Part shown: one piece after another, positions 1 to 64,000 of the stretch
Position numbering within the stretch: the stretch's first letter is position 1
Layout of the letters: each line of letters opens with the position of its first letter
Source: Candidatus Latescibacterota bacterium
Lineage (GTDB): Bacteria > Latescibacterota > UBA2968
Direction of reading: 5' to 3'
Assembly: GCA_965222605.1 (NCBI GenBank)
Contig: OZ244960.1
Span: 1,568,001 to 1,632,000 of the forward strand
Length of the DNA stretch: 64,000 nucleotides
Notes under the pieces: generated by a model
Told to the model about the DNA's origin: nothing
What the model saw: only the letters and a program-made list of their open reading frames with translations
The model's database searches: none
Program-made: the position numbers and the translations under genes

Positions 1-117
1 GATAACGACCAATTATCCGTAACCATGCAAGAAAAAGATTCCGGCATTGCGCCCGGACAATTCGCCGTATTCTACGATGGCGACCTCTGCCTCGGCAGTG
101 CGGTAATTGATCACTGA
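1..117 (+). CDS. mnmA: tRNA 2-thiouridylase MnmA, C-terminal end (partial)
   Basis: Frame 1 translated by hand: DNDQLSVTMQEKDSGIAPGQFAVFYDGDLCLGSAVIDH*. This matches the MnmA C-terminal PGQxAVFYxGxxCLG motif. Confidence 0.8.
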   Translation, partial: DNDQLSVTMQEKDSGIAPGQFAVFYDGDLCLGSAVIDH

Positions 118-142
118 AACGAAAGAGCATAGGAAACCCAAC

Positions 143-1087
143 ATGAACAAAGTAGGACTGGTTCAGCATCCCGATTTTCAAAAACACGACACGGGAGGCG
201 CGCATCCCGAGCGACCCGAGCGATTAAAAACACTGCATGCCCATCTGGATGCAACGGGCCTGACAAAAGACCTCATAACACTCGAACCCAGACACGTCGA
301 TACCTCCTGGTTAGAAAAAGCACACACGACCGAGCATATTGCAAATGTAAAAGCGCGATGTACGCAAGGCATCACATATATGGATGATTTCGACACCAGG
401 ATTTGTCCGCTATCTTTTGACATAGCCCGACTCGCTACTGGCGCTACATTTGAAGCGATTGACGCGGTTATGGACGCACGCGTACACACGGCTTTTTGTG
501 CCGTGCGCCCTCCCGGGCACCATGCCGAACGCGATCACGCAATGGGATTTTGTCTGTTTAGCAACGCGGTCATTGCCGCGCGATATATTCAAGAAACATA
601 TTCCCTGGAACGCATAGCAATTGTAGATTGGGATGTACATCACGGCAATGGCACACAGCACATTTTAGAAACCGATCCCTCAGTATTCTTCTTCAGTATC
701 CACCAATACCCCCATTATCCCGGCACGGGATGGACTGACGAAACCGGTATTGGCGCAGGAGAAGGATTCACATTAAATGCACCCGTGCCCGCAGGCAGCG
801 ATGACGCAGTGTATTTGCGCATATTCGACGACGTATTTTTACCCGCCATGCACGCATTTAAACCGCAATTTGTCATTATCTCCGCTGGATTTGACGCGCA
901 CCGGTCCGACCCCTTGTCGGCCACTCAAGTGACAGAATCTGGTTTTGCCGAAATGACAAAGCGCGTGATGGCTGTCGCAAAAGATCACACAGATGGAAGG
1001 CTAATTTCTGTCCTGGAAGGTGGTTATGATCTCGGCGGCCTCTCGCGCAGCGTCGAATCCCATATAAAGGAGCTAATGAATGGGTGA
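143..1087 (+). CDS. Histone deacetylase family (AcuC/APAH-like) Zn-dependent deacetylase
   Basis: Motifs HPERPERL, RPPGHHA, GFCLF, DWDVHHGNGT, SAGFDAH and LEGGY. Start placed at ATG 143. Confidence 0.93.
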   Translation: MNKVGLVQHPDFQKHDTGGAHPERPERLKTLHAHLDATGLTKDLITLEPRHVDTSWLEKAHTTEHIANVKARCTQGITYMDDFDTRICPLSFDIARLATGATFEAIDAVMDARVHTAFCAVRPPGHHAERDHAMGFCLFSNAVIAARYIQETYSLERIAIVDWDVHHGNGTQHILETDPSVFFFSIHQYPHYPGTGWTDETGIGAGEGFTLNAPVPAGSDDAVYLRIFDDVFLPAMHAFKPQFVIISAGFDAHRSDPLSATQVTESGFAEMTKRVMAVAKDHTDGRLISVLEGGYDLGGLSRSVESHIKELMNG

Positions 1088-1970
1088 TACAAAAAAGATA
1101 ATAGTAGCATTTCAAGGGGAACACGGTGCATTCAGTGAAATGGCCGCGCGTTCGTACTTTGGCAAAGATGTCGAAGTCGTACCGCAACGCGATTTTTCAG
1201 CCCTGTTCGCGGCTGTCGCACAAGGAGAGTGTACGCACGGCATGGTACCAATTGAAAATTCATTAATGGGCAGCATTCACGAAAATTACGATCACCTATC
1301 GGCCCACCATTTACAGATCATCGGCGAACTGAAATTGCGCATCGTACACAATCTAATTGTAAATCCAGGAGTGAAATTAGAAGACATCCGCCATATCTAT
1401 TCCCAGGCACCTGCACTGGCTCAGTGTACAAAATTCACGGCATCTCTATCGCAGGCCGAAACGGTTATGACCTCCGATACCGCAGGAGCCGTGAAGGCAT
1501 TGAAAGCATCGGGCGCACGCGATGCGGCTGCTATAGCGAGTGCCCAGGCGGCCTGGGATTACGACCTGGAAATTTTGCAGGCGGGTATTGAAGACGACCA
1601 TCAAAATTACACGCGATTTTTGGTCGTCACACCCGAAGCGCTATTACCTGAAAACCCAGACATCCAAATGCCTGCAAAAACATCAATCGTATTCGCCATG
1701 AAAAATGTGCCCGGCGCATTGTTTAAAAGTCTGAGCGTATTTGCATTGCGCGACCTCAATCTGCTCAAAATCGAATCCCGCCCCCTTGCGGGCAAACCCT
1801 GGGAATACGCCTTCTCGCTCGACTTTGAGGGCCATATCCGTCAAGAACCCTGCGCTCGCGCCATTGAACATCTGCGGGAAATCGCCACCTTTGTAAAAAT
1901 TCTCGGTTCTTATCGACAAGGAGACATGGTCGAAGGCAAAGTTTGGAAACGTACAAAAAATAAAGTGTGA
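1080..1970 (+). CDS. pheA: Prephenate dehydratase with ACT domain
   Basis: Motifs AFQGEHGAFSE, VPIENS, NYTRF and LLKIESRP. Confidence 0.93.
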   Translation: MGDTKKIIVAFQGEHGAFSEMAARSYFGKDVEVVPQRDFSALFAAVAQGECTHGMVPIENSLMGSIHENYDHLSAHHLQIIGELKLRIVHNLIVNPGVKLEDIRHIYSQAPALAQCTKFTASLSQAETVMTSDTAGAVKALKASGARDAAAIASAQAAWDYDLEILQAGIEDDHQNYTRFLVVTPEALLPENPDIQMPAKTSIVFAMKNVPGALFKSLSVFALRDLNLLKIESRPLAGKPWEYAFSLDFEGHIRQEPCARAIEHLREIATFVKILGSYRQGDMVEGKVWKRTKNKV

Positions 1971-1981
1971 AAGGATTTTAC

Positions 1982-4108
1982 ATGGCAAGCCAAAGATACG
2001 AAAACCTGTATGCTCAAATAGAAACAGCACTGCGGGAAAAACCAAGACGCACGCAGCTTTACAACGCAGTCAAACGGGCGCGAGATGCACGGCGCACGGC
2101 AATTGATATTTTGCCACAAGGAGAGGCATTTCGAAAAGAAGTCCGCGAAATCAAAGTGCGGTGCCTGCACAAGCTGGACGACCTGGTCAATCAATTTGCC
2201 GCGAAAGTTGAATCGCGTGGGGCAAAGGTCTTTCTCGCAAAAGACGGTGCTGCTGCGATTGACTATATCTTAAAACTATCAGCAGAGAAAAACGCCGGGA
2301 CAGTGGCAAAATCAAAATCGCTAACAAGCGAAGAGATCGAAGTCAATCACCCGATGGAAGACGCGGGCTTAGAAGTAATTGAGACCGACCTCGGCGAGCT
2401 TATTATCCAGAAAGTCCACGAAAAACCATTCCATCTGGTATTTCCCGCTGTGCATAAAACCGCAGTTGAAGTGGCCGATATTTTCAAAAAAGCAACAGGT
2501 GAGGATGTCCCCAGCGATGTGGATGCGATTATGAAAATCGTGCGCAAATACCTGCGACCGATTTTTCTCAACGCCGATATCGGCATGACAGGCGCGAACG
2601 TGGGCGTTGCCGAATCGGGCACAATTCTGATCGAGACCAACGAAGGCAATGCCCGTCTGGTATCGAGCATTCCAGATGTACACATCTGCATTATGGGACG
2701 CGAAAAAGTAGTGGAAACAGTAGATGATGCGTTGCAAATGATGTTGGCACATCCCGTCAGCGCAGTCGGTCAACATACGACAACCTATGTAACGTGGATG
2801 AGTGGCAGGTCGCCTTTGGGGCAGGGCGAGGGACGAGCACCGCGAGAATCGCATATCATTATCCTGGACAATGGTCGCACCAGGATGCAAGAAGACCCCC
2901 TGTTTTCGGACGCACTCAACTGCATCCGCTGCGGCGCCTGTATGAATATCTGCCCGACCTACGGCGTGGTCGGTGGCCATGCATTTGGGTACATATACCC
3001 CGGGCCGATTGGCATACCCTGGACGGCTGAAGTTCACGGCTTAGATAAAGCAGGCGACTTCGCCCCGCTGTGTATTTCGTGTGGGTTGTGTAAAGAAATA
3101 TGCCCGGCAGAAATCGATATCCCGATGATGATTGCCGGGGTAAAAGACCGCGACAGCGAAGTGAATCCGCATCCGCGCGTCAATAAAATGCTGATGGCCG
3201 CTGAAAAAGCCGCAAAAATGGGCAGTTTGACAGCCCCCATATCCAACTGGATGATAGGCAATGGGCTGGTGCGATGGGTAATGGAAAAAGCAATGAGCAT
3301 TGATCGGCGGCGCCAGCTACCCAAATTCAGCCGAAAAACACTCGTGAAACGCTTCGCAAAACGCGGGCCGTCTCCCGTATCGAACCCCGTTCGCAAAGTG
3401 GCCTTTTTTACAGACCTATTTGCCAATTACAACGACCCCGACCTGGGAATGGCGGCAATCGAACGCCTGGAAGCACTCGGTTGCGAGGTCATCATCCCAC
3501 CTCAGAAAAGCAGCGGATACCCCTATATCGGCTACGGCGACCTGAAAAATGCGAAAAAAACTGCGCGCGAGAACGTGGATCTCCTCTTGCCCTATATACA
3601 GCAGGGCTATGAAGTAGTTGCAACAGAACCCACGGCAACGTATTGCCTGAAAATTTCATACCCCAAATTGCTCGATAAAGCAGACGATGTCGTTTCTGTC
3701 GCCAATCACACGTATGAATTCTTCGAGTTTTTATCCCTGCTCGAAAGCGATATTGCAGATGGTGAGCAGGATACTCTGCGCGGACGAGCATTTGGATTCC
3801 ACATCCCTTGCCACCAGCGTCCTCTGGGTGAAGGGGAACACGCAATGGCATTCTTGCGCCAGCGCGGTGCAGACGTCGCCCTCATCGAAACAGGCACCTG
3901 CTGTGGTATGGCGGGAACATTTGGCCTGAAAGTCGGACCCCTCGGTTACGAACTCGCGCAGGCTGTTGGAGAACCACTCTTCGAAAGTTTTCGCGAAGCC
4001 GATGTAGAAGCCATCATAACAGAAAGCAGCGTGTGCGCCATCCACCTCTCAGAAGGAACCGATCTCGCAGTCTGGCATCCGTTGAATCTGCTTCGTCTCC
4101 TGAAGTAG
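1982..4108 (+). CDS. lutB: LutB/LldF-type lactate-utilisation Fe-S protein fused to C-terminal CCG (GlpC-like) domains
   Basis: LUD motifs KSKSLTSEEI, ETDLGE and TNEGN; ferredoxin motifs CIRCGACMNICP and CISCGLCKEICP; C-terminal FHIPCH and CCGMAGTFG. Confidence 0.85.
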   Translation: MASQRYENLYAQIETALREKPRRTQLYNAVKRARDARRTAIDILPQGEAFRKEVREIKVRCLHKLDDLVNQFAAKVESRGAKVFLAKDGAAAIDYILKLSAEKNAGTVAKSKSLTSEEIEVNHPMEDAGLEVIETDLGELIIQKVHEKPFHLVFPAVHKTAVEVADIFKKATGEDVPSDVDAIMKIVRKYLRPIFLNADIGMTGANVGVAESGTILIETNEGNARLVSSIPDVHICIMGREKVVETVDDALQMMLAHPVSAVGQHTTTYVTWMSGRSPLGQGEGRAPRESHIIILDNGRTRMQEDPLFSDALNCIRCGACMNICPTYGVVGGHAFGYIYPGPIGIPWTAEVHGLDKAGDFAPLCISCGLCKEICPAEIDIPMMIAGVKDRDSEVNPHPRVNKMLMAAEKAAKMGSLTAPISNWMIGNGLVRWVMEKAMSIDRRRQLPKFSRKTLVKRFAKRGPSPVSNPVRKVAFFTDLFANYNDPDLGMAAIERLEALGCEVIIPPQKSSGYPYIGYGDLKNAKKTARENVDLLLPYIQQGYEVVATEPTATYCLKISYPKLLDKADDVVSVANHTYEFFEFLSLLESDIADGEQDTLRGRAFGFHIPCHQRPLGEGEHAMAFLRQRGADVALIETGTCCGMAGTFGLKVGPLGYELAQAVGEPLFESFREADVEAIITESSVCAIHLSEGTDLAVWHPLNLLRLLK

Positions 4109-4155
4109 AAACAAAAAGTGCAATCCATTAAAAAAAACTTGCATTTTAACACAAG

Positions 4156-4175
4156 TGTATTATATTAGTAATACA
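4156..4175. promoter_or_regulatory. YtrA/GntR-type operator overlapping the promoter of the GntR-ABC operon
   Basis: Perfect inverted repeat TGTATTA-N6-TAATACA 26 bp upstream of the GntR start; -35-like TTGCAT at 4139-4144. Confidence 0.75.
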
Positions 4176-4201
4176 GTAATTCACCTATAAGAGAATACCT
4201 C

Positions 4202-4597
4202 ATGTTGATCTCGATTGACCATCATAATGGCATCCCCGTTTTCCGTCAGATTATCGACCAGGTGAAATTTCATGTGGTCAGCGGGCTGCTCGCGCCGGGT
4301 GACGAGTTGCTCTCAACCCGTGCATTATCGGGGCGACTGGGACTCAACCCAATGACAGTGAGCAAAGCGTACAGCCTGTTGGAAGCAGAGGGATTGGTCG
4401 AGCGGCGGCGCGGGCGACCTTTGACTGTAAAACCCTTACGAGATCAGACCGTACACGCTGAAAAACTGGCACAACTCAAACCACAACTCACGCAATTGGC
4501 AACAATGGTTCGACAGTTAGGGGTTGATCGGGCGGAAGTCGTGGATCTTTTCATCTCCATATTAAATGCCCTGGAGGAAGATAATCATGATACCTGA
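4202..4597 (+). CDS. GntR family, YtrA subfamily transcriptional regulator
   Basis: PVFRQIIDQV...LLSTRALS...NPMTVSKAYSLLE winged HTH with a short C-terminus, immediately upstream of an ABC ATPase. Confidence 0.92.
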   Translation: MLISIDHHNGIPVFRQIIDQVKFHVVSGLLAPGDELLSTRALSGRLGLNPMTVSKAYSLLEAEGLVERRRGRPLTVKPLRDQTVHAEKLAQLKPQLTQLATMVRQLGVDRAEVVDLFISILNALEEDNHDT

Positions 4598-5477
4598 CCA
4601 GACATCTGTATTTGAAGCCACATCTTTGACCAAAAAATTCGGTGACACCATAGCTCTCAATTCCGTAACGCTCTCTCTTGGGGCGCATCGAGTAATTGGA
4701 TTGATCGGACGAAATGGCGGAGGCAAAACCACCTTAATCCGGCACATGATTGGCCTGTATTTGCCCACAGAGGGAACGTGTAAAACACTGGGACGCGCGT
4801 GCGATCAATTGGGAGCAACCGAGCTTTCGCGCATGGGTGTGGTACACCAGGAAAATCAATTTTTCGAATGGATGACCGTCGAACAGCATCTGCACTATGT
4901 AGCCTCGTTTTACGAGGTCTGGGACCGCGATCTAGAAGCGCATCTGCTGCGCGAACTCGAACTGGAAACATCCGCGCGCGTGGGCAACCTGTCTTCGGGT
5001 AACATGCAAAAACTGGGCATTATTCTGGCAGTGTGTCATCATCCCGAGCTATTGATCTTAGATGAGCCAGCCAGTGGCCTGGATCCTATCGCGCGAGAGA
5101 CATTGTTGAAATTTTTGATGACACTTTTGGCTGAGGACGAAAACACAATTTTGATCTCCTCGCATATTCTGCGAGACATCGAAAAAATCGTGGATTGGGT
5201 CGTATGTCTCGACGAAGGTAAGGTCAAAGCCGACAAATCGCTGGACGATCTGCACCAGACCTATGCGAAGTGGACAGTAACGGGAAGCAATTTGCCCCAG
5301 CGATTTTCTGAACCTTATATCCTGTCGCAAACAGTGAACGGGGTACAAGCACATTTGATAGTCAATCAAGCACTGGGCAATGCAGATCAATTCAAGCAAA
5401 CTCATCGGGCTGATATCACCAGTCAGGCACTGAACCTCGACCAACTATTTCCCATCCTGATTCGAGAGGGTATGTAA
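4587..5477 (+). CDS. ABC transporter ATP-binding protein (YtrB-like)
   Basis: Walker A GRNGGGKTT, signature LSSGN, Walker B LILDEP, H-loop ISSHIL. Confidence 0.93.
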   Translation: MIPDQTSVFEATSLTKKFGDTIALNSVTLSLGAHRVIGLIGRNGGGKTTLIRHMIGLYLPTEGTCKTLGRACDQLGATELSRMGVVHQENQFFEWMTVEQHLHYVASFYEVWDRDLEAHLLRELELETSARVGNLSSGNMQKLGIILAVCHHPELLILDEPASGLDPIARETLLKFLMTLLAEDENTILISSHILRDIEKIVDWVVCLDEGKVKADKSLDDLHQTYAKWTVTGSNLPQRFSEPYILSQTVNGVQAHLIVNQALGNADQFKQTHRADITSQALNLDQLFPILIREGM

Positions 5478-6943
5478 TGGGCATTCTTCCATTTTTCACA
5501 TTTTTGCGAAGCCCTGTTTACATTCTCATCGCACTTTTTGCATATCTGTTGCTCGCCTATGTCTTGTCGTCTTCCCAAGCAGATCGGATCTCTGTATTCG
5601 TTTTGTTTTTCTTTATTGAATTTTGGGGCGGGACTATCGGCAGTATGGTAGGAGAGAACCAGTATCGGATGCTCACATGGACCCTGCCGCATTTTCGCAA
5701 GCGTCTGCTAATCTGGTCGGCAATAGTCGGACTATTTTCCATTATAGCGTGGACGGCTGCGCTGACGTTTGCACCCCTCAATGCGTCCTGGTCAACGATT
5801 TTGCTATTGAATCTGAGCCTCTTTTGTATCGGATTTGCCTTTTCAGGAGGTTGGAGCTTTGGTATCCAGCACCTCAGATTGGTTTCCATGTGCCGGACCT
5901 TCATCGTGTTCCTGGGGCTGGCATTAGCCTATTGGTGGCAAGAGGTACTCGCTTTTGGAGAGCAACAAAAGTTGGGGTTGGCTCTCATCGCATCCGCTAT
6001 CGCAATTGGAGCTTATTATTTCGCCTTTAACCAGACAACTTTTCGGAGGAAGCCATTTTTTTTCGTTCTTCCACTGCGCTTAACCCTTTTTCCTCAAACC
6101 CGAGAGATTTGGGAAAAAAATAGATTGAACAGGCGAAAGGTGAGTACCAGGGTATGGCATCTCGATCACATCGGTACAGGCATCTTCAATTGGCTGCGTG
6201 CTGGGCGGTATGAAAGTTCTGGTCTGGGTGGGTGGAGATGGCCTCTTTCCGCGTTTACTGCAGTATTGGCAATGGTGTTTTTCTTCATTGGCATGATAAC
6301 GTCTATGTTCGGGTTGTCGGATCGGTCTCCGTACGATTTTGAGACGCTATTAAAAACGATTTATCACATGATTTTTTATTTTGAACAGTTGGACTCCAAG
6401 GTCACAGGGGATATATTCGGCGCAGTGTTTGTCGGCATTTGTATGTATCTCTTTATTCCTCCTATTTCATTAAACAAAGGGTACGTCTATCCGCTTTCTC
6501 GCACCCAGCGGATGTGGATTCGGTATAGCAGTTTGCTGCTGCAAAATATTTCTTTTTTTGCAGCATCTATTCTGGTATTGGGTGTTCTGGGCATCCTGGC
6601 GGGAGCAAAGATCGGGTTTGTGTCTGAAGGAGATATTTCCCTGAGAATACTTTGTGTCCTTGGGTGGTGGGTCGTTCTGTTACCGATGTTGCAGTGGTTA
6701 CAAGTCAAATATGACCTGTATGAATTTCAAAGAACTCGGCGACAGATATGTGGGATGGCTTTTCTGCTCCTGGTCATGATTTTGTCTTTTGGAATCGCTG
6801 GTTTTACCAGTCTGATGCGTACCCGATATCCCGATTTGATGTTGACCTATGAAGCGCCGATCCTTTTTGTCTGTTTTATTTTTCTGCAATGGTTCCTATT
6901 GAGTCGGCTCAAACGGTATTATGCGACACAGGATCTGGTTTAG
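5477..6943 (+). CDS. Multi-TM ABC exporter permease, copy 1
   Basis: Many hydrophobic segments; translationally coupled (TAATG) to the ATPase; close paralog at 8013-9497. Confidence 0.75.
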   Translation: MGILPFFTFLRSPVYILIALFAYLLLAYVLSSSQADRISVFVLFFFIEFWGGTIGSMVGENQYRMLTWTLPHFRKRLLIWSAIVGLFSIIAWTAALTFAPLNASWSTILLLNLSLFCIGFAFSGGWSFGIQHLRLVSMCRTFIVFLGLALAYWWQEVLAFGEQQKLGLALIASAIAIGAYYFAFNQTTFRRKPFFFVLPLRLTLFPQTREIWEKNRLNRRKVSTRVWHLDHIGTGIFNWLRAGRYESSGLGGWRWPLSAFTAVLAMVFFFIGMITSMFGLSDRSPYDFETLLKTIYHMIFYFEQLDSKVTGDIFGAVFVGICMYLFIPPISLNKGYVYPLSRTQRMWIRYSSLLLQNISFFAASILVLGVLGILAGAKIGFVSEGDISLRILCVLGWWVVLLPMLQWLQVKYDLYEFQRTRRQICGMAFLLLVMILSFGIAGFTSLMRTRYPDLMLTYEAPILFVCFIFLQWFLLSRLKRYYATQDLV

Positions 6944-6981
6944 TAACCAGGTGGTTTAACTTTATCAGGAGGGAATGTGAA

Positions 6982-7845
6982 ATGAAACGTATAATTCTTT
7001 TTTTGGGGGCATACCTGTTGAGCATTCATGTGGCAGTAGCCCAGGATACAACACAGGAAACACAAAATATATGCCAGCTTAATTTTCACAATTTCGAAAT
7101 TGAAGATAGCAAAAAAGAAGAGATAGAACGCGGCGTACGAATGATGATCAAGATTTACAAAAATGTCTTTGATTTCAACGTATCTAAAAATTTTCAGATT
7201 GCGTTTCAGATATTTGGTGACCGTAACGATTATATCAAATATCGAGATGAAAATAGTGGTTCGAGTTCTGGGGTAGGATATTATGCTGTTGGAGAGAAAA
7301 AGGCAGTGATCGGACAATATTGTGATCGTTGTAATTGTTACATCAAGACCATATATCACGAAGCAAGTCACGCGATCTTGCATGAGCATTTATGGCATCC
7401 CAAATGGCTGCAAGAAGGCATAGCAGAGTATTTTGAGATGATAGAGGTATATGACGATAAAGTGGTTATTGGTTTTTCACCCGATCGTGACAAGGCGTGT
7501 CAAGAGTGGCTGGAAGAAGATCAATTGATGCCATTAAATGATCTCTTAACCCTGTCTAAATCTCAGTTCAACAAACAAAATTCCAAAATGCGGTCCCAGG
7601 CATGGTCATTTATTTATTTTCTAATGTCATCAAAAGAGGGGCAAAGCATTCTCAAGAATCTAATCTGGGAGATGAATCAGGCAGCGGGGGCGAAACCGAG
7701 TATATGGAATAGGCTCAGATTTAATTTCCTTTACGATAATCGGGAAATCGTGGAACGCGCAATACCACAGGGGATTGAGGCTTTGGATCAAAAATGGCGG
7801 GCATGGATACCACAGCAACGAGAGAAACAGGAGTTTCTTTTTTAG
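6982..7845 (+). CDS. Secreted HEXXH zinc metallopeptidase (DUF1570/peptidase MA-like)
   Basis: Signal peptide MKRIILFLGAYLLSIHVAVA; HEASH followed by WLQEGIAEYF (gluzincin third ligand); RBS GGAGG. Confidence 0.75.
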   Translation: MKRIILFLGAYLLSIHVAVAQDTTQETQNICQLNFHNFEIEDSKKEEIERGVRMMIKIYKNVFDFNVSKNFQIAFQIFGDRNDYIKYRDENSGSSSGVGYYAVGEKKAVIGQYCDRCNCYIKTIYHEASHAILHEHLWHPKWLQEGIAEYFEMIEVYDDKVVIGFSPDRDKACQEWLEEDQLMPLNDLLTLSKSQFNKQNSKMRSQAWSFIYFLMSSKEGQSILKNLIWEMNQAAGAKPSIWNRLRFNFLYDNREIVERAIPQGIEALDQKWRAWIPQQREKQEFLF

Positions 7846-7918
7846 CGTTCAGTAAACTCACATTGGGAGATTGAGATGGCGTATCCAAATCTAAAGCAGT
7901 CTATTTGGCTGCTGGTAT

Positions 7919-8012
7919 TGAGGACGAAAACACAATTTTGATCTCCTCGCATATCTTGCGAGATACTAAATCTCGACCAGCTATTTCCCATCCTGATTCA
8001 GGAGGGTATGTA
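7919..8012 (+). pseudogene. Internally deleted duplicate of the 3' part of the ABC ATPase gene
   Basis: 7919-7965 nearly repeats 5132-5177 (EDENTILISSHILRD) and is joined directly to a near-copy of 5430-5476. Confidence 0.85.
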
Positions 8013-9497
8013 ATGGGCATTTTTCCATTTTTCACATTTTTCCGAAGCCCTGTTTACATTCTCATCGCACTTTTTGCATATCTGTTGCTCGCCTATGTCT
8101 CGTGGACTGCCGACAGAGATCAGTTCTTTGTGTTTCTCGTATTTCTGTTGTTTTTCTTCAGTGGATTTTGGGGCTATACTATCGGCGGTATTATAGCGGA
8201 GAACCAGCATCGCATGCTCACCTGGACCCTGCCACATTTTCGCAAGCGTCTGATGGTGTGGTCAATAATTGTCGGACTATTTTCCGTTGTAGCGTGGACG
8301 GCTGCGCTGACGTTTGCTCCCCTCAATGTGTCCTGGTCAACAATCTTGCTAATAAATTTGAGTTTTTATTATTTCGGATTTGTCTGTACAGCGGGTTGGG
8401 ATTTTGGTGTTTATCATTCTATGTTGATCCAGGCAGGTCAGACCATGCTATTTTTTTTATTTCTCGTATTGGCTTTTTTTTGGCAAGAGGTGCTCGCCTT
8501 TGGAGAGCAACAAAACTTGGGGTTGGTTTTCATCGCATTTGCCATCACAATTGCGGCTTATTATTTTTCGTTTAAGCAGACAACTTTTCGGAGAAAGCCT
8601 CTTTCCTTGTTATGGTCACCGAGATCGGTTTTTTATCCTCATATCTGGGAGATGTGGAAAAGGGATGCGATGAAGAGGCGAAAGGCGAGTACCAGGGTAT
8701 GGCATCTCGATCACATCGGTACAGGCATCTTCAATTGGCTGCGTGCGGGCCGGTATGAAAATAGTGGTGGCAAGCTATGGCTATGGCTGCTTCCCGGGTT
8801 TAGTGCAGTATTGGCAATGGTGTTCTATTTCATTGGCATAATGACGCATGGATTCGGGATATTGGATCGGTCTCCTTACGATTTTGAGACGGTATTGAAA
8901 ACGGTTTATCACATGACCTTTTATTTTGACCAGTTGGACTCTAAAATCGCCATCAATATATCTCTTTCAGCGTTTGTCGGCATTTGGGCGTATATGACGT
9001 ATATTTGGAGTCATCCTTTTTTTCTAAAAAAAGGGTATATTTATCCGCTTTCTCGCACCCAGCGGATGTGGATTTGGTATTGTGGTTTTCTGGTGCAAAA
9101 TATTTCTTTTTTTATAGTATCTATACTGGTGTTGGGCGTTCTGGGCATCCTGGCGGGGGCAAAGATCGGATTTGTATCTGAAGGGGATATTTCCTTGAGA
9201 ATACTTTGTGTTTTTGGGTGGGCAGTGGTTCTTTGGCCGATGTTTCAGTGGTTACAAGTCAAATATCACCTGTATGAATTTCCAAGAACGCGGCGACAAA
9301 TATGGGGAGTGGCTTTTCTGCTCCTAATCATGATTTTGGCTTGTGGAATCGCTGGTTTTGCCGCTCTGATGCGTGTCCGATATCCCGATTTGATGCTGAT
9401 CTATGAAGTGCCGATTCTTTTTGTCTGTTTTATTCTTTTGCAATGGTTCCTATTGAGTCGGCTCAAACGGTATTACGCGACACAGGACCTGATTTAG
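8013..9497 (+). CDS. Multi-TM ABC exporter permease, copy 2
   Basis: Shares long identical blocks with 5477-6943 (STRVWHLDHIGTGIFNWLRAGRYE; QWFLLSRLKRYYATQDL). Confidence 0.78.
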   Translation: MGIFPFFTFFRSPVYILIALFAYLLLAYVSWTADRDQFFVFLVFLLFFFSGFWGYTIGGIIAENQHRMLTWTLPHFRKRLMVWSIIVGLFSVVAWTAALTFAPLNVSWSTILLINLSFYYFGFVCTAGWDFGVYHSMLIQAGQTMLFFLFLVLAFFWQEVLAFGEQQNLGLVFIAFAITIAAYYFSFKQTTFRRKPLSLLWSPRSVFYPHIWEMWKRDAMKRRKASTRVWHLDHIGTGIFNWLRAGRYENSGGKLWLWLLPGFSAVLAMVFYFIGIMTHGFGILDRSPYDFETVLKTVYHMTFYFDQLDSKIAINISLSAFVGIWAYMTYIWSHPFFLKKGYIYPLSRTQRMWIWYCGFLVQNISFFIVSILVLGVLGILAGAKIGFVSEGDISLRILCVFGWAVVLWPMFQWLQVKYHLYEFPRTRRQIWGVAFLLLIMILACGIAGFAALMRVRYPDLMLIYEVPILFVCFILLQWFLLSRLKRYYATQDLI

Positions 9498-9734
9498 TAA
9501 CCGCGAGTTTTTAAGTAGATTGATAAATCAATCGGATGGTATAGTGATTGCGATGCGTTCAACTCGAATCTCGTAGGACTAAAGGCATAATTTTGGTATA
9601 ATTATGCATATAAGCATTTGTTTTCTCATAGATTTTTTAATTTTTTATACACGTTAATAGCGTTTAAGATTTTGGAGAGGGTTATCCATTCTTTTACAAA
9701 CGTATGTATCCCCATACCTGAAAAAATAACGTGT

Positions 9735-11048
9735 ATGTTTAAAAACGGCACCATTCTCGACAAAAGATATCAAATCCAGGCGCACCTGGGAACCGGGGGC
9801 ATGGGCGAAGTTTATCGGGTTTTAGACCTGGATCAAGGCCAGGCGTGCGCGCTCAAAATTTTGAATACAATGGTGGATCAGAAGGCTGTGCATCGCCGTT
9901 TTCACAGAGAGTTTCAAGTGTTGAACCGATTCCAGCACCCGCGCCTGGTCCGCACATACACCTGGGGCTTTGCCGAAGATCGTCCCTATTTTACAATGGA
10001 ATATTTGCCCGGAAAGACATTGGAAAAAATAATTGCCGATCAAGCACGGTTAGGGCAATTCCGAGCGTCTCACTTTTTTGCTCTGGTACAACAACTTGCC
10101 GAGGGATTGGCTTATATCCACACGCAGGGGGCGGTGCATCGCGATCTCAAACCATCCAATATTATGGTTTTGGAAACAGAAGAGGGGATTGAGACCACGA
10201 TCCTGGATATGGGACTGGCGAAACTCAGGCATCTACATAGCGTTTCCATTACGCAAACGGGCGCGGCGATTGGTACCGCCGAGTATATGTCGCCAGAGCA
10301 AGGTAAGGGTCTCTGGGTGGATCATCGGTCAGATTTGTACTCATTGGGCATAATTTTATATGAGATGCTCACGGGCGCGCCGCCATTTTCTGGACAAAAC
10401 CCAATATCTGTTATTATGAAGCATATTCGAGAGTCACCCCCACCAATGGGTCAAGTCAATATCGCTGTTCCCGAACAGACGCAACAAATTGTGCTGAAGT
10501 TGCTGGCAAAAGAGCCTGTTGATCGTTATCAGTCGGCAGAGGAGGTGTTACATGCCTTACCATCGGAGGTTGTGTTGCCGGGTGATGAGCTGCGCGATGT
10601 GCGCAGGAAAGTTATGCGGCCACAATTTATCGGGCGCGAATCCGAAATGAAGACGTTGCGCGCAATGTTGCAGGATGTACAGGCTGGCAAACAGCGCGTA
10701 GTGCTGATCTCTGGTGAGGCAGGGGTGGGCAAATCGAGATTGGTCGAAGAACTATTGGGCGACGCTCTGATCCATGACTTTCTGTGTTTGAAAAGCGCAG
10801 CTCAGGAAGAGGGCAGACAAATATACGGTGCGTTGATTGATGCTTTTCAGCGAGTAAAAACGACGGATTTGGTGGGAAGGGAAACAGACAAGTTTTCTGT
10901 TATGGAGCGTTGGTTGCAGTTATTAAAAAGTCTGCGACAGAAACAGCCCATTGTGTTGTGTTTGGAAGATATTCAATGGCTTGATGAATTGACCCTGGAA
11001 TTTTTACAGTACGCGATCCAGAACCGTGCCCGTTTTTGTTATGCCTGA
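9735..11048 (+). CDS. Ser/Thr protein kinase + AAA ATPase N-terminal part (5' part of a frameshifted kinase-AAA-TPR-GAF-sigma54 activator)
   Basis: Kinase motifs LGTGGMGEVY, HRDLKPSN, DMGLA, GTAEYMSPEQ and SDLYSLG; then FIGRESE, Walker A GEAGVGKS and Walker B LEDIQWLD. Confidence 0.88.
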   Translation: MFKNGTILDKRYQIQAHLGTGGMGEVYRVLDLDQGQACALKILNTMVDQKAVHRRFHREFQVLNRFQHPRLVRTYTWGFAEDRPYFTMEYLPGKTLEKIIADQARLGQFRASHFFALVQQLAEGLAYIHTQGAVHRDLKPSNIMVLETEEGIETTILDMGLAKLRHLHSVSITQTGAAIGTAEYMSPEQGKGLWVDHRSDLYSLGIILYEMLTGAPPFSGQNPISVIMKHIRESPPPMGQVNIAVPEQTQQIVLKLLAKEPVDRYQSAEEVLHALPSEVVLPGDELRDVRRKVMRPQFIGRESEMKTLRAMLQDVQAGKQRVVLISGEAGVGKSRLVEELLGDALIHDFLCLKSAAQEEGRQIYGALIDAFQRVKTTDLVGRETDKFSVMERWLQLLKSLRQKQPIVLCLEDIQWLDELTLEFLQYAIQNRARFCYA

Positions 11049-14000
11049 CTTGCCGATGGTCTAACCTGGAACCCCTTTCAGAGGAAATTGAAAAATTTAT
11101 ATACAGTAATGAATTTGCCGAGACGACCCAGATGCAGTTGGGAAATCTGTCACAAGAAGCGTCGGGATATTTAGCGGCGTCGATGTTTGGGGAGCGAGCC
11201 ATACCGTTAGATGCATTGCAAACCCTGTTCAGAGAAACAGGTGGGCTACCCCTGTTTGTCGTGGAGGCTGTGAGGACACTGGTAAATGCCGATGTGGTTC
11301 GGCAGAATGCGTTCGGCGATTGGCAGTGGGGAGAATTTCCCGAAACTTTGTTGTCCGATGATTTTGCAGAGGTTTTGTACAGGCGCATAGTTGCCCTGCC
11401 TGCTGTGCAACAGCGGGTGCTGGAATACGCCTGTGTTTTTCTGAGTGATTTTCCTTTTGAATTATTGGCTGCTATCTGGCGCGGCGATGAGTTGGAACTG
11501 TTGGATGTACTGGATGAATTGATTGCAGAAGGGCTTTTGACAGCTTGTGGAGAGGATGAAGATCGATATCGATTTTCACAGGCGTTGTGTCGGCGTGCAA
11601 TTTACGATCACATGCAAAATGTGCGGCGACGTCTGCTGCATCGAGAAATTGGCAGTGCTTTGGAAAAGATGGAGGATGCAGAAGAACTGACGGAAGAATT
11701 GGCGGATCATTTTGCGGCGGCAAAAGAACAAGATAAAGCTGTGAAATATACACGCCTATCAGGCAAAAAAGCATTGGAGGTACAAGCCTATCGCCAGGCA
11801 TTGAGACGGTTTGAGGCTGTGCGAGACTGGGCAGCGGATGACGCTTTTGAATCACCTGCAGATGTAATTGACTTTTTGTGCGATTATGCAGATGCGTTGC
11901 GCAATTGCGGTCAGCACAATAGCGCACTGGAACTTTTAGATGAGGCACAGGCGTTATTGCCCGATGATCGGAACGATTTGAAGGCACGTATTTTGAGGAA
12001 TATAGGTGGTATTCATACCGTACTTCAACAGGGAAAAATTACAAAAAAATATATGTTGGAGGCATTGCGACTTTATCGAGAACTGGGTGATTTTGAGGGT
12101 GAAATTCAAACGTTGGGGAGTTTGGCTTATTTGTACGACATGTCTGGACGACACGAAGAAGCTATTGCATATATGCGTCGGGAAATAGAGAAACGTCGTG
12201 CGCTACGAGAACCACAAAACAGAGCTTTTATACAGGGGCGAGAAGGTCAAGCAGCATTGGTCGGATTTCGATTTGAGACAGCTAAGGGGTATTTGGAAAC
12301 TGCTGTAAAGGCCTTTAAGCAACCTGGTCTGGAGCACCATCGCATTTGGGCACTTAATTTTCTTCCAAGAGTTTATTTCTATCTAAATAATTTTAATCGT
12401 GCAGAAGCCATTTGCCACGAAGTCATTGGTGAGTGGCAGAAGCGAGGGGTTGTGTACTGGGAAGCAGTGAATCTTCTCTGGCTTGGGGAATTGGCTCTGG
12501 AACGCGGTGATTTTGCCGAGGCATTGGAATATGCCGAGACCTCAGCAGAGCGTTTTTTGGAAACACCGAGAAGAGATTATGTCTATCGCGCTTATGCAAT
12601 AGCGGCAACAGTTGCTGCGAGAATGGGAGATGCAGAAGTAGCACTTGAATGGGCAGAAAAAGCCAGTGAAGGTACGCAACAAACATCGGGTATGTACACG
12701 GGTATATTGCCCCTGGTGTATTGTGGTATTGGTGTTGCTTTTGCTCAAGCAGAGCGGATTTCTGAGGCTGAAGAGGCTTTTGAGCAGGCTATTGAATGCC
12801 GAAGAGAATCCAAAGGCGATCACTGGGCACGTGCGTTGCTGATGGCAGGGGAGTTTTATCTCGAGCGCGATGATATGACAAAAGCTCAAGAGTATCTCGA
12901 AGCGGCACAACAGGCTTTTGGAGAAATGGAAATGTCCTATTTTTTGGAGAAAACAGAGGTGCTATTAAATCAATTATCTCGCGACAAAGATGGTCACGGC
13001 AAGGATGCCGCTCCAACCCCCAGTTCTGAGATTTCAGTCGATACGTTGTCTGTTGATCGCTTGCGCTTGCTTTACGATGTGAGCAGGGAATTAACCACAG
13101 AGCGCGATGTCAAAGTGTTATTGGATCGAACTTTGGGTAATTTACTGGCTGTTTATCCCGCAGAGCGAGTACTTATTGCGGTGAAAAATGAGGCTCCAAA
13201 AGGCTTTGTGGTTGATGCGGTACGTTACCACAATGTAGAAGCTGATGATGCAGAAGCACTGAGTCGGAGTATTATTCGCCGCGTTATTGAAACAAATGAA
13301 CCGGTTTTGAGCGTTGATGCCCAGGCAGATGGAAGACTCAATCGGTATCAAAGCGTGATGGACTACAACATTCGGTCTGTATTGTGCGTACCCCTATTTC
13401 ATGTTAAGGAAGGTGTGATGGGTGCCCTATATGTGGATCATCGCGGTATCGGCAACGCATTTTCTGAAGCAGATCAGACGTTTTTACAAGCATTTGCGAA
13501 TCTGGTGGGGGTAGCACTGGTCAATGCGAGGATGTACGAACAATTAGAAGATAAAACGCGATATTTGCAGCAACAGATCGAAAGGCGGTACCAGCTTGAC
13601 GATCTGGTTGGGCAAAGTGATGCGATGCAGGCCATCTACTATCTTATCGAACGCGCTTCACAAAGTGATATACCCGTACTTGTGCAGGGCGAAACAGGTA
13701 CAGGCAAAGAATTGGCTGCGCGTGCCATACACTACAATAGCAGACGCAAAGACCAGCCATTTTTGTCGCAAAATTGCGCTGCACTTTCACCAGAGTTGTT
13801 GCAGAGTGAGTTGTTTGGGCACAAAAAAGGGGCGTTTACTGGCGCGACAGCAAATCACACTGGGATTTTTGAAGCGGCCAATGGCGGTACGGTTTTTTTA
13901 GATGAAATCGCTGATGCTTCACCACAGTTGCAAAGGAGTTTGTTGCGGGTGTTGCAAGAGGGTGAGGTGCGGCGCGTGGGAGAAACAGTGGATCGCGCAG

Positions 14001-14533
14001 TGGATGTGCGCATTATTGCAGCGACCAATCGAGACTTAAAAAAAGAAGTAGAAAACAGCTCCTTCCGCGAAGATCTGTATTACCGGTTGCATGTGATTCA
14101 GATCAATATGCCGCCTTTGCGAAAACGCATTGAAGATGTGCCATTATTGGCTGAACATTTGCTCATTCGGGCAAAAGAAGATGCAAACAAGTCGGTTGGG
14201 GGGCTGACAGTAGGTGCGATAAAGACCCTTGCAAGTTACAACTGGCCTGGTAATGTACGCGAGTTAGAAAATGAGATTCGGCGTGCGGTTGCATTGGTAG
14301 AAGAAGAGGGTGAAATTACGCCCGATTTGTTTTCAGAAACTGTCGGGTACACAGTGTCAGATGTCCCTGTCGAATCCCAGGAACGTTTACAAGACCGTGT
14401 CCAGGAGTATGAAAAACGAGTGATTCGAGACGCACTCGAGAAATGCGAGGGCAATATTACCCATACGGCTAAAGAACTGGGGATAACGCGTGCTGGTTTA
14501 CAGAAAAAGATCAATCGTTTGGGATTGAGATAG
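11036..14533 (+). CDS. AAA C-terminal part/wHTH-TPR-GAF-sigma54 enhancer-binding protein with Fis HTH (3' part of the frameshifted gene)
   Basis: TGGLPLFV; TPR-like helices; GAF RSVLCVPL...GALYVD; GETGTGKE, ELFGHKKGAFTGA, FLDEI, RIIAATN, FREDLYYRL and WPGNVRELEN; HTH NITHTAKELGITR. Confidence 0.9.
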   Translation: MLCLTCRWSNLEPLSEEIEKFIYSNEFAETTQMQLGNLSQEASGYLAASMFGERAIPLDALQTLFRETGGLPLFVVEAVRTLVNADVVRQNAFGDWQWGEFPETLLSDDFAEVLYRRIVALPAVQQRVLEYACVFLSDFPFELLAAIWRGDELELLDVLDELIAEGLLTACGEDEDRYRFSQALCRRAIYDHMQNVRRRLLHREIGSALEKMEDAEELTEELADHFAAAKEQDKAVKYTRLSGKKALEVQAYRQALRRFEAVRDWAADDAFESPADVIDFLCDYADALRNCGQHNSALELLDEAQALLPDDRNDLKARILRNIGGIHTVLQQGKITKKYMLEALRLYRELGDFEGEIQTLGSLAYLYDMSGRHEEAIAYMRREIEKRRALREPQNRAFIQGREGQAALVGFRFETAKGYLETAVKAFKQPGLEHHRIWALNFLPRVYFYLNNFNRAEAICHEVIGEWQKRGVVYWEAVNLLWLGELALERGDFAEALEYAETSAERFLETPRRDYVYRAYAIAATVAARMGDAEVALEWAEKASEGTQQTSGMYTGILPLVYCGIGVAFAQAERISEAEEAFEQAIECRRESKGDHWARALLMAGEFYLERDDMTKAQEYLEAAQQAFGEMEMSYFLEKTEVLLNQLSRDKDGHGKDAAPTPSSEISVDTLSVDRLRLLYDVSRELTTERDVKVLLDRTLGNLLAVYPAERVLIAVKNEAPKGFVVDAVRYHNVEADDAEALSRSIIRRVIETNEPVLSVDAQADGRLNRYQSVMDYNIRSVLCVPLFHVKEGVMGALYVDHRGIGNAFSEADQTFLQAFANLVGVALVNARMYEQLEDKTRYLQQQIERRYQLDDLVGQSDAMQAIYYLIERASQSDIPVLVQGETGTGKELAARAIHYNSRRKDQPFLSQNCAALSPELLQSELFGHKKGAFTGATANHTGIFEAANGGTVFLDEIADASPQLQRSLLRVLQEGEVRRVGETVDRAVDVRIIAATNRDLKKEVENSSFREDLYYRLHVIQINMPPLRKRIEDVPLLAEHLLIRAKEDANKSVGGLTVGAIKTLASYNWPGNVRELENEIRRAVALVEEEGEITPDLFSETVGYTVSDVPVESQERLQDRVQEYEKRVIRDALEKCEGNITHTAKELGITRAGLQKKINRLGLR

Positions 14534-14544
14534 TCGGTGAACAG

Positions 14545-14664
14545 GTGCATCCAACTGTATGCAGTGCATCCTGTCGGATGCACTTTACCTATTCTTATAT
14601 AATTCAAATATTTATGTTGGTTTTCTTTAAATAAGCACTTATAGGTGCATCCTGTCGGATGCAC
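14545..14664. promoter_or_regulatory. Three palindromic upstream activator (enhancer) sites
   Basis: GTGCATCC-TGTC-GGATGCAC is identical at 14564-14583 and 14645-14664; a degenerate copy GTGCATCC-AACT-GTATGCAG lies at 14545-14564. All are 110-230 bp upstream of a sigma54 promoter. Confidence 0.8.
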
Positions 14665-14721
14665 TTGCGCCAGAATCTCGCAGGTGTAGCACAAATAATC
14701 CTTAAATTTTATCTCTTTTAT

Positions 14722-14734
14722 TTTCAATCACTTG
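14722..14734. promoter_or_regulatory. Putative IHF site between enhancer and sigma54 promoter
   Basis: TTTCAATCACTTG has one mismatch to WATCAANNNNTTR and lies in an AT-rich context. Confidence 0.5.
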
Positions 14735-14773
14735 AGAATCTTCAAGTGCTTTTTTTGTTCTGAGGACGGTTTC

Positions 14774-14788
14774 AGGCACGCCTTTTGC
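14774..14788 (+). promoter_or_regulatory. Sigma54 (-24/-12) promoter of the RiPP operon
   Basis: AGGCACG-CCTT-TTGC gives exact GG-N10-GC spacing. Confidence 0.82.
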
Positions 14789-14846
14789 GGTATGAAAAGG
14801 GCGAGACAGTGACAATATGGGATTTTCGCATCGTAAGGAGAGTAAT

Positions 14847-15026
14847 ATGGCAACGCGACGCAAGTTGGATCTGATCAATGGAACGATAGATACAGAAGGT
14901 GGTATTCTTATGTATCGGGCTACGAACAGTTTTGAGGTTGGCTGTATGCCTGGTGATATAGCCGTTCCCCCCCTGCCCTTTCCCAATGACGATGACGATT
15001 GGGACAATTTTGAGCAAGCTAAGTGA
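14847..15026 (+). CDS. Putative RiPP (ranthipeptide-like) precursor peptide, 59 aa
   Basis: RBS AAGGAG; sequence MATRRKLDLINGTIDTEGGILMYRATNSFEVGCMPGDIAVPPLPFPNDDDDWDNFEQAK; single CX3D motif (CMPGD); directly upstream of a radical SAM/SPASM gene. Confidence 0.75.
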   Translation: MATRRKLDLINGTIDTEGGILMYRATNSFEVGCMPGDIAVPPLPFPNDDDDWDNFEQAK

Positions 15027-15050
15027 TTTCGATTCTCAGGAGTGCTTGAC

Positions 15051-16487
15051 ATGCTATGCATTCAGAAATGTGACATGCATCTTTTTCAAACAGAAGAGCA
15101 AAAACAGCCTGTTGTCTATCAGGTTGAGACGGGTCTGTTTTTTACACTGGATCCCCTTTTGCAGGCAATTTTAGCGTGTTGTGAGGGGATATCTGCTTCA
15201 CAGGTTGTTCAGATGTTGGCTGATCAATACGAGGCAGAAGAAATCGTGGAGGCTATCCAAGAATTGGCTCAGGTGGGTTTGATTTCGGATGGTGCTCTAC
15301 CTGTGGTATCCGATGTACCGACGACAGAAGGGGTGGCAGCCTGTGGGGTATCGCAGACAGATCGTTTGCAGGTGTCGTTGCACGTTTCGCATACGTGCAA
15401 TATCCAATGCGCTTATTGCTTTGCCCACGGCGGGGATTATGGCGGTAAGGCCATGCTGATGCAATCAGACGTTGCCGAGCAAGCCATACGATGGATTGTC
15501 ACCGAGGCTCAGACATTGGGGCGGTGCCAGATTGATTTTTTTGGCGGGGAGCCGCTTTTGAATTTTCCACTGATGCGCAAGCTTGTCCCATTTGCCAAAT
15601 CCCAGGCAGCGCGATTGGGTGTGCAGGTTGGTTTTGGCATTGTGACCAATGGCACGTTGTTGACTGACGAGATGAAGCAGTTTTTAGTTGATGAAAAGTT
15701 TCAGATTAAGGTCAGCCTGGATGGTGGGCGTGCAACACAGAACCGCATTCGCAAGTTTCACAATGATTCAGGTACTTATGATGTTGTGGCAACGAATGTA
15801 AAAAAGCTGACTGCTGAGGTACCTGAGCGCGTGTATTTGCAGGCTGTTATGACAGCGTATGATATGGATGAGGATCAGATTGCCGATGCGTTGCGTTCTC
15901 TGGGTACTGAAAACGCGCTGGTTGGCCCGGCGGTTGTCTCCCCCGATAAACCTTATGCTATTCGAGAAGAACACATACCCGCATTGAAGCAACAAATTCA
16001 CAAGCGGAGCCGGCGTGCGCTCAAAGCCATTTTAAGTGGTGAAAAGGGTGAAGATGAAGAGTTTGATCCGAGGATTCAAAAACTTTTGACACGCAAAAAA
16101 TCTTGTCACGGGTGTCTCGGTGGCAAGCAGTATTTGGCTGTTGCAGCAGATGGGTCAATTTATTTTTGCTCGAGTTTGGCCGATGCGCCCGAGTTTAAGA
16201 TGGGTGATGTGTTTGCGGGTATTGACCGCGAAAAACAGCATTATTTTGACGCGCAGTTCAATGTGAATAATCGTCCTGAGTGCAAAACGTGCTGGGCGCG
16301 CAACTTATGTGGTGGCGGATGTCTTTGGGAGGCGCGGACGACGACGGATGATCCGATGTCTCCCAACCCGGTTTATTGTGAGCAGACGCGCTATCGTTAT
16401 GAACTGGCAATGGAAATGTGTATGGAAATTGCAGAAGCAGATGCGTCTTTGTTGCAGCGACGTTATGATCTGGAAGTGGTATCATAA
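15051..16487 (+). CDS. Radical SAM/SPASM peptide maturase with N-terminal RRE (PapB/CteB/QhpD-like)
   Basis: CNIQCAYC, DFFGGEPLLN, VTNGTLL and SLDG; SPASM C...DGSIYFC...CKTCWARNLCGGGC...C; N-terminal ~90-aa PqqD-like segment ending EAIQELAQVGLI; RBS AGGAG. Confidence 0.9.
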   Translation: MLCIQKCDMHLFQTEEQKQPVVYQVETGLFFTLDPLLQAILACCEGISASQVVQMLADQYEAEEIVEAIQELAQVGLISDGALPVVSDVPTTEGVAACGVSQTDRLQVSLHVSHTCNIQCAYCFAHGGDYGGKAMLMQSDVAEQAIRWIVTEAQTLGRCQIDFFGGEPLLNFPLMRKLVPFAKSQAARLGVQVGFGIVTNGTLLTDEMKQFLVDEKFQIKVSLDGGRATQNRIRKFHNDSGTYDVVATNVKKLTAEVPERVYLQAVMTAYDMDEDQIADALRSLGTENALVGPAVVSPDKPYAIREEHIPALKQQIHKRSRRALKAILSGEKGEDEEFDPRIQKLLTRKKSCHGCLGGKQYLAVAADGSIYFCSSLADAPEFKMGDVFAGIDREKQHYFDAQFNVNNRPECKTCWARNLCGGGCLWEARTTTDDPMSPNPVYCEQTRYRYELAMEMCMEIAEADASLLQRRYDLEVVS

Positions 16488-16548
16488 GCAGAGAAGTGAG
16501 GAATGCATAAAATTTTAGACTTCAATTGCATGGAAAGGAGCAATTGCA

Positions 16549-17466
16549 ATGAAAGCGATCTTGTATGTGGCTATGGTGCTGTTTCTTACAGCCAGTTCTG
16601 GCATGGCAGAGCGAAAGACGCTCGACAAAATACATCGTCAAATACCCGTTGGCGCGTCAGAAGTGCTTGTGCCGAACCCAAAACGACAAGATGGTTACGA
16701 TCAGATTATAAAAAATCATGAGTTAAAATACGATAAGAAGACAGGGCTTTATACCTATCGATATTGGCAGACAGATAGCACGTATGTCGATTTGCTTTAT
16801 GAACCCTCCAACCGGCTTGATGTGACGGTTGCATGCTCTGTGGTCTATGATGGAGAAACGGACGAATACACCTATACTTATCACATCCTAAATAGCAAGG
16901 AGAGCTTACAACCTTTGTGGATATTTGCTTTAGATATAGACCGCAGCCTGGTACTTCGTACTGAAACACCTGAACCATGGTATTATTCTTCTACTCATGA
17001 GCCTCCGCCCGGCTCACCTCGATGGGCATTTTGGGGATCGTTAGGCAGGTATGTGCCCCCAGGCGAATCTATTTCCTTGAAGCTTGTGAGCAAACACGGT
17101 CCGATCATCGCTACCTGTTACTCCAAAGGTCGTGCTCGAACTTTTGATCATCCTGTTGTTGTCGATGCTTTGACTTCTCATCCACCAAATAAAGAGGGTG
17201 TTACAGGTCAGACGCTCGCGCCTGGTATTCTGAATGCTGAAAATGCACAAGCACAGATTGAGGCATTTCTCCAGACTGCTCAGACCTGGGGGTGGGTCAG
17301 CACAGAGAAGAAAGGTGCGGCACTTGTTCACCTTTCCAAGGGATTGGATAGAAATACCTTCAACGCCTTAAAAAACGAACTGAATCCCAATCCTGGTGAG
17401 GTTGAAAGTGAGATGGCTGCGTTCTTAGAGCACTTTGCCAATAAGCAGGGATTTGTGGATGATTAG
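16549..17466 (+). CDS. Secreted hypothetical protein in the RiPP operon
   Basis: RBS AAGGAG; signal peptide MKAILYVAMVLFLTASSGMA; beta-rich core; no catalytic motif recognised. Confidence 0.7.
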   Translation: MKAILYVAMVLFLTASSGMAERKTLDKIHRQIPVGASEVLVPNPKRQDGYDQIIKNHELKYDKKTGLYTYRYWQTDSTYVDLLYEPSNRLDVTVACSVVYDGETDEYTYTYHILNSKESLQPLWIFALDIDRSLVLRTETPEPWYYSSTHEPPPGSPRWAFWGSLGRYVPPGESISLKLVSKHGPIIATCYSKGRARTFDHPVVVDALTSHPPNKEGVTGQTLAPGILNAENAQAQIEAFLQTAQTWGWVSTEKKGAALVHLSKGLDRNTFNALKNELNPNPGEVESEMAAFLEHFANKQGFVDD

Positions 17467-17559
17467 CATCTTCTGCATTGGGGCAGCATGCCCCCTCTCG
17501 CAGCAAAATCAAGCCAGCACAGAAAGGCACTGAAGAACGCTATTATCGAATATTTGCTT

Positions 17560-17608
17560 AAAAACGGCATCCAAATGGAGAGCACCCCGTTAGATGCCGT
17601 TTATTTTA
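17560..17608 (+). terminator. Putative intrinsic terminator of the RiPP operon
   Basis: AAACGGCATC...GATGCCGTTT stem followed by a T-rich tract. Confidence 0.55.
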
Positions 17609-17645
17609 CTTTTCTGGTGTGGGATTCTCGACAGATTGTTGGTGA

Positions 17646-18635
17646 TGGGAGGAATATATCACTCAAAAATCCGGCCTCGATAAATGGCCGCTCATTGGAC
17701 AGCACCCCTCACTCTTAGACGTACAAAAGCGCGCGTACCGCGTGGCGAATAGCGAATTGCCCGTCAACATCAGTGGAGAGACTGGCACAGGCAAGGAATT
17801 GCTCGCCCGTTATATTCACGGAATTAGCCACCGCAACAAGGGACCTTTTGTAACCGTTGACTGCGGCCTACTCTCTTCTGAAATGGCGCGCAGCGAGTTA
17901 TTTGGACATGTTCGAGGTGCTTTTACCGGCGCCAGTCAAACGCGCACCGGACTGGTTGAATCTGCCCAAGGCGGTACGCTATTCCTCGATGAAGTGGGCG
18001 AATTGCCTGCCAACCTCCAGTTGCAATTGCTTCGCCTGGCACAGGAACAGGAATTTCGCCGCGTAGGCGACGCACCCATGCGCCGATCCAACGTGCGCCT
18101 GATCACTGCGACACACTGCAATTTGAAAAAAATGATGCGAACAGGAACTTTCCGAGAAGATCTCTATTACCGCTTAAATGTCGTACCCCTGCATTTGCCA
18201 CCCCTGCGGAAGCGACTGAGCGATTTGCCACTTTTGGTCACGCATTTTTGCAAAAGTATGAAAGGATACACGCGCGCGTTTTCCCCCGAAGTAATTCAAA
18301 GGATGTCGCATTATGCCTGGCCTGGCAATGTTCGAGAATTACAACACGAAGTCGCCCGATTGATGGTCATGAGCGAAGGTAAAATTATCCGTGTATCCGA
18401 TCTGAGCCCTCGCATTCGAGGGTCCAAAGCAGAGGTTGATGTATTTGACCTCCCGTTTAAGGAAGCCAGACAACTGGCGAATAGCCGGTTTATGCGGGAG
18501 TATCTCCACAGAGCTTTACAGCGAACACAGGGCAATGTATCACAAGCAGCGCGAGAATGCGGGATTGGCCGACAATATTTCCAGTTGCGTATGTCCGAAC
18601 ACGGTCTAAGGTCGGCATTTTACAAGGAAAAATAA
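17646..18635 (+). CDS. Sigma54 enhancer-binding protein without an N-terminal sensor (AAA + HTH); start uncertain
   Basis: Motifs GETGTGKE, SELFGHVRGAFTGA, LFLDEV, FREDLYYRL and WPGNVRELQ; HTH GNVSQAARECGI. The frame is open upstream of GTG 17742 through LIGQHPSL back to 17646. Confidence 0.85.
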   Translation, partial: WEEYITQKSGLDKWPLIGQHPSLLDVQKRAYRVANSELPVNISGETGTGKELLARYIHGISHRNKGPFVTVDCGLLSSEMARSELFGHVRGAFTGASQTRTGLVESAQGGTLFLDEVGELPANLQLQLLRLAQEQEFRRVGDAPMRRSNVRLITATHCNLKKMMRTGTFREDLYYRLNVVPLHLPPLRKRLSDLPLLVTHFCKSMKGYTRAFSPEVIQRMSHYAWPGNVRELQHEVARLMVMSEGKIIRVSDLSPRIRGSKAEVDVFDLPFKEARQLANSRFMREYLHRALQRTQGNVSQAARECGIGRQYFQLRMSEHGLRSAFYKEK

Positions 18636-18662
18636 TGCCTCTTCCGGCTATGTATTAAACGA

Positions 18663-18698
18663 TAAAAAACGTCAATGAAAAAACCCATTGACGTTTTT
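18663..18698. terminator. Hairpin or bidirectional terminator after the second bEBP
   Basis: AAAAACGTCAATG...CATTGACGTTTTT inverted repeat. Confidence 0.5.
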
Positions 18699-18725
18699 CT
18701 TTGCAGGACTTTTCTTGAGCTTATC

Positions 18726-21700
18726 ATGCAATACATCGCCGACATACACCTGCATTCGCGTTTTGCCCGCGCAACCAGCAAAACCTTGAACCCCGAAAAT
18801 CTGTATCGGTGGAGCCTCATCAAAGGTCTAAACGTGGTAGGCACTGGAGATTTCACCCATCCCGTATGGTATGAAGAACTGCGCGACCAACTCGAACCAG
18901 CCGAAGAAGGGTTATATCAATTGCGATCAGACCTCAGGCGAGGTATCGACGCCGAGTTGCCGCCAGCCTGCCGCGGACAAATGCGGTTTGTGCTCTCCGT
19001 CGAAATCAGTCTCATCTACAAAAAAAACGACAAAACCAGAAAAATTCATCACGTCGTTTTAATGCCAAATTTTGACGCCGTAGCGCGTTTGAACGCGCGA
19101 CTCGGTGCAATAGGCAATCTGAAATCGGACGGACGCCCCATCCTGGGCCTGGACAGCCGGGACCTGGTGGAAATTTGTCTGGAAGCGTGTGAAGACGTAC
19201 TCTTTATACCCGCACATATCTGGACCCCTCATTTTGCGGTCCTGGGCGCGAGTTCCGGGTTTGACACCCTCGAAGAGTGTTTTGAAGACATGCTACCCCA
19301 CATTTTCGCCGTAGAAACCGGCCTGTCTTCCGACCCACCGATGAATTGGCGGCTATCCATGCTGGACAACTACGCAATCGTCTCCAATTCAGACGCGCAT
19401 TCTCCGCAAAAGCTGGCCCGCGAAGCCACCTGCTTTAATACCGAATTATCCTTCCGCGGAATGTATAACGCATTAAAAGACCGCGACCCAACGCGCTTTA
19501 CGGGCACACTGGAATTTTATCCCGAAGAAGGCAAATATCACTTCGACGGACATCGAAAATGCGATATATGCTGGAAACCCGGACAAACCCTCGACGCAGA
19601 CGGAATCTGCCCGGTATGTGGCCGCAAATTGACCGTTGGTGTATTGCACCGCGTTGAAAAACTCGCAGACCGCGCAGAAGGCGATCGCCCCGACGTGACA
19701 ATGCCCTTTGAAAATCTGATCCCACTGCCAGAAATCATCGGCTCAGTCCTCCAGGTGGGACCTGCGAGCAAACGCGTACAAACCGTGTACGAGCAAATGC
19801 TTGCAACACACGGGGCAGAACTAAAAATATTGCGCCAACTACCCATCGAAGAAATCGCAAAAACCGGAGACCCCCTCATCGCCGAAGGCATTCGACGCAT
19901 GCGCGAAGGAACGGTTCACATCGCCCCGGGATACGATGGCGTGTACGGAAAGATTCAAGTCTTCTCCGACGAAGACCGCGCACTAATAAGCGGCCAGGAA
20001 TCGCTGTTTCACATACCAGCCGCGGAGCCTTCAAAAGAGAAAGCAGAGAACGCGAGCCAGGACAAAAGCACAAAAACCGCGCCGGACAAAGATTCTCCCT
20101 TCACACTTCCTCCTTCTCCCATCTCACTTCACACTTCCCACTTCACACTTCTCACTTCACATCAGCAAGCAGCCGTAACCATGGACAAAGGTCCTATCAT
20201 CGTAACCGCGGGACCAGGCACAGGAAAAACCCGGGTACTCACCCATCGCGTAATCGACCTGATTCAAAATCGCGGCATATCACCCGCTTCTGTAATGGCC
20301 GTAACATTCACCAACCGCGCCGCGGCTGAAATGTGGGAACGCATCGTATCACTATCCTCGGGAGGCGAAGAACTGGTACCCATGCGCGTGGGCACGTTTC
20401 ACCGATTGGCACTGGACCTCTTGCGAGAACACGCCCCCGATCGACTGGGCGCAATTGCCGATCGCGGAGAAGCCCGTGCCGTCTTGCAAGAAGTAATCGC
20501 CGATATCGATACCAAAATACCAGTCGATGACGCGCTCTCCCAAATTTCGCTATGCAAAGCTGAGGGACAGGAACTATCCGATATCGCCCCCCCTGAACTC
20601 CAAACCATATATACAAATTATCAACACCGCCTGACCGCTTATGGACTCATGGACTTTGACGATATCTTGCTCATCCTCCACGATGTACTCTGCGGCGATA
20701 TTCTGCGGGCAGTGCAAGCGCGTTTTTCCCATGTACTCGTCGATGAATTTCAGGATGTCAACGCCGTACAATACGCCCTAATTCAAAAATTAGCCGGAGA
20801 AGGTTCGGGACTATTCGTCATCGGCGACCCCGATCAGGCAATCTACGGTTTTCGAGGCGCGAGCGCGGGATATTTTGCACAATTAAAAGCGGATTTTCCC
20901 GGAGCAAATGAAATAATCTTACAACGCACATTTCGCTCCACCCCTCAGATCATCTCCGCAGCATCCAGCCTGCTTCGCGGACGATCGTACGTTCCCGTGC
21001 GAGAAAACGGCCCAAACCTGAGAGCCTTATCCACACCGGGCGAAATCGGCGAAGGCATCGCCATCGTAGATGAAATCTCCCGAATGGTCGGCGGCGCAGA
21101 CTTATTGCAAGCCAACGAAGAGGGCAAACGCAGCCTGGACGATTTCGCCGTCTTATTCCGCACCGGACGCCAGGCCGACGCCCTGGAAACGTGCTTCTTA
21201 CAGGCCGGAATCCCCTATCGTGTCGTCGGACAGAAAAATTATCTGGAAGCGGCTTCAGTACAGTACGCACTATCGTTTTTTAAGTATGCCTCGCGGGATG
21301 ATATTTCCACAGACGCCCCATCCACCAGCGAAACCCACGCCTTAATCGACCTTCTCTCCATCCCCGCATTTGACCCGGGCCGAGAAGCCCGCGCATCAAT
21401 ACGCCAACAAATTCAAAATAACGCGCTATCAGACACTGTGCAGGAAAAGTTGGACGCCGCGATGGAAGCTGTGAATCGCTTCCGCAATGAAATATCGCAC
21501 CTATCGCCCTCGGAACTCATAGCGAAGTGGACAGACGAATTTGCGACATCAGACGATATCGATATCGAGCGATTGGGCCTTTTGGCCCAAGGCGTGGATT
21601 CCATCGCAGAATTATTGGAAATCGTCACCCTGGGACAGGATGGCGACTTTGTGCGTCGTGGAAAAATTGCGCGTCCCGAAGCCGTCACACTCATGACCTT

Positions 21701-21992
21701 GCATGCGTCTAAGGGCCTGGAGTTCCCCGTGGTATTTATCTGTGGGGTTGAGGAGGGATTGATACCACACGCCGAAGCGGATATCGAAGAAGAAAGGCGG
21801 CTATTTTTTGTCGGCATAACGCGCGGACAAGACGAAGTAATCTTAACCCGCGCCCGAAGCCGCAGACGGTTTGGCGAACGCATCGCACCCGAAATATCGC
21901 GCTTTGTAGCCGACATTCCCGAAGACGTAATCGACTTTGTCGATTTGCGAACCGAAAGACGCAAACCCGCCGAGCAATTATCCCTATTTTAA
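18726..21992 (+). CDS. Endonuclease Q (PHP domain)-UvrD/Rep helicase fusion
   Basis: EndoQ motifs ADIHLHSRF, GTGDFTHP, SNSDAHS, EEGKYHFDGHRKC and CPVCG; UvrD motifs AGPGTGKT, VDEFQD, IGDPDQAIYGFRGA, TLHASKGLEF and EEERRLFFVGITR. Confidence 0.92.
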   Translation: MQYIADIHLHSRFARATSKTLNPENLYRWSLIKGLNVVGTGDFTHPVWYEELRDQLEPAEEGLYQLRSDLRRGIDAELPPACRGQMRFVLSVEISLIYKKNDKTRKIHHVVLMPNFDAVARLNARLGAIGNLKSDGRPILGLDSRDLVEICLEACEDVLFIPAHIWTPHFAVLGASSGFDTLEECFEDMLPHIFAVETGLSSDPPMNWRLSMLDNYAIVSNSDAHSPQKLAREATCFNTELSFRGMYNALKDRDPTRFTGTLEFYPEEGKYHFDGHRKCDICWKPGQTLDADGICPVCGRKLTVGVLHRVEKLADRAEGDRPDVTMPFENLIPLPEIIGSVLQVGPASKRVQTVYEQMLATHGAELKILRQLPIEEIAKTGDPLIAEGIRRMREGTVHIAPGYDGVYGKIQVFSDEDRALISGQESLFHIPAAEPSKEKAENASQDKSTKTAPDKDSPFTLPPSPISLHTSHFTLLTSHQQAAVTMDKGPIIVTAGPGTGKTRVLTHRVIDLIQNRGISPASVMAVTFTNRAAAEMWERIVSLSSGGEELVPMRVGTFHRLALDLLREHAPDRLGAIADRGEARAVLQEVIADIDTKIPVDDALSQISLCKAEGQELSDIAPPELQTIYTNYQHRLTAYGLMDFDDILLILHDVLCGDILRAVQARFSHVLVDEFQDVNAVQYALIQKLAGEGSGLFVIGDPDQAIYGFRGASAGYFAQLKADFPGANEIILQRTFRSTPQIISAASSLLRGRSYVPVRENGPNLRALSTPGEIGEGIAIVDEISRMVGGADLLQANEEGKRSLDDFAVLFRTGRQADALETCFLQAGIPYRVVGQKNYLEAASVQYALSFFKYASRDDISTDAPSTSETHALIDLLSIPAFDPGREARASIRQQIQNNALSDTVQEKLDAAMEAVNRFRNEISHLSPSELIAKWTDEFATSDDIDIERLGLLAQGVDSIAELLEIVTLGQDGDFVRRGKIARPEAVTLMTLHASKGLEFPVVFICGVEEGLIPHAEADIEEERRLFFVGITRGQDEVILTRARSRRRFGERIAPEISRFVADIPEDVIDFVDLRTERRKPAEQLSLF
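20097..20159 (+). repeat. Nine degenerate CACTTC(A/C/T) heptamers in the EndoQ-UvrD linker
   Basis: CCCTTCA CACTTCC TCCTTCT CCCATCT CACTTCA CACTTCC CACTTCA CACTTCT CACTTCA = 63 bp, frame-preserving. Confidence 0.85.
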
Positions 21993-23291
21993 AATATCGA
22001 GCATCTCGTGTACAGCATTGTGAATGCGGTCTTCTGTATCTGCCACAAACGGACCCGTGCGTTTCCAGTGTTGCTGGTTGAACCAGACCTCGTATCCCCC
22101 TTCTGGAATCTGGCGTTTGACGGGGATATAACCGACAATATCATTTGTATAAGCCGTCACCAGAAGATTGTCAAAATAAGGCGCCAATTCTTTCTTCAAA
22201 CGCAGCCCATGCTCCACGTTCATCTCACCGGCAAGCCCGACAATAGCCAGCGCATTGCCAAAACGCACCGTCTGGATCTCAAACGGAAAGCTGGTAGCGA
22301 CGGGAATATTGTTTTCAACGCTCTCGAACAAATGTCGCGCCCATGCCTGTACATATCCCGGACCTGCGTCCAGGCTGGACTTGACGAGATCCATATCAAT
22401 GGGTTCAGTCTCTATATTCAGCACCGTCTGAGCAATAGAAATCGGACCGCTTATGGGCCGCAGGGCATCCGAGGCGAGTACCCGGGTAACGGATTCACCC
22501 AATTCGGTGCCAATATCGCGGATCTCATCAACCTCCCGCGGTATAAAAGTACCTGACATCGGATCAACGGGCTTCGTCTTCTGATCTCCGGCACAACCCT
22601 GCAAAAAACAAGTCGCGATATCGGGATACATCGCTTCAATATGGTCATATGCAAAACACACGTAATCCCCCCCAATAAGCGTTCCGCTGCGGCTGGTGGG
22701 GTGACAGGCATAAGAAAAAATAACACATCGCAACTCGCCTTCAGGAGATTCGACTGCGATAACCGGAACATCGTGGTCGTGAGGCGCATTCAAAGTGGGT
22801 ATCCACTCTACGCCGCCTTTTCCATCTGGCTTTCGACGAGATACCGCGATATCACAGTTCCCCACACCAAAACTAAGACGCGCGGGAGATCGTGCCTCCC
22901 AGGCTATTTTTGCACAGCGCGCGACTTTTTCAAAGAGATCTTCGAGATAATCGTCGTCCAGTTCCCCATGCCGCTCCCTGTCCATTTCCCGGATACAGGG
23001 ACCGCAATGGGTATGCGAGCCATTGAGAATAATACGCGCCGGATCAATACCCGTAACCGCGTTAATTCTGCTTCTCACCGCTTCCGTGCGTTCGTAAAAA
23101 CCCAAAATCTCGGCACCGACAATAAGCAGCGGCGTCTGACCATCATCTATCGCGACCGCCGTAGCCTTCAGAGGATGATAAACTTCAGTAGAAGGCTCTT
23201 GCCGCGCCGCGAAACCAGCCAGATAAATCCCCACGGGCGGGGTAATATCGACAGTGCTAACGCCGACCTGATAGATATTATTCGATGACAT
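21984..23291 (-). CDS. Neutral/alkaline ceramidase N-terminal domain-like amidohydrolase
   Basis: Motifs VDITPP...LAGF, SHTHCGP, YACHPT, QGCAGD and GYIP...EGGYE. Confidence 0.8.
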   Translation of the reverse strand: MSSNNIYQVGVSTVDITPPVGIYLAGFAARQEPSTEVYHPLKATAVAIDDGQTPLLIVGAEILGFYERTEAVRSRINAVTGIDPARIILNGSHTHCGPCIREMDRERHGELDDDYLEDLFEKVARCAKIAWEARSPARLSFGVGNCDIAVSRRKPDGKGGVEWIPTLNAPHDHDVPVIAVESPEGELRCVIFSYACHPTSRSGTLIGGDYVCFAYDHIEAMYPDIATCFLQGCAGDQKTKPVDPMSGTFIPREVDEIRDIGTELGESVTRVLASDALRPISGPISIAQTVLNIETEPIDMDLVKSSLDAGPGYVQAWARHLFESVENNIPVATSFPFEIQTVRFGNALAIVGLAGEMNVEHGLRLKKELAPYFDNLLVTAYTNDIVGYIPVKRQIPEGGYEVWFNQQHWKRTGPFVADTEDRIHNAVHEMLDILK

Positions 23292-23303
23292 GTCATGTAT
23301 TCC

Positions 23304-24458
23304 TTATGAAAATCGCGTAATTTGATAGGCATCAATACCAGTCTCGAGATCTCTCCCCAGAACGAGATCCGCGATAAGTTTGCCGCTATAGGGACCGAGT
23401 TGCAAGCCAGTGGGACCGTGTCCTGTTGCGAGATAAATATTTTGAATACTGGGCACCTGCCCCAACACCGGCAAATGGTCCTCCGTGTAAGGACGCAACC
23501 CAACCCGGATCTCTCGGACCTCTGCCTGCGCCAGACCCGGCGCAACCCGCAGGGCTTCTGCGAGAACCTCGAGCACCCCCGCGGCAGTCGTGCGAGCCTC
23601 AAAACCGGATCCAGTTTCCCGGGTAGCCCCCACAACCACGCGGCCATCCGGCCAGGGAACCATATAATGACCCCGCACAGCACTGATAATGGGCCAGGAC
23701 GACGTATCCGTATCGCCCAAACCCAGATGAATAATCTGACCGCGCTGAGGCTCGACCGGGATATGAACGCCAAGCTGATCCCCGAATGCCTGCGACCATG
23801 CCCCACCCGCGATAACGACTTTACCGGCGGAGATCGTTTCTCCGTCTGTTATAACACCCGTAACCGAATCATCCTGGATACATAGCTGATCAACCCCAGC
23901 GTATTTAACCGCCAGTCCCTTCGCCTCCGCAGCCCTGTGCAAAGCAGCCGATAAAAGCCGACCATCCACGCGAGCGGCATCGCGGTAGTAAATAGCACCG
24001 CGCACATCCCCCAGAGCGGGAAAGCGCCTGCGCGCCTCATCCGATGAAATCTCGTACAGATCTTCCTCAGCCGGTTCACCGCGTTGATCCCGGCGATTGA
24101 AAATATGTTGTCGCGCAATAGCAAAGGATTCTATCTCATCGTACGAAACAGCGACGAGTAGCATACCGCAAGTTGCAAAACCCGTATCCCCATCCTGTTC
24201 CGCCTGCAAATTCTCCACCAATTGCGGATAATATTCAAAAGCAAACGCGGCAAGACGCAGCCAGGGATCCGGATCGCGGGTATTACTGGCGTTGTGCTTC
24301 GCGTGGGTAGCAGGCGAAAGAATACCCGCCCCTGCATCCGTAGCGCGCCCAGCATCCCTCCGGTCAATAAGCAGGGTCTTCGCGCCGTCACACACCAGAT
24401 GATACGCGGTAGAAATCCCGACAATACCGCCGCCGATAACAATAGCGTCATAGGTCAT
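23304..24458 (-). CDS. FAD-dependent D-amino acid/glycine oxidase family protein (DadA/ThiO-like)
   Basis: Motifs IVIGGGIVG, ATDAGAG, PQRGQ, GLRP and ATGHG. Confidence 0.88.
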   Translation of the reverse strand: MTYDAIVIGGGIVGISTAYHLVCDGAKTLLIDRRDAGRATDAGAGILSPATHAKHNASNTRDPDPWLRLAAFAFEYYPQLVENLQAEQDGDTGFATCGMLLVAVSYDEIESFAIARQHIFNRRDQRGEPAEEDLYEISSDEARRRFPALGDVRGAIYYRDAARVDGRLLSAALHRAAEAKGLAVKYAGVDQLCIQDDSVTGVITDGETISAGKVVIAGGAWSQAFGDQLGVHIPVEPQRGQIIHLGLGDTDTSSWPIISAVRGHYMVPWPDGRVVVGATRETGSGFEARTTAAGVLEVLAEALRVAPGLAQAEVREIRVGLRPYTEDHLPVLGQVPSIQNIYLATGHGPTGLQLGPYSGKLIADLVLGRDLETGIDAYQITRFS

Positions 24459-24511
24459 TGTGCACTCAAAATCGAAGGCATCTCACGCAAAAACGCAATG
24501 GTAAATTCGCC

Positions 24512-25654
24512 CTATAAGCTGGCATAGAGCAACCCCAGCACGGCGATGATGCCTGTGGAAATAAGGCCCAGTGTAAAGGGTTGAATCCCTCCGGTCTTGA
24601 GGGCGCGAAATTCGGTGATGAGACCGACGCCAGCCATCGCGCAGGTGATGAGCCATTTACCGGCGGTACCCAATAGGACAGCCAGGTTCAGGGTGCGGTC
24701 GCCGCCGCCAAAGATGAAGCGATCGGTCATGTGCAGGGTGATTTCAGGCAAAAATCCGGTGGTTCTCAGAAAGGCCAGACCGAGAAAGAAGATGACAAAC
24801 GTGGGGATCAGTTTGGCGTAGTTGACAGTCTGCCCCACAAAGGCTTCCTGCTTGCGGCGCTGGTGGGCATAGACGGCACTGAAGATAAAGATGGTGGGGC
24901 CGAGCAGAGAAATACGGGTAAGTTTGACAACGGTGGCGATCTCGCCTGCGGTCTGGCCGTTGGTAGAATGGGCAAAGCCAGCGGCGATGACCTGCGGGGT
25001 GGCGTGGATCGCCAGGCCGCACCATTCGCCGTAGATCTCGGGAGAGAGCAGGAGGAACGCGCCCAGGATAGGGAAGAGCAGCATAGCCAGTACGCCGAGC
25101 AGGTTGATGGTGGCAATGGCAATGGCGATGTCTTCTTCTTCGGATTGGATGACGGGTGCAGCGGCAACAATGGCGGAACTACCGCAGATAGCGGTACCGA
25201 TGCCGATGAGCAGGGAAAGCTGGTTTTTGACTTTTACAAATCTGGAGAGATACCGGGTCGTCAGGATGATGAAGGCGATGATGAAAGCAGCGCCGAGCAG
25301 AACGCGCAGGCCCACCTCAAGCAGGTTGTAGAAGTCCAGACCCGCGCCAAGAAGGATGATGCCCAACGGCAGGATTCTTTTGATGACAATATCTACACCG
25401 GGTTTGAGCTGTGCGGATGACGGCACGAGGTTGCGCAAAATGAGGCCCAGGAGCAGGGCGAGCAGGACAGCACTGACAGGGTGCTGGTTGTTGGATAAGG
25501 TAAACGGTGGAAAGGGCGCGTTGTGAAGGTAAAATGCAATCCACGTGAGCGCCGCGCAAACGATGATACCCGGCCAGTGACTGGCCTGATCCCACATGGC
25601 GAGCTTTTTTCGGAACTGCCTTTCAAATGCCTGTTCTCGGCGGTTCAGGTCCAA
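24512..25654 (-). CDS. YeiH/putative sulfate exporter (UPF0324) membrane protein
   Basis: GIGTAICGSSAIVA and VVKLTR motifs; multiple TM helices. Confidence 0.88.
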   Translation of the reverse strand: MDLNRREQAFERQFRKKLAMWDQASHWPGIIVCAALTWIAFYLHNAPFPPFTLSNNQHPVSAVLLALLLGLILRNLVPSSAQLKPGVDIVIKRILPLGIILLGAGLDFYNLLEVGLRVLLGAAFIIAFIILTTRYLSRFVKVKNQLSLLIGIGTAICGSSAIVAAAPVIQSEEEDIAIAIATINLLGVLAMLLFPILGAFLLLSPEIYGEWCGLAIHATPQVIAAGFAHSTNGQTAGEIATVVKLTRISLLGPTIFIFSAVYAHQRRKQEAFVGQTVNYAKLIPTFVIFFLGLAFLRTTGFLPEITLHMTDRFIFGGGDRTLNLAVLLGTAGKWLITCAMAGVGLITEFRALKTGGIQPFTLGLISTGIIAVLGLLYASL

Positions 25655-25685
25655 GGGTCTTGTTCTCCTGCGATTTCTTTCCGGG

Positions 25686-26639
25686 CTATAACAGCACGCC
25701 AGTGTTGTATTCCTTCTCCTGTTTGAAATATTCTTCTACGCTGAAATAGCGTGTCCCGGTGTCGCAGAGAATGGTCACGACGTTCTGATCGGGGGAGAGG
25801 CGTTCGGCAACTTGACGGGCGGCAACCACGGCAGCGCCAGAGGAGATGCCAACCAGAAGGGATTCTTCTCTGGCCAGGGCTTCGGTCATGTTAAAGGCGG
25901 TGCGATCTTCTACGGCGATGACATCGTCGATGATGTCCAGGTTGAGGATGGCGGGTATGAATCCGGCGCCGATGCCCTCGATAGCATGGATGCCGGCAGA
26001 TTTTCCGCTGAGGATGGCAGAGGCAGCTGGTTCGACGGCGACAATCTGGATATTCGGGATTGCATTTTTCAGGACTTCACCCGCGCCGGTAATGGTGCCG
26101 CCAGTGCCTACGCCAGCGACAAAAGCGGCGATATTGCCGTCTGTGGCCTGGAGGATTTCGGGACCGGTGGTTTGACGGTGAATTTCGGGGTTGGCCGGGT
26201 TTTCAAACTGGCGGAGTTCAATGCAGTTGGGGTTTTGTTCGACGATTTCCCTGGCTTTTTTTACAGCACCTGCCATGTCCTGATCGCCGGGAGTAAGGAT
26301 GACTTCTGCGCCGTAGCGGGTGACGAGGGCGCGACGCTCAAAACTCATGGTTTCGGGCATCGTGAGGATGAGGCGGTAGTTGAATCGGGCGCAAATCATT
26401 GCCAGGCCAATGCCGGTATTACCGCTGGTGGCTTCGACAATGGCCATACCGCGTTTTAACCTGTGGGATTTTTCAGCGTCCTGGATCATGCTTAAGGCGA
26501 TGCGGTCCTTAACGCTACCACCGGGGTTGAGGTATTCGAGTTTGCCCAGAATCGTGGCGCCGCCGGGTGGCGAGAGATTGTCCAGACGCATCATCGGGGT
26601 TCTGCCAATGAGTTCGGCGATCTGGTTGCGGATTGCCAT
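25686..26639 (-). CDS. cysK: Cysteine synthase A (O-acetylserine sulfhydrylase)
   Basis: Motifs KLEYLNPGGSVKDR, EATSGNTGIG, QFENPAN, GVGTGGT, IEGIGAGFIP and GISSGA. Confidence 0.95.
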   Translation of the reverse strand: MAIRNQIAELIGRTPMMRLDNLSPPGGATILGKLEYLNPGGSVKDRIALSMIQDAEKSHRLKRGMAIVEATSGNTGIGLAMICARFNYRLILTMPETMSFERRALVTRYGAEVILTPGDQDMAGAVKKAREIVEQNPNCIELRQFENPANPEIHRQTTGPEILQATDGNIAAFVAGVGTGGTITGAGEVLKNAIPNIQIVAVEPAASAILSGKSAGIHAIEGIGAGFIPAILNLDIIDDVIAVEDRTAFNMTEALAREESLLVGISSGAAVVAARQVAERLSPDQNVVTILCDTGTRYFSVEEYFKQEKEYNTGVLL

Positions 26640-26727
26640 GGAGTTGCTCCTAAAAAACATAAAAACACCACAGAACCACACGAAAAGACGATGGACGGCA
26701 AATACCGTCTTTCTTTAAGTAAGCAAC

Positions 26728-26756
26728 AGGATAGCGAGAAAGCTGGGGGGTGTCAA
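26728..26756 (-). promoter_or_regulatory. Sigma70 promoter of cysK-yeiH
   Basis: Minus strand reads TTGACA-17 bp-TATCCT. Confidence 0.6.
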
Positions 26757-26812
26757 CCCATCTGAAAAGCACCACAGAACCACTTAGAAGGGTATTTTGG
26801 GCTGTGAACGGG

Positions 26813-27655
26813 TCATCCCGATAGACCCCATATCTCAGCCGCGGTACCGCCCAGAATGCGTTCTACATCCCCCTCCGTCAAAAAAGAAAGCCCCTCGCGA
26901 ATAAAGCGAAGTTCGTCAGCAAGCGTGGGCCATTTGTGTAAGACCCGGTGATGCCCGGGGTAACCAGTTCCCCAAACCGTGCGCTGTGCAGTAAAAACCT
27001 CCAGCGCTGCCACAATATAGGGATGTACATCTTCGTACGGATGAATTTTTTGCGAACGCCCAGCGACATCCGAGAGTTTAAAAAACACATTGTCAAAACG
27101 CGCCAGATCAAGGATAGGCTGATAATCGGCAAGCGGACGATCTATTTGCGGGTACCCCATATGGTCTAAGATGAGAACAGTATTCGGATACCGCTGAGCA
27201 ATCGCAGCGACCTGGTCGGCATCCTCAGGCCGCAGGTGAAATTGGATCACAGCGTCGAGCGCGGCGATCTCCTCCCACATCGGACCATTCTGTTCGGTAA
27301 GCAGAATCTTTTCATCGAGATAGTACATCGGATGCAGACGAAACCCAACCAGACCGCGCTCCCGAACCCAGTAGCGCACCTGCTCGGCATTGTCGGGATC
27401 CTGGGGATCAACAAGACCATGCCCGACAAACCGATCCGGGTATCGAACAACAGAATCCGCGATATAACCGTTGTCCCAGGTGGACCAACTCGTCTGCACA
27501 AGCACTGTCCAATCCACCCCCTCGGCATCCATCTCGACCAAGAGTTCCTCAGCAGTGCCCGGTTCATCCGGATAGCTATTCCACGTCGGCGCAGTGGGAC
27601 CAATGGGATACTTATCTGAAATTTCCCAGATGTGAACGTGCGTATCGACAATCAT
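26813..27655 (-). CDS. Amidohydrolase_2 family metal-dependent hydrolase
   Basis: Motifs IVDTHVHIW, GFRLHP, LDHMGYP, FFKLS and WGTGYP. Confidence 0.88.
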   Translation of the reverse strand: MIVDTHVHIWEISDKYPIGPTAPTWNSYPDEPGTAEELLVEMDAEGVDWTVLVQTSWSTWDNGYIADSVVRYPDRFVGHGLVDPQDPDNAEQVRYWVRERGLVGFRLHPMYYLDEKILLTEQNGPMWEEIAALDAVIQFHLRPEDADQVAAIAQRYPNTVLILDHMGYPQIDRPLADYQPILDLARFDNVFFKLSDVAGRSQKIHPYEDVHPYIVAALEVFTAQRTVWGTGYPGHHRVLHKWPTLADELRFIREGLSFLTEGDVERILGGTAAEIWGLSG

Positions 27656-27695
27656 AAAGAAGTCCTATCTTTTTTATCATCACAGGAGGATGATC

Positions 27696-27902
27696 ATGCA
27701 ACATCAAAACTGGAAATGCCTGAAATGTAACCACACAGATTTTGAAACCGATGAATTTCGAGCAACGGGTGGAATATCGAGATTCTTTGATATTCAAAAC
27801 AAAAAATTTACAACGGTAATATGCTCGCGATGCAACTACACAGAAATCTACCGCGCCGACTCCTCAACCATAGGCAACATATTCGACTTTTTCACGAGCT
27901 AA
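27696..27902 (+). CDS. Small zinc-ribbon nucleic acid-binding protein (DUF2082-like)
   Basis: WKCLKC...ICSRCNYTEIY, SRFFDIQNKKF and IFDFF; RBS AGGAGG. Confidence 0.82.
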   Translation: MQHQNWKCLKCNHTDFETDEFRATGGISRFFDIQNKKFTTVICSRCNYTEIYRADSSTIGNIFDFFTS

Positions 27903-28231
27903 ATGGAATGACTCATTTGTAGTTTGTTCTCTCGTGTTTCTATCGAAAATTTAAATCCTAATCCATATAGAATTTTGCCCATCGTGTTGAGTTGCGGATT
28001 TCCATTCTCAGAAAGGGCTTTATAAAGTCCCTCACGGGTCAGGCTAACGCGCTCGGCTAACTTAGACATGCCACCTTGCGCCTCTGCGACATCTCTCACT
28101 GCCAGTAAAAACGCCTCTATATCCCCATTTTGCTCATAATCCTCAAGCGCAACGGAAAGATATATCTTCGCGTCCTCTGGATCGCGTAGTTGCTCAATAT
28201 GATAGTCCTTGAAGTTTCTATAGTTACTCAT
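27899..28231 (-). CDS. Addiction module antidote protein (HI1420/HigA-like HTH), apparently orphan
   Basis: FLLAVRDVAEAQGGMSKLAERVSLTREGLYKALSENGNP matches this family; no toxin ORF lies upstream. Confidence 0.88.
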   Translation of the reverse strand: MSNYRNFKDYHIEQLRDPEDAKIYLSVALEDYEQNGDIEAFLLAVRDVAEAQGGMSKLAERVSLTREGLYKALSENGNPQLNTMGKILYGLGFKFSIETRENKLQMSHSI

Positions 28232-28330
28232 TTTTTGACTCTTTTGAATTAGGCTCTGTAAAACAAAAGCCCGATAGATAATCGTTCCATCGGGCTTATT
28301 CATATATGTACATAATTCCATATAATCGCG

Positions 28331-29224
28331 TCATGCATCCAACGCTTGCTGAAATGCCTCAAGGCTGGACACCTGGATCGCCGCGCGATGCAACTGCTTA
28401 AGGCGTTGCAAATCGTCAATGGCGGCAATGCGAGTAGATAGGGGATGCGCTTCGCTCAGGCCAAATCGAATCTCCAACACTTCGAGGATATCTTCGAGCG
28501 TGCTTTTTCTTTCCCCTTGCTCAATGCCTTGCTCAATACCTTGTTGCTTAATGTATTGTGCAAACGATGATTCGCGCATAATTGCATCCATAAGACCCTC
28601 CTGTGATAGAATACGATTGATTAGTGTTGGATCATACTCTAACCCACTCAATATCATCAACCTGCCCAAAAAGTCAACCTTTATTGATTCATCCACCGGC
28701 AGCGCATTCGTCGCGTCAACACACGCACGCAACCACGCCTCTGAATCTATTCCAACAGGACGTTTCATCAAGGGGGCAAACGGAAACAAGCCCGAAGGCC
28801 CGCCATCAATAATGTCCTGTCCTTCTATCTCACTGAGCCGAATCACTGTGTATTCTATCAAAACGCGATGGCCGGGCAAATCCTGGATATAATACCCCGG
28901 ATCGCGCCGACCTACACTGCGCCGTAAATAGATCACACTGGAATAAATCGGCAGGTCGTGATGCTCAATCGCACGTATAATATAGCCAGCCATGCGGAGC
29001 GGCATAGACGGATCGTCAGTCGTTTGAAACTCGTGATGTATCAATGCCTCCTTGCCCGCGATATTGACGCGGATGAGGCTATCGGTATGTCGTGTTTCAA
29101 CCGTGGGTTGCTCTGTGTCGAGTATGTCGAGGACTTCTACATCCTCATGTCCAAGTGTGAATTGGATGAAGTCTTTGGGATAGGTCTGGATGAGATGTTT
29201 GGAGATGGTGTCGTATTCGGCCAT
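28331..29224 (-). CDS. Rpn/YhgA-like PD-(D/E)XK recombination-promoting nuclease (putative transposase)
   Basis: YDTISKHL, TDSLI...HHEFQT...MPLRMAGY; C-terminal QQGIEQGIEQGE...LEIRFG. Confidence 0.82.
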   Translation of the reverse strand: MAEYDTISKHLIQTYPKDFIQFTLGHEDVEVLDILDTEQPTVETRHTDSLIRVNIAGKEALIHHEFQTTDDPSMPLRMAGYIIRAIEHHDLPIYSSVIYLRRSVGRRDPGYYIQDLPGHRVLIEYTVIRLSEIEGQDIIDGGPSGLFPFAPLMKRPVGIDSEAWLRACVDATNALPVDESIKVDFLGRLMILSGLEYDPTLINRILSQEGLMDAIMRESSFAQYIKQQGIEQGIEQGERKSTLEDILEVLEIRFGLSEAHPLSTRIAAIDDLQRLKQLHRAAIQVSSLEAFQQALDA

Positions 29225-29509
29225 GTGGGATGCCCTGGGTCTGATAGGTGAATTTTACATGCAACAGTCAGACTCTGAGCAAATATCAAGCCAACGCCAC
29301 AGAATTGAGCGATGAATTGTATGGACAGAAATTCAAGAACCCTCATCATGCTTTTAATATGCTGTATTGCGACCTTAACTTGAATGTAAGGATCGCCTTT
29401 GGAAGCACATACAAACCGAACCCGCCGGGATGCAAAAGTGTACGTTTTGATCCATGAATAATGGGGTATCGTGAAAGATTTTTACATTTGGGAAAAAATA
29501 GCGGTCTGC

Positions 29510-29584
29510 CTAAGTGAAATGACTCATTTGCAGTTTGTTTTTACGTGTTTCTATCGAAAATTTAAATCCCAGTCCATTCAGAAT
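29510..29584 (-). pseudogene. Diverged copy of the 3' end of the antidote gene
   Basis: 75-bp near-repeat of 27899-27973, including the stop codon. Confidence 0.8.
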
Positions 29585-29586
29585 CA

Positions 29587-30018
29587 GGAAAAATACCCGT
29601 CGCTGGTGTCAAGAATAGACAGACCAAACAGGTTCAAGCCATTGTGATCGACGAACCCGGCGAGAAAACTCTGCACGAGTTTATCAATGATCGTGTTGAG
29701 GATGGGACGACTGTGTACACGGATGGGTCATAAGTCTATAACGGACTCTTAGGATACGAACACGAAAAAGTCATTCACTCGCGGGGGGAATATGTGCGCG
29801 GAGATGCACACACCAACAGGATTGAATCATTCTGGTCAATGATAAAACGTGCCATTATGGGCGTCTATCACAAGATCAGCCCCAAATATTTGTGGCGATA
29901 TGTCGTCGAGTTCGTTGCTAGACAGAACATGCGGATACGTGACACCATTGACCAGATGAAAATAATTGCACAGAAGTTTGAAGGCAAAAGACTCAAATAC
30001 TGCGAATTGATTACTTAA
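29587..30018 (+). pseudogene. IS1595-family (ISXO2-like DDE) transposase remnant
   Basis: GKIPVAGVKNR...VYTDGS*VYNGL...HSRGEYVRGDAHTNRIESFWSMIKR...YVVEF; internal TAA at 29731-29733; 5' part missing. Confidence 0.9.
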
Positions 30019-30236
30019 GTGGACGTGTCTGGTTTGTTTCGGTTGTCATGTTCCATGTGATCAAAAGACTTGTGTCTTAAAATCACCATAATAGTTTCTT
30101 GGCCTTTTGTATTGATTGCTATACCTGCGTGTTTCACGCGGTATCCCGACTCATACAGTCGATTTATGTTTTGTTCCATTTCTGCAGCACTGTTCCGAGT
30201 AATGCACATATAAGGGGCAAGTGGTGGTTGAACCAT
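30015..30236 (-). CDS. Small hypothetical protein
   Basis: RBS AAGGAG before MVQPPLAPY...; no family recognised. Confidence 0.5.
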   Translation of the reverse strand: MVQPPLAPYMCITRNSAAEMEQNINRLYESGYRVKHAGIAINTKGQETIMVILRHKSFDHMEHDNRNKPDTST

Positions 30237-30772
30237 ATTAAAACTCCTTTTTATCAAGTTTGGACAACGCGGATGTAAGCCATTCCCAATTAGTCTCATA
30301 AGGATTCTCGCCTATGGGAGTGTAAGGTTTTCCCCCACAGGCTTGTAACAAGCTCGCTCTGACTCATTGACTTCTGGCCTTAATTGTGGTAAATTCATAA
30401 CACATTTTCTTAAGGAAATTGTTTGGGTTTGAAGAACCGAGTCGCGGCCATGCTTCTCGGTTCTTCGCTTTTGTAGGGGAAATCTACCAGATTCAAGGAT
30501 TCTGAACAAGCGAAACATGCTGGCCGTCACAATGGAACCTGTGGCCGACGGCGGGCTTTGTGAGTGGCCCCGGCGTTGGGATTTCTTGTGATGTCGTATC
30601 AACGACATAACCAATATCGGCCATTTGAGGTGCGCCCCAAAAGTTGAACCGGTATAAAGGCTATCGCGGATCCGCAGGTAGATGCCTATGTTGCGGGCGA
30701 GTTAGTGAGGCTCCAGAAAGCCCCCTTTGAGGCGTATCGACGCTTTGTGAAAAAACGAAAGGGGATAAAGAC

Positions 30773-31021
30773 ATGAATCAGACCAAGAAATGCAAATTCC
30801 AAATTTTCATCGGTGACGACAAAGAATTTTGGTGGCGGTTTGGAATTGTCGGTGCTAGCGGGAAAATTGTAGAAATTATTGCAGTTTCTGGTGAAGGGCA
30901 TAGGCTGGTAAAGGACTGCCATAGAGATATTGCCATTATCAAACAATTTGTCCCTAATGCCCCCATAGACGAACCGAGTTCAATGGCACAAGCCCTTATT
31001 ATGCGACAAAGGGGCACATAA
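30773..31021 (+). CDS. YegP/DUF1508 family protein
   Basis: KFQIF...EFWWRF...ASGKIVEIIAVSGEGH...CHRDIAIIK pattern. Confidence 0.7.
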   Translation: MNQTKKCKFQIFIGDDKEFWWRFGIVGASGKIVEIIAVSGEGHRLVKDCHRDIAIIKQFVPNAPIDEPSSMAQALIMRQRGT

Positions 31022-31160
31022 TAAAAGCCTAAAAAAGCTCGGTTTCACCATCGAAACCAGGCTTTTACTTTATCCTTTCATGGCCACTATTCTACATAAT
31101 TCCCTATTTTTGATAAAATTTTTCGGCCTTAGCCTCGAGCCATTTCCGTAGCCTATCCAT

Positions 31161-32021
31161 CTATTCGTCTTCCTCATCACTCAAAATCTCCAAAAAGGTA
31201 TTAATGTCTTCATAGTTATTGTCAGCGGAGATCGAAATGATTTGCATATTATAGTCTTTCCTCCAACGGTTACGTTCAGTGACCCCCGTAGTTTCGTGTG
31301 TCATAAGGGCGTAGTGTGGTATCCCCCCTTCGGGAAACGCAGCATTAATATAGTTTAAAAGTAATTTCAGTTCGGGATCTTGCAAGGAGCACCCAACGAA
31401 TATTACCGAATACATTGTAAATATTGATTGCAATGCACTCTGATAGCCCGGTTCCTGATACAGGAGCCGTCTATAGTCCTTATCGGTTAAAACAATCTTT
31501 TCCGCCGCTGTTTGTGCATCACCATGTGCTTTCAATAGGAAAAACTTTCGATTGTAAAGCTGGCTCTGGATAGCATGCGCTTCATAATATTTATATGCTG
31601 ATTGATATTTTTTTTGATTTACAAATGCTTTCTCAATCAACAGATCATAGTTGGTCGTAATAATGAAGTTGCTGCGTTTGAGACTAACCAAGAGGTCATG
31701 CGTTGGGCTTGGGGTAACATCCTCCCTTGTATAGGCCTCTTCAATAAAGGTCTTAAAGCCTACACCTCCCAAGACATCTTTCATTTCCTCCGCAAGCATG
31801 AGGTATTTGCCTGGATCTTCGGCAAGTTCACGGCACTCATTAGCACGGTCATGTGCAAAGGCGTAATCCGTTTCCGCTTTTTGGATAAGTCCTAACAGTA
31901 ACTCTTGCCAGGCAGGATATCCCGCAGCTTGAGAAAGACCCGCACCTACGAAGAAGCCACATTTCTTATCGATATAGCTCCTTATCAATTCTCGTGGAAT
32001 ATCTTGATGTTCAAGAGCCAT
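31161..32021 (-). CDS. Stand-alone SIR2-like (SIR2_2) protein, predicted NADase effector
   Basis: Motifs FFVGAGLS, IITTNYD, LKAHGD and FVGCSLQDP; overlaps the DUF262 gene by 11 bp. Confidence 0.9.
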   Translation of the reverse strand: MALEHQDIPRELIRSYIDKKCGFFVGAGLSQAAGYPAWQELLLGLIQKAETDYAFAHDRANECRELAEDPGKYLMLAEEMKDVLGGVGFKTFIEEAYTREDVTPSPTHDLLVSLKRSNFIITTNYDLLIEKAFVNQKKYQSAYKYYEAHAIQSQLYNRKFFLLKAHGDAQTAAEKIVLTDKDYRRLLYQEPGYQSALQSIFTMYSVIFVGCSLQDPELKLLLNYINAAFPEGGIPHYALMTHETTGVTERNRWRKDYNMQIISISADNNYEDINTFLEILSDEEDE

Positions 32022-33051
32022 TCTTCACCTCTAATGCTGTCTTGAAGCGCCGTTTTAGAATTTCATTTCTTTGTTTTAATTTCTTGCTCTCACCGCCGGA
32101 TATTCTGAAGGCAAAGATATAATCGTAAAGGTCTCGTTGTTTTTGTGTTGGTTTTCCACTCAACAGTTTTTCCGGTTCCACCGCGTGTTTGAGGCGTTGT
32201 TGGTCGAATTTCAAATAAGTCTCTGCAAACTCCTTTGGCCTGATCTTGTTTAGTTTTGCCTTGTTTTGGTAGAGAAGATAAAACAAATCAACAAAGATCC
32301 ATTTTTGCTTAATCCGTCTTGAGGTGTATTCGTTTACTTTATCGAGAAAAGTCAAAATGTTGTTTGCTTCAGCCATTACCGGAGTATAGGTATTACTGTC
32401 TGTAGATTCGTAGTCCCTCATTAGCTGTAGTGCCTTTAAATCATGTTTTGCTCTGTGGATGCAGATTGACGTTGTGTGTGCAAGGTAATCCTGATGCTTG
32501 AAGCGAGCAGAGGGAATTTTTGAATTTGAAAAGAATGGATGAGCATGAGCTACTCCATCAATCGCATGGCGGAGACCAGTTTGCACAGCATTTCTAAGCT
32601 CTGGAGAATTCAGGTGAACTCCCATTTGCATCCGGGAAAACAAGCGTGAAATCTCTAGCCCCTGTGCATCCTTAACAAAGGCAATAACGACTTCAAAATC
32701 AGTAATCTGGTTCTGGAGGGTCTTTGGTAGATCGCAATACACCTTTCCTGCAATATCGATATCTTCGATCTTATATAAGTCTTTTGTAAGTGCATATTCC
32801 CCATCAATGAAATTCCAAAGCGAGCGGAGACGTTGCTGTCCATCAACTACTTCATATTTGTAAGGGATTTCGGACGTGCATTCTCGTAGATAGATCATTG
32901 GAATGTCATATCCACGCAAAATGGAATCAATCAAGAGTGCCTGCTTAGGAATAGACCAAACCGATCCCCGTTGCCAAGCCGGATTTAGATGAATTTCATT
33001 CCGAATTCCTATAAGATAACTGAGTTTCTTTGCCTGATGAGATATTTCCAT
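32011..33051 (-). CDS. DUF262 (ParB-like; GmrS/SspE N-terminal type) protein without HNH domain
   Basis: Motifs NPAWQRGSVW, LIDSILRGYDIP, VVDGQQRL and FSRMQMG...ELRNA; no HNH/DUF1524 motif in 346 aa. Confidence 0.88.
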   Translation of the reverse strand: MEISHQAKKLSYLIGIRNEIHLNPAWQRGSVWSIPKQALLIDSILRGYDIPMIYLRECTSEIPYKYEVVDGQQRLRSLWNFIDGEYALTKDLYKIEDIDIAGKVYCDLPKTLQNQITDFEVVIAFVKDAQGLEISRLFSRMQMGVHLNSPELRNAVQTGLRHAIDGVAHAHPFFSNSKIPSARFKHQDYLAHTTSICIHRAKHDLKALQLMRDYESTDSNTYTPVMAEANNILTFLDKVNEYTSRRIKQKWIFVDLFYLLYQNKAKLNKIRPKEFAETYLKFDQQRLKHAVEPEKLLSGKPTQKQRDLYDYIFAFRISGGESKKLKQRNEILKRRFKTALEVKNGS

Positions 33052-33087
33052 TTACACTTCTCCTCATTATCCTGATTGTATGCGGCT

Positions 33088-33540
33088 TTACTTTATTCTT
33101 AGAACTTCATCTAAAGCGTCAGAAAGATTCCAGATTTCGTCCTGATCGCCATCGCGTAGCATTTCTACAACATGGGGGACCCCCGCAGCAGCCAGACCAT
33201 TGGCTATGGCTATCATGCGCCGTGGCTGTCCCACGATTTCAACCTTTCCATCAATGGCGATGGCAACAAGCATTATTGCTTGAACTCGCCAACTATCGCT
33301 ATTGAGGACTGAACCTTCATGGAACTTGAAGGTTCTCTGATCTGCCAAGTCAACTGGCGTAAGTCCTTTTCGTGCTGCAAGCGACAGTCCGACAAACCAG
33401 AGATCGACCATGCGCGGGAAGGGGCTTTGATCAATGACGGCACGCCCTCCTGTTTGGCAGTACCTATCATAGACATCGCGTTGCTCAATAGGCACAATTA
33501 GATCAATGCCAGCGAATGGGTTAGGATATCGCTGTGTCAT
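33088..33540 (-). CDS. PbeD-like / Dnd system-associated small protein
   Basis: 150 aa directly downstream of the SMC ATPase; FPRMVDLWFVGLSLA...IANGLAAAG resembles Dnd-associated protein 4. Position supports the call. Confidence 0.55.
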   Translation of the reverse strand: MTQRYPNPFAGIDLIVPIEQRDVYDRYCQTGGRAVIDQSPFPRMVDLWFVGLSLAARKGLTPVDLADQRTFKFHEGSVLNSDSWRVQAIMLVAIAIDGKVEIVGQPRRMIAIANGLAAAGVPHVVEMLRDGDQDEIWNLSDALDEVLRIK

Positions 33541-33542
33541 TC

Positions 33543-35702
33543 CTACCCTCCTAAAGATGTCTGTTGCATTTCTATTTCTAGTTCTAAATCCATTCGTCGC
33601 TGGCAAACCGGACATTCCATGCGGTGATTGCACTCGCACCTCAGAACCGTATGTTCATTTACCATCGGGTCATTGATCAGCATTTGGGGATAATGTGCTG
33701 GATTTGTCATCGTGATTATTTGTCCTGCTTCGGTATCCAAAATGTCCTCGCAGTCTGTGATCTCAGAGCGTGTGAGAAACAGGACAAGTTGTGAACTTTC
33801 GCGTATAGAGGTCTTAAGTACCGACCGCTTAACATAGCCACTCATCATTCCAAGCGGCGTATCAATCACATTGGGGGCCTCAACCTCACTCACCTTGGTC
33901 AGAGCGAGAATGAATGCCAAAGTCAGTGCTCGCCGAGAAGCACCATTCAGATCTCGATCAGGATTTAGAGTCCGATCATCCGGACCATAAACTAAAATAT
34001 CGAAATCTTTGCTAATTTTCGCCTTTTGAATAATTGCGTTCTGTTCAGGATCGGCACCGATCATTTCTAAAAAAATGGTGTTCATTAACTCACTGACCTT
34101 AGTCAATTCTTCATTCGTGATCCGATTATAGGAATTCTCCAGAACTCGTTTTACATCTTGCGTTACTTCAAGCTGAGCTAATATGCGATCTCCTCTCCTC
34201 TGTTTTCGAAGAAGGTTGTTGCGCTGTGTGCTCAGAGAAATTTCTTCTTTCTGTAGCTCTTCGAGCAGGGTTTCGCACCGCACCTTCTCCTCGTTGAAGC
34301 GATTGCGCTGTTCTGCATATTGTCGCCTAGTATCACGAAGACCCTGAATATCTGTATCTGGGATATCATCAAGTTTCGCTTCGAGAGCCTTTAGTCTATC
34401 TTCTTGCTGTGTGAGTCTGAGGTCTTGCTCATCGCGGTGCTTGAATACCTTGTCATATGCACTGAGCCACCGTTCTTTATCGATGACATGATCCGGCTGA
34501 AGCGACTGGGAACCAAAATAAAGGTCAGTAATTATTTTTTGTAGTTCATCAGCCTTCCGGCTCTCATCAATCAGGCACTGGATATGGTCTCTTCGGTGCT
34601 TGCCATCAACATCATTTGGATCCAGCGACTCACCGCAAATACAAATGGTACTCTTGAGGCGTTCTTCGAGGATGGGAATTGTCTCGTTGGGTATCTTGCC
34701 TTGGACATGCAGCTTGTTCAACTCTCCAAGACTTTTTTTTAATACCGGAGCGAGCAAGTCACGCGAAAGGGACAAACTGCGAAACAAGTCTGAATGCTCT
34801 TTACCTGTGGTCTTAATTTGTTCCTTGATCTGCTTTATCTGCGACTCAGTTTGTTCGATATCGCGCTTGAGTCCTTCCCTATCACCTTTGATCAAGGCTT
34901 CATCGATCTGCTTTTGAACTTCGACGTACTTTTCATCAAATACCGAGGACTGAGTCTTAGCATCTTCGCTTCTTTTTTTTAGATCTGCCGAGTCTTTATC
35001 AATCTGGTCTAATCGAGTCGTGATACGGTTAAGTTGCTCATCGGTCCCAACATTCTTTGCTGCTTTATTGACCTCAGATGCAGCTTTTTTAACATGCCCG
35101 AGGGCATCCTCAATCACGCCAAGCCCTAACAGAGAACGGATCGCTTTTTCAACGCGGTCGCGCTTAGTTCTAACAGCCACATCTGCCTCAATGAAGCTCA
35201 GCACACGATCACCGTCTGTGAAGAATACTTCCCGCAATTCAGATGGCAGTTCCTCGTTAATATATGCTTCAGGTGGATCAATCGGCACACTGCCAGTATC
35301 ATCTAAAAGAAACAGCTTTACCGTTGACGGGCTACGTTCCCATTTCGCTCCATTCAATGTCTCGTAAGAGAACCGGATAATGCGGTACTGTCTTTTGGTT
35401 TCCGTTAAGCCCCTTGAACTACGCCGCAATGTTGTCGTTTCAAAATCTACCTCTGCGGATATTTGAACTCGACTGTTAGCCGATGCCTCCCAGTCAATTG
35501 GATGAAGGCGGTAATCCCGTCCTCTATTGGGCAGTGCATTCTCTCCATAGAAAGCCCACTGTAGGCCGTTCAAAATAGTGGTCTTTCCAGACTCATTTTC
35601 TGCCCGGATAACTGTCAATTTTTTTGCGCTATCTGTGGAAAAATCCAACTCCAGATGGCGCAAAAGGCGAAAGTTTTCAAATTTAGCGCGGATCAGCTTC
35701 AT
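33543..35702 (-). CDS. SMC/Rad50-like ABC ATPase with CxC hook (PbeC/DndD-like)
   Basis: Walker A AENESGKTT, Q-loop FFTDGD, coiled coils around CICG, signature LNGASRR, Walker B VIDTPLG; C-terminal CECNH..CPVC. Confidence 0.88.
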   Translation of the reverse strand: MKLIRAKFENFRLLRHLELDFSTDSAKKLTVIRAENESGKTTILNGLQWAFYGENALPNRGRDYRLHPIDWEASANSRVQISAEVDFETTTLRRSSRGLTETKRQYRIIRFSYETLNGAKWERSPSTVKLFLLDDTGSVPIDPPEAYINEELPSELREVFFTDGDRVLSFIEADVAVRTKRDRVEKAIRSLLGLGVIEDALGHVKKAASEVNKAAKNVGTDEQLNRITTRLDQIDKDSADLKKRSEDAKTQSSVFDEKYVEVQKQIDEALIKGDREGLKRDIEQTESQIKQIKEQIKTTGKEHSDLFRSLSLSRDLLAPVLKKSLGELNKLHVQGKIPNETIPILEERLKSTICICGESLDPNDVDGKHRRDHIQCLIDESRKADELQKIITDLYFGSQSLQPDHVIDKERWLSAYDKVFKHRDEQDLRLTQQEDRLKALEAKLDDIPDTDIQGLRDTRRQYAEQRNRFNEEKVRCETLLEELQKEEISLSTQRNNLLRKQRRGDRILAQLEVTQDVKRVLENSYNRITNEELTKVSELMNTIFLEMIGADPEQNAIIQKAKISKDFDILVYGPDDRTLNPDRDLNGASRRALTLAFILALTKVSEVEAPNVIDTPLGMMSGYVKRSVLKTSIRESSQLVLFLTRSEITDCEDILDTEAGQIITMTNPAHYPQMLINDPMVNEHTVLRCECNHRMECPVCQRRMDLELEIEMQQTSLGG

Positions 35703-35944
35703 TGGATACTCCCCTCAACCATTTTGGTTTGACTCCGCTTCTCCGAGAGGAAATGGCCAGCCGCATTACACTTGTCGTTTATCTTTTTTTGAATATCCGT
35801 TCTCGAGACGCGATGTGCTCTTTCATACTGAAGGATATCAGAAATCACTTCGATCATCTCTTCCTTGTATCCGTCGCATCTCTCCTCAATATTTTTACAC
35901 TCATCAAGAATGATCGTGATGATCTTTCGTTCGTTGAGTGGCAT
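35699..35944 (-). CDS. PbeB-like small helical protein
   Basis: 81 aa between the PLD-helicase and the SMC ATPase; RBS GGAGG; overlaps the ATPase start (ATGA). Confidence 0.65.
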   Translation of the reverse strand: MPLNERKIITIILDECKNIEERCDGYKEEMIEVISDILQYERAHRVSRTDIQKKINDKCNAAGHFLSEKRSQTKMVEGSIQ

Positions 35945-35955
35945 TATTCCCTCCC

Positions 35956-38169
35956 TTATACATAAATTGCATTAACGAGTTGATCAATTATGCTCAATGG
36001 TCCATCAGGTCTGCCGGCATTCCGCGCAAGGCTGGCAAATTCCTGTACCCTTAAGAGTTCCGAGCGAATAAGATTACGGGCTTCATCGTCGATATTATCT
36101 AAGTCAGGCGGCAATGCGATAAAGTCGTGAATTTCGCTATGCGTCTTGCCAGTCTCGCTACATGTGCGGAGAAGCCTACCACGACGCTGTATCCACTGCC
36201 GTTCCACGGTGGTGCTTGCAAGGATAAAGGCTTTTTTGATCTGAGGAATGTTTACTCCCTCATCAAGCACGCGCTTCGCAGTGAGAAAGCGGTATATTCC
36301 TTCTTGAAAGGACTGGATAATTTGCGCTGTCTTTTCACGATTTGCTGTCTCTTCATGTGTGATTTGATGAAAGAGTATCCCATGTGCTTTCAACAACGCA
36401 TTAACAGCTTCAAGTTGTTGAGGAGCTTTGTCCGAAGCATAAATCAACGTGTGGCAAAGTGTCCGAAGGTCTTCTCGTTGCAGAGCCGCTTCTAAGACTT
36501 CAATCTTGTTTTCAGCGTTTTCTAAAAGTGCCCGTCGATCCCTTAATAGCTTCGTGAGATACTCATTTGGTTCCCCGTTCTCCTGACGCCAAGCAATCGC
36601 CTTAATCTTCGCTGTGAGATCATACCATTCGTCCATTTCATACTGTGTGAGTTCTACCGGATGGACGTAGTAATCGTATTCAACTAAGCAGCGTCCAATC
36701 GCCTCGTTGAGCGTGAACTGGAAGACAACCGGGCCAAAAAATGAAAACAGACCTTCTGTCCCTTCGTCGTCGTATTGACGAATAGGTGTTGCCGACAGCC
36801 CGAGCCTATAATCAAAGAAAGAGGGTGGATCGCTAATAAATCCCTCGCTTCCCAGATTGTGGGCCTCATCGGCGATGAGCAATGTTGTACAATCAAATTT
36901 CTCAACTTCAGCCTTAAACTCGCTACTGCAAAGAGTGCTATGAGAAACAACAACGGCTCCAACATCAATTGTTTTATTACGAAATCGCCGTTTGATCCTA
37001 TTAAGCTCACGCGCCCGTCCGCGGACTCCGCCAGCCGTGGTCAGATTAACTGGCTTCAGTCCAAAGGGCATGATCTCATCACACCATTGTTGGATCAGGG
37101 GGACGTAAGGCGCAGCAACGACAATCAACAGTGGTTTGTGAGCTTCATAAAGTCTATACGCACAAATCATGGCCGTGATTGTCTTGCCAGACCCAGTAGC
37201 CATTTCCAAGACACCCTGATAATCGGCTTCACACCAAGCATTCACAGCTCTGCCTTGATGTTCAAACGGCCCGTCCTCGAATCGAAGTTTTTCCGGTATG
37301 GCAAACAAATCGTACGAAATTGGGGGTAACTCGTAAGGTTCAAGAGGTTTTTCCGCAACTCTGGTTGCACGGCGATAGATTGCCTGTAAATCCGCTTCTG
37401 TTGGGGAAGTACCGGACTGGTAGGCCTGCAATAGCCTTTCCTGAATGGCCTGCGGCATTCCAACTACGACGCAACTATTATCCTTGTTCTCCCAAAGGCG
37501 TGCAAACTGGTCGCAAAATTTTTCTGTAGTGTAGCGTTGGTTGGGATCTTCCCAAGATTTAGAAACGGCAACCTGCTCTATGTTTTTCCAAATACCGGCA
37601 TGAGTTACATTACTCGATCCATGCGCTGCCAGCACATCATCGTCTCTATGAAAGAGCCAAACCTTAGGATGAAAAAGAGCGTCTTTCATCAGCGCGATCT
37701 TAATTTCGATACGGCCTGTACGCAACAACCATGCAAGACATTTTAGCGTGTGTTCCTCAATCAGGTCTTCAGTAACAACGATCTCTTTCATCGCAGCATA
37801 GGCGATATCTTCTGGTAAACTCACACCTTCTTCGATTGCAGTCCTATCTTCGTCGCGGAGAAAAGGACTGATGATTAGGCGAAAACTTTCTTGTGAGCAA
37901 TTTATAAAAGTAGCGAGACCTGGAGCTAAAGACACCAAGACCTCGCTGGAAAAGAAGCCTGCCATGCAATCAACTTGGTCGGCTATCTGAAAACCTGGTA
38001 TGAGCACCTCTTCAGCCAATGGATCCTCAGGCAACATGTAAAGTGGCTTGATATCAGATGCTGACCGAAGATTCTGGACAACTGAGCTACTAGCGGGCTT
38101 TCGCCCAGAGCCAACTTTTCTCACTTCCAGATTTCGCAAATCATATTCTGGCCGAAGTTCGTCCTGCAT
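35956..38169 (-). CDS. PLD nuclease-SF2 helicase (PbeA-like / phosphorothioation-associated restriction helicase)
   Basis: PLD FHPKVWLF...HGSSN; helicase motifs MATGSGKT, IADEAH, LGLSATP, LDEGVNIP and QRRGRLLR. Confidence 0.88.
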   Translation of the reverse strand: MQDELRPEYDLRNLEVRKVGSGRKPASSSVVQNLRSASDIKPLYMLPEDPLAEEVLIPGFQIADQVDCMAGFFSSEVLVSLAPGLATFINCSQESFRLIISPFLRDEDRTAIEEGVSLPEDIAYAAMKEIVVTEDLIEEHTLKCLAWLLRTGRIEIKIALMKDALFHPKVWLFHRDDDVLAAHGSSNVTHAGIWKNIEQVAVSKSWEDPNQRYTTEKFCDQFARLWENKDNSCVVVGMPQAIQERLLQAYQSGTSPTEADLQAIYRRATRVAEKPLEPYELPPISYDLFAIPEKLRFEDGPFEHQGRAVNAWCEADYQGVLEMATGSGKTITAMICAYRLYEAHKPLLIVVAAPYVPLIQQWCDEIMPFGLKPVNLTTAGGVRGRARELNRIKRRFRNKTIDVGAVVVSHSTLCSSEFKAEVEKFDCTTLLIADEAHNLGSEGFISDPPSFFDYRLGLSATPIRQYDDEGTEGLFSFFGPVVFQFTLNEAIGRCLVEYDYYVHPVELTQYEMDEWYDLTAKIKAIAWRQENGEPNEYLTKLLRDRRALLENAENKIEVLEAALQREDLRTLCHTLIYASDKAPQQLEAVNALLKAHGILFHQITHEETANREKTAQIIQSFQEGIYRFLTAKRVLDEGVNIPQIKKAFILASTTVERQWIQRRGRLLRTCSETGKTHSEIHDFIALPPDLDNIDDEARNLIRSELLRVQEFASLARNAGRPDGPLSIIDQLVNAIYV

Positions 38170-38213
38170 TATTGTTTTATCCTTACACTCTGCCTATGTG
38201 CGTACATAACTGA

Positions 38214-39020
38214 CTACAAATGACAAATCGCACACCCCTCAGTCTCATCAATCACGGGCAAGTCTCTGAGGGGTTGATCTGCAATGTCGTCTAAGGTTTT
38301 ACCATCCACCCAGGTAAATTTCTTCCCATTCTTCATCTGCTCGTACTCCTTTGCTTTCTCAAACAAATCGGGATGTTCTTGTTTTAACCTCTGCCACTCC
38401 CCAATCTGCTGATAAAAACAGAAGTAGCACCCTGACCGAGACCGCCACTTGTAATACTCAGGCAGTCCCAAACCCGATTCTTCCAAAATTTGCACAATAT
38501 CCGACAGGCCAAGCCCATCGTCCTTAAACGGATAAACGGGAATAATATTGGGCTGTTGAGAAATCGAGGGTGGTTTTTTTGAGATGTACCCATCCCTGTC
38601 TTCATCGCCGCGGATGCCAATATAGCTATACGCCCGGCTATCGCCAACGTAATCTTCAAAAGGTTCAATCTTCAACACGCGCGTACACCACCGCGATCTC
38701 GGGCTGGGCAAATAGCCGCTGTATATCTCATTTAAATACATATCAAAAGGATTACGCCCGGGCTTCTTCTCCACCCCCAAACTGTCGAGCGCGTTTAGAC
38801 GGCGAATATCGACGCCAAGCAGAGCCTCTAAGCACTCCAAATACTCGTACGTTTCATCTAATTCACATCCGGTATCACAAAAAACATACTCCGCAGGGAT
38901 TTGGGGATAATTCTGCCGCATATAAATGGCGAGAGCCGCGGAATCTTTACCCCCTGAAACACTGACGATATGCCGGATGTCATCAGACAGATTGTTCAAC
39001 GCCTCTTGTATGGTTGCCAT
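38214..39020 (-). CDS. sspD: PAPS-reductase family protein, SspD-like phosphorothioation enzyme
   Basis: PP-loop SVSGGKDS, CDTGCE, RWCTRVLK, GIRGDE, SRSGCYFC and C-terminal CAICHL; located after SspB/SspC. Confidence 0.82.
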   Translation of the reverse strand: MATIQEALNNLSDDIRHIVSVSGGKDSAALAIYMRQNYPQIPAEYVFCDTGCELDETYEYLECLEALLGVDIRRLNALDSLGVEKKPGRNPFDMYLNEIYSGYLPSPRSRWCTRVLKIEPFEDYVGDSRAYSYIGIRGDEDRDGYISKKPPSISQQPNIIPVYPFKDDGLGLSDIVQILEESGLGLPEYYKWRSRSGCYFCFYQQIGEWQRLKQEHPDLFEKAKEYEQMKNGKKFTWVDGKTLDDIADQPLRDLPVIDETEGCAICHL

Positions 39021-42000
39021 GTAAATCCTCTCCAGTGTTGTCTTCAAGAATATGTGCAAACAACTCACGCGCTTCTTTCGGGCCAACAATATCTGTCAAA
39101 CGTTCATACATTATATTCATACGTTCTTGCACCAAATTTGCCAAACCATTTTTGACTGCTCCACTTACCTTAAACTCAAATGACAAAGCGGATTCCTCAA
39201 TACGTCTCACTGCACTGTGAATTTCCCGATCAAAATTTGCGATGCAGCTATCATCCCATCGGTTAATCGTCTTTTGTAGGAATAAACCCGAAAGCGAATC
39301 AATAAGTTTGGCATCAGATGGATACGGCATAAGCATACGGGACAGAAGACCTTTAGACTCATTATCACTTAGCGCATCAGATAGTTCATCGGGAAAACAC
39401 AATGCCCAGCGACGGGCTATTTCCTTTACCTGTCCATTTTCAGATTTCCAGTTCAAGGATAGCGCACGGCGCAAAGAAGAAATCGCTTTTAGCTGATAAC
39501 TATCAATGACTTCAGAGAGTTCATCTTTGCATTTTTCGAGTGACTCCAACAATACATGTTGCTCATGAATCGAGCAGTCCAATGCTCTTGGAATGCGCTC
39601 AAATAGCAGTTGCACCGGATCAGACGATTGACGAATTACTGTTTGGAAGCGACGGGTTCGCTGTGTCAAATATCTTGTTGAAAGTGCACCAGCAGGAAGC
39701 CCCATCTTCCAGTTTTCAAGCGCGTCATAGCAGGCCCGAATAAGATCATTTCCAGTTGTTGACCTTGCTTGAGAGCCAAAGAGTTCGTGAACAGCGTTGA
39801 GATAATCAAGTTTTGTCTGATCAAGGTCTAAGACAATAAATTCATATTTCTCCGGTTCACGACATAACTGCTCAATCTCAGAAGGCAAAATATCAGATAC
39901 GTAACCTCCCCCCTTATAGCGTAGCAAATACACACTGGGAAACGCTTTGAGACCTGCGGCGAAGAGAATAGGGAGCAAACCAGCGCGAACCCCGAAAGGT
40001 GGTTTCATCAGTTCATCAAAGAGATCTGGGATATCCTTGGGCTTTTCCGATGAATCTGTGAAAAACTGCTGAATCTTGCTCCATACCTTTTGAAGTCCAG
40101 GGTCCTTAACCTGATCGGGTAAAGCGTATTTCCAACCTTCACCCTTATCAGTGTAATATAGACCTGTATGAAAGAGAATGGTTCGGAACATGGACGCTTC
40201 CGGGGGATTGCCTTCTATACCTAGCATCTCCTGACCTGAACGCTCAAGAATACCGAGCAAGAGCTTCTTACGCGAATTGACCAAAGTAGGAGTAGGCTTG
40301 TGCCGAACAATCATCTCGTTATTGATCTTGGGAGTATAGAGAAAAATTCTCTGCATGATCTTGGACAACTCGTTCCGCAAATCATAAGCATTTTTAACTT
40401 GTAACTCACTTCCCTTATAAAACCAGCGTGGCCCTTCACTACCCGGCAGGATCAACCGATCAAGGAGCTTTTGAAGATGGCTACGGGCATCATCTGTCAT
40501 CTGTTGAATTTCAGACAACACCATCGGATCTGATCCCACCAGCTTATCATCTCCTTGCATCTGAGTTAAACACCATACTTCCAAAGCTGCCTCAAACAGA
40601 GGAACGGGTGCCCTGGGCATCGCAAGAATAACCCGTTCATCATGCAGGTAATTGGCAGCAACTCGCTCTGCTTCCTGAAGCTCCTCCATTGTCTCGGCAA
40701 TCACATATATAATTTTGCCATCACATCCAACAGGTACGTCTAAGCATTCGTCCAGTTTTTCCAGACTCCAATACTCTCCCTGTAGAAAACGTCTGATATG
40801 GAAATCACTATTATATCTGACCGGCCGCCAGACAGGGGGATTGGCCTCATCTATCAAAAAAGTAATAAAATCAAATGTTCTCCGCTGCCGTGACTTCTCT
40901 TCTTCAAGCCTGCCCCGAAGATCGGCATCCGTCCCATGCCAAACAGAAACCTCATCACTGTGTTTTCTGTGTAAAAGGAGCTTCTTGTCTATGAGTTGAT
41001 CAACAACCTCTTCTCCCTCCTGTGATCCATTACTGACTACCCCAGCACCTGCATAGCCGCGCAGGGCAAATAGCAGCAAATCGCGGGACGTGCGGGACCG
41101 CTCGCCATTTACGCCAAAACCCAGCAGACTTGCAGTTCTCAGTGCCGTTGCCGCCAAGTCATCATCGTCGAGCTTTGAGAGAGCATTCTGTGTTTCAAGC
41201 CATTGTCTATATGTTCCGCCTACAGCCGTATCTGTACGCATCTCTGGTGAAAAGTATTCGTAGAGATGATCCGGCTTAACATGATTTTGAAAGTCTATAA
41301 AATTGAGAAAACTGAACAGCGTCCTTTCATTTTGCGCGACCCGACCAGAAATGCGTGGTAACAAGTACAAAGTGGTGGGTTCCAGGGGATATGCACGGCG
41401 CAAGAGCGACTGGAGTTCCGATACAGTAAAGTCGGAAAACAGCCCAAGTTGCTTGCACTCTAATGCAGAAGATTTTACTTGTTCATCAGGCAAGATATTA
41501 GAGCAATTCTGTTCGGAAACCACTTCTGATAGCAAGCGGTATATTTCCTTGCTATCGTCGATATACTGAACGGTTTGGAAGCGACCCTCAATTTTTCTCC
41601 ATTCTGCACGAACCGAAGCAGGTGAGTTGCTCACATATTGCAACAACTCCTGATGCAACAACAATCCGAGCGTTACGGGAATGGCCTTAGACCGACTCAC
41701 ACTCTCAGCTAACAATTGAATTTCACTCAAAGCAGCAGAACGCCCCTCGGCAATTAAAGACTCAATATGGCGTCCAAACTCATCCCACAAAATCACAACT
41801 CGGTCACAGCCCGCCGCACGCGCCTTATCCCGAACCGCGCCGAGCAATTCTATTGCCTGATCAATCGTCTCACACTGCATGGATTCAATTGTACGCGCTT
41901 GACGACCCAGCTTGATACGCCCCATCCCTTTGAGCGCGGCATCTTTTAGACTCTCGCCCAAATTTTGACAATAACCCTGCAATGCCAGCACAAGCCCTTT

Positions 42001-42336
42001 GCTTTTCTCGCTACGACGTTCTTTAGAAAACTTGCTCAAATCTGGGCTAACTGCTTCCAGCTTGTCTTCAACGACAGATAGTGTTTCATCGGCATCAGGG
42101 CGATTCTCAACCAAATGCAACAAATAGGTCGCTGTAATTGATTTCCCTGTTCCATAGGGCGCAACAACAAAAAACGCCCTGTCTTGTTCAGAACCGAGCA
42201 GGGATTTTATGAGAGGGACACTCTTGGCCGTGGGCTGGTAGTGTGCAATCCGATTCGGATATTCTGCATCGTATTGTATGTTAATAGAACGAAGAAATAC
42301 TTCCGCATCGAACTCGACTGTTTTCTCAAGCTGCAT
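38983..42336 (-). CDS. sspC: Large P-loop ATPase, SspC-like
   Basis: FLRSINIQYD, Walker A APYGTGKS, Walker B ILWDEFGR, EWRKIEGRF, QNERTLFSFL and PPFGVRAG; lies between DUF4007 and the PAPS reductase. Confidence 0.8.
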   Translation of the reverse strand: MQLEKTVEFDAEVFLRSINIQYDAEYPNRIAHYQPTAKSVPLIKSLLGSEQDRAFFVVAPYGTGKSITATYLLHLVENRPDADETLSVVEDKLEAVSPDLSKFSKERRSEKSKGLVLALQGYCQNLGESLKDAALKGMGRIKLGRQARTIESMQCETIDQAIELLGAVRDKARAAGCDRVVILWDEFGRHIESLIAEGRSAALSEIQLLAESVSRSKAIPVTLGLLLHQELLQYVSNSPASVRAEWRKIEGRFQTVQYIDDSKEIYRLLSEVVSEQNCSNILPDEQVKSSALECKQLGLFSDFTVSELQSLLRRAYPLEPTTLYLLPRISGRVAQNERTLFSFLNFIDFQNHVKPDHLYEYFSPEMRTDTAVGGTYRQWLETQNALSKLDDDDLAATALRTASLLGFGVNGERSRTSRDLLLFALRGYAGAGVVSNGSQEGEEVVDQLIDKKLLLHRKHSDEVSVWHGTDADLRGRLEEEKSRQRRTFDFITFLIDEANPPVWRPVRYNSDFHIRRFLQGEYWSLEKLDECLDVPVGCDGKIIYVIAETMEELQEAERVAANYLHDERVILAMPRAPVPLFEAALEVWCLTQMQGDDKLVGSDPMVLSEIQQMTDDARSHLQKLLDRLILPGSEGPRWFYKGSELQVKNAYDLRNELSKIMQRIFLYTPKINNEMIVRHKPTPTLVNSRKKLLLGILERSGQEMLGIEGNPPEASMFRTILFHTGLYYTDKGEGWKYALPDQVKDPGLQKVWSKIQQFFTDSSEKPKDIPDLFDELMKPPFGVRAGLLPILFAAGLKAFPSVYLLRYKGGGYVSDILPSEIEQLCREPEKYEFIVLDLDQTKLDYLNAVHELFGSQARSTTGNDLIRACYDALENWKMGLPAGALSTRYLTQRTRRFQTVIRQSSDPVQLLFERIPRALDCSIHEQHVLLESLEKCKDELSEVIDSYQLKAISSLRRALSLNWKSENGQVKEIARRWALCFPDELSDALSDNESKGLLSRMLMPYPSDAKLIDSLSGLFLQKTINRWDDSCIANFDREIHSAVRRIEESALSFEFKVSGAVKNGLANLVQERMNIMYERLTDIVGPKEARELFAHILEDNTGEDLHGNHTRGVEQSV

Positions 42337-43240
42337 GCTGATCTCTCCATTGGATCATGTCGTAGTGATTTCTCAGCCAATCAACGGGTTGCATTCGCTG
42401 AATGCGTATTCTTCTGTCTCCTGCGAGACCGTCCACCTGGATGTTCTTATTTAGGTCCACTTCTTCGGCCTGAAGGGCAAGCGATAATAGGGATTCACTC
42501 GTCAATACAAATGCCTTGCCTGGACCGCTCGGGCACGTTACCGCCTCTCTCAAGGATATAGGGAATGTATCTTTTCCTGTCCTGGCCTCCTCAAATACCA
42601 TAGAGAGAGCATAGCCCAATAGATGAATGGGAATCTCCTTCTCCCCTTGATGTACTTGATAATATCCTGATGTGCGAAAATTGCTCAATAACCCCAATTC
42701 GACGAATGGACACTCAAGCGCATCTTCCGGATCTTTGTTCTCTGTTGGAATAACTCTGGCATAGCTCTGCAATAGGCAAGCAACATCTCGATCAATGGTA
42801 TTTTCACTGGGTGGTCGAGATCGTAAGTTATCTACATCGCGCATTAGACGATCTATGCACATAGACCTTTCAAATCGGGAGTGAGTAAAAGTATTGAAGA
42901 ACCATTTCCATGTATATACCCGCGTTTGGGGGGCAACCAGATTAACGTGCAAAGCCCACCATGTCCCAATATCAATAAAATAAAGGTCTCGCTCATAAAT
43001 AAGACTGCCAAGTTTCGTTTCTTTTAACCGAGGCTGACGCCCTTTGCCTTTCACGCGCTGGGCCAATCCCGTTACCTCCAGCCAGTGACGAATAGAACGA
43101 GACATATTTTTTCCAACACCGAGCCAATCCGCAACATATTCATGATATAGCAACTCGGGATCCTCAATGAGCAGCTTGAGACCTTTGTAAAGCCATCCCT
43201 CTCGAATTGCAAAAGTTTCATGTCCACTAAATTTCATCAT
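42326..43240 (-). CDS. sspB: DUF4007 family protein, SspB-like
   Basis: Motifs FSGHETFAIREGWLYKG, LGVGKNMSRSIRHW and PFVELGLL. Confidence 0.88.
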   Translation of the reverse strand: MMKFSGHETFAIREGWLYKGLKLLIEDPELLYHEYVADWLGVGKNMSRSIRHWLEVTGLAQRVKGKGRQPRLKETKLGSLIYERDLYFIDIGTWWALHVNLVAPQTRVYTWKWFFNTFTHSRFERSMCIDRLMRDVDNLRSRPPSENTIDRDVACLLQSYARVIPTENKDPEDALECPFVELGLLSNFRTSGYYQVHQGEKEIPIHLLGYALSMVFEEARTGKDTFPISLREAVTCPSGPGKAFVLTSESLLSLALQAEEVDLNKNIQVDGLAGDRRIRIQRMQPVDWLRNHYDMIQWRDQHAA

Positions 43241-44445
43241 TTCACCTCTGTCAAACTTGTATTGACATGGTTAAAGTCAATAAGCGACAACCGCCGCCGA
43301 CTGAACCTCCGCAATTGTTCACACAACCGCGCCAGATGTACAACAGTCTCATCGACATCTTCAATTGTATTGAACTCTGAAAAACTAAACCGGATACTCG
43401 CATACGCCTCGGACTCAGACAGACCCATAGCTCGTAACACATACGAAGGCTCGGGCCGCTGATTGGTGCATGCCGAACTCTGTGAACATCGAACCCCTTC
43501 TTGATCCAACCGTGCCACGAGTGCCTGACCATCCACATCTCGAAACATCAAATTCGTCGTATTGCAAACCCGCACATCGGGATCACCGTTAATCTCGACA
43601 TCGGGTATTTTAGTAATGACAGACTGCTCATAATCATCCCGAAGCGAAGCCATAAGCACCTGCACATCTTCTAACCGATCCAACCGCAACTTGGCCGCGG
43701 TACCCATTCCAATAATACCCGGCACATTCTCTGTCCCTGGCCGCAATCCGCCTTCTTGCGATCCACCCCAAAGCAAAGGCACCAACTCTTTGGACGACCT
43801 CACATAAAGTGCCCCAACGCCCTGTGGCCCGTGGAATTTGTGCGCGGTAAAAGTTAAAAAATCAACGGGCAATTCTGTTACAGAAATGGGCAGTTTTCCA
43901 ACAGCCTGCGCCGCATCAGTATGAAATAACACACCTCGGGATTGACAAAGCCGGGCAATCCGCTCAACGGGCAAAATCGCGCCTGTTTCATTATTCACCC
44001 ACTGCACAGAAACCAGATCAGTGTCTGGCGTAACAGCCTCATTCAGAGCTTTCCAATCCAACTGTCCGCAGCGATCCACTGGAACAGACACCACCTCAAC
44101 GCCTCTCGCACTGAGATAATCGTTCATCTTTACAATTGACGAGTGTTCTACAGTCGTCGTCACAATGCGAACCCGTTTTCCCGCTTGGGCGCGTTGAACA
44201 ACAGAATTAAAAACCGTATTATTCGCCTCAGTCCCACTCCCCATAAACACAATCTGATCCGACTCAGCCCCCACCAAATTCGCAACAGCTTCACGCGCTG
44301 CAACCATTTCTTCGCGCACCCGGTCACCAGCCGAATGTGCGCTCGACGGATTGCCAAAATCCTCGCCCAATACACGCATCATGGCCTCGCGCACCTCGGG
44401 CAAGGGTCGCGTCGTCGCATTATTGTCTAAATACACTTCTCGCAT
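43237..44445 (-). CDS. sspA: Cysteine desulfurase (SspA/DndA/IscS type)
   Basis: Motifs YLDNNATT, GNPSS, NNETG, HTDAAQ, AHKFHGPQG, GTEN and catalytic SSACT; coupled to sspB. Confidence 0.88.
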   Translation of the reverse strand: MREVYLDNNATTRPLPEVREAMMRVLGEDFGNPSSAHSAGDRVREEMVAAREAVANLVGAESDQIVFMGSGTEANNTVFNSVVQRAQAGKRVRIVTTTVEHSSIVKMNDYLSARGVEVVSVPVDRCGQLDWKALNEAVTPDTDLVSVQWVNNETGAILPVERIARLCQSRGVLFHTDAAQAVGKLPISVTELPVDFLTFTAHKFHGPQGVGALYVRSSKELVPLLWGGSQEGGLRPGTENVPGIIGMGTAAKLRLDRLEDVQVLMASLRDDYEQSVITKIPDVEINGDPDVRVCNTTNLMFRDVDGQALVARLDQEGVRCSQSSACTNQRPEPSYVLRAMGLSESEAYASIRFSFSEFNTIEDVDETVVHLARLCEQLRRFSRRRLSLIDFNHVNTSLTEVK

Positions 44446-44502
44446 GATCAACTCTCAACAATGGCAAAATTCGTACCTGGAATTAAAACTTTTGCTAAAT
44501 TT

Positions 44503-44599
44503 CTGGATTGCGGCTAAAACCATGCCGCAATGACAACCAAAACTACTGGATTACTGGCGTTGTGCTGTGCGTGACGACTAAAACCATGCCGCAATGACA
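44503..44599. repeat. Two REP-like units in the leader of the phosphorothioation operon
   Basis: Exact 22-bp repeat CTAAAACCATGCCGCAATGACA at 44514-44535 and 44578-44599; the first unit forms the hairpin TTGCGGC...GCCGCAA. Confidence 0.7.
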
Positions 44600-44653
44600 C
44601 CCCTCTGGCGAATGCTGGAGTCCGGTGGTTTAAGCCTCGCCTGACCAATAAAC

Positions 44654-44920
44654 TTATTTGAAAGACAAATCAGAGCGTTTATGGTTAAAAAGTTTCAACT
44701 GATTTGCATCGGATTGATCAATAGGTTCAATCCGATTGGCAAATTGACGAATCTCTTCGGCCTCAGCAGAAGTGAAGAGAACATGCTTATTACGATACCG
44801 ATGCCCAGCAGGGACTTTGCCTTCATTCCGCCACCGCCAGAGCGTTTGGCGCGACACATTCAAATCACCTATCACTTCAGTTGCTGAATAATAGGTGATA
44901 CTGTCAATCTGAATCGGCAT
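44654..44920 (-). CDS. MerR-like/excisionase-type HTH DNA-binding protein
   Basis: YSATEVIGDLNVSRQTLWRWRNEGKVP; TTGACG-17 bp-TAGCAT promoter-like sequence at 44981-45009 (minus strand). Confidence 0.8.
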   Translation of the reverse strand: MPIQIDSITYYSATEVIGDLNVSRQTLWRWRNEGKVPAGHRYRNKHVLFTSAEAEEIRQFANRIEPIDQSDANQLKLFNHKRSDLSFK

Positions 44921-45114
44921 ATTGACGTCTCGCAGTGTTTCAAATCGTTGCGTATGTCTCTGTATGTAACATGCGGTTCTATGCTAAGACTCAAACGTGC
45001 TGCCGTCAATAACAATTTGTATTGCTTAACTGCTCAAATGTTCACCAATCAATATACACAAGGGATTGAAATTCCGCAAGTTGACAGGCAGATCAATACA
45101 CGGCTACAAAAAAT

Positions 45115-45160
45115 AAAGCCCAATGGATAACTGATCCACCGGGCTTTTGTTTTTTTTATT
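45115..45160. terminator. Hairpin with T-tract at the island/permease boundary
   Basis: AAAGCCC..TGGAT...ATCCA..GGGCTTT followed by a long T run. Confidence 0.55.
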
Positions 45161-45168
45161 ATCCCAAT

Positions 45169-47626
45169 CTATTCATGCCGCAGTGCTTCCACTGGGTTGG
45201 ACAGCGCCACGCGAAGGGCGTGGAAACTCACAGTAAACAACGCAATCGCCAATGCGACCGCGCCACTCAAAACAAATATCCACCACGAAAGATCCGTGCG
45301 ATAGGCAAAGCCATCCAGCCAATTTCGCATCGCAAAATACGCAACCGGCCATGCAAACAGATTGGCAATCAAAACCATAATTGCAAATGTTTTGGAAACC
45401 AAAATCACAATATTTGATACACTCGCGCCCAAAACCTTTCGCACCCCAATCTCTTTCACGCGCTGCTCAATCGCAAATGCCGCAAGACCAAAAAGACCCA
45501 TACACGCGAGCAAAATCGCCATCCCCGACGAAAGCAATGTAAGCGCCTGCGCCCGTTGTTCTGCAGAGTACATGTATTCAAACTGCTGATCCCACATCAT
45601 ATATTCAAAAGGCTGATCTGCGGGAACAAATCGCTTCCATGTCTTTTGAAAAAAAGCGAGCGTCTCTTCCATATTTTCCGCCTTGACGCGCACGCCCAAA
45701 CTGTAAAATTGCTGGTGCCGAAGCGTCAGCGCGACAGGGCCAATTTTTTCTTGCAGCGGACCGTAGTGAAAATCTTGCACAACGCCAATCACCGTCCCCT
45801 TTCGATTCCTCTCCCGATCAACCCACTCAAAAGACTTGCCAATAGGATCATCCCAACCGAGCCGAGCCACCGCTGTTTCATTGATGATAAAGGCTCTCGA
45901 CGTGTCTGTGGGAAATGCAATCGGATCAAATTTTCGCCCTTCTACCAGTTCGATTTGAAACACATCGAGATAATCTTCATCGACCTCCAGAAGGGGCATG
46001 CGCCAGTCTGTACCCTCGTGTCCCTCTGCCCGAATGGTTCGGATAATACCCCCACTCCATCCAACCCGCCAAGCGATACGCCGTTGCTTCGAGCGCGTTA
46101 GGATGGGCGCGAAATGCCTCTTTCACCGTAGCATAACGAGCGGCGAGCTTTTGCCCCGGATCTGATTTTGTTTCCTGGTCGAGAACAAATATGGGCATGA
46201 GGACCATCTGCTCCATATTAAGACCCAGATGCTTATTTTTAATATAGTCGAGTTGCCGATAGATCACCCCCGTACTCGCAAGCAGAATAATTGAAATTGT
46301 AAATTGCGCCACCACCAATCCCCTCCGAATCCACTGTCCCCGAGAACCCGCGCGAAACGTTCCCTTTAGCGTTTCTGTGGGTTCATACGCTGAAAGAAAA
46401 AACGCGGGATAGACACCGGCCAACAGCCCGACGAATACAGCAATACCAATCAAAGCAATTGCGAGCAAAGGATCACTTGACAAATTGAACTCGATCTGTT
46501 TGTAAAAAAAGGCGTTAAACTCGGGAAGCACGAGTTCGACGGCACTAAGCGCGAGAACAAGCGCAATCAATGCCATGAGAACAGACTCGCCTAAAAACTG
46601 ACCCATCAGTTGTGAGCGATACGCCCCCGACACCTTTCGCAAACCCACCTCGTGCGCCCTGCGAGCCGATTGTGCCGTGGTCAAATTTGTAAAATTAATA
46701 CATCCAATCGCAAGCACCAGAACTGCAATAGCACCAAATTGATAGACGCGATCAATATCGCCGTACCAATCCAGATTGTAGTCCTGTCTCGAATAGAGAT
46801 GAATGTGGTCAAGAGGCTGGAGATGATACGCATTTGTGCGCGCGATCTCCGCACCCATATAGCGATCCATAAATTCGGGGAGTTTTGCGGACAGCGCCCT
46901 GGGATCCGCCCCTTCTCGCAGCAGAAGATATGTATTGACAGGACGCCAGCCATCGGTTGGTATCCAATCTTCCCAGAGGTATTTCGCGCCTTCGGACGCG
47001 AATCCGCCTGTTCCGATATAATCGATATAATCGGTTTCACCGTAGCGGCTGAGTGTAGAGTTGCGGGGCACATCTTTTAATACCGCTGTAATGGTGCGCT
47101 CGCCTCCGTGGTGCTTGCTTTCAGAGGTTATGGTCTTGCCAATCGGGTCTTCATCTCCAAACAACCGCTTTGCCCCCGATTCTGTTATAGCAATGGCATT
47201 GGGATTGGGAAATGCTGTTTCGAGATTGCCACGCACAAATGGAAAATCTAAAATTTCAAACAACTCGGGATCGACAATACAGATGCTCAGTGGAAATTTT
47301 TTTTCTCCCAAGCTTACGTCTATGAAATCGATCCATACGCGCACGACTTTCTCCACTTCGGGAAAATCCCGCTCAAGTGCCCCTGCCAGCGCGCCCGACG
47401 TATCGGGCAAATAATTCGATTGCCCTCCGGCTCTGGTCTCCCGGATAACCCGATAGATCCGATCTCCTTTTGCATGCCAACTGTCAAAACTCAACTCGTC
47501 CTGAATATAGAGCACGATCAAAATGCACGTGCTCAGACCAATGGCAAGCCCCAGAATATTAATAGCACTAAAAGTCTTTTGCCGCTTGAGATTCCTCAGC
47601 GCGATAATCAGGTAATTTCTAAACAC
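45169..47626 (-). pseudogene. Duplicated MacB/FtsX ABC permease (~818 aa if intact), split by a frameshift near 46070
   Basis: MFRNYLIIALRNL, INILGLAIG, LQPLDHIHL, CINFTNL, EVGLRKVSGA and RGLVVAQF are in 45977-47626; EIGVRKVLGAS and NPVEALRHE are in 45169-45999. Removing one base near 46071 fuses the two frames. Confidence 0.82.
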
Positions 47627-47726
47627 GATAACCCTCCCCCGTTACAAATAGTACGAATTAAAAACTATTAACCCATTAGACACACCAGAAAAATAATGGG
47701 GTGGAAAGTTTTCCACCCTAAAAGAA

Positions 47727-47742
47727 AGCAATTTCTGTGCCA
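47727..47742 (-). promoter_or_regulatory. Sigma54 (-24/-12) promoter of the permease gene
   Basis: Minus strand reads TGGCACAGAAATTGCT, the consensus sigma54 sequence. Confidence 0.85.
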
Positions 47743-47807
47743 AAATTCTCTTCTCTATGTTTTACAATCAGTTATAAAAATTTGTGCCATGAGCACAGTT
47801 TAATAAG

Positions 47808-47844
47808 TGTCCGATTTTGATACAGTGGTGTCCGAAAATGAACA
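47808..47844. promoter_or_regulatory. Tandem bEBP enhancer sites
   Basis: TGTCCGATTTTGATACA (47808-47824) and TGTCCGAAAATGAACA (47829-47844), 21 bp apart, upstream of the sigma54 promoter. Confidence 0.65.
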
Positions 47845-47914
47845 CCTAACATAAAAACAGGCACATTGTTTTGATTTCAATGTGCCTGCTGTATTATCCG
47901 TAGAACCATTATTT

Positions 47915-48093
47915 ACTGATGTTACGCATATGCAGAATATAATGCGCCTGTCATTCTGAGCCTTTCGACTTCGCTCAAGATAAACTCCGCGCAGCGGAGT
48001 CGAAGAATCTATATACTTCAGAGGTAAAAGATGCTTCGTCAGCCTATCGGCTTCCTCAGCATGACAGAAACGCGAGACCTGCGTAACATCAGT
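47915..48093. mobile_element. MITE (179 bp) containing a REP-like inverted pair
   Basis: Perfect 14-bp TIRs ACTGATGTTACGCA / TGCGTAACATCAGT; 5-bp direct repeat TATTT on both sides; internal TGTCATTCTGAG...GAAGAATCT / AGATGCTTCG...CTCAGCATGACA. Confidence 0.85.
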
Positions 48094-48235
48094 TATTTAT
48101 TACAATGACAAGGGTCGGAGGGCGAGTTGTTGGGGGTAAAGAGAGACGAATTTTCTGGTGAATGGCTACTTACCATGTTGGTGGTTTAAAAAACATACCG
48201 GCAGCGTCATGTAATCGATATAGATACTTAAAAAT

Positions 48236-48268
48236 TTAAGAGTAGATACCTCAGTATCTACTCTTAAG
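48236..48268. terminator. Long hairpin downstream of the leftward PBP1A operon
   Basis: TTAAGAGTAGATAC-CTCA-GTATCTACTCTTAA perfect stem. Confidence 0.5.
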
Positions 48269-48373
48269 CCCTGCTCCCGAAGCAACAGGGGGGATTAAGT
48301 GTAATGTATAAAATACAGACAAGAATCAAGTGCTTTATTGCAGGTTGCTCATAGAATGTAAACCACACAACAT

Positions 48374-50161
48374 TCAAATCACCAACCTCTTCATCTCGTG
48401 CTTTTTAGCGAAATACACATTATTTCCCATCACAGGACCGGGGATTTGGAAGGCGTCTTTTTCTTTGTATAGGGAAGTAACAGCGCGGCGGGCTGGGTCA
48501 AATTCATAAAAAGAAGCAGAAGTAAAACCGTATATCTTCCCATCTGGTCCCGTCTGAAGCCCCAGATCCAGGGGGCGGCCATCCGGCAGGGGAATCGCAT
48601 AAAGGAACGCCCGCGAAACAGGATCAAAAGCAAACAAAACAGATCCCTCATCGCCCAGAGCCGTACCGTACAACAAACCATCTTCCCCGACAACAAGCGC
48701 ATTAATCGCTGAAATCCGCCTATCGAGCGTACCCTCCCACGCCTTCTCCTCCCGCTCATAATCCCACAAAAACAACCCCGCCTGTGAAACCCGCGGACGG
48801 GTACCGGACCCCCCGTTAATCGTCGTCCCCACCGCAAGCAAATCCTGACGAGATAACCACGCCAGCGACCAGCAACTCGCCTCCCCGGCAATATCGCGAT
48901 AGGTACCAAACGCCTCCGTACCCGGATCAAACCATGACAACGGACCACCCCACAAACCGTAATCCGGAACAGAAGCTATCCACACCCGACCCATCGGACC
49001 AGTCACCATCGCACGAGGGCGATAAGACACCTCATCTATACGCCCTAAATCACGCGGATTGCTATCAGCCTCCATCCCAAATTGATATGGAAGGGAAGGA
49101 TCGTACACCGACAGCCTGGCACCGGGATAGGAACAAATATAGAGCTTACCATCCAAATTCCCCATCGAATACGCCTCTCCAGTCGCCGTAGAACAAACCC
49201 CCAGATCCGTCATCGCACCCGTAGAAGGCACATACCGAAACAAATGCAACGGCAAAATACTCGACCCGTATATATTGTCATCCGGACCGCGATGCACCAA
49301 AAACAACTCGCTCCCCGCCGATTTGTATGTAATGGGCAACCGCCTCGTCGCACCCGTCTCGGGCTGTGTGATCTCAACCACGCGGTACATCTGCGTATCC
49401 CGATCCGCAAAATCAACAATCGCGCCATCGGACATCGTCGGCAGCGGCGCCGGTTCGGGAAGCGCCGCCACCCGAACCGCCTCAAAACCCGCCAAACGAA
49501 AATTGCCCTCAGACGACTGAATATAAAGCGACCCATCAGACGCCCGCATCAACGACGACGCCCCACCATCCTCCTTCGATACAACCGGTCCCACCGCCTG
49601 ATGAACACCCGTCCTCGGATCTAACACCACCACATGGGGCCGCGTCATCTTAATATCGCATGCAATCGTCCCATCCGGCGCACACATCGGATAACAATAC
49701 ATATCCGTCTCATCCATCCGCCCATACCGCACAAACACACCAGTCTTCGGATCATAACTCGTCAGCCCCGCCGAACCATAACACCCGATCCACAGCACCC
49801 CATGAGCATCCTCATCAATACGACACGGAAACGTATCATACGGCAAATTAATCGCGCCCAAATTATCCAATCGCCCCGCCTTTGGATCATAGCAAAACAA
49901 ATAACCGGCGTACGCCGCCCCAATATAAATCACACCACTGCGACTCAGAAATGTAGCCGTCGGATAATGCGCCGAAGGCACCGTCGCCGTCACCTGATCT
50001 GTCTCACCCGTAACCGGATCGACCTTCACCACAGTAAAACCATCTGCCTGCTGGCCCATCACAGCCACCAGACAATCGCGATCCTCTGCATCCAGCGCCG
50101 GAAAAATACGCACCCAATTGACACTGCGAACCGGCACGCCAAGAGTATGGACAGAAGACAC
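48374..50161 (-). CDS. Beta-propeller (PQQ/WD40/NHL-like) hypothetical protein
   Basis: Repeating blades YDPKAG, YDPKTG, LDPRTG, GPDDNIYG, FDPGTE and GPDGKIYG. Start moved to GTG 50161 because the ORF-track start overlaps PBP1A. Confidence 0.7.
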   Translation of the reverse strand: MSSVHTLGVPVRSVNWVRIFPALDAEDRDCLVAVMGQQADGFTVVKVDPVTGETDQVTATVPSAHYPTATFLSRSGVIYIGAAYAGYLFCYDPKAGRLDNLGAINLPYDTFPCRIDEDAHGVLWIGCYGSAGLTSYDPKTGVFVRYGRMDETDMYCYPMCAPDGTIACDIKMTRPHVVVLDPRTGVHQAVGPVVSKEDGGASSLMRASDGSLYIQSSEGNFRLAGFEAVRVAALPEPAPLPTMSDGAIVDFADRDTQMYRVVEITQPETGATRRLPITYKSAGSELFLVHRGPDDNIYGSSILPLHLFRYVPSTGAMTDLGVCSTATGEAYSMGNLDGKLYICSYPGARLSVYDPSLPYQFGMEADSNPRDLGRIDEVSYRPRAMVTGPMGRVWIASVPDYGLWGGPLSWFDPGTEAFGTYRDIAGEASCWSLAWLSRQDLLAVGTTINGGSGTRPRVSQAGLFLWDYEREEKAWEGTLDRRISAINALVVGEDGLLYGTALGDEGSVLFAFDPVSRAFLYAIPLPDGRPLDLGLQTGPDGKIYGFTSASFYEFDPARRAVTSLYKEKDAFQIPGPVMGNNVYFAKKHEMKRLVI

Positions 50162-50216
50162 TACACACCCCCAAAAAAATATGGGATGACCCGTTTTCTG
50201 GATCATCCCACAGAAA

Positions 50217-52430
50217 TCAAAACTGATATTCCCGCTTAGTCCTGGGCTTATTGGGTTGATTGGGCGCAGTCTGCGTATTCGAAGTATGCGTGGGACACGG
50301 GCGTTTGGGTTCTGTACCCGGCTTAAACACCTCCATATAGCGCTTAGAACAATAAATAGACGCCACCTCGTAAGTATCCCCACAAACCTCCACCTTTGGG
50401 ATATCTTTCGGCAACACAAAATCTTCAACCGGCAGCCTCAGTGCGGCATGGGCACGCTGCATAAACTCCGCCCAAATCGGCAACGCCACAGCCGCGCCCG
50501 ACATGCGTCTGCCCATCGACACCTTCGAATCAAACCCCACCCAAACCCCACACACAATCTGCGGCGTAAACCCGATAAACCACGCATCGGCATACTCCTG
50601 CGTCGTACCGGTCTTCCCCGCTGCTGGCCGACGAAAACCAAAAGCCGTGCGTGCTCTCCGCCCCGTACCGGACAAAACCGCGTAATTTTCACCCACCCGC
50701 ATATCCAGAATCGACTGCATCAGATTCACTGTCACAGCCGCAGTCTCTTCACTCAACACAACGCGTTCGCGCCCCTGCACATTCTCCTCGAGCACATTCC
50801 CATTCTTATCTTTAATCTTCAAAATCGACATCGGCGTCACGCGAATACCCTTATTCGCCAGCGTCCCATAAGCCGACACCAATTCCAACAACTTGACCTC
50901 ACTCGTCCCCATCCCCAAAGACAAAACCGGTTGGATCTGCGAATCAATACCTATCTTCACAGCGTATTCCACCACCGTCTTCGGTCCCACCGCTTGCAAC
51001 ACCTTAGTCGTCACCACATTGCGAGAACCGGCAAGCCCCTCGCGCATCGTCATCCACCCCAGAAATTTTCGGTCGTAATTCTCCGGCTGCCAATACGTCC
51101 CGTCGAACATCTTAATCGACACAGCCGTATCGGGCAACCGCCAGGTGGCCGTATAGCCCTTATCAACCGCAGCCGTATAAATAAAAGGCTTAAAAGAAGA
51201 CCCTGGCTGACGCAAAGCCTGCGTTGCGCGATTGAACTTACTCTCTTCAAAATTGCGCCCACCCACCATCGCCAAAATATGTCCCGTATGCGGATCGAGC
51301 GCGACCAATGCCCCCTGCAACACCAGATTGGCCAGCGTATCCTGCCACGTCTTAATCTTCGCAAAAAATGCCGCACTCGGGGGATCCCGCTTCCAATTGG
51401 CCTCCACGCGATCTTTCAGCCGCTCCATCAAATTGCTCAACACCACATCTTCTGCAATCTCCTGTAACCGACTATCCAGCGTCGTAGTTACAGTCGCACC
51501 ATCGTAAAGCACACTCAGACCATAGGTATGTTCCAAATACTTGCGAATATCCTCTGTAAAATAGGGCGCTTCTCCCGCCTCCTCGCGATTCTCCTTCAAA
51601 ACAATCGGACGCTGAGCACTCGAATCGTATTCCGCCGCCGCAATCTTACCCGATGCCCGCAAATTGTACAACACCACATTATTGCGCCTCTCCAGCGCGC
51701 GGTCGGGGTGATAAATCGGCGAATAGGGCGTCGGACCCTTCAAAAGTCCAACCAACAATGCACCCTCATCCAGTGTCAAATTTTCGACATTCTTCCCGAA
51801 AAAACGACGCGCAGCAGTCTGAATACCGTACGCACTATTGCCAAAATACATCTGATTGAAATACATCGTAATAATTTCGCGCTTGGTATAAGTGCGCTCC
51901 AAAAGCACGGCAGTCATCTGCTCCTGAATTTTGCGCTTCCACGTTGGATCCAGCGTCAAAAAAATATTGCGCGCCAGTTGTTGCGTCAGCGTACTCGCAC
52001 CGTGTCCTTTTAAAGTACCCGACGTATAAACATTGCGGAACACCACGCGGATAATATCGGGAACGCTCACACCCCAGTGCCCCCAAAAACGCTGATCTTC
52101 TGTCACGACCAGAGCGTCAATCACCGTATCTGGCAACTGCTCAAACGCAATGGGGTCGCGCCTCTGCACCCAGAACTTCTTCAACTCCACCCCATCTCGC
52201 GAAAAAATATTAGTCGTCTGCGCGGGATCCACATCCTCCAGCTTATCAAAAGACGGCAAGCCATCTTTGTACCCATAAATCACCGCAACAGCAATGGTTA
52301 AATACCCCACCGCACAAATCGCACAATAGATCGCCATACGGGAAAGATGGGGCCTTATCCCATAGATATACGGCTTGAGCTGATCGATATATGGTTTTAT
52401 GCGATCAATATATGGTTTTATCCTATCCAT
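50217..52430 (-). CDS. mrcA: Penicillin-binding protein 1A (transglycosylase/transpeptidase)
   Basis: Transglycosylase motifs EDQRFWGHWG, GASTLTQQLARN and RKIQE; transpeptidase motifs QPGSSFKP, SRN and GKTGTT. Confidence 0.93.
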   Translation of the reverse strand: MDRIKPYIDRIKPYIDQLKPYIYGIRPHLSRMAIYCAICAVGYLTIAVAVIYGYKDGLPSFDKLEDVDPAQTTNIFSRDGVELKKFWVQRRDPIAFEQLPDTVIDALVVTEDQRFWGHWGVSVPDIIRVVFRNVYTSGTLKGHGASTLTQQLARNIFLTLDPTWKRKIQEQMTAVLLERTYTKREIITMYFNQMYFGNSAYGIQTAARRFFGKNVENLTLDEGALLVGLLKGPTPYSPIYHPDRALERRNNVVLYNLRASGKIAAAEYDSSAQRPIVLKENREEAGEAPYFTEDIRKYLEHTYGLSVLYDGATVTTTLDSRLQEIAEDVVLSNLMERLKDRVEANWKRDPPSAAFFAKIKTWQDTLANLVLQGALVALDPHTGHILAMVGGRNFEESKFNRATQALRQPGSSFKPFIYTAAVDKGYTATWRLPDTAVSIKMFDGTYWQPENYDRKFLGWMTMREGLAGSRNVVTTKVLQAVGPKTVVEYAVKIGIDSQIQPVLSLGMGTSEVKLLELVSAYGTLANKGIRVTPMSILKIKDKNGNVLEENVQGRERVVLSEETAAVTVNLMQSILDMRVGENYAVLSGTGRRARTAFGFRRPAAGKTGTTQEYADAWFIGFTPQIVCGVWVGFDSKVSMGRRMSGAAVALPIWAEFMQRAHAALRLPVEDFVLPKDIPKVEVCGDTYEVASIYCSKRYMEVFKPGTEPKRPCPTHTSNTQTAPNQPNKPRTKREYQF

Positions 52431-52436
52431 CCTGAT

Positions 52437-54044
52437 CTAATCCGGGTAAAGCCACGGCACGCGACTGATGAGATAATCGCGTTGTTCCTGCATCATCACC
52501 TCAATCACAGTAGGACCTTCCAAACCCAGCGTATCGGCAAAAACCGCTTCAAAACGATCGGGATCATCCACGCGGATACCCCGCGCACCCAGAGACCGCG
52601 CGAGATCCGCAAGACGAGGCGTCTTCATATCCGTATCGATCACCCGCCCATCAAAAGCCTTGGCCTGAGAGCCGCGAATCGCAGAAAGACTGCCATCATT
52701 GGACACAACCGAAACCGTCCCAACACCGTATTCAGCCGCAGTAGCCAGTTCACTCGCCGTCATCTGAAACCCGCCATCGCCACAAAATGCGACAACCTGC
52801 TGATCTGGACACGCGAGCTTCGCACCAATAGCAGCGGGAACCGCAAAACCCAGCGTAACCGAATGACTGGGATAGAGAAACGTGCGCGGAATAGTAATCG
52901 GATACTCGTCAAACGCGCGATACCCAATAGACGTAACATCCACCACAATAATCGTATCTTCGGGAAGCGAATTGCGCGTAACGCCCATAATCGGCACCGG
53001 CTCGCGATTAGACGCGGCTTCGGCCCGCGTGCGATCAATAAAATCGCCCCAATCAGCCGTATAACCAGCCGCTACCTCGGCGAGTTGGGGAATCGATTGC
53101 GCCAGATCGCCCGAAGCACCTGCCTCAATCGGATACTCGCGCCCAAGCTCCCGCGGATCGGGATCGAGCTGAACCTGGCGATCCGGCAAAGGCAGCGACC
53201 AACCCCGCGTATCAATCTGCGTAAAGCGACAGCCAATCGCCAAAAGCAAATCAGCACTTCCGAGAATCGTCTTACCCGCCTGCGCCGAACAATGCCCCAC
53301 AGTCAGGGGATGACCATCTGGTACAACTCCCTTTCCCAAACGGGAATAAACAACGGGAATCTTGAGACCCTCTGCGAGAGAACGGAGCGCATCGGTCGCA
53401 TTGGCGTGAATAACCGCGCTACCCACAAGAATAGCCGGGCGCACAGCCGTGCGAAGCACCGCGGCCACGCGGTCAATATCCGCGCTATCGGGACACAGGC
53501 GATCCCCCTCAACCACAGGTGGAAGATCCACCATACCCTCCTCCGCAGCCACATCAGTCGGCAACTCAATAACCGCAGGACCGGGACGCGGTGCGCGCAA
53601 TGCTTTGAACGCACCGACCACAGCATCGGGAATTTCATCAATAGATTTGGGACGCGCAAAAAAGTGCGTAATCGACTTAAAAAAAGTCTCCTGATCCAAA
53701 CCGTGAAAACACTTTGCGCGATCCCGCCCGTCAAAAGCAACCTCTGTCCCCCCGGTAATCAACAGCACGGGAACGCAATCTGTATGGGCATCCACCAGCC
53801 CCGTAGAGGCATTTGTCGAACCGGGACCCGGAACAGTTAGCGCGACCCCAACGCGCCCAGACGCACGCGCATACCCGTTCGCAATCAGAGTCGCCCCCTG
53901 TTCGTGGCGGATAAGCAGATGGCGAATGCCACCGGCGCGCAGCACCGCATCGTACAGATGAATATTCTGATTGCCGGGCATCCCCGTAAGCGTATCAACA
54001 CCCTGCGCTTTCAGACTTTGGATAAGTATATCAGCACCGGTCAT
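52437..54044 (-). CDS. Thiamine pyrophosphate-binding enzyme (acetolactate synthase-like)
   Basis: Motifs GMPG, RHEQGA, GPGSTN and GDGGFQMT...ELAT...SNDG. Confidence 0.88.
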   Translation of the reverse strand: MTGADILIQSLKAQGVDTLTGMPGNQNIHLYDAVLRAGGIRHLLIRHEQGATLIANGYARASGRVGVALTVPGPGSTNASTGLVDAHTDCVPVLLITGGTEVAFDGRDRAKCFHGLDQETFFKSITHFFARPKSIDEIPDAVVGAFKALRAPRPGPAVIELPTDVAAEEGMVDLPPVVEGDRLCPDSADIDRVAAVLRTAVRPAILVGSAVIHANATDALRSLAEGLKIPVVYSRLGKGVVPDGHPLTVGHCSAQAGKTILGSADLLLAIGCRFTQIDTRGWSLPLPDRQVQLDPDPRELGREYPIEAGASGDLAQSIPQLAEVAAGYTADWGDFIDRTRAEAASNREPVPIMGVTRNSLPEDTIIVVDVTSIGYRAFDEYPITIPRTFLYPSHSVTLGFAVPAAIGAKLACPDQQVVAFCGDGGFQMTASELATAAEYGVGTVSVVSNDGSLSAIRGSQAKAFDGRVIDTDMKTPRLADLARSLGARGIRVDDPDRFEAVFADTLGLEGPTVIEVMMQEQRDYLISRVPWLYPD

Positions 54045-54081
54045 AAAAAAGTTCCTTCCGTAATAAAACAGACAAGACATC

Positions 54082-55167
54082 TTAACCCACAAAAAGATCG
54101 AAATATTCTGCAGCAGTCTTATCCCATGTAAACTCAGAACGCACATAATCGCGGGCTTCGCGTTCTATTTCCTCGCGCTCTGTTGCGGGCAACTCAAAAA
54201 ATGCGTGAACTTGATCGACAAACGCCTGGTAATCATTGGGCGGGATCAAATAACCGCCCTTGCTCACACTCTCCGTAAGCGCATCCACAGCAAAAGCAAC
54301 AACGGGCGTACCATCGTACATACATTCGAGATGGGTAATGCCAAACCCCTCCACATCGTTGGGATAGGGCACATTGGGCATAATGAAAAGATCGGCGTCT
54401 CCTCTGATAAAACCCAACTCTCCATCGCTGAGATAGAGCAACAACACCCGGTCGTAAAGACCGTTTTCTTCCCAAATCTCGCGAATGCGCTCGGCATCTG
54501 GCCCAGAACCGCTAACAATCAGTTTAATATCTCGATCGAGCAAAGGCACGCCGCATTCCAAAAATTTGGCCACGCCTTTTCGGGGCACTTGCCTGCCAAA
54601 ATTCAGAACAATTTTATCCCGCCCAAATTGAATACCGTATTCGGCTTCAAATCGCGCTTTGAGTACCTCGCGCTGCGCTTTGGGAATACTGGGCGGATCA
54701 ATACCGAGATAAATAATTTCAATTTTTTCAGCGGGCACACCAGCCTGAATAGTAATTTCCCTGGTAATTTGACTGATAACAGACACCTTATCACAAAACG
54801 AAACACCAAAGCGCATCATGCGGCTAAATATCGGATTGGAATACGTCATCTCCAAACCGTAAATAGTCACCACAAAACGCATGCGCGTAAACAGCCTCAA
54901 AAATGGCGCAATAGAACAAATCACACCATCGCTAAAATAAATCGCATCCACCCGCCTGAAAAGAACAGAAAAAAAAGACACGAGAAACGCATAAGGCACG
55001 AACCAGATAAGATGCAAAAGCGAGTCTCTACCCAGCGCGACCAATTTTACCGAGCACATCTCAATCAAGCGATGATAGAGATTATAACAATGCGTCTGAA
55101 TACCGCCCACACTGGGCGGGTAGCGACGCGCGAGAAAAAGGATGCGGCTGTTGTGTGAAGAAGACAT
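54082..55167 (-). CDS. Glycosyltransferase family 4 (GT-B)
   Basis: Motifs YPPSVGGIQ, GRQVPRKG and EGFGITHLE...GTPVV. Confidence 0.88.
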   Translation of the reverse strand: MSSSHNSRILFLARRYPPSVGGIQTHCYNLYHRLIEMCSVKLVALGRDSLLHLIWFVPYAFLVSFFSVLFRRVDAIYFSDGVICSIAPFLRLFTRMRFVVTIYGLEMTYSNPIFSRMMRFGVSFCDKVSVISQITREITIQAGVPAEKIEIIYLGIDPPSIPKAQREVLKARFEAEYGIQFGRDKIVLNFGRQVPRKGVAKFLECGVPLLDRDIKLIVSGSGPDAERIREIWEENGLYDRVLLLYLSDGELGFIRGDADLFIMPNVPYPNDVEGFGITHLECMYDGTPVVAFAVDALTESVSKGGYLIPPNDYQAFVDQVHAFFELPATEREEIEREARDYVRSEFTWDKTAAEYFDLFVG

Positions 55168-55169
55168 AG

Positions 55170-56225
55170 CTATACAAGATCCGCCTGCTTACTGCGCTGG
55201 GCGAGTTCTCGTTCCGCTCGCTCGCGATCTGCTGCGTTTTCAAGCGGAATAACAGTCGCGCCGGGACAGGGTTTGGGATACAAAATGCGGCTGGCGCCTG
55301 CCTGTTTCATAGCCTCGACAACGGGTTTTGTATCGCATGCAAGCGCAATAATCGTGCCGCCACCCCCTGCGCCAGCGAGCTTCGCGCCAAGTGCCCCGCC
55401 GTCCAATGCAGCCTGAATCAGCCGCTCATTATCCGGTCCCGATCCGCCCAGATCGCGCTGAATCTCGTGGTTCTCAACCATAAGCGCGCCCAAATGCGCC
55501 CAATCTTTGGCGAGAATCGCGCGTTTGCCCATGCGCGCCAGATGGGCAATCCGCAAATAACAACGCCTGACCTCTCTATCGCCCTCTAACCATCGCTCTC
55601 GAATCGGCAGATGAACGGCACCCGACGAGCGCTGGACACCCGTATGCCCCAACACAAAGGGATAATCCCCGACGTATTCGTGGAGCGGTTCAACAGTAGC
55701 ATAAGGTTCATCGCCAAAAGCGCGATAAAATTGCTTGCCATTGAAATCCATATAATTCAAGCCGCCAAACATGCACATATACGCATCTTGATACCCGCAT
55801 AAAGCCATATAGTTCAATTCAATATGCCGCGCCATCTCAGCGCAAAAAAAAGGATGCTCATCGCGTCCCAGAAATGCAAAAATCGCGTTGAGAATAGACA
55901 CGCTCATAGCAGATGAACTGGAAAGCCCGGCGGAAAAAGGCACATTGCACGCCCAGCGCAGAGAAAACTTCGCACTGCCGAGATCCAGAAAATGGACGAT
56001 AGCCTTAGCCACATCGAAATAGCCGCCATCCGGATACAGATCTTCGGGACGATGCACTTCAAAGCACTGACCGGCAACTTCAAAACTGAGCACATCAGAC
56101 GGCTCAATCAGAACCGCGGCGCGTTCTCGTGTCGAACACGAAATAACGCTGCCGCCGTACATATCGGTGGGATTTCCAATAATGCCACAGCGCCCTGGGG
56201 CAGTGGAAAAAAACGCATGGGTCAT
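55170..56225 (-). CDS. GHMP sugar kinase (glucuronokinase/HddA-like)
   Basis: Motifs APGRCGIIGNPTD, PFSAGLSSS, CGYQD and GAKLAGAGGGG. Confidence 0.85.
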   Translation of the reverse strand: MTHAFFSTAPGRCGIIGNPTDMYGGSVISCSTRERAAVLIEPSDVLSFEVAGQCFEVHRPEDLYPDGGYFDVAKAIVHFLDLGSAKFSLRWACNVPFSAGLSSSSAMSVSILNAIFAFLGRDEHPFFCAEMARHIELNYMALCGYQDAYMCMFGGLNYMDFNGKQFYRAFGDEPYATVEPLHEYVGDYPFVLGHTGVQRSSGAVHLPIRERWLEGDREVRRCYLRIAHLARMGKRAILAKDWAHLGALMVENHEIQRDLGGSGPDNERLIQAALDGGALGAKLAGAGGGGTIIALACDTKPVVEAMKQAGASRILYPKPCPGATVIPLENAADRERAERELAQRSKQADLV

Positions 56226-57133
56226 TAGAATTGTCTCAGGCGCTTTTGCAGGTACTGGCGGAGAAGGTACCCATAGCGCTGATCAAAGAGAGTAAAATCG
56301 ATGAAAGATTTAAAATACGATTCAAAATCGCCGATATCATAGCGCAATTCTTCGGGATACAACTTGATACAGCGAACAGGGTGCCCCATTTTAATAAGCG
56401 TCGAAATCGCATCTGTAAGCTCGAGCTTGCCCCTGTAACTGGGAGATGTTCGCTTGAGTGCAGTAAAAATTTCGGGATTAAAAATATAACGCGCGGCCAC
56501 ACCGAGATTGCTCGGTGCATTTTCCGGTGCGGGCTTCTCCACAATATGCGCGATCTCAAAATCGTCTTCAGACTCGCCGTTCACAGGCTCGACAATACCA
56601 TACTTGTTCTCTTCGCCCTGGGGCACTTCAACAACGGCAATAGTACAACTGGACCCATTTTCACGGTGCGATTTGATCATCCGCCGCACGAGGCCCGCAT
56701 GATTGCCCGACTTTATAATCGTATCGCCAAACGCGACCACAAATGGCTCGCCTGCAACAAAGTCCTCAGCCCTGCCAATGGCATCTCCTATGCCCGCAGG
56801 CGTAATATGACCGGAAGGGATAATTTGTCGGGTATAAAAAAATTTAACGCCTTCTTTTTCATAATCGAGTTCATCGAGCAAATTATTTTGATCGCTTTCC
56901 GAGAGATAATTCTGCAATTCCGGATCCCGGTCAAAGTGATCTTCTATCGTGCGCTTGTCCTTTCCCGTCACAAAGAGTATCTTCTTTAATCCTTGCTCAA
57001 CCACCTCTTCAACCACATACTGAACCACGGGTTTTCGCCCAACGGGCAACATCTCCTTGGGCTGAGATTTGGTGGCTGGTAACAGACTCGTACCCAAACC
57101 GGCAACCGGAATAACGACTTTTTCAATCTCCAT
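56225..57133 (-). CDS. galU: UTP--glucose-1-phosphate uridylyltransferase family protein
   Basis: Motifs IPVAGLGT, ATKSQPKEMLP, IEDHFD, IVEKP, ELTDAI and RYDIG. Confidence 0.85.
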   Translation of the reverse strand: MEIEKVVIPVAGLGTSLLPATKSQPKEMLPVGRKPVVQYVVEEVVEQGLKKILFVTGKDKRTIEDHFDRDPELQNYLSESDQNNLLDELDYEKEGVKFFYTRQIIPSGHITPAGIGDAIGRAEDFVAGEPFVVAFGDTIIKSGNHAGLVRRMIKSHRENGSSCTIAVVEVPQGEENKYGIVEPVNGESEDDFEIAHIVEKPAPENAPSNLGVAARYIFNPEIFTALKRTSPSYRGKLELTDAISTLIKMGHPVRCIKLYPEELRYDIGDFESYFKSFIDFTLFDQRYGYLLRQYLQKRLRQF

Positions 57134-57162
57134 AGCGCGATGCTCCTCCAAATGCCAAACAC

Positions 57163-57191
57163 TTGACAGAGTGCAATCTGTCCCTTAGAAT
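57163..57191 (+). promoter_or_regulatory. Sigma70 promoter upstream of the TauD gene
   Basis: TTGACA-17 bp-TAGAAT. Confidence 0.65.
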
Positions 57192-57255
57192 AACAGTCAA
57201 AATAACAGGAGAATCTTATAGAGCGCAAGGTAAAAGAGTTAGCTGAGAAAACATC

Positions 57256-58191
57256 ATGTTAAACAAACAAATAACAGATCCTCGCGCGTGGACTGCCGAG
57301 ACAATTGATGCGTCTTCTGAATGGTATTACACCTTATCCGAACGCTATTTATCTGCATTGGATAGCGAAGTGCGAAAACATACGGGCGCAATATCTGATC
57401 TCCGCGTTTCCGATACCATCGCTTGTGCGCCCTGTCTCCAGCCCGTTCTGAACGGATTGCACACAGGACGCGGATTTGCCATCATCGAGCATTTGCCTGT
57501 AGAATATTACACACTGGACGAAGCGCGCGCCGCATATTGGATGATCGGACAGTGTTTGGGCGTGCCCTTTGAACAAAATATCGAAGGCACACTACTCTAC
57601 GATGTGCGAGACACCGGGCGAGATGTAAAATCGGGCGCGCGTTTTTCTGTAACCAATGCAGAAAGTTCGTTCCACACAGATGGTGCATTTGGAACGCAAG
57701 TACCCGAGTTAGTAGGCTTGCTATGTATTAAAACCGCGCGTTCGGGTGGTCGCAGTCAACTGATCAGTGCCTGTGCAGTACACAATATATTACACCAGCA
57801 AGCGCCCGATGTTCTAAACGCGCTTTACTCATCTTTCTATTTTGACCGACGGGGACAATATCTCCCGGGCGAAGCACCAATAACAAAAACGCCTATTTTT
57901 TCCTGGGATAAACAGACACTAATGATGCGCTACCTGCATTATTATATCCAGATAGGACATCGGGAAGCAGGTATGCCACTCACACCAGAACAAGAGCGCG
58001 CATTAGAAGCTGTTGAAGACGTATTAAAGCGTCCCGAAATGTGCGTAGAATTTAATCTCGCACCCGGACAAATGCTATTTACCAACAACAAATGGATACT
58101 GCACAATCGAACGGCCTTTGAAGACCATCCAGCCCCAGATCAAAGACGACACTATGTGCGGCTATGGCTAAAAAACAACACAAGGAGATAA
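57256..58191 (+). CDS. TauD/TfdA Fe(II)/2-oxoglutarate dioxygenase
   Basis: Motifs FHTD, VGLLCIK, LHNRTAFED and RHYVRLWL. Confidence 0.88.
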   Translation: MLNKQITDPRAWTAETIDASSEWYYTLSERYLSALDSEVRKHTGAISDLRVSDTIACAPCLQPVLNGLHTGRGFAIIEHLPVEYYTLDEARAAYWMIGQCLGVPFEQNIEGTLLYDVRDTGRDVKSGARFSVTNAESSFHTDGAFGTQVPELVGLLCIKTARSGGRSQLISACAVHNILHQQAPDVLNALYSSFYFDRRGQYLPGEAPITKTPIFSWDKQTLMMRYLHYYIQIGHREAGMPLTPEQERALEAVEDVLKRPEMCVEFNLAPGQMLFTNNKWILHNRTAFEDHPAPDQRRHYVRLWLKNNTRR

Positions 58192-58193
58192 TA

Positions 58194-59078
58194 ATGTCAA
58201 CTTTTACAGTTGGTTTACTGAGCCCCGGAGACATGGGACATGTCGTCGGGCAAGTGGCAATAGCCTCTGGCACTCGGGTAATAACCTGCCTGAATGGCCG
58301 CAGTGAGCGCACGCGCAAACTCGCAGAAATAGCAGGTATCGAAGACATCCCCACATATTCCGACCTGGTGCGCGAAGCTTCACTCGTAATTTGCATTCTC
58401 GTACCCGCAGCAGCAGAGTCGGTAGCCGCTCGCGTAGCTGACGCCCTGAAAGAAACGGATGAACAGATTGTATATACCGATTGCAATGCAATAGCCCCGG
58501 CAACAACTGTGCGCATAGGAAAAACAATTGAAAACGCGGGCAGCGTATTTGTCGATGCGGGTATTATCGGCGGACCGCCGCGCCAACCGGGTGGCACGCG
58601 GTTTTACTGCTCGGGGCCAGACACATCGGGCTTTGAAAAATTGAACGATTACGGGCTGGACGTGCGAAAAGTCGGCGATGAGATCGGGCAGGCATCGGGC
58701 TTGAAAATGTGCTATGCCGCGCAGACTAAGGGAACGACCGCACTACAAATAGAATTGCTCATCGCCGCGCGGCGCATGGGCCTGTACGAAGGATTGATCG
58801 CGGAGTGGGAAATGAGCCAGAAAGACCGGTTGGCGGGTATGGAGCGGGGCTTGCCGGGAATGCCGACCAAAGCAAAGCGATGGATAGGCGAAATGGAGGA
58901 AATTGCCAAAACCTTCGGGGATTTGGGACTCACGCCAAAAATATACGAAGGCGCGGCAGACATGTACCGACTCGTCAGCGAAACACCACTGGCAGACGAA
59001 GCACCTGAAACGCGAGATAAAAGCCGAACACTCGCACAGGTCATTGATATCTTTGCAAAGCAATCAAAAAGTGAATAG
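58194..59078 (+). CDS. NAD(P)-dependent beta-hydroxyacid dehydrogenase family protein (DUF1932)
   Basis: Motifs LSPGDMG, DCNAIAP, DAGIIGGPP, ASGLKMCYA and RWIGEMEEI. Confidence 0.85.
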   Translation: MSTFTVGLLSPGDMGHVVGQVAIASGTRVITCLNGRSERTRKLAEIAGIEDIPTYSDLVREASLVICILVPAAAESVAARVADALKETDEQIVYTDCNAIAPATTVRIGKTIENAGSVFVDAGIIGGPPRQPGGTRFYCSGPDTSGFEKLNDYGLDVRKVGDEIGQASGLKMCYAAQTKGTTALQIELLIAARRMGLYEGLIAEWEMSQKDRLAGMERGLPGMPTKAKRWIGEMEEIAKTFGDLGLTPKIYEGAADMYRLVSETPLADEAPETRDKSRTLAQVIDIFAKQSKSE

Positions 59079-59100
59079 ATCTCCTGAAGTGATATCAAGA

Positions 59101-59146
59101 AAAATTCCCTCTCCTATTAAATGGTAAAGGGAATTTTATTTTTTTT
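59101..59146 (+). terminator. Putative intrinsic terminator
   Basis: AAAATTCCCT...AGGGAATTTT followed by a T run. Confidence 0.55.
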
Positions 59147-59168
59147 CACAATGCCCCCAATGGGTAAA

Positions 59169-59197
59169 TTGACTTTTCTATGCCTACAAGCTATATT
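59169..59197 (+). promoter_or_regulatory. Sigma70 promoter upstream of the MDR dehydrogenase
   Basis: TTGACT-17 bp-TATATT. Confidence 0.6.
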
Positions 59198-59243
59198 ACG
59201 CGGTTATAAAAATAGTGGGTGACTTTAGACCGGAGAGACGCAA

Positions 59244-60287
59244 GTGAAAGCAGCACAAATCGTCGCATCCAGACGCATCGTGGTCGTCGAAGCAGACGAA
59301 CCACAACTCATGGGTGCCGGGCAAGTAAAAATTCAACTGGAACGCGCGTGTCTTTGCGGTTCAGACGTGCCGTTATGGGATTACGATCACAATGAACTGG
59401 CAGAAAGAGCGCGACTCAATCCGCGCAAAGCAAAACGCGCACCATTTGTCGATTATGTCAATGGGGACCCGTATCCCCTGCGCGTCGGCCTCTCGATTCA
59501 CGAATGCCTTGGCACAGTCGTTGAATCGACATCTGACCAATTTCAAACCGGCGATTTTGTACTTGCATTGCCCGATGCACAAACGGGATTGCGCGAATAT
59601 ATTTGCGCCCCCGATAGCCGAACCATTCCACTTCCAAAAGGCGCTGTACCCGACGAACAAATTCTGATGACACAACCCCTGGGCACAGTCGTATGGGCAT
59701 GTCAAAAACTGGGCAATATCGTCGATAGTGATGTGGCAATTGTCGGACAAGGCCCTATGGGATTGATGTTCACGCACATGCTGGCCAATTTGGGCGCGCG
59801 AACCGTAATTGGACTCGACAAATTGGATTACCGCTTACACACCGCAAAAAAAATGCACGCAACCCATACTGTCAATGTCGATAAAGTCGATGCCGTGAAA
59901 GCCATCCGCGAGATCACCAACGGCAAAATGGCGGATCTGGTGGTCGAAGCGGTCGGCCATCAGACAAAAACGCTCAATTCATGCATGAAACTCGTGCGCC
60001 ACATGGGCACACTGCTGTGCTTTGGCGTACCCGATGATGCGTATTACCCATTTGCATATCCCGAGTTTTTTAGATTAAATCTCAACCTGATTTCCACAGT
60101 TGGGCCCAATGTAGTGCCCAATTTTTCTCTTGCCCGCGACCTGATCGCACAAGGACGTGTTGACATGGCACCTCTGGTAACACATGTGCTGCCCTTTGAA
60201 GAGATTCAGCACGGGTATGAGTTATTTACCGATCGCCTGGATGGGGCCATTAAAGTGGTTATCGATTACAACTCGCTGCGAACCTGA
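59244..60287 (+). CDS. Zinc-binding alcohol dehydrogenase (MDR, Tdh-like)
   Basis: Motifs LCGSD, HECLG, VGQGPMG and VVEAVG. Confidence 0.88.
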   Translation: MKAAQIVASRRIVVVEADEPQLMGAGQVKIQLERACLCGSDVPLWDYDHNELAERARLNPRKAKRAPFVDYVNGDPYPLRVGLSIHECLGTVVESTSDQFQTGDFVLALPDAQTGLREYICAPDSRTIPLPKGAVPDEQILMTQPLGTVVWACQKLGNIVDSDVAIVGQGPMGLMFTHMLANLGARTVIGLDKLDYRLHTAKKMHATHTVNVDKVDAVKAIREITNGKMADLVVEAVGHQTKTLNSCMKLVRHMGTLLCFGVPDDAYYPFAYPEFFRLNLNLISTVGPNVVPNFSLARDLIAQGRVDMAPLVTHVLPFEEIQHGYELFTDRLDGAIKVVIDYNSLRT

Positions 60288-60330
60288 CCAGCGGGACAAC
60301 TTTGACAAACACAAAAGGGGGTTTTTACTT

Positions 60331-61917
60331 GTGGCAGCAATGTTTGAATACGGCGCAGTAGTTGGACAACCCGAATCTGATTCTGCAGCTATAAGCATAT
60401 TGAAAAAGGGCGGTAATGCAGTCGATGCTGCTGTAACAGCGGCATTTCTCGCGTGTATTTTAGCGCCTAAATCCTGTGGAATTGGCGGTTATGGCGGCGC
60501 GATGACCGCTTATATTGATGGCAAAGTCGTCTGCATCGACTTTAATACTGTCGCGCCCAAAGAGGCCCATGACAGAATGTTTCGCGTGACGCGCTCCGAT
60601 GGGCGATTTGGTTCTGCTGTCAGCGGTTATGCCAATGCAATAGGTTATAAGGCTATCTCTGTTCCCGGCGTACTGGCAGGTCTTGCTCTGGCTCTGGAAA
60701 AGTTCGGCAAAATGCCACTATCCGAAGTACTCGCACCCGCTATTCGCGCATGTGAACGCGGTTTTCGGGTATCGGCAAACTACGCTGCGGGTGTTGCCCA
60801 AAGCGAAGCGCGCATTCGCGAATTCCCAGAAACAGCCCGCTTATTGATGATCAGTGGCGAAGTGCCCAAAAGTGGAGACCGCGCACAAAACCCCTATTTG
60901 GGCAGAATGCTCAGTCAGGTTGCAGACAAAGGGGTGCGTGAATTTTATGAGGGACGCATCGCAGAGCGTATTGTCAAACACATTCGGGATAACGGTGGGA
61001 TTTTAACCCGAGATGATCTGGCAAATTACGAAGCTCAGATCGTTGACCCTGTACAAACGGCTTGTATGGAATACGATGTGTACAGTTCGCCCCTTTGCAG
61101 TGCTGGATTGAGTCTGGCACAAATGTGTGCCATAGCCGACGAAGCCGAATTAGATCTCTACGCGCGAGATTCTGCCCGATTGGCCCACGGCATGATTGAA
61201 ATTATTCGCGCAGCATGGATGGACCGCTATCGGCATTTTGGCGATCCAAAGCAAATACCTGTAGATACAGACATGCTGATGTCGGATATCAATATCGGTG
61301 CAAACGCCAAAGAAATTGCCACCTATATTGCCGAAGGAAAACGCGGTCAATCATTATTGAGACCGTTTTATATGGGTGGCACGACACATATTTGCACAAT
61401 AGACGCGCAAAGCAATATGGTCGCACTGACCCTCACACACGGACCGGGCTATGGGTCTTTTGTAACAATTCCCCGCATGGGTCTATTGCTGAATGCGGGC
61501 ATGTCGCGATTTGACCCCGGGGGGGGCTTAAAAAACTCAATTGCCCCCGGCAGAGCACCAATTATGAACATGTGCCCAACCATTGTGTTGCAAGATGGCG
61601 AGCCTGTCCTGACTGTGGGCGCATCTGGTGGCACGCGCATCCCATCGTCTGTCTTTCAGGTTTTGGCGCGAAGATTAGTACTCGACGAAGACCCCGAATG
61701 GTCCATCGCAGCCCCTCGAGTACATTCCGAAGGCAATGAATGGGTAGGCATAGAAGAAGAGTTCGGCGAAGCTGCGCCAGACTACCTCAAGTCAACCGGT
61801 TACAAAATAAATACAAAGGGCGCAGTCGCCGCCAATGTTCGGATGATTGAGATCGTGGAAGAAGGATTGCTGGCCATGTACGATCCGCGCATGAAGGCGC
61901 GAGAAAAAGGGTATTAG
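60331..61917 (+). CDS. ggt: Gamma-glutamyltransferase family protein
   Basis: GGNAVDAAV, GIGGYG, SVPG, FYEG, TTH at the autocleavage site, GASGG and APRVH. Confidence 0.88.
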   Translation: MAAMFEYGAVVGQPESDSAAISILKKGGNAVDAAVTAAFLACILAPKSCGIGGYGGAMTAYIDGKVVCIDFNTVAPKEAHDRMFRVTRSDGRFGSAVSGYANAIGYKAISVPGVLAGLALALEKFGKMPLSEVLAPAIRACERGFRVSANYAAGVAQSEARIREFPETARLLMISGEVPKSGDRAQNPYLGRMLSQVADKGVREFYEGRIAERIVKHIRDNGGILTRDDLANYEAQIVDPVQTACMEYDVYSSPLCSAGLSLAQMCAIADEAELDLYARDSARLAHGMIEIIRAAWMDRYRHFGDPKQIPVDTDMLMSDINIGANAKEIATYIAEGKRGQSLLRPFYMGGTTHICTIDAQSNMVALTLTHGPGYGSFVTIPRMGLLLNAGMSRFDPGGGLKNSIAPGRAPIMNMCPTIVLQDGEPVLTVGASGGTRIPSSVFQVLARRLVLDEDPEWSIAAPRVHSEGNEWVGIEEEFGEAAPDYLKSTGYKINTKGAVAANVRMIEIVEEGLLAMYDPRMKAREKGY

Positions 61918-61956
61918 AGTGGTCAGCCTAATTCGAATACTCAGGAGATAAATCAC

Positions 61957-63075
61957 ATGGAGAGATATCCCTTTGGCAGTGGGCGTCCCGATCCGGCATC
62001 GTTTCCCAAGCGGGAATTGGCCGAAGCTGCCATGCGTATTTTGCCCGAGATGGGCAATGAACTGGCACTTTATCCCGGCACATTGGGGTATCAACCAATG
62101 CGGCAGGTCATGGCCGATCGCTTGTTGCGGCGCGAAGGAATCGCCCCTCGCATTGAAGAAATTGCATTGACCAATGGCTCAATGCAGCCCGTGACCTTGA
62201 TGGCACAGATGTTTATCGATCAACCCGGTGACGGGGTGGTGATGGAGGAATTTTGTTATTCCGGCACAATTGGAGCGTATCAAAAAGAAGGCGCGGAATT
62301 GGTAGCCATTCCCGTGGACGAGCACGGCATGCGCATGGACGCGCTATCCGACGAATTAAAAAAACGCGCCGATAAGGGAAAGCTGCCCAAATTCATCTAT
62401 GTACTGGCGACATTCCAAAATCCCACGGGTGCGATTATGCCGCTCGAACGGCGAAAAGAATTGTTGCAAATTGCCGCACAATACGAGCTCCCTGTCGTCG
62501 AAGATCACTGTTATGCCGATACGGTGTACGAAGATGATTATTATGTGCCTTCGCTCTATACCCTACCGGCAGAAGTCCCCGTGGTACATATAGAATCCCT
62601 CTCCAAAATTTTGGGGCCGGGTGTGCGCCTGGGGTGCTTTTTCACCAAACAACCTCTCCTGGGCAAAATTTTGCAAATTCGTCGAGATGGCGGCACGAGT
62701 ACACTTGCCGCAGCTATTGTGTACGAATATTTCCGCGAGCACCTGTGGACCCATGTCAATCACATCAATGCAATCGTGAAAGAAAAGCGCGATTTGATGT
62801 TTGAAATGCTGGGACAATGTCCCGACGCTTTTGAATGGTTCAGCCGTCCCAAAGGCGGGTTATTTATCTGGGTCAAATTGCCCGACGCCACCGATGTGAT
62901 AAAATGCGAACAAGTCGCCGAATCTCGCGGGATTGATTACGCTACCGGCAAGGCATTTCACGTCCATCACGACGACGTGCCCTACCTGCGTCTCGCATTT
63001 GGCTACGCATCACTCGCACAAATCCGAGAAGGCATACCAAAACTGGCAGAATGTGTCATGGCGACACAGAGTTGA
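61957..63075 (+). CDS. PLP-dependent class I aminotransferase (ARO8/LysN-like)
   Basis: Motifs FQNPTG, VEDHCY, SLSKILGPGVRLG and GGLFIW. Confidence 0.88.
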   Translation: MERYPFGSGRPDPASFPKRELAEAAMRILPEMGNELALYPGTLGYQPMRQVMADRLLRREGIAPRIEEIALTNGSMQPVTLMAQMFIDQPGDGVVMEEFCYSGTIGAYQKEGAELVAIPVDEHGMRMDALSDELKKRADKGKLPKFIYVLATFQNPTGAIMPLERRKELLQIAAQYELPVVEDHCYADTVYEDDYYVPSLYTLPAEVPVVHIESLSKILGPGVRLGCFFTKQPLLGKILQIRRDGGTSTLAAAIVYEYFREHLWTHVNHINAIVKEKRDLMFEMLGQCPDAFEWFSRPKGGLFIWVKLPDATDVIKCEQVAESRGIDYATGKAFHVHHDDVPYLRLAFGYASLAQIREGIPKLAECVMATQS

Positions 63076-63125
63076 GGTCGCATTTTTAAGCCGCTTATTG
63101 GTCTTTCAATAATGTAGATGTCGCT

Positions 63126-64000
63126 ATGGTCCCAAGTCTATCTCCCCACTTTCTCTCGCTGGACCTCGAAGTCGGCAAGCAAGATCACCGCATTCGCGCA
63201 TTCGCCGCGGTGCGTCCAGATGTTGATCACCCTCTGGTCTTCCACGGCGGCGACCTGGCAGCGGCGTTGGCGAAACTCGACGACTTCGCTGCTGGCGCAG
63301 ACTTTCTGCTTGGCCACAACCTGATCGCTTTCGATCTACCACATCTGAAAGCCGCGGAGCCAGTTCTACGGATATTGAACCTGCCCGCGGTGGACACGTT
63401 GCGGCTCAATCCCCTCGCCTTTCCCCGCAATCCCTATCACCACCTCGTCAAGCACTATCAGGATGGACAGATCAAACGCGGGCGATTGAACGACCCGGAA
63501 CTCGACGCCCGGCTTGCGCTGGAAGTCTTCGACAGTCAGCAAACCGCGTTACGCGATGCGCCGCTCAGCTTGCTCGCCGCGTGGCATTGGTTGACCGGGA
63601 CTGGACCCGACAGCGCGGGGTTCGACGCCCTTTTCGCTGCTATAAGGTACGCGCCCCGGCCAACCCACGCGGCAGCGAACGCAGCGATCCGCGAGCGACT
63701 TGCGGACATCGCCTGCCAGAATCGCGGTCAAGAAATTCTCAAAAATACCACCCAAAGTGGCTGGCCACTGGCTTATGCGCTGGCCTGGTTGTCAGTTTCC
63801 GGCGGGAATTCCGTGATGCCGCCGTGGGTACGACATCAGTTTCCAGAAGCCGGTAAGTTGGTTCGCCAACTACGGGATATGCCCTGCGGCGAGTCGGACT
63901 GCGATTGGTGCCAAGAGAGACACAACCCGCGCAAGGAGCTTAAACGCTGGTTCGGCTTTGACGATTTTCGCTCGGAACCGAAGGACATGGATGGCCAGCC
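63126..64000 (+). CDS. Large RecQ-family helicase, N-terminal exonuclease-like region (partial; runs off the window)
   Basis: Frame open from ATG 63126 to the window end (absent from the ORF track because it has no stop): LSLDLEVG...LLGHNLIAFD...VDTLRLNPLAFPRNPYHHLVKHY...NDPELD...PPWVRHQFP...CGESDCDWC...WFGFDDFR. Confidence 0.75.
   Translation, partial: MVPSLSPHFLSLDLEVGKQDHRIRAFAAVRPDVDHPLVFHGGDLAAALAKLDDFAAGADFLLGHNLIAFDLPHLKAAEPVLRILNLPAVDTLRLNPLAFPRNPYHHLVKHYQDGQIKRGRLNDPELDARLALEVFDSQQTALRDAPLSLLAAWHWLTGTGPDSAGFDALFAAIRYAPRPTHAAANAAIRERLADIACQNRGQEILKNTTQSGWPLAYALAWLSVSGGNSVMPPWVRHQFPEAGKLVRQLRDMPCGESDCDWCQERHNPRKELKRWFGFDDFRSEPKDMDGQ

Follow-up and report, generated by a model that had tools for sequence, protein, structure and literature searches.

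A sigma-54-linked cassette encoding a single-cysteine precursor peptide and a CteB-like radical SAM maturase in uncultured Latescibacterota

Organisation of the locus

We analysed a 64,000-nt stretch of a Candidatus Latescibacterota genome (GCA_965222605.1, contig OZ244960.1, positions 1,568,001 to 1,632,000 of the forward strand; hereafter the window). It contains a split activator gene, a control region, a short precursor gene, a radical SAM (rSAM) maturase gene and variable downstream genes, listed here in window coordinates with strand and, where one applies, the basis for the call.

9618..11048, +: N-terminal activator piece, a Ser/Thr protein kinase and the start of a STAND NTPase (AAA_16), ended by a frameshift (Pfam)
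11005..11016, +: 7-nt deletion relative to orthologs, splitting the activator gene (blastn)
11036..14533, +: C-terminal activator piece, with MalT-like TPR, GAF, sigma-54 AAA+ (GAFTGA) and Fis-type HTH_8 (Pfam)
14545..14664, unstranded: enhancer (UAS) of three palindromes, those at 14564-14583 and 14645-14664 perfect over 20 bp and the one at 14545-14564 imperfect
14729..14756, +: stem-loop in the enhancer-promoter interval, an 8-bp stem followed by T7 (terminator scan, RNA fold, alignment)
14775..14788, +: sigma-54 promoter, -24 GG / -12 GC, GGCACGCCTTTTGC (conserved pattern)
14847..15026, +: precursor, 59 aa (homologous ORFs before the maturase in cassettes)
15042..16487, +: RRE-radical SAM/SPASM maturase, 481 aa, CteB-like (NCBIfam, PDB comparison, Foldseek)
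16498..17543, +: insertion of about 1.05 kb with a 305-aa gene at 16549-17466 (blastn against syntenic orthologs)
17649..18635, +: short sigma-54 activator lacking a sensor, made up of an AAA+ domain (GAFTGA) and HTH_8 (Pfam)

In Pfam the N-terminal activator piece hits Pkinase at 169.9 bits and AAA_16 at 77.3, and it contains both HRDLKPSN and the Walker A sequence GEAGVGKS. The C-terminal piece, which begins at a TTG overlapping the stop codon of its N-terminal counterpart, matches Sigma54_activat (234.1 bits) together with GAF, TPR_12, TPR_MalT and HTH_8, with GAFTGA at its residue 932. In 20 of 25 assessable cassettes of the kind described below the two pieces form a single ORF of about 1650 aa, with the full architecture Ser/Thr-kinase-STAND-TPR-GAF-sigma-54 AAA+-HTH; among NCBIfam models NifA scores 389.5 bits and NorR 355, with every score under its cut-off. 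The 7-nt gap, which follows CAGTA, is identical against all seven syntenic orthologs (blastn, on assembly sequence rather than raw DNA reads), and because it splits the activator gene the window copy may be impaired or unexpressed.

Downstream of the maturase, the insertion at 16498-17543 is specific to the window's genome; it is without a blastn match in six of the seven syntenic orthologs, and in cassette L014 its place is taken by another gene, of 388 aa. The inserted 305-aa protein has a hydrophobic N-terminal helix and is called a signal-peptide protein. Its structural model (pLDDT 91.1) shows a pair of beta-sandwich domains together with a 4-helix bundle; a fold search returned generic Ig-like matches only (TM at most 0.28), and no Pfam or NCBIfam family matched the protein. 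An earlier note on this DNA, made from the letters alone, had proposed a secreted protein as a possible partner of the peptide; a search of 28 other cassettes never placed the gene beside the maturase, and it is not a conserved partner. The note's terminator after the last gene was likewise not recovered, as a + strand scan downstream of the 305-aa gene found none. In the syntenic orthologs the short activator at 17649-18635 is the gene that follows the maturase, and it lies downstream in seven other cassettes as well; from 17649 onward the window's version is 92% identical to its homolog in cassette L018, and its first in-frame ATG, GTG or TTG is at 17742.

A conserved cassette in Latescibacterota

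Of 168 Latescibacterota genomes, 25 carry cassettes of this kind, with 1-3 copies in each. The order activator, promoter, precursor, maturase is retained both in a near clade (about 90% maturase identity) and in a far clade (about 50%), and the conserved unit is a giant sensor-activator, a sigma-54 promoter, a one-Cys precursor and a CteB-like maturase in uncultured Latescibacterota. Genes 3' of the maturase vary from cassette to cassette. The observation that the operon has neither protease nor exporter extends to the family, since none conserved with the cassette was found among the neighbours of the cassettes compared. Contigs from RNA libraries hold maturase genes of relatives only, with DNA carry-over possible, and literature searches did not find a description of the cassette.

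The earlier note had read the locus as a sigma-54-driven RiPP cluster. Sigma-54 control holds up, as does the coupling of a short precursor to an RRE-rSAM/SPASM enzyme, while the PapA-like CX3D assignment and the secreted partner do not; the CX3D motif and the secreted protein are peculiar to the window copy and lie outside the family. Its list of parts survives in the same uneven way, with the palindromes, the GG-N10-GC promoter, the 59-aa ORF and its RBS, the RRE-rSAM/SPASM gene and the signal-peptide protein recovered, and the IHF-like site and the final terminator lost.

Enhancer, stem-loop and promoter

The perfect palindrome, GTGCATCCTGTCGGATGCAC, is present twice in the window enhancer, and with the third, imperfect one it accounts for the enhancer palindromes reported previously. 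The motif occurs at two loci only in the whole 6.3-Mb genome (0 for a reversed-pattern control), and the palindromes coincide with conserved columns in an alignment of nine rows (eight orthologous control regions and an orphan copy). Palindromes of the GTGCAT type are found in 9/9 cassettes whose activator HTH helix reads GLQKK and in 0/12 others. The orphan copy reproduces the entire enhancer-promoter module elsewhere in the genome, 5' of a gene for a giant FN3-repeat protein. Detached enhancer-promoter copies were also seen in relatives, before lipoprotein operons.

Between enhancer and promoter, the stem-loop at 14729-14756 (RNA fold -7.8 kcal/mol, z = -2.25) has a stem and T-run that are invariant across the nine rows, and 19 of 21 near-clade cassettes have a palindrome at its position; it looks like a terminator placed 5' of the promoter. 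The IHF-like site claimed for this region is no better than chance, since the IHF consensus with one mismatch allowed matches 66 times in the window where 69.7 matches would be expected, and the match at 14722-14734 overlaps the conserved hairpin and T-run.

The GG-N10-GC promoter fared well. A GGCAY-N5-YTGC match lies 57-79 nt 5' of the ATG in all 21 near-clade cassettes; in the far clade a TGG-N9-TGC regular expression matches at a plausible distance in four of seven (L025, L028, L029 and L031), and by eye GGGTAC-N5-TTGCA is present in L026 and L027, with L048 doubtful. With rpoN present in the window's genome, the locus combines what would be expected of a sigma-54 operon, namely a -24/-12 promoter, an AAA+ activator with GAFTGA and upstream palindromes.

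The precursor and its maturase

The 59-aa ORF, preceded by a strong RBS (AAGGAGAG, 14835-14842), has the parts first described for it: a leader with RKLDLING, a single Cys in GCMPGD, the proline-rich VPPLPFP and an acidic DDDDWD tail. Its landmarks are Asn11 in the leader, Cys33, the hexapeptide MPGDIA and Val40, which starts VPPLPFP. Conservation of the short ORF beside homologous rSAM genes, which the earlier note had suggested checking, was found in all 28 assessable cassettes (26 clear homologs and 2 divergent candidates), and across these 28 sequences M1, N11, G18, C33 and P46 are invariant. A protein collection, grouped at 90% identity, yielded 150 precursor clusters, every one either without a name or labelled hypothetical; the pattern statistics that follow cover the 112 matched clusters. 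Exactly one Cys is present in 100 and two in 12. The spacer from Cys to the VPPLPFP block is six residues long in 110, filled by 75 different hexapeptides, and a Glu stands at Cys-3 or Cys-4 in 96, with K, Q or D instead in 11. The pooled dN/dS ratio is 0.35; taken by segment it is 0.11 in VPPLPFP, 0.33 in the leader and 0.55 in the loop of six residues after the Cys.

The maturase carries CX3CX2C at 119-126 and CX2CX5CX3C at 414-427; its rSAM and SPASM cysteines are invariant, with seven SPASM cysteines in 19 sequences. In the model, residues 12-77 form an N-terminal domain of three strands and three helices, at which Pfam PqqD scores 22.3 bits (cut-off 23.4). Scores against NCBIfam are 264.9 bits for QhpD, 264.5 for SCIFF, 261.9 for nif11, 225.2 for PapB and 114 for anSME, every named family being under its cut-off. 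Among solved structures CteB (5WGG) is best, at 299 bits over residues 9-456, followed by anSME at 90.6 bits, and Foldseek with the maturase model also places CteB at the top (E 8e-28, 28% identity) and anSME at rank 4. The RRE-rSAM/SPASM assignment thus stands, with the Cys-thioether maturases QhpD, SCIFF/CteB and PapB as nearest named relatives. In a tree, 53/53 full-length family rows form one clade (SH-like support 100) separate from the SCIFF-named clade, a grouping that is partly circular as rows were picked by score rank; a gap in score also sets the family off from all other proteins, with at least 294 bits through rank 61 and 253 at the next. By its genes, an RRE-rSAM/SPASM maturase related to known thioether synthases and an adjoining Cys-containing precursor, the pair would fall in the ranthipeptide/sactipeptide class.

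Proposed mechanism and alternative readings

Our best explanation, to which as a whole we give a probability of roughly 0.6, is that the cassette represents an undescribed RiPP-type family of Latescibacterota in which a precursor and its maturase are switched through sigma-54 and the product probably bears a single Cys thioether. The giant activator, acting in the cytoplasm, would bind its cognate palindromes of 20 bp, which lie roughly 200 and 280 bp 5' of the start codon, and open the promoter at 14775-14788. One transcript would then carry the 59-aa precursor and the maturase and, here, the gene in the insertion as well, which encodes a secreted protein with Ig-like folds. The N-terminal RRE of the maturase is predicted to dock the leader, RKLxL[IV]NG with its invariant Asn; a conserved leader Asn has been implicated in RRE binding (PMC9413430). 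The rSAM/SPASM core would modify the single invariant Cys, most likely by one thioether cross-link, a chemistry extrapolated from relatives at about 28% identity. According to PMC9389541, PapB, CteB and NxxcB form beta/gamma thioethers from Cys, NxxC offers a precedent for an acceptor upstream of the Cys, and any residue with the right carbon may serve. In this reading the acceptor is not the Asp at Cys+4. Candidates are Val40, the first residue of the VPPLPFP block and 7 residues past the Cys, and the Glu 3-4 residues before the Cys, Glu30 here; prolines aside, no single candidate acceptor residue is invariant across both clades. The six hypervariable residues between Cys and VPPLPFP would be displayed as a loop.

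The alternative drawn in the earlier note is a ranthipeptide of minimal PapA type, its ring closed by the maturase between Cys33 and the Asp37 beta-carbon. In its favour, C-M-P-G-D is indeed present in the window peptide, PapB ranks within the top five NCBIfam models for the enzyme, and PapB itself links Cys to Asp or Glu in CX3D/E motifs, accepting n = 0-6 in CXnD (PMC9413430). When CX3D conservation beside homologous rSAM genes was checked, however, Asp stood at Cys+4 in just 3/28 cassettes (the window, L007 and L029) and 16/112 precursor clusters, with Trp commonest (35); the second cassette of the window's own genome, whose maturase is 90% identical, has Trp there, and the PapB score of 225.2 bits is below the NF047865 cut-off of 340. 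We consider this reading highly unlikely, and reject both membership of the maturase in PapB and a PapA-type core of repeated Cys-X3-Asp/Glu motifs for a precursor with one Cys and Asp+4 in a minority.

A different radical reaction at Cys-X-Pro, either an anSME-like formylglycine oxidation or a sulfur-free cross-link, is to our minds improbable. The sulfatase motif is C-x-P-x-R, many hexapeptides take the form xPGxxx or xPYxxx and so give C-x-P, and anSME is the second-best solved relative; against this, about a third of the loops begin with Pro itself (PSG, PAG and similar), the anSME model gives 114 bits where those of QhpD, SCIFF and PapB give 225-265, and an RRE with a leader is typical of RiPP cross-linkers. 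Some relatives modify proteins, and protein thioether cross-links made by a SPASM enzyme are reportedly the subject of one paper. The 305-aa gene begins 61 nt after the maturase with no terminator found between them by the scan. That the enzyme acts on a protein such as this neighbour, with the small ORF not its substrate, is nonetheless barely credible given that the small ORF precedes the maturase in all assessable cassettes and downstream genes differ between them.

As to the role of the product, the modified peptide might be a ligand of its own or a paralog's activator, with loop specificity sensed by TPR/STAND in an autoinducing or kin-discriminating circuit in a diderm phylum. Consistent with this are the 75 loop variants on a constant frame; the presence in a genome of 1-3 cassettes that have diverged and differ in HTH/palindrome type; the low conservation of the TPR segment (residues 301-500), at 71-73% the lowest in the activator, vs 89% for the AAA+ domain; and distant maturase relatives whose neighbours, in 5/5 Bdellovibrionales loci checked, are a sigma-54 response regulator and a sensor kinase with CHASE2. 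However, Pfam finds no membrane or periplasmic part in the activator, no exporter is conserved, linked genes co-diverge regardless, and the loop dN/dS is not above 1. We regard this reading as rather unlikely. The fuller signalling or kin-recognition circuit, in which the cross-linked frame shows its six-residue loop to the TPR/STAND sensor of the cognate activator and portable enhancer-promoters also switch surface or secreted proteins, is a speculative proposal that we hold just as doubtful.

Comparison with known systems

The CteA-CteB pair (SCIFF/thermocellin, PDB 5WGG/5WHY) shares an RRE, an rSAM core and a 7-Cys SPASM domain over its full length, and a short precursor gene just 5' of the maturase. 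It differs in that the cassette here is under sigma-54 and a giant activator, in Latescibacterota rather than Firmicutes. SCIFF precursors have six Cys in about 45 residues, unlike the one-Cys precursor here, and the window maturase falls short of TIGR03974 (cut-off 425). QhpD gives the top NCBIfam score, over residues 17-473, but under the TIGR03906 cut-off of 453, and no amine-dehydrogenase subunit family matched among the ORFs scanned at window 107-26681 (Qhp families not searched by name). NxxcA-NxxcB is quorum-sensing regulated and streptococcal, in contrast to the sigma-54-driven cassette; it is alike in its single small ring with a variable acceptor a few residues before the Cys (PMC9389541), compared with E-X2-3-C here. 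Freyrasin PapA-PapB has a thioether-type rSAM/SPASM relative and, as the feature common to the two leaders that the earlier note likened, a conserved Asn; the window peptide happens to have one CX3D, but PapA carries six CX3D/E motifs (PMC9413430). NifA/NorR-type enhancer-binding proteins share GAF, the sigma-54 AAA+ domain (GAFTGA), HTH_8, UAS palindromes and a -24/-12 promoter; here a Ser/Thr kinase, a STAND NTPase and TPRs are fused in front, and the output is a peptide-maturase pair.

Discussion

Radical-SAM thioether peptides have come mainly from Firmicutes, with Cys-rich cores and antibiotic or quorum-sensing roles. Against that background the Latescibacterota family stands out for its single Cys, its variable loop of fixed length and its strongly constrained proline block, and it is diverse. 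Its control is also unusual, combining a kinase-STAND-TPR-GAF sigma-54 activator of such size with a module that is also found detached before surface-protein genes. If the circuit reading were true, its targets would include the giant FN3-repeat protein, the lipoprotein operons of relatives and the inserted Ig-like protein. A Cys-to-Asp ring should not steer experiments on the window cassette. As a small enzyme and substrate that are easy to express, the family's pair could lead to a cross-link that may be new. With the Bdellovibrionales loci, the cassette adds to the cases in which radical-SAM peptides of Gram-negative-type bacteria are coupled to sigma-54 sensors.

Precursor family and the cysteine motif

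The cassette and the gene that adjoins its maturase occupy the following positions in the window.

9618-11048 and 11036-14533: giant sigma-54 activator, in two pieces through a 7-nt deletion at 11005-11016 relative to 7/7 syntenic orthologs (sequence comparison)
14545-14564: third palindrome, imperfect
14564-14583 and 14645-14664: two perfect 20-bp palindromes, GTGCATCCTGTCGGATGCAC
14729-14756: stem-loop followed by a run of seven T
14775-14788: -24/-12 promoter, GGCACGCCTTTTGC
14835-14842: AAGGAGAG, 5' of the ATG at 14847
14847-15026: precursor, 59-aa ORF, reading MATRRKLDLINGTIDTEGGILMYRATNSFEVGCMPGDIAVPPLPFPNDDDDWDNFEQAK
15042-16487: maturase, 481-aa ORF
16549-17466: 305-aa ORF

A homologous small ORF lies directly 5' of the maturase in the window, in this genome's other cassette, in all 19 near-clade loci (maturases ~90% identical to the window's) and in all 5 far-clade loci (~50% identical); the precursor candidates of L031 and L048 are divergent, and L030, a locus without upstream DNA, stands outside this count. 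With homologs before the maturases of its relatives, the 59-aa ORF is confirmed as a gene, and the conservation of a short ORF beside homologous rSAMs, a check named in the earlier note, is found in both clades. Across 28 precursor sequences M1, N11, G18, C33 and P46 are invariant. Pooled dN/dS over 21 near-clade genes is 0.35, with values by region of 0.33 in the leader, 0.55 in the Cys and the next six residues, 0.11 in VPPLPFP and 0.35 in the tail.

The earlier note had read GCMPGD as a PapA-like CX3D motif, in which Cys would be joined to Asp. As a motif of the family this does not hold: Asp occupies Cys+4 in only 3/28 precursors (window, L007 and L029), and the other cassette in this genome reads GCEPGW, with Trp at that position. 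A profile search recovered 150 precursor clusters, every one unnamed or 'hypothetical', which are not independent of the loci because the window's peptide and relatives already counted are among them. The pattern C-x(5,6)-[VIFLA]P..P.P fits 112 of the best 120 of these 150 clusters. Among the 112, 110 have exactly 6 residues between Cys and the proline block, a spacer that takes 75 different hexapeptide sequences, and Cys+4 is most commonly Trp (W 35, D 16, S 12, P 11, T 10, V 9, G 7, R 5). Exactly one Cys is present in 100, Glu stands at Cys-3/-4 in 96 (with nothing but K, Q or D in its place in 11), and a DDD run follows the proline block in 107. The variability of Cys+4, set beside these conserved features, therefore excludes CX3D from the signature of the precursor family, which is a leader Asn, a single Cys, a variable loop of fixed length and an invariant proline block.

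Maturase and class assignment

The reading of the second gene as an RRE-rSAM/SPASM enzyme is upheld by Pfam matches to Radical_SAM and Fer4_12. Two further Pfam matches stay below threshold, SPASM and, at residues 24-81, PqqD (22.3 bits; cut-off 23.4). CX3CX2C lies at residues 119-126 and CX2CX5CX3C at 414-427, and the remaining SPASM cysteines are invariant across the family. In NCBIfam the maturase scores 264.9 bits for QhpD (cut-off 453), 264.5 for the SCIFF maturase (425), 261.9 for the nif11 maturase (518.7), 234.9 for the ScfB-related orphan (855) and 225.2 for PapB (340); the anSME model gives 114.4 bits. A 19-member family profile compared with solved structures matches CteB (5WGG) at 299 bits over residues 9-456, with anSME second at 90.6. 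CteB is again the top fold match of the AlphaFold model (pLDDT 68, weak cluster loops), in which the N-terminal domain (residues 12-77) has three strands and three helices.

Matches to the maturase in a large protein collection score at least 294 bits through rank 61, and the next scores 253. A FastTree phylogeny built from 111 sequences groups all 53 full-length family members together (SH-like support 100) and apart from the SCIFF-named clade, a result that is partly circular because the tree rows were chosen by score rank. Among genomes the family occurs only in MAGs labelled Latescibacterota, a few of them labelled Gemmatimonadota; it is present in 25/168 genomes of the phylum and, within the genus, in 15 of the 20 other genomes, with 1-3 copies per genome, and the window's genome has two copies that are 90% identical. 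On sequence grounds the cassette is a member of no named family, because its maturase falls below every cut-off and its precursor lacks the signatures of those families. We found no description of it in the literature searched (open-licence PMC papers and bioRxiv preprints).

Contigs from four metatranscriptome runs, at 90% likeness, cover parts of relatives' maturase gene (15032-16525) in libraries that may contain DNA, and those of runs X18, X19 and X22 diverge into unlike sequence at 16475-16525. The same four runs yielded no contigs over the control region, the precursor or the 305-aa gene.

Gene order, motifs, their conservation and the kinship of the enzyme to Cys-thioether synthases are established from sequence. 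The cassette is predicted to work like ranthipeptide and sactipeptide systems: the activator would bind the palindromes, the RRE of the maturase would dock the precursor leader, and a single cross-link would form at Cys33. PapB joins Cys to Asp/Glu within six CX3D/E motifs (PMC9413430); in the account of PMC9389541, NxxcB and PapB form beta-thioethers and CteB a gamma-thioether, and the native acceptor of NxxcB is Asn, with other residues tolerated at that position. Because of these precedents we consider a conserved acceptor, either Val40 (at a fixed +7) or Glu30, more likely than the variable +4 residue.

Activator and control region

In orthologous loci the gene 5' of the precursor is a single ORF of ~1650 aa with the architecture Pkinase-AAA_16 (STAND)-MalT-like TPR-GAF-Sigma54_activat-HTH_8. 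It is kept 5' of the precursor in near and far clades alike. The window's C-terminal piece starts 13 nt before the stop of the first and retains TPR, GAF, AAA+ (with GAFTGA) and HTH. By ORF structure, the activator is split in 5/25 assessable cassettes (window, L006, L021, L022 and L023); the other cassette in this genome has an unbroken activator of 1669 aa. A predicted complex of TPR-GAF (residues 1-835 of the C-terminal piece, 21-row alignment) with the precursor (28-row alignment) scored 0.00 and 0.01, where the mark is 0.32, and speaks neither for nor against binding.

The segment 4202-9497, further 5', encodes a GntR regulator, an ABC ATPase, a DUF1570 protein and two paralogs (488 and 530 aa) that belong to no family. 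Seven other cassettes, too, have homologs of these two paralogs 5' of the activator.

All control elements fall within the intergenic stretch 14534-14846. The proposed enhancer palindromes are present as two perfect 20-bp copies and one imperfect copy, and the GG-N10-GC promoter, likewise recognised earlier, is kept in 21/21 near-clade cassettes; six far-clade cassettes carry a sigma-54 promoter in TGGTAC/GGGTAC/TGGAAC form, and rpoN is encoded in the window's genome. Two other elements of the earlier description fall away: matches to the IHF consensus (1 mismatch allowed) are no commoner in the window than chance predicts (66 against 69.7 expected), and a terminator scan of the + strand 3' of the 305-aa gene was empty. 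Palindromes of GTGCAT type occur in 9/9 cassettes whose HTH helix reads ...GLQKK... and in 0/12 with GLHKK or SLYRK. This agreement between palindrome type and HTH helix supports the view that each activator binds the enhancer of its own cassette.

In five of five Bdellovibrionales loci with distant maturases (25-26% identity; L060, L075, L079, L083 and L085), a CHASE2 histidine kinase and an NtrC-type sigma-54 response regulator follow.

Genes downstream of the maturase

The earlier note had placed a secreted protein in the operon. Its signal-peptide ORF stands, with a signal helix in the model; as a conserved partner it does not, since a homolog adjoins the maturase in 0/28 other cassettes (L011 has one 5.5 kb away). 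The segment 16498-17543 has no counterpart in 6/7 syntenic orthologs, and in the six without the insertion a short sensor-less sigma-54 activator lies ~90 nt 3' of the maturase. In L014 another gene, which encodes 388 aa and matches no Pfam family, occupies this insertion point (7507-8673); the two inserts have ~100 nt in common at the 3' side. The modelled 305-aa protein (pLDDT 91) comprises the signal helix, two beta-sandwiches and a 4-helix bundle. Foldseek against the PDB returned generic Ig-like matches only (TM at most 0.28) and HMMER over 1.84 billion representatives 71 relatives, all unnamed, so that neither fold nor homology searches indicated a function. Judged by these comparisons, the 305-aa secreted protein is local cargo.

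In 7 syntenic cassettes the short activator (17649-18635 in the window; AAA+ with GAFTGA, HTH_8, no sensor domain) lies directly 3' of the maturase; its possible co-transcription would make a cascade. The first in-frame ATG/GTG/TTG of the window's copy is at 17742, 31 codons inside the homology.

An unnamed ~300-aa protein, Methyltransf_24-like by language-model features alone (0.96), is encoded 3' of the maturase in 9/21 near-clade cassettes (L086 9904-10797; L008, L012, L013, L019, L020, L022, L024 and L006) and is the first ORF there in 7. Other recurring downstream genes encode AraC regulators (5 loci) and GT4 glycosyltransferases (7 loci). Far-clade loci have a second RRE-rSAM downstream (L025 7548-9029; L029 8310-9701; L031 6141-7637; L048 6670-8136), ~25% identical to the window maturase, with a GT4 glycosyltransferase gene after it; a search for a second precursor to go with it recognised none. 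The remark that the operon holds neither protease nor exporter is supported: no protease recurs among the genes 3' of the maturase across cassettes and exporters are sporadic (an ABC exporter in L026 and L027, a MacB permease in L015).

Detached enhancer-promoter modules

The palindrome recurs at a single further place in the genome (6.3 Mb), an orphan module (L087 7016-7260; G000:C1:3455515 onward) that reproduces the three sites with their spacing, the hairpin and a promoter, GGCACGCATTTTGC, with homology ending about the transcription start. No activator gene lies beside it, and ~200 nt 3' begins a gene (7453-12999; 1849 aa or more) that encodes FN3, He_PIG and SprB repeats and contains 7.9 tandem units of 315 nt. 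Across the genus the palindrome is found in 16/21 genomes and a reversed control in 0; G088, a related genome, has palindromes and no maturase match.

Of four extra non-cassette sites examined, three (L088, L090 and L091, in genomes G072, G081 and G087) adjoin a sigma-54 promoter match; the fourth, L089, has a palindrome without one. The modules of L088 and L090 lie 5' of operons that encode lipoproteins and proteins with signal peptides; that of L091 lies 5' of other genes. The giant FN3 protein was rejected as a shared second target: its N-terminus is absent near the extra palindromes of G072, G081, G087, G088 and G076, and second targets therefore differ between genomes. Since orphan modules precede FN3-repeat, signal-peptide and lipoprotein genes, the activator seems also to govern secreted or surface proteins, a pattern with which the 305-aa gene, as a recruit to the operon, would be in keeping.
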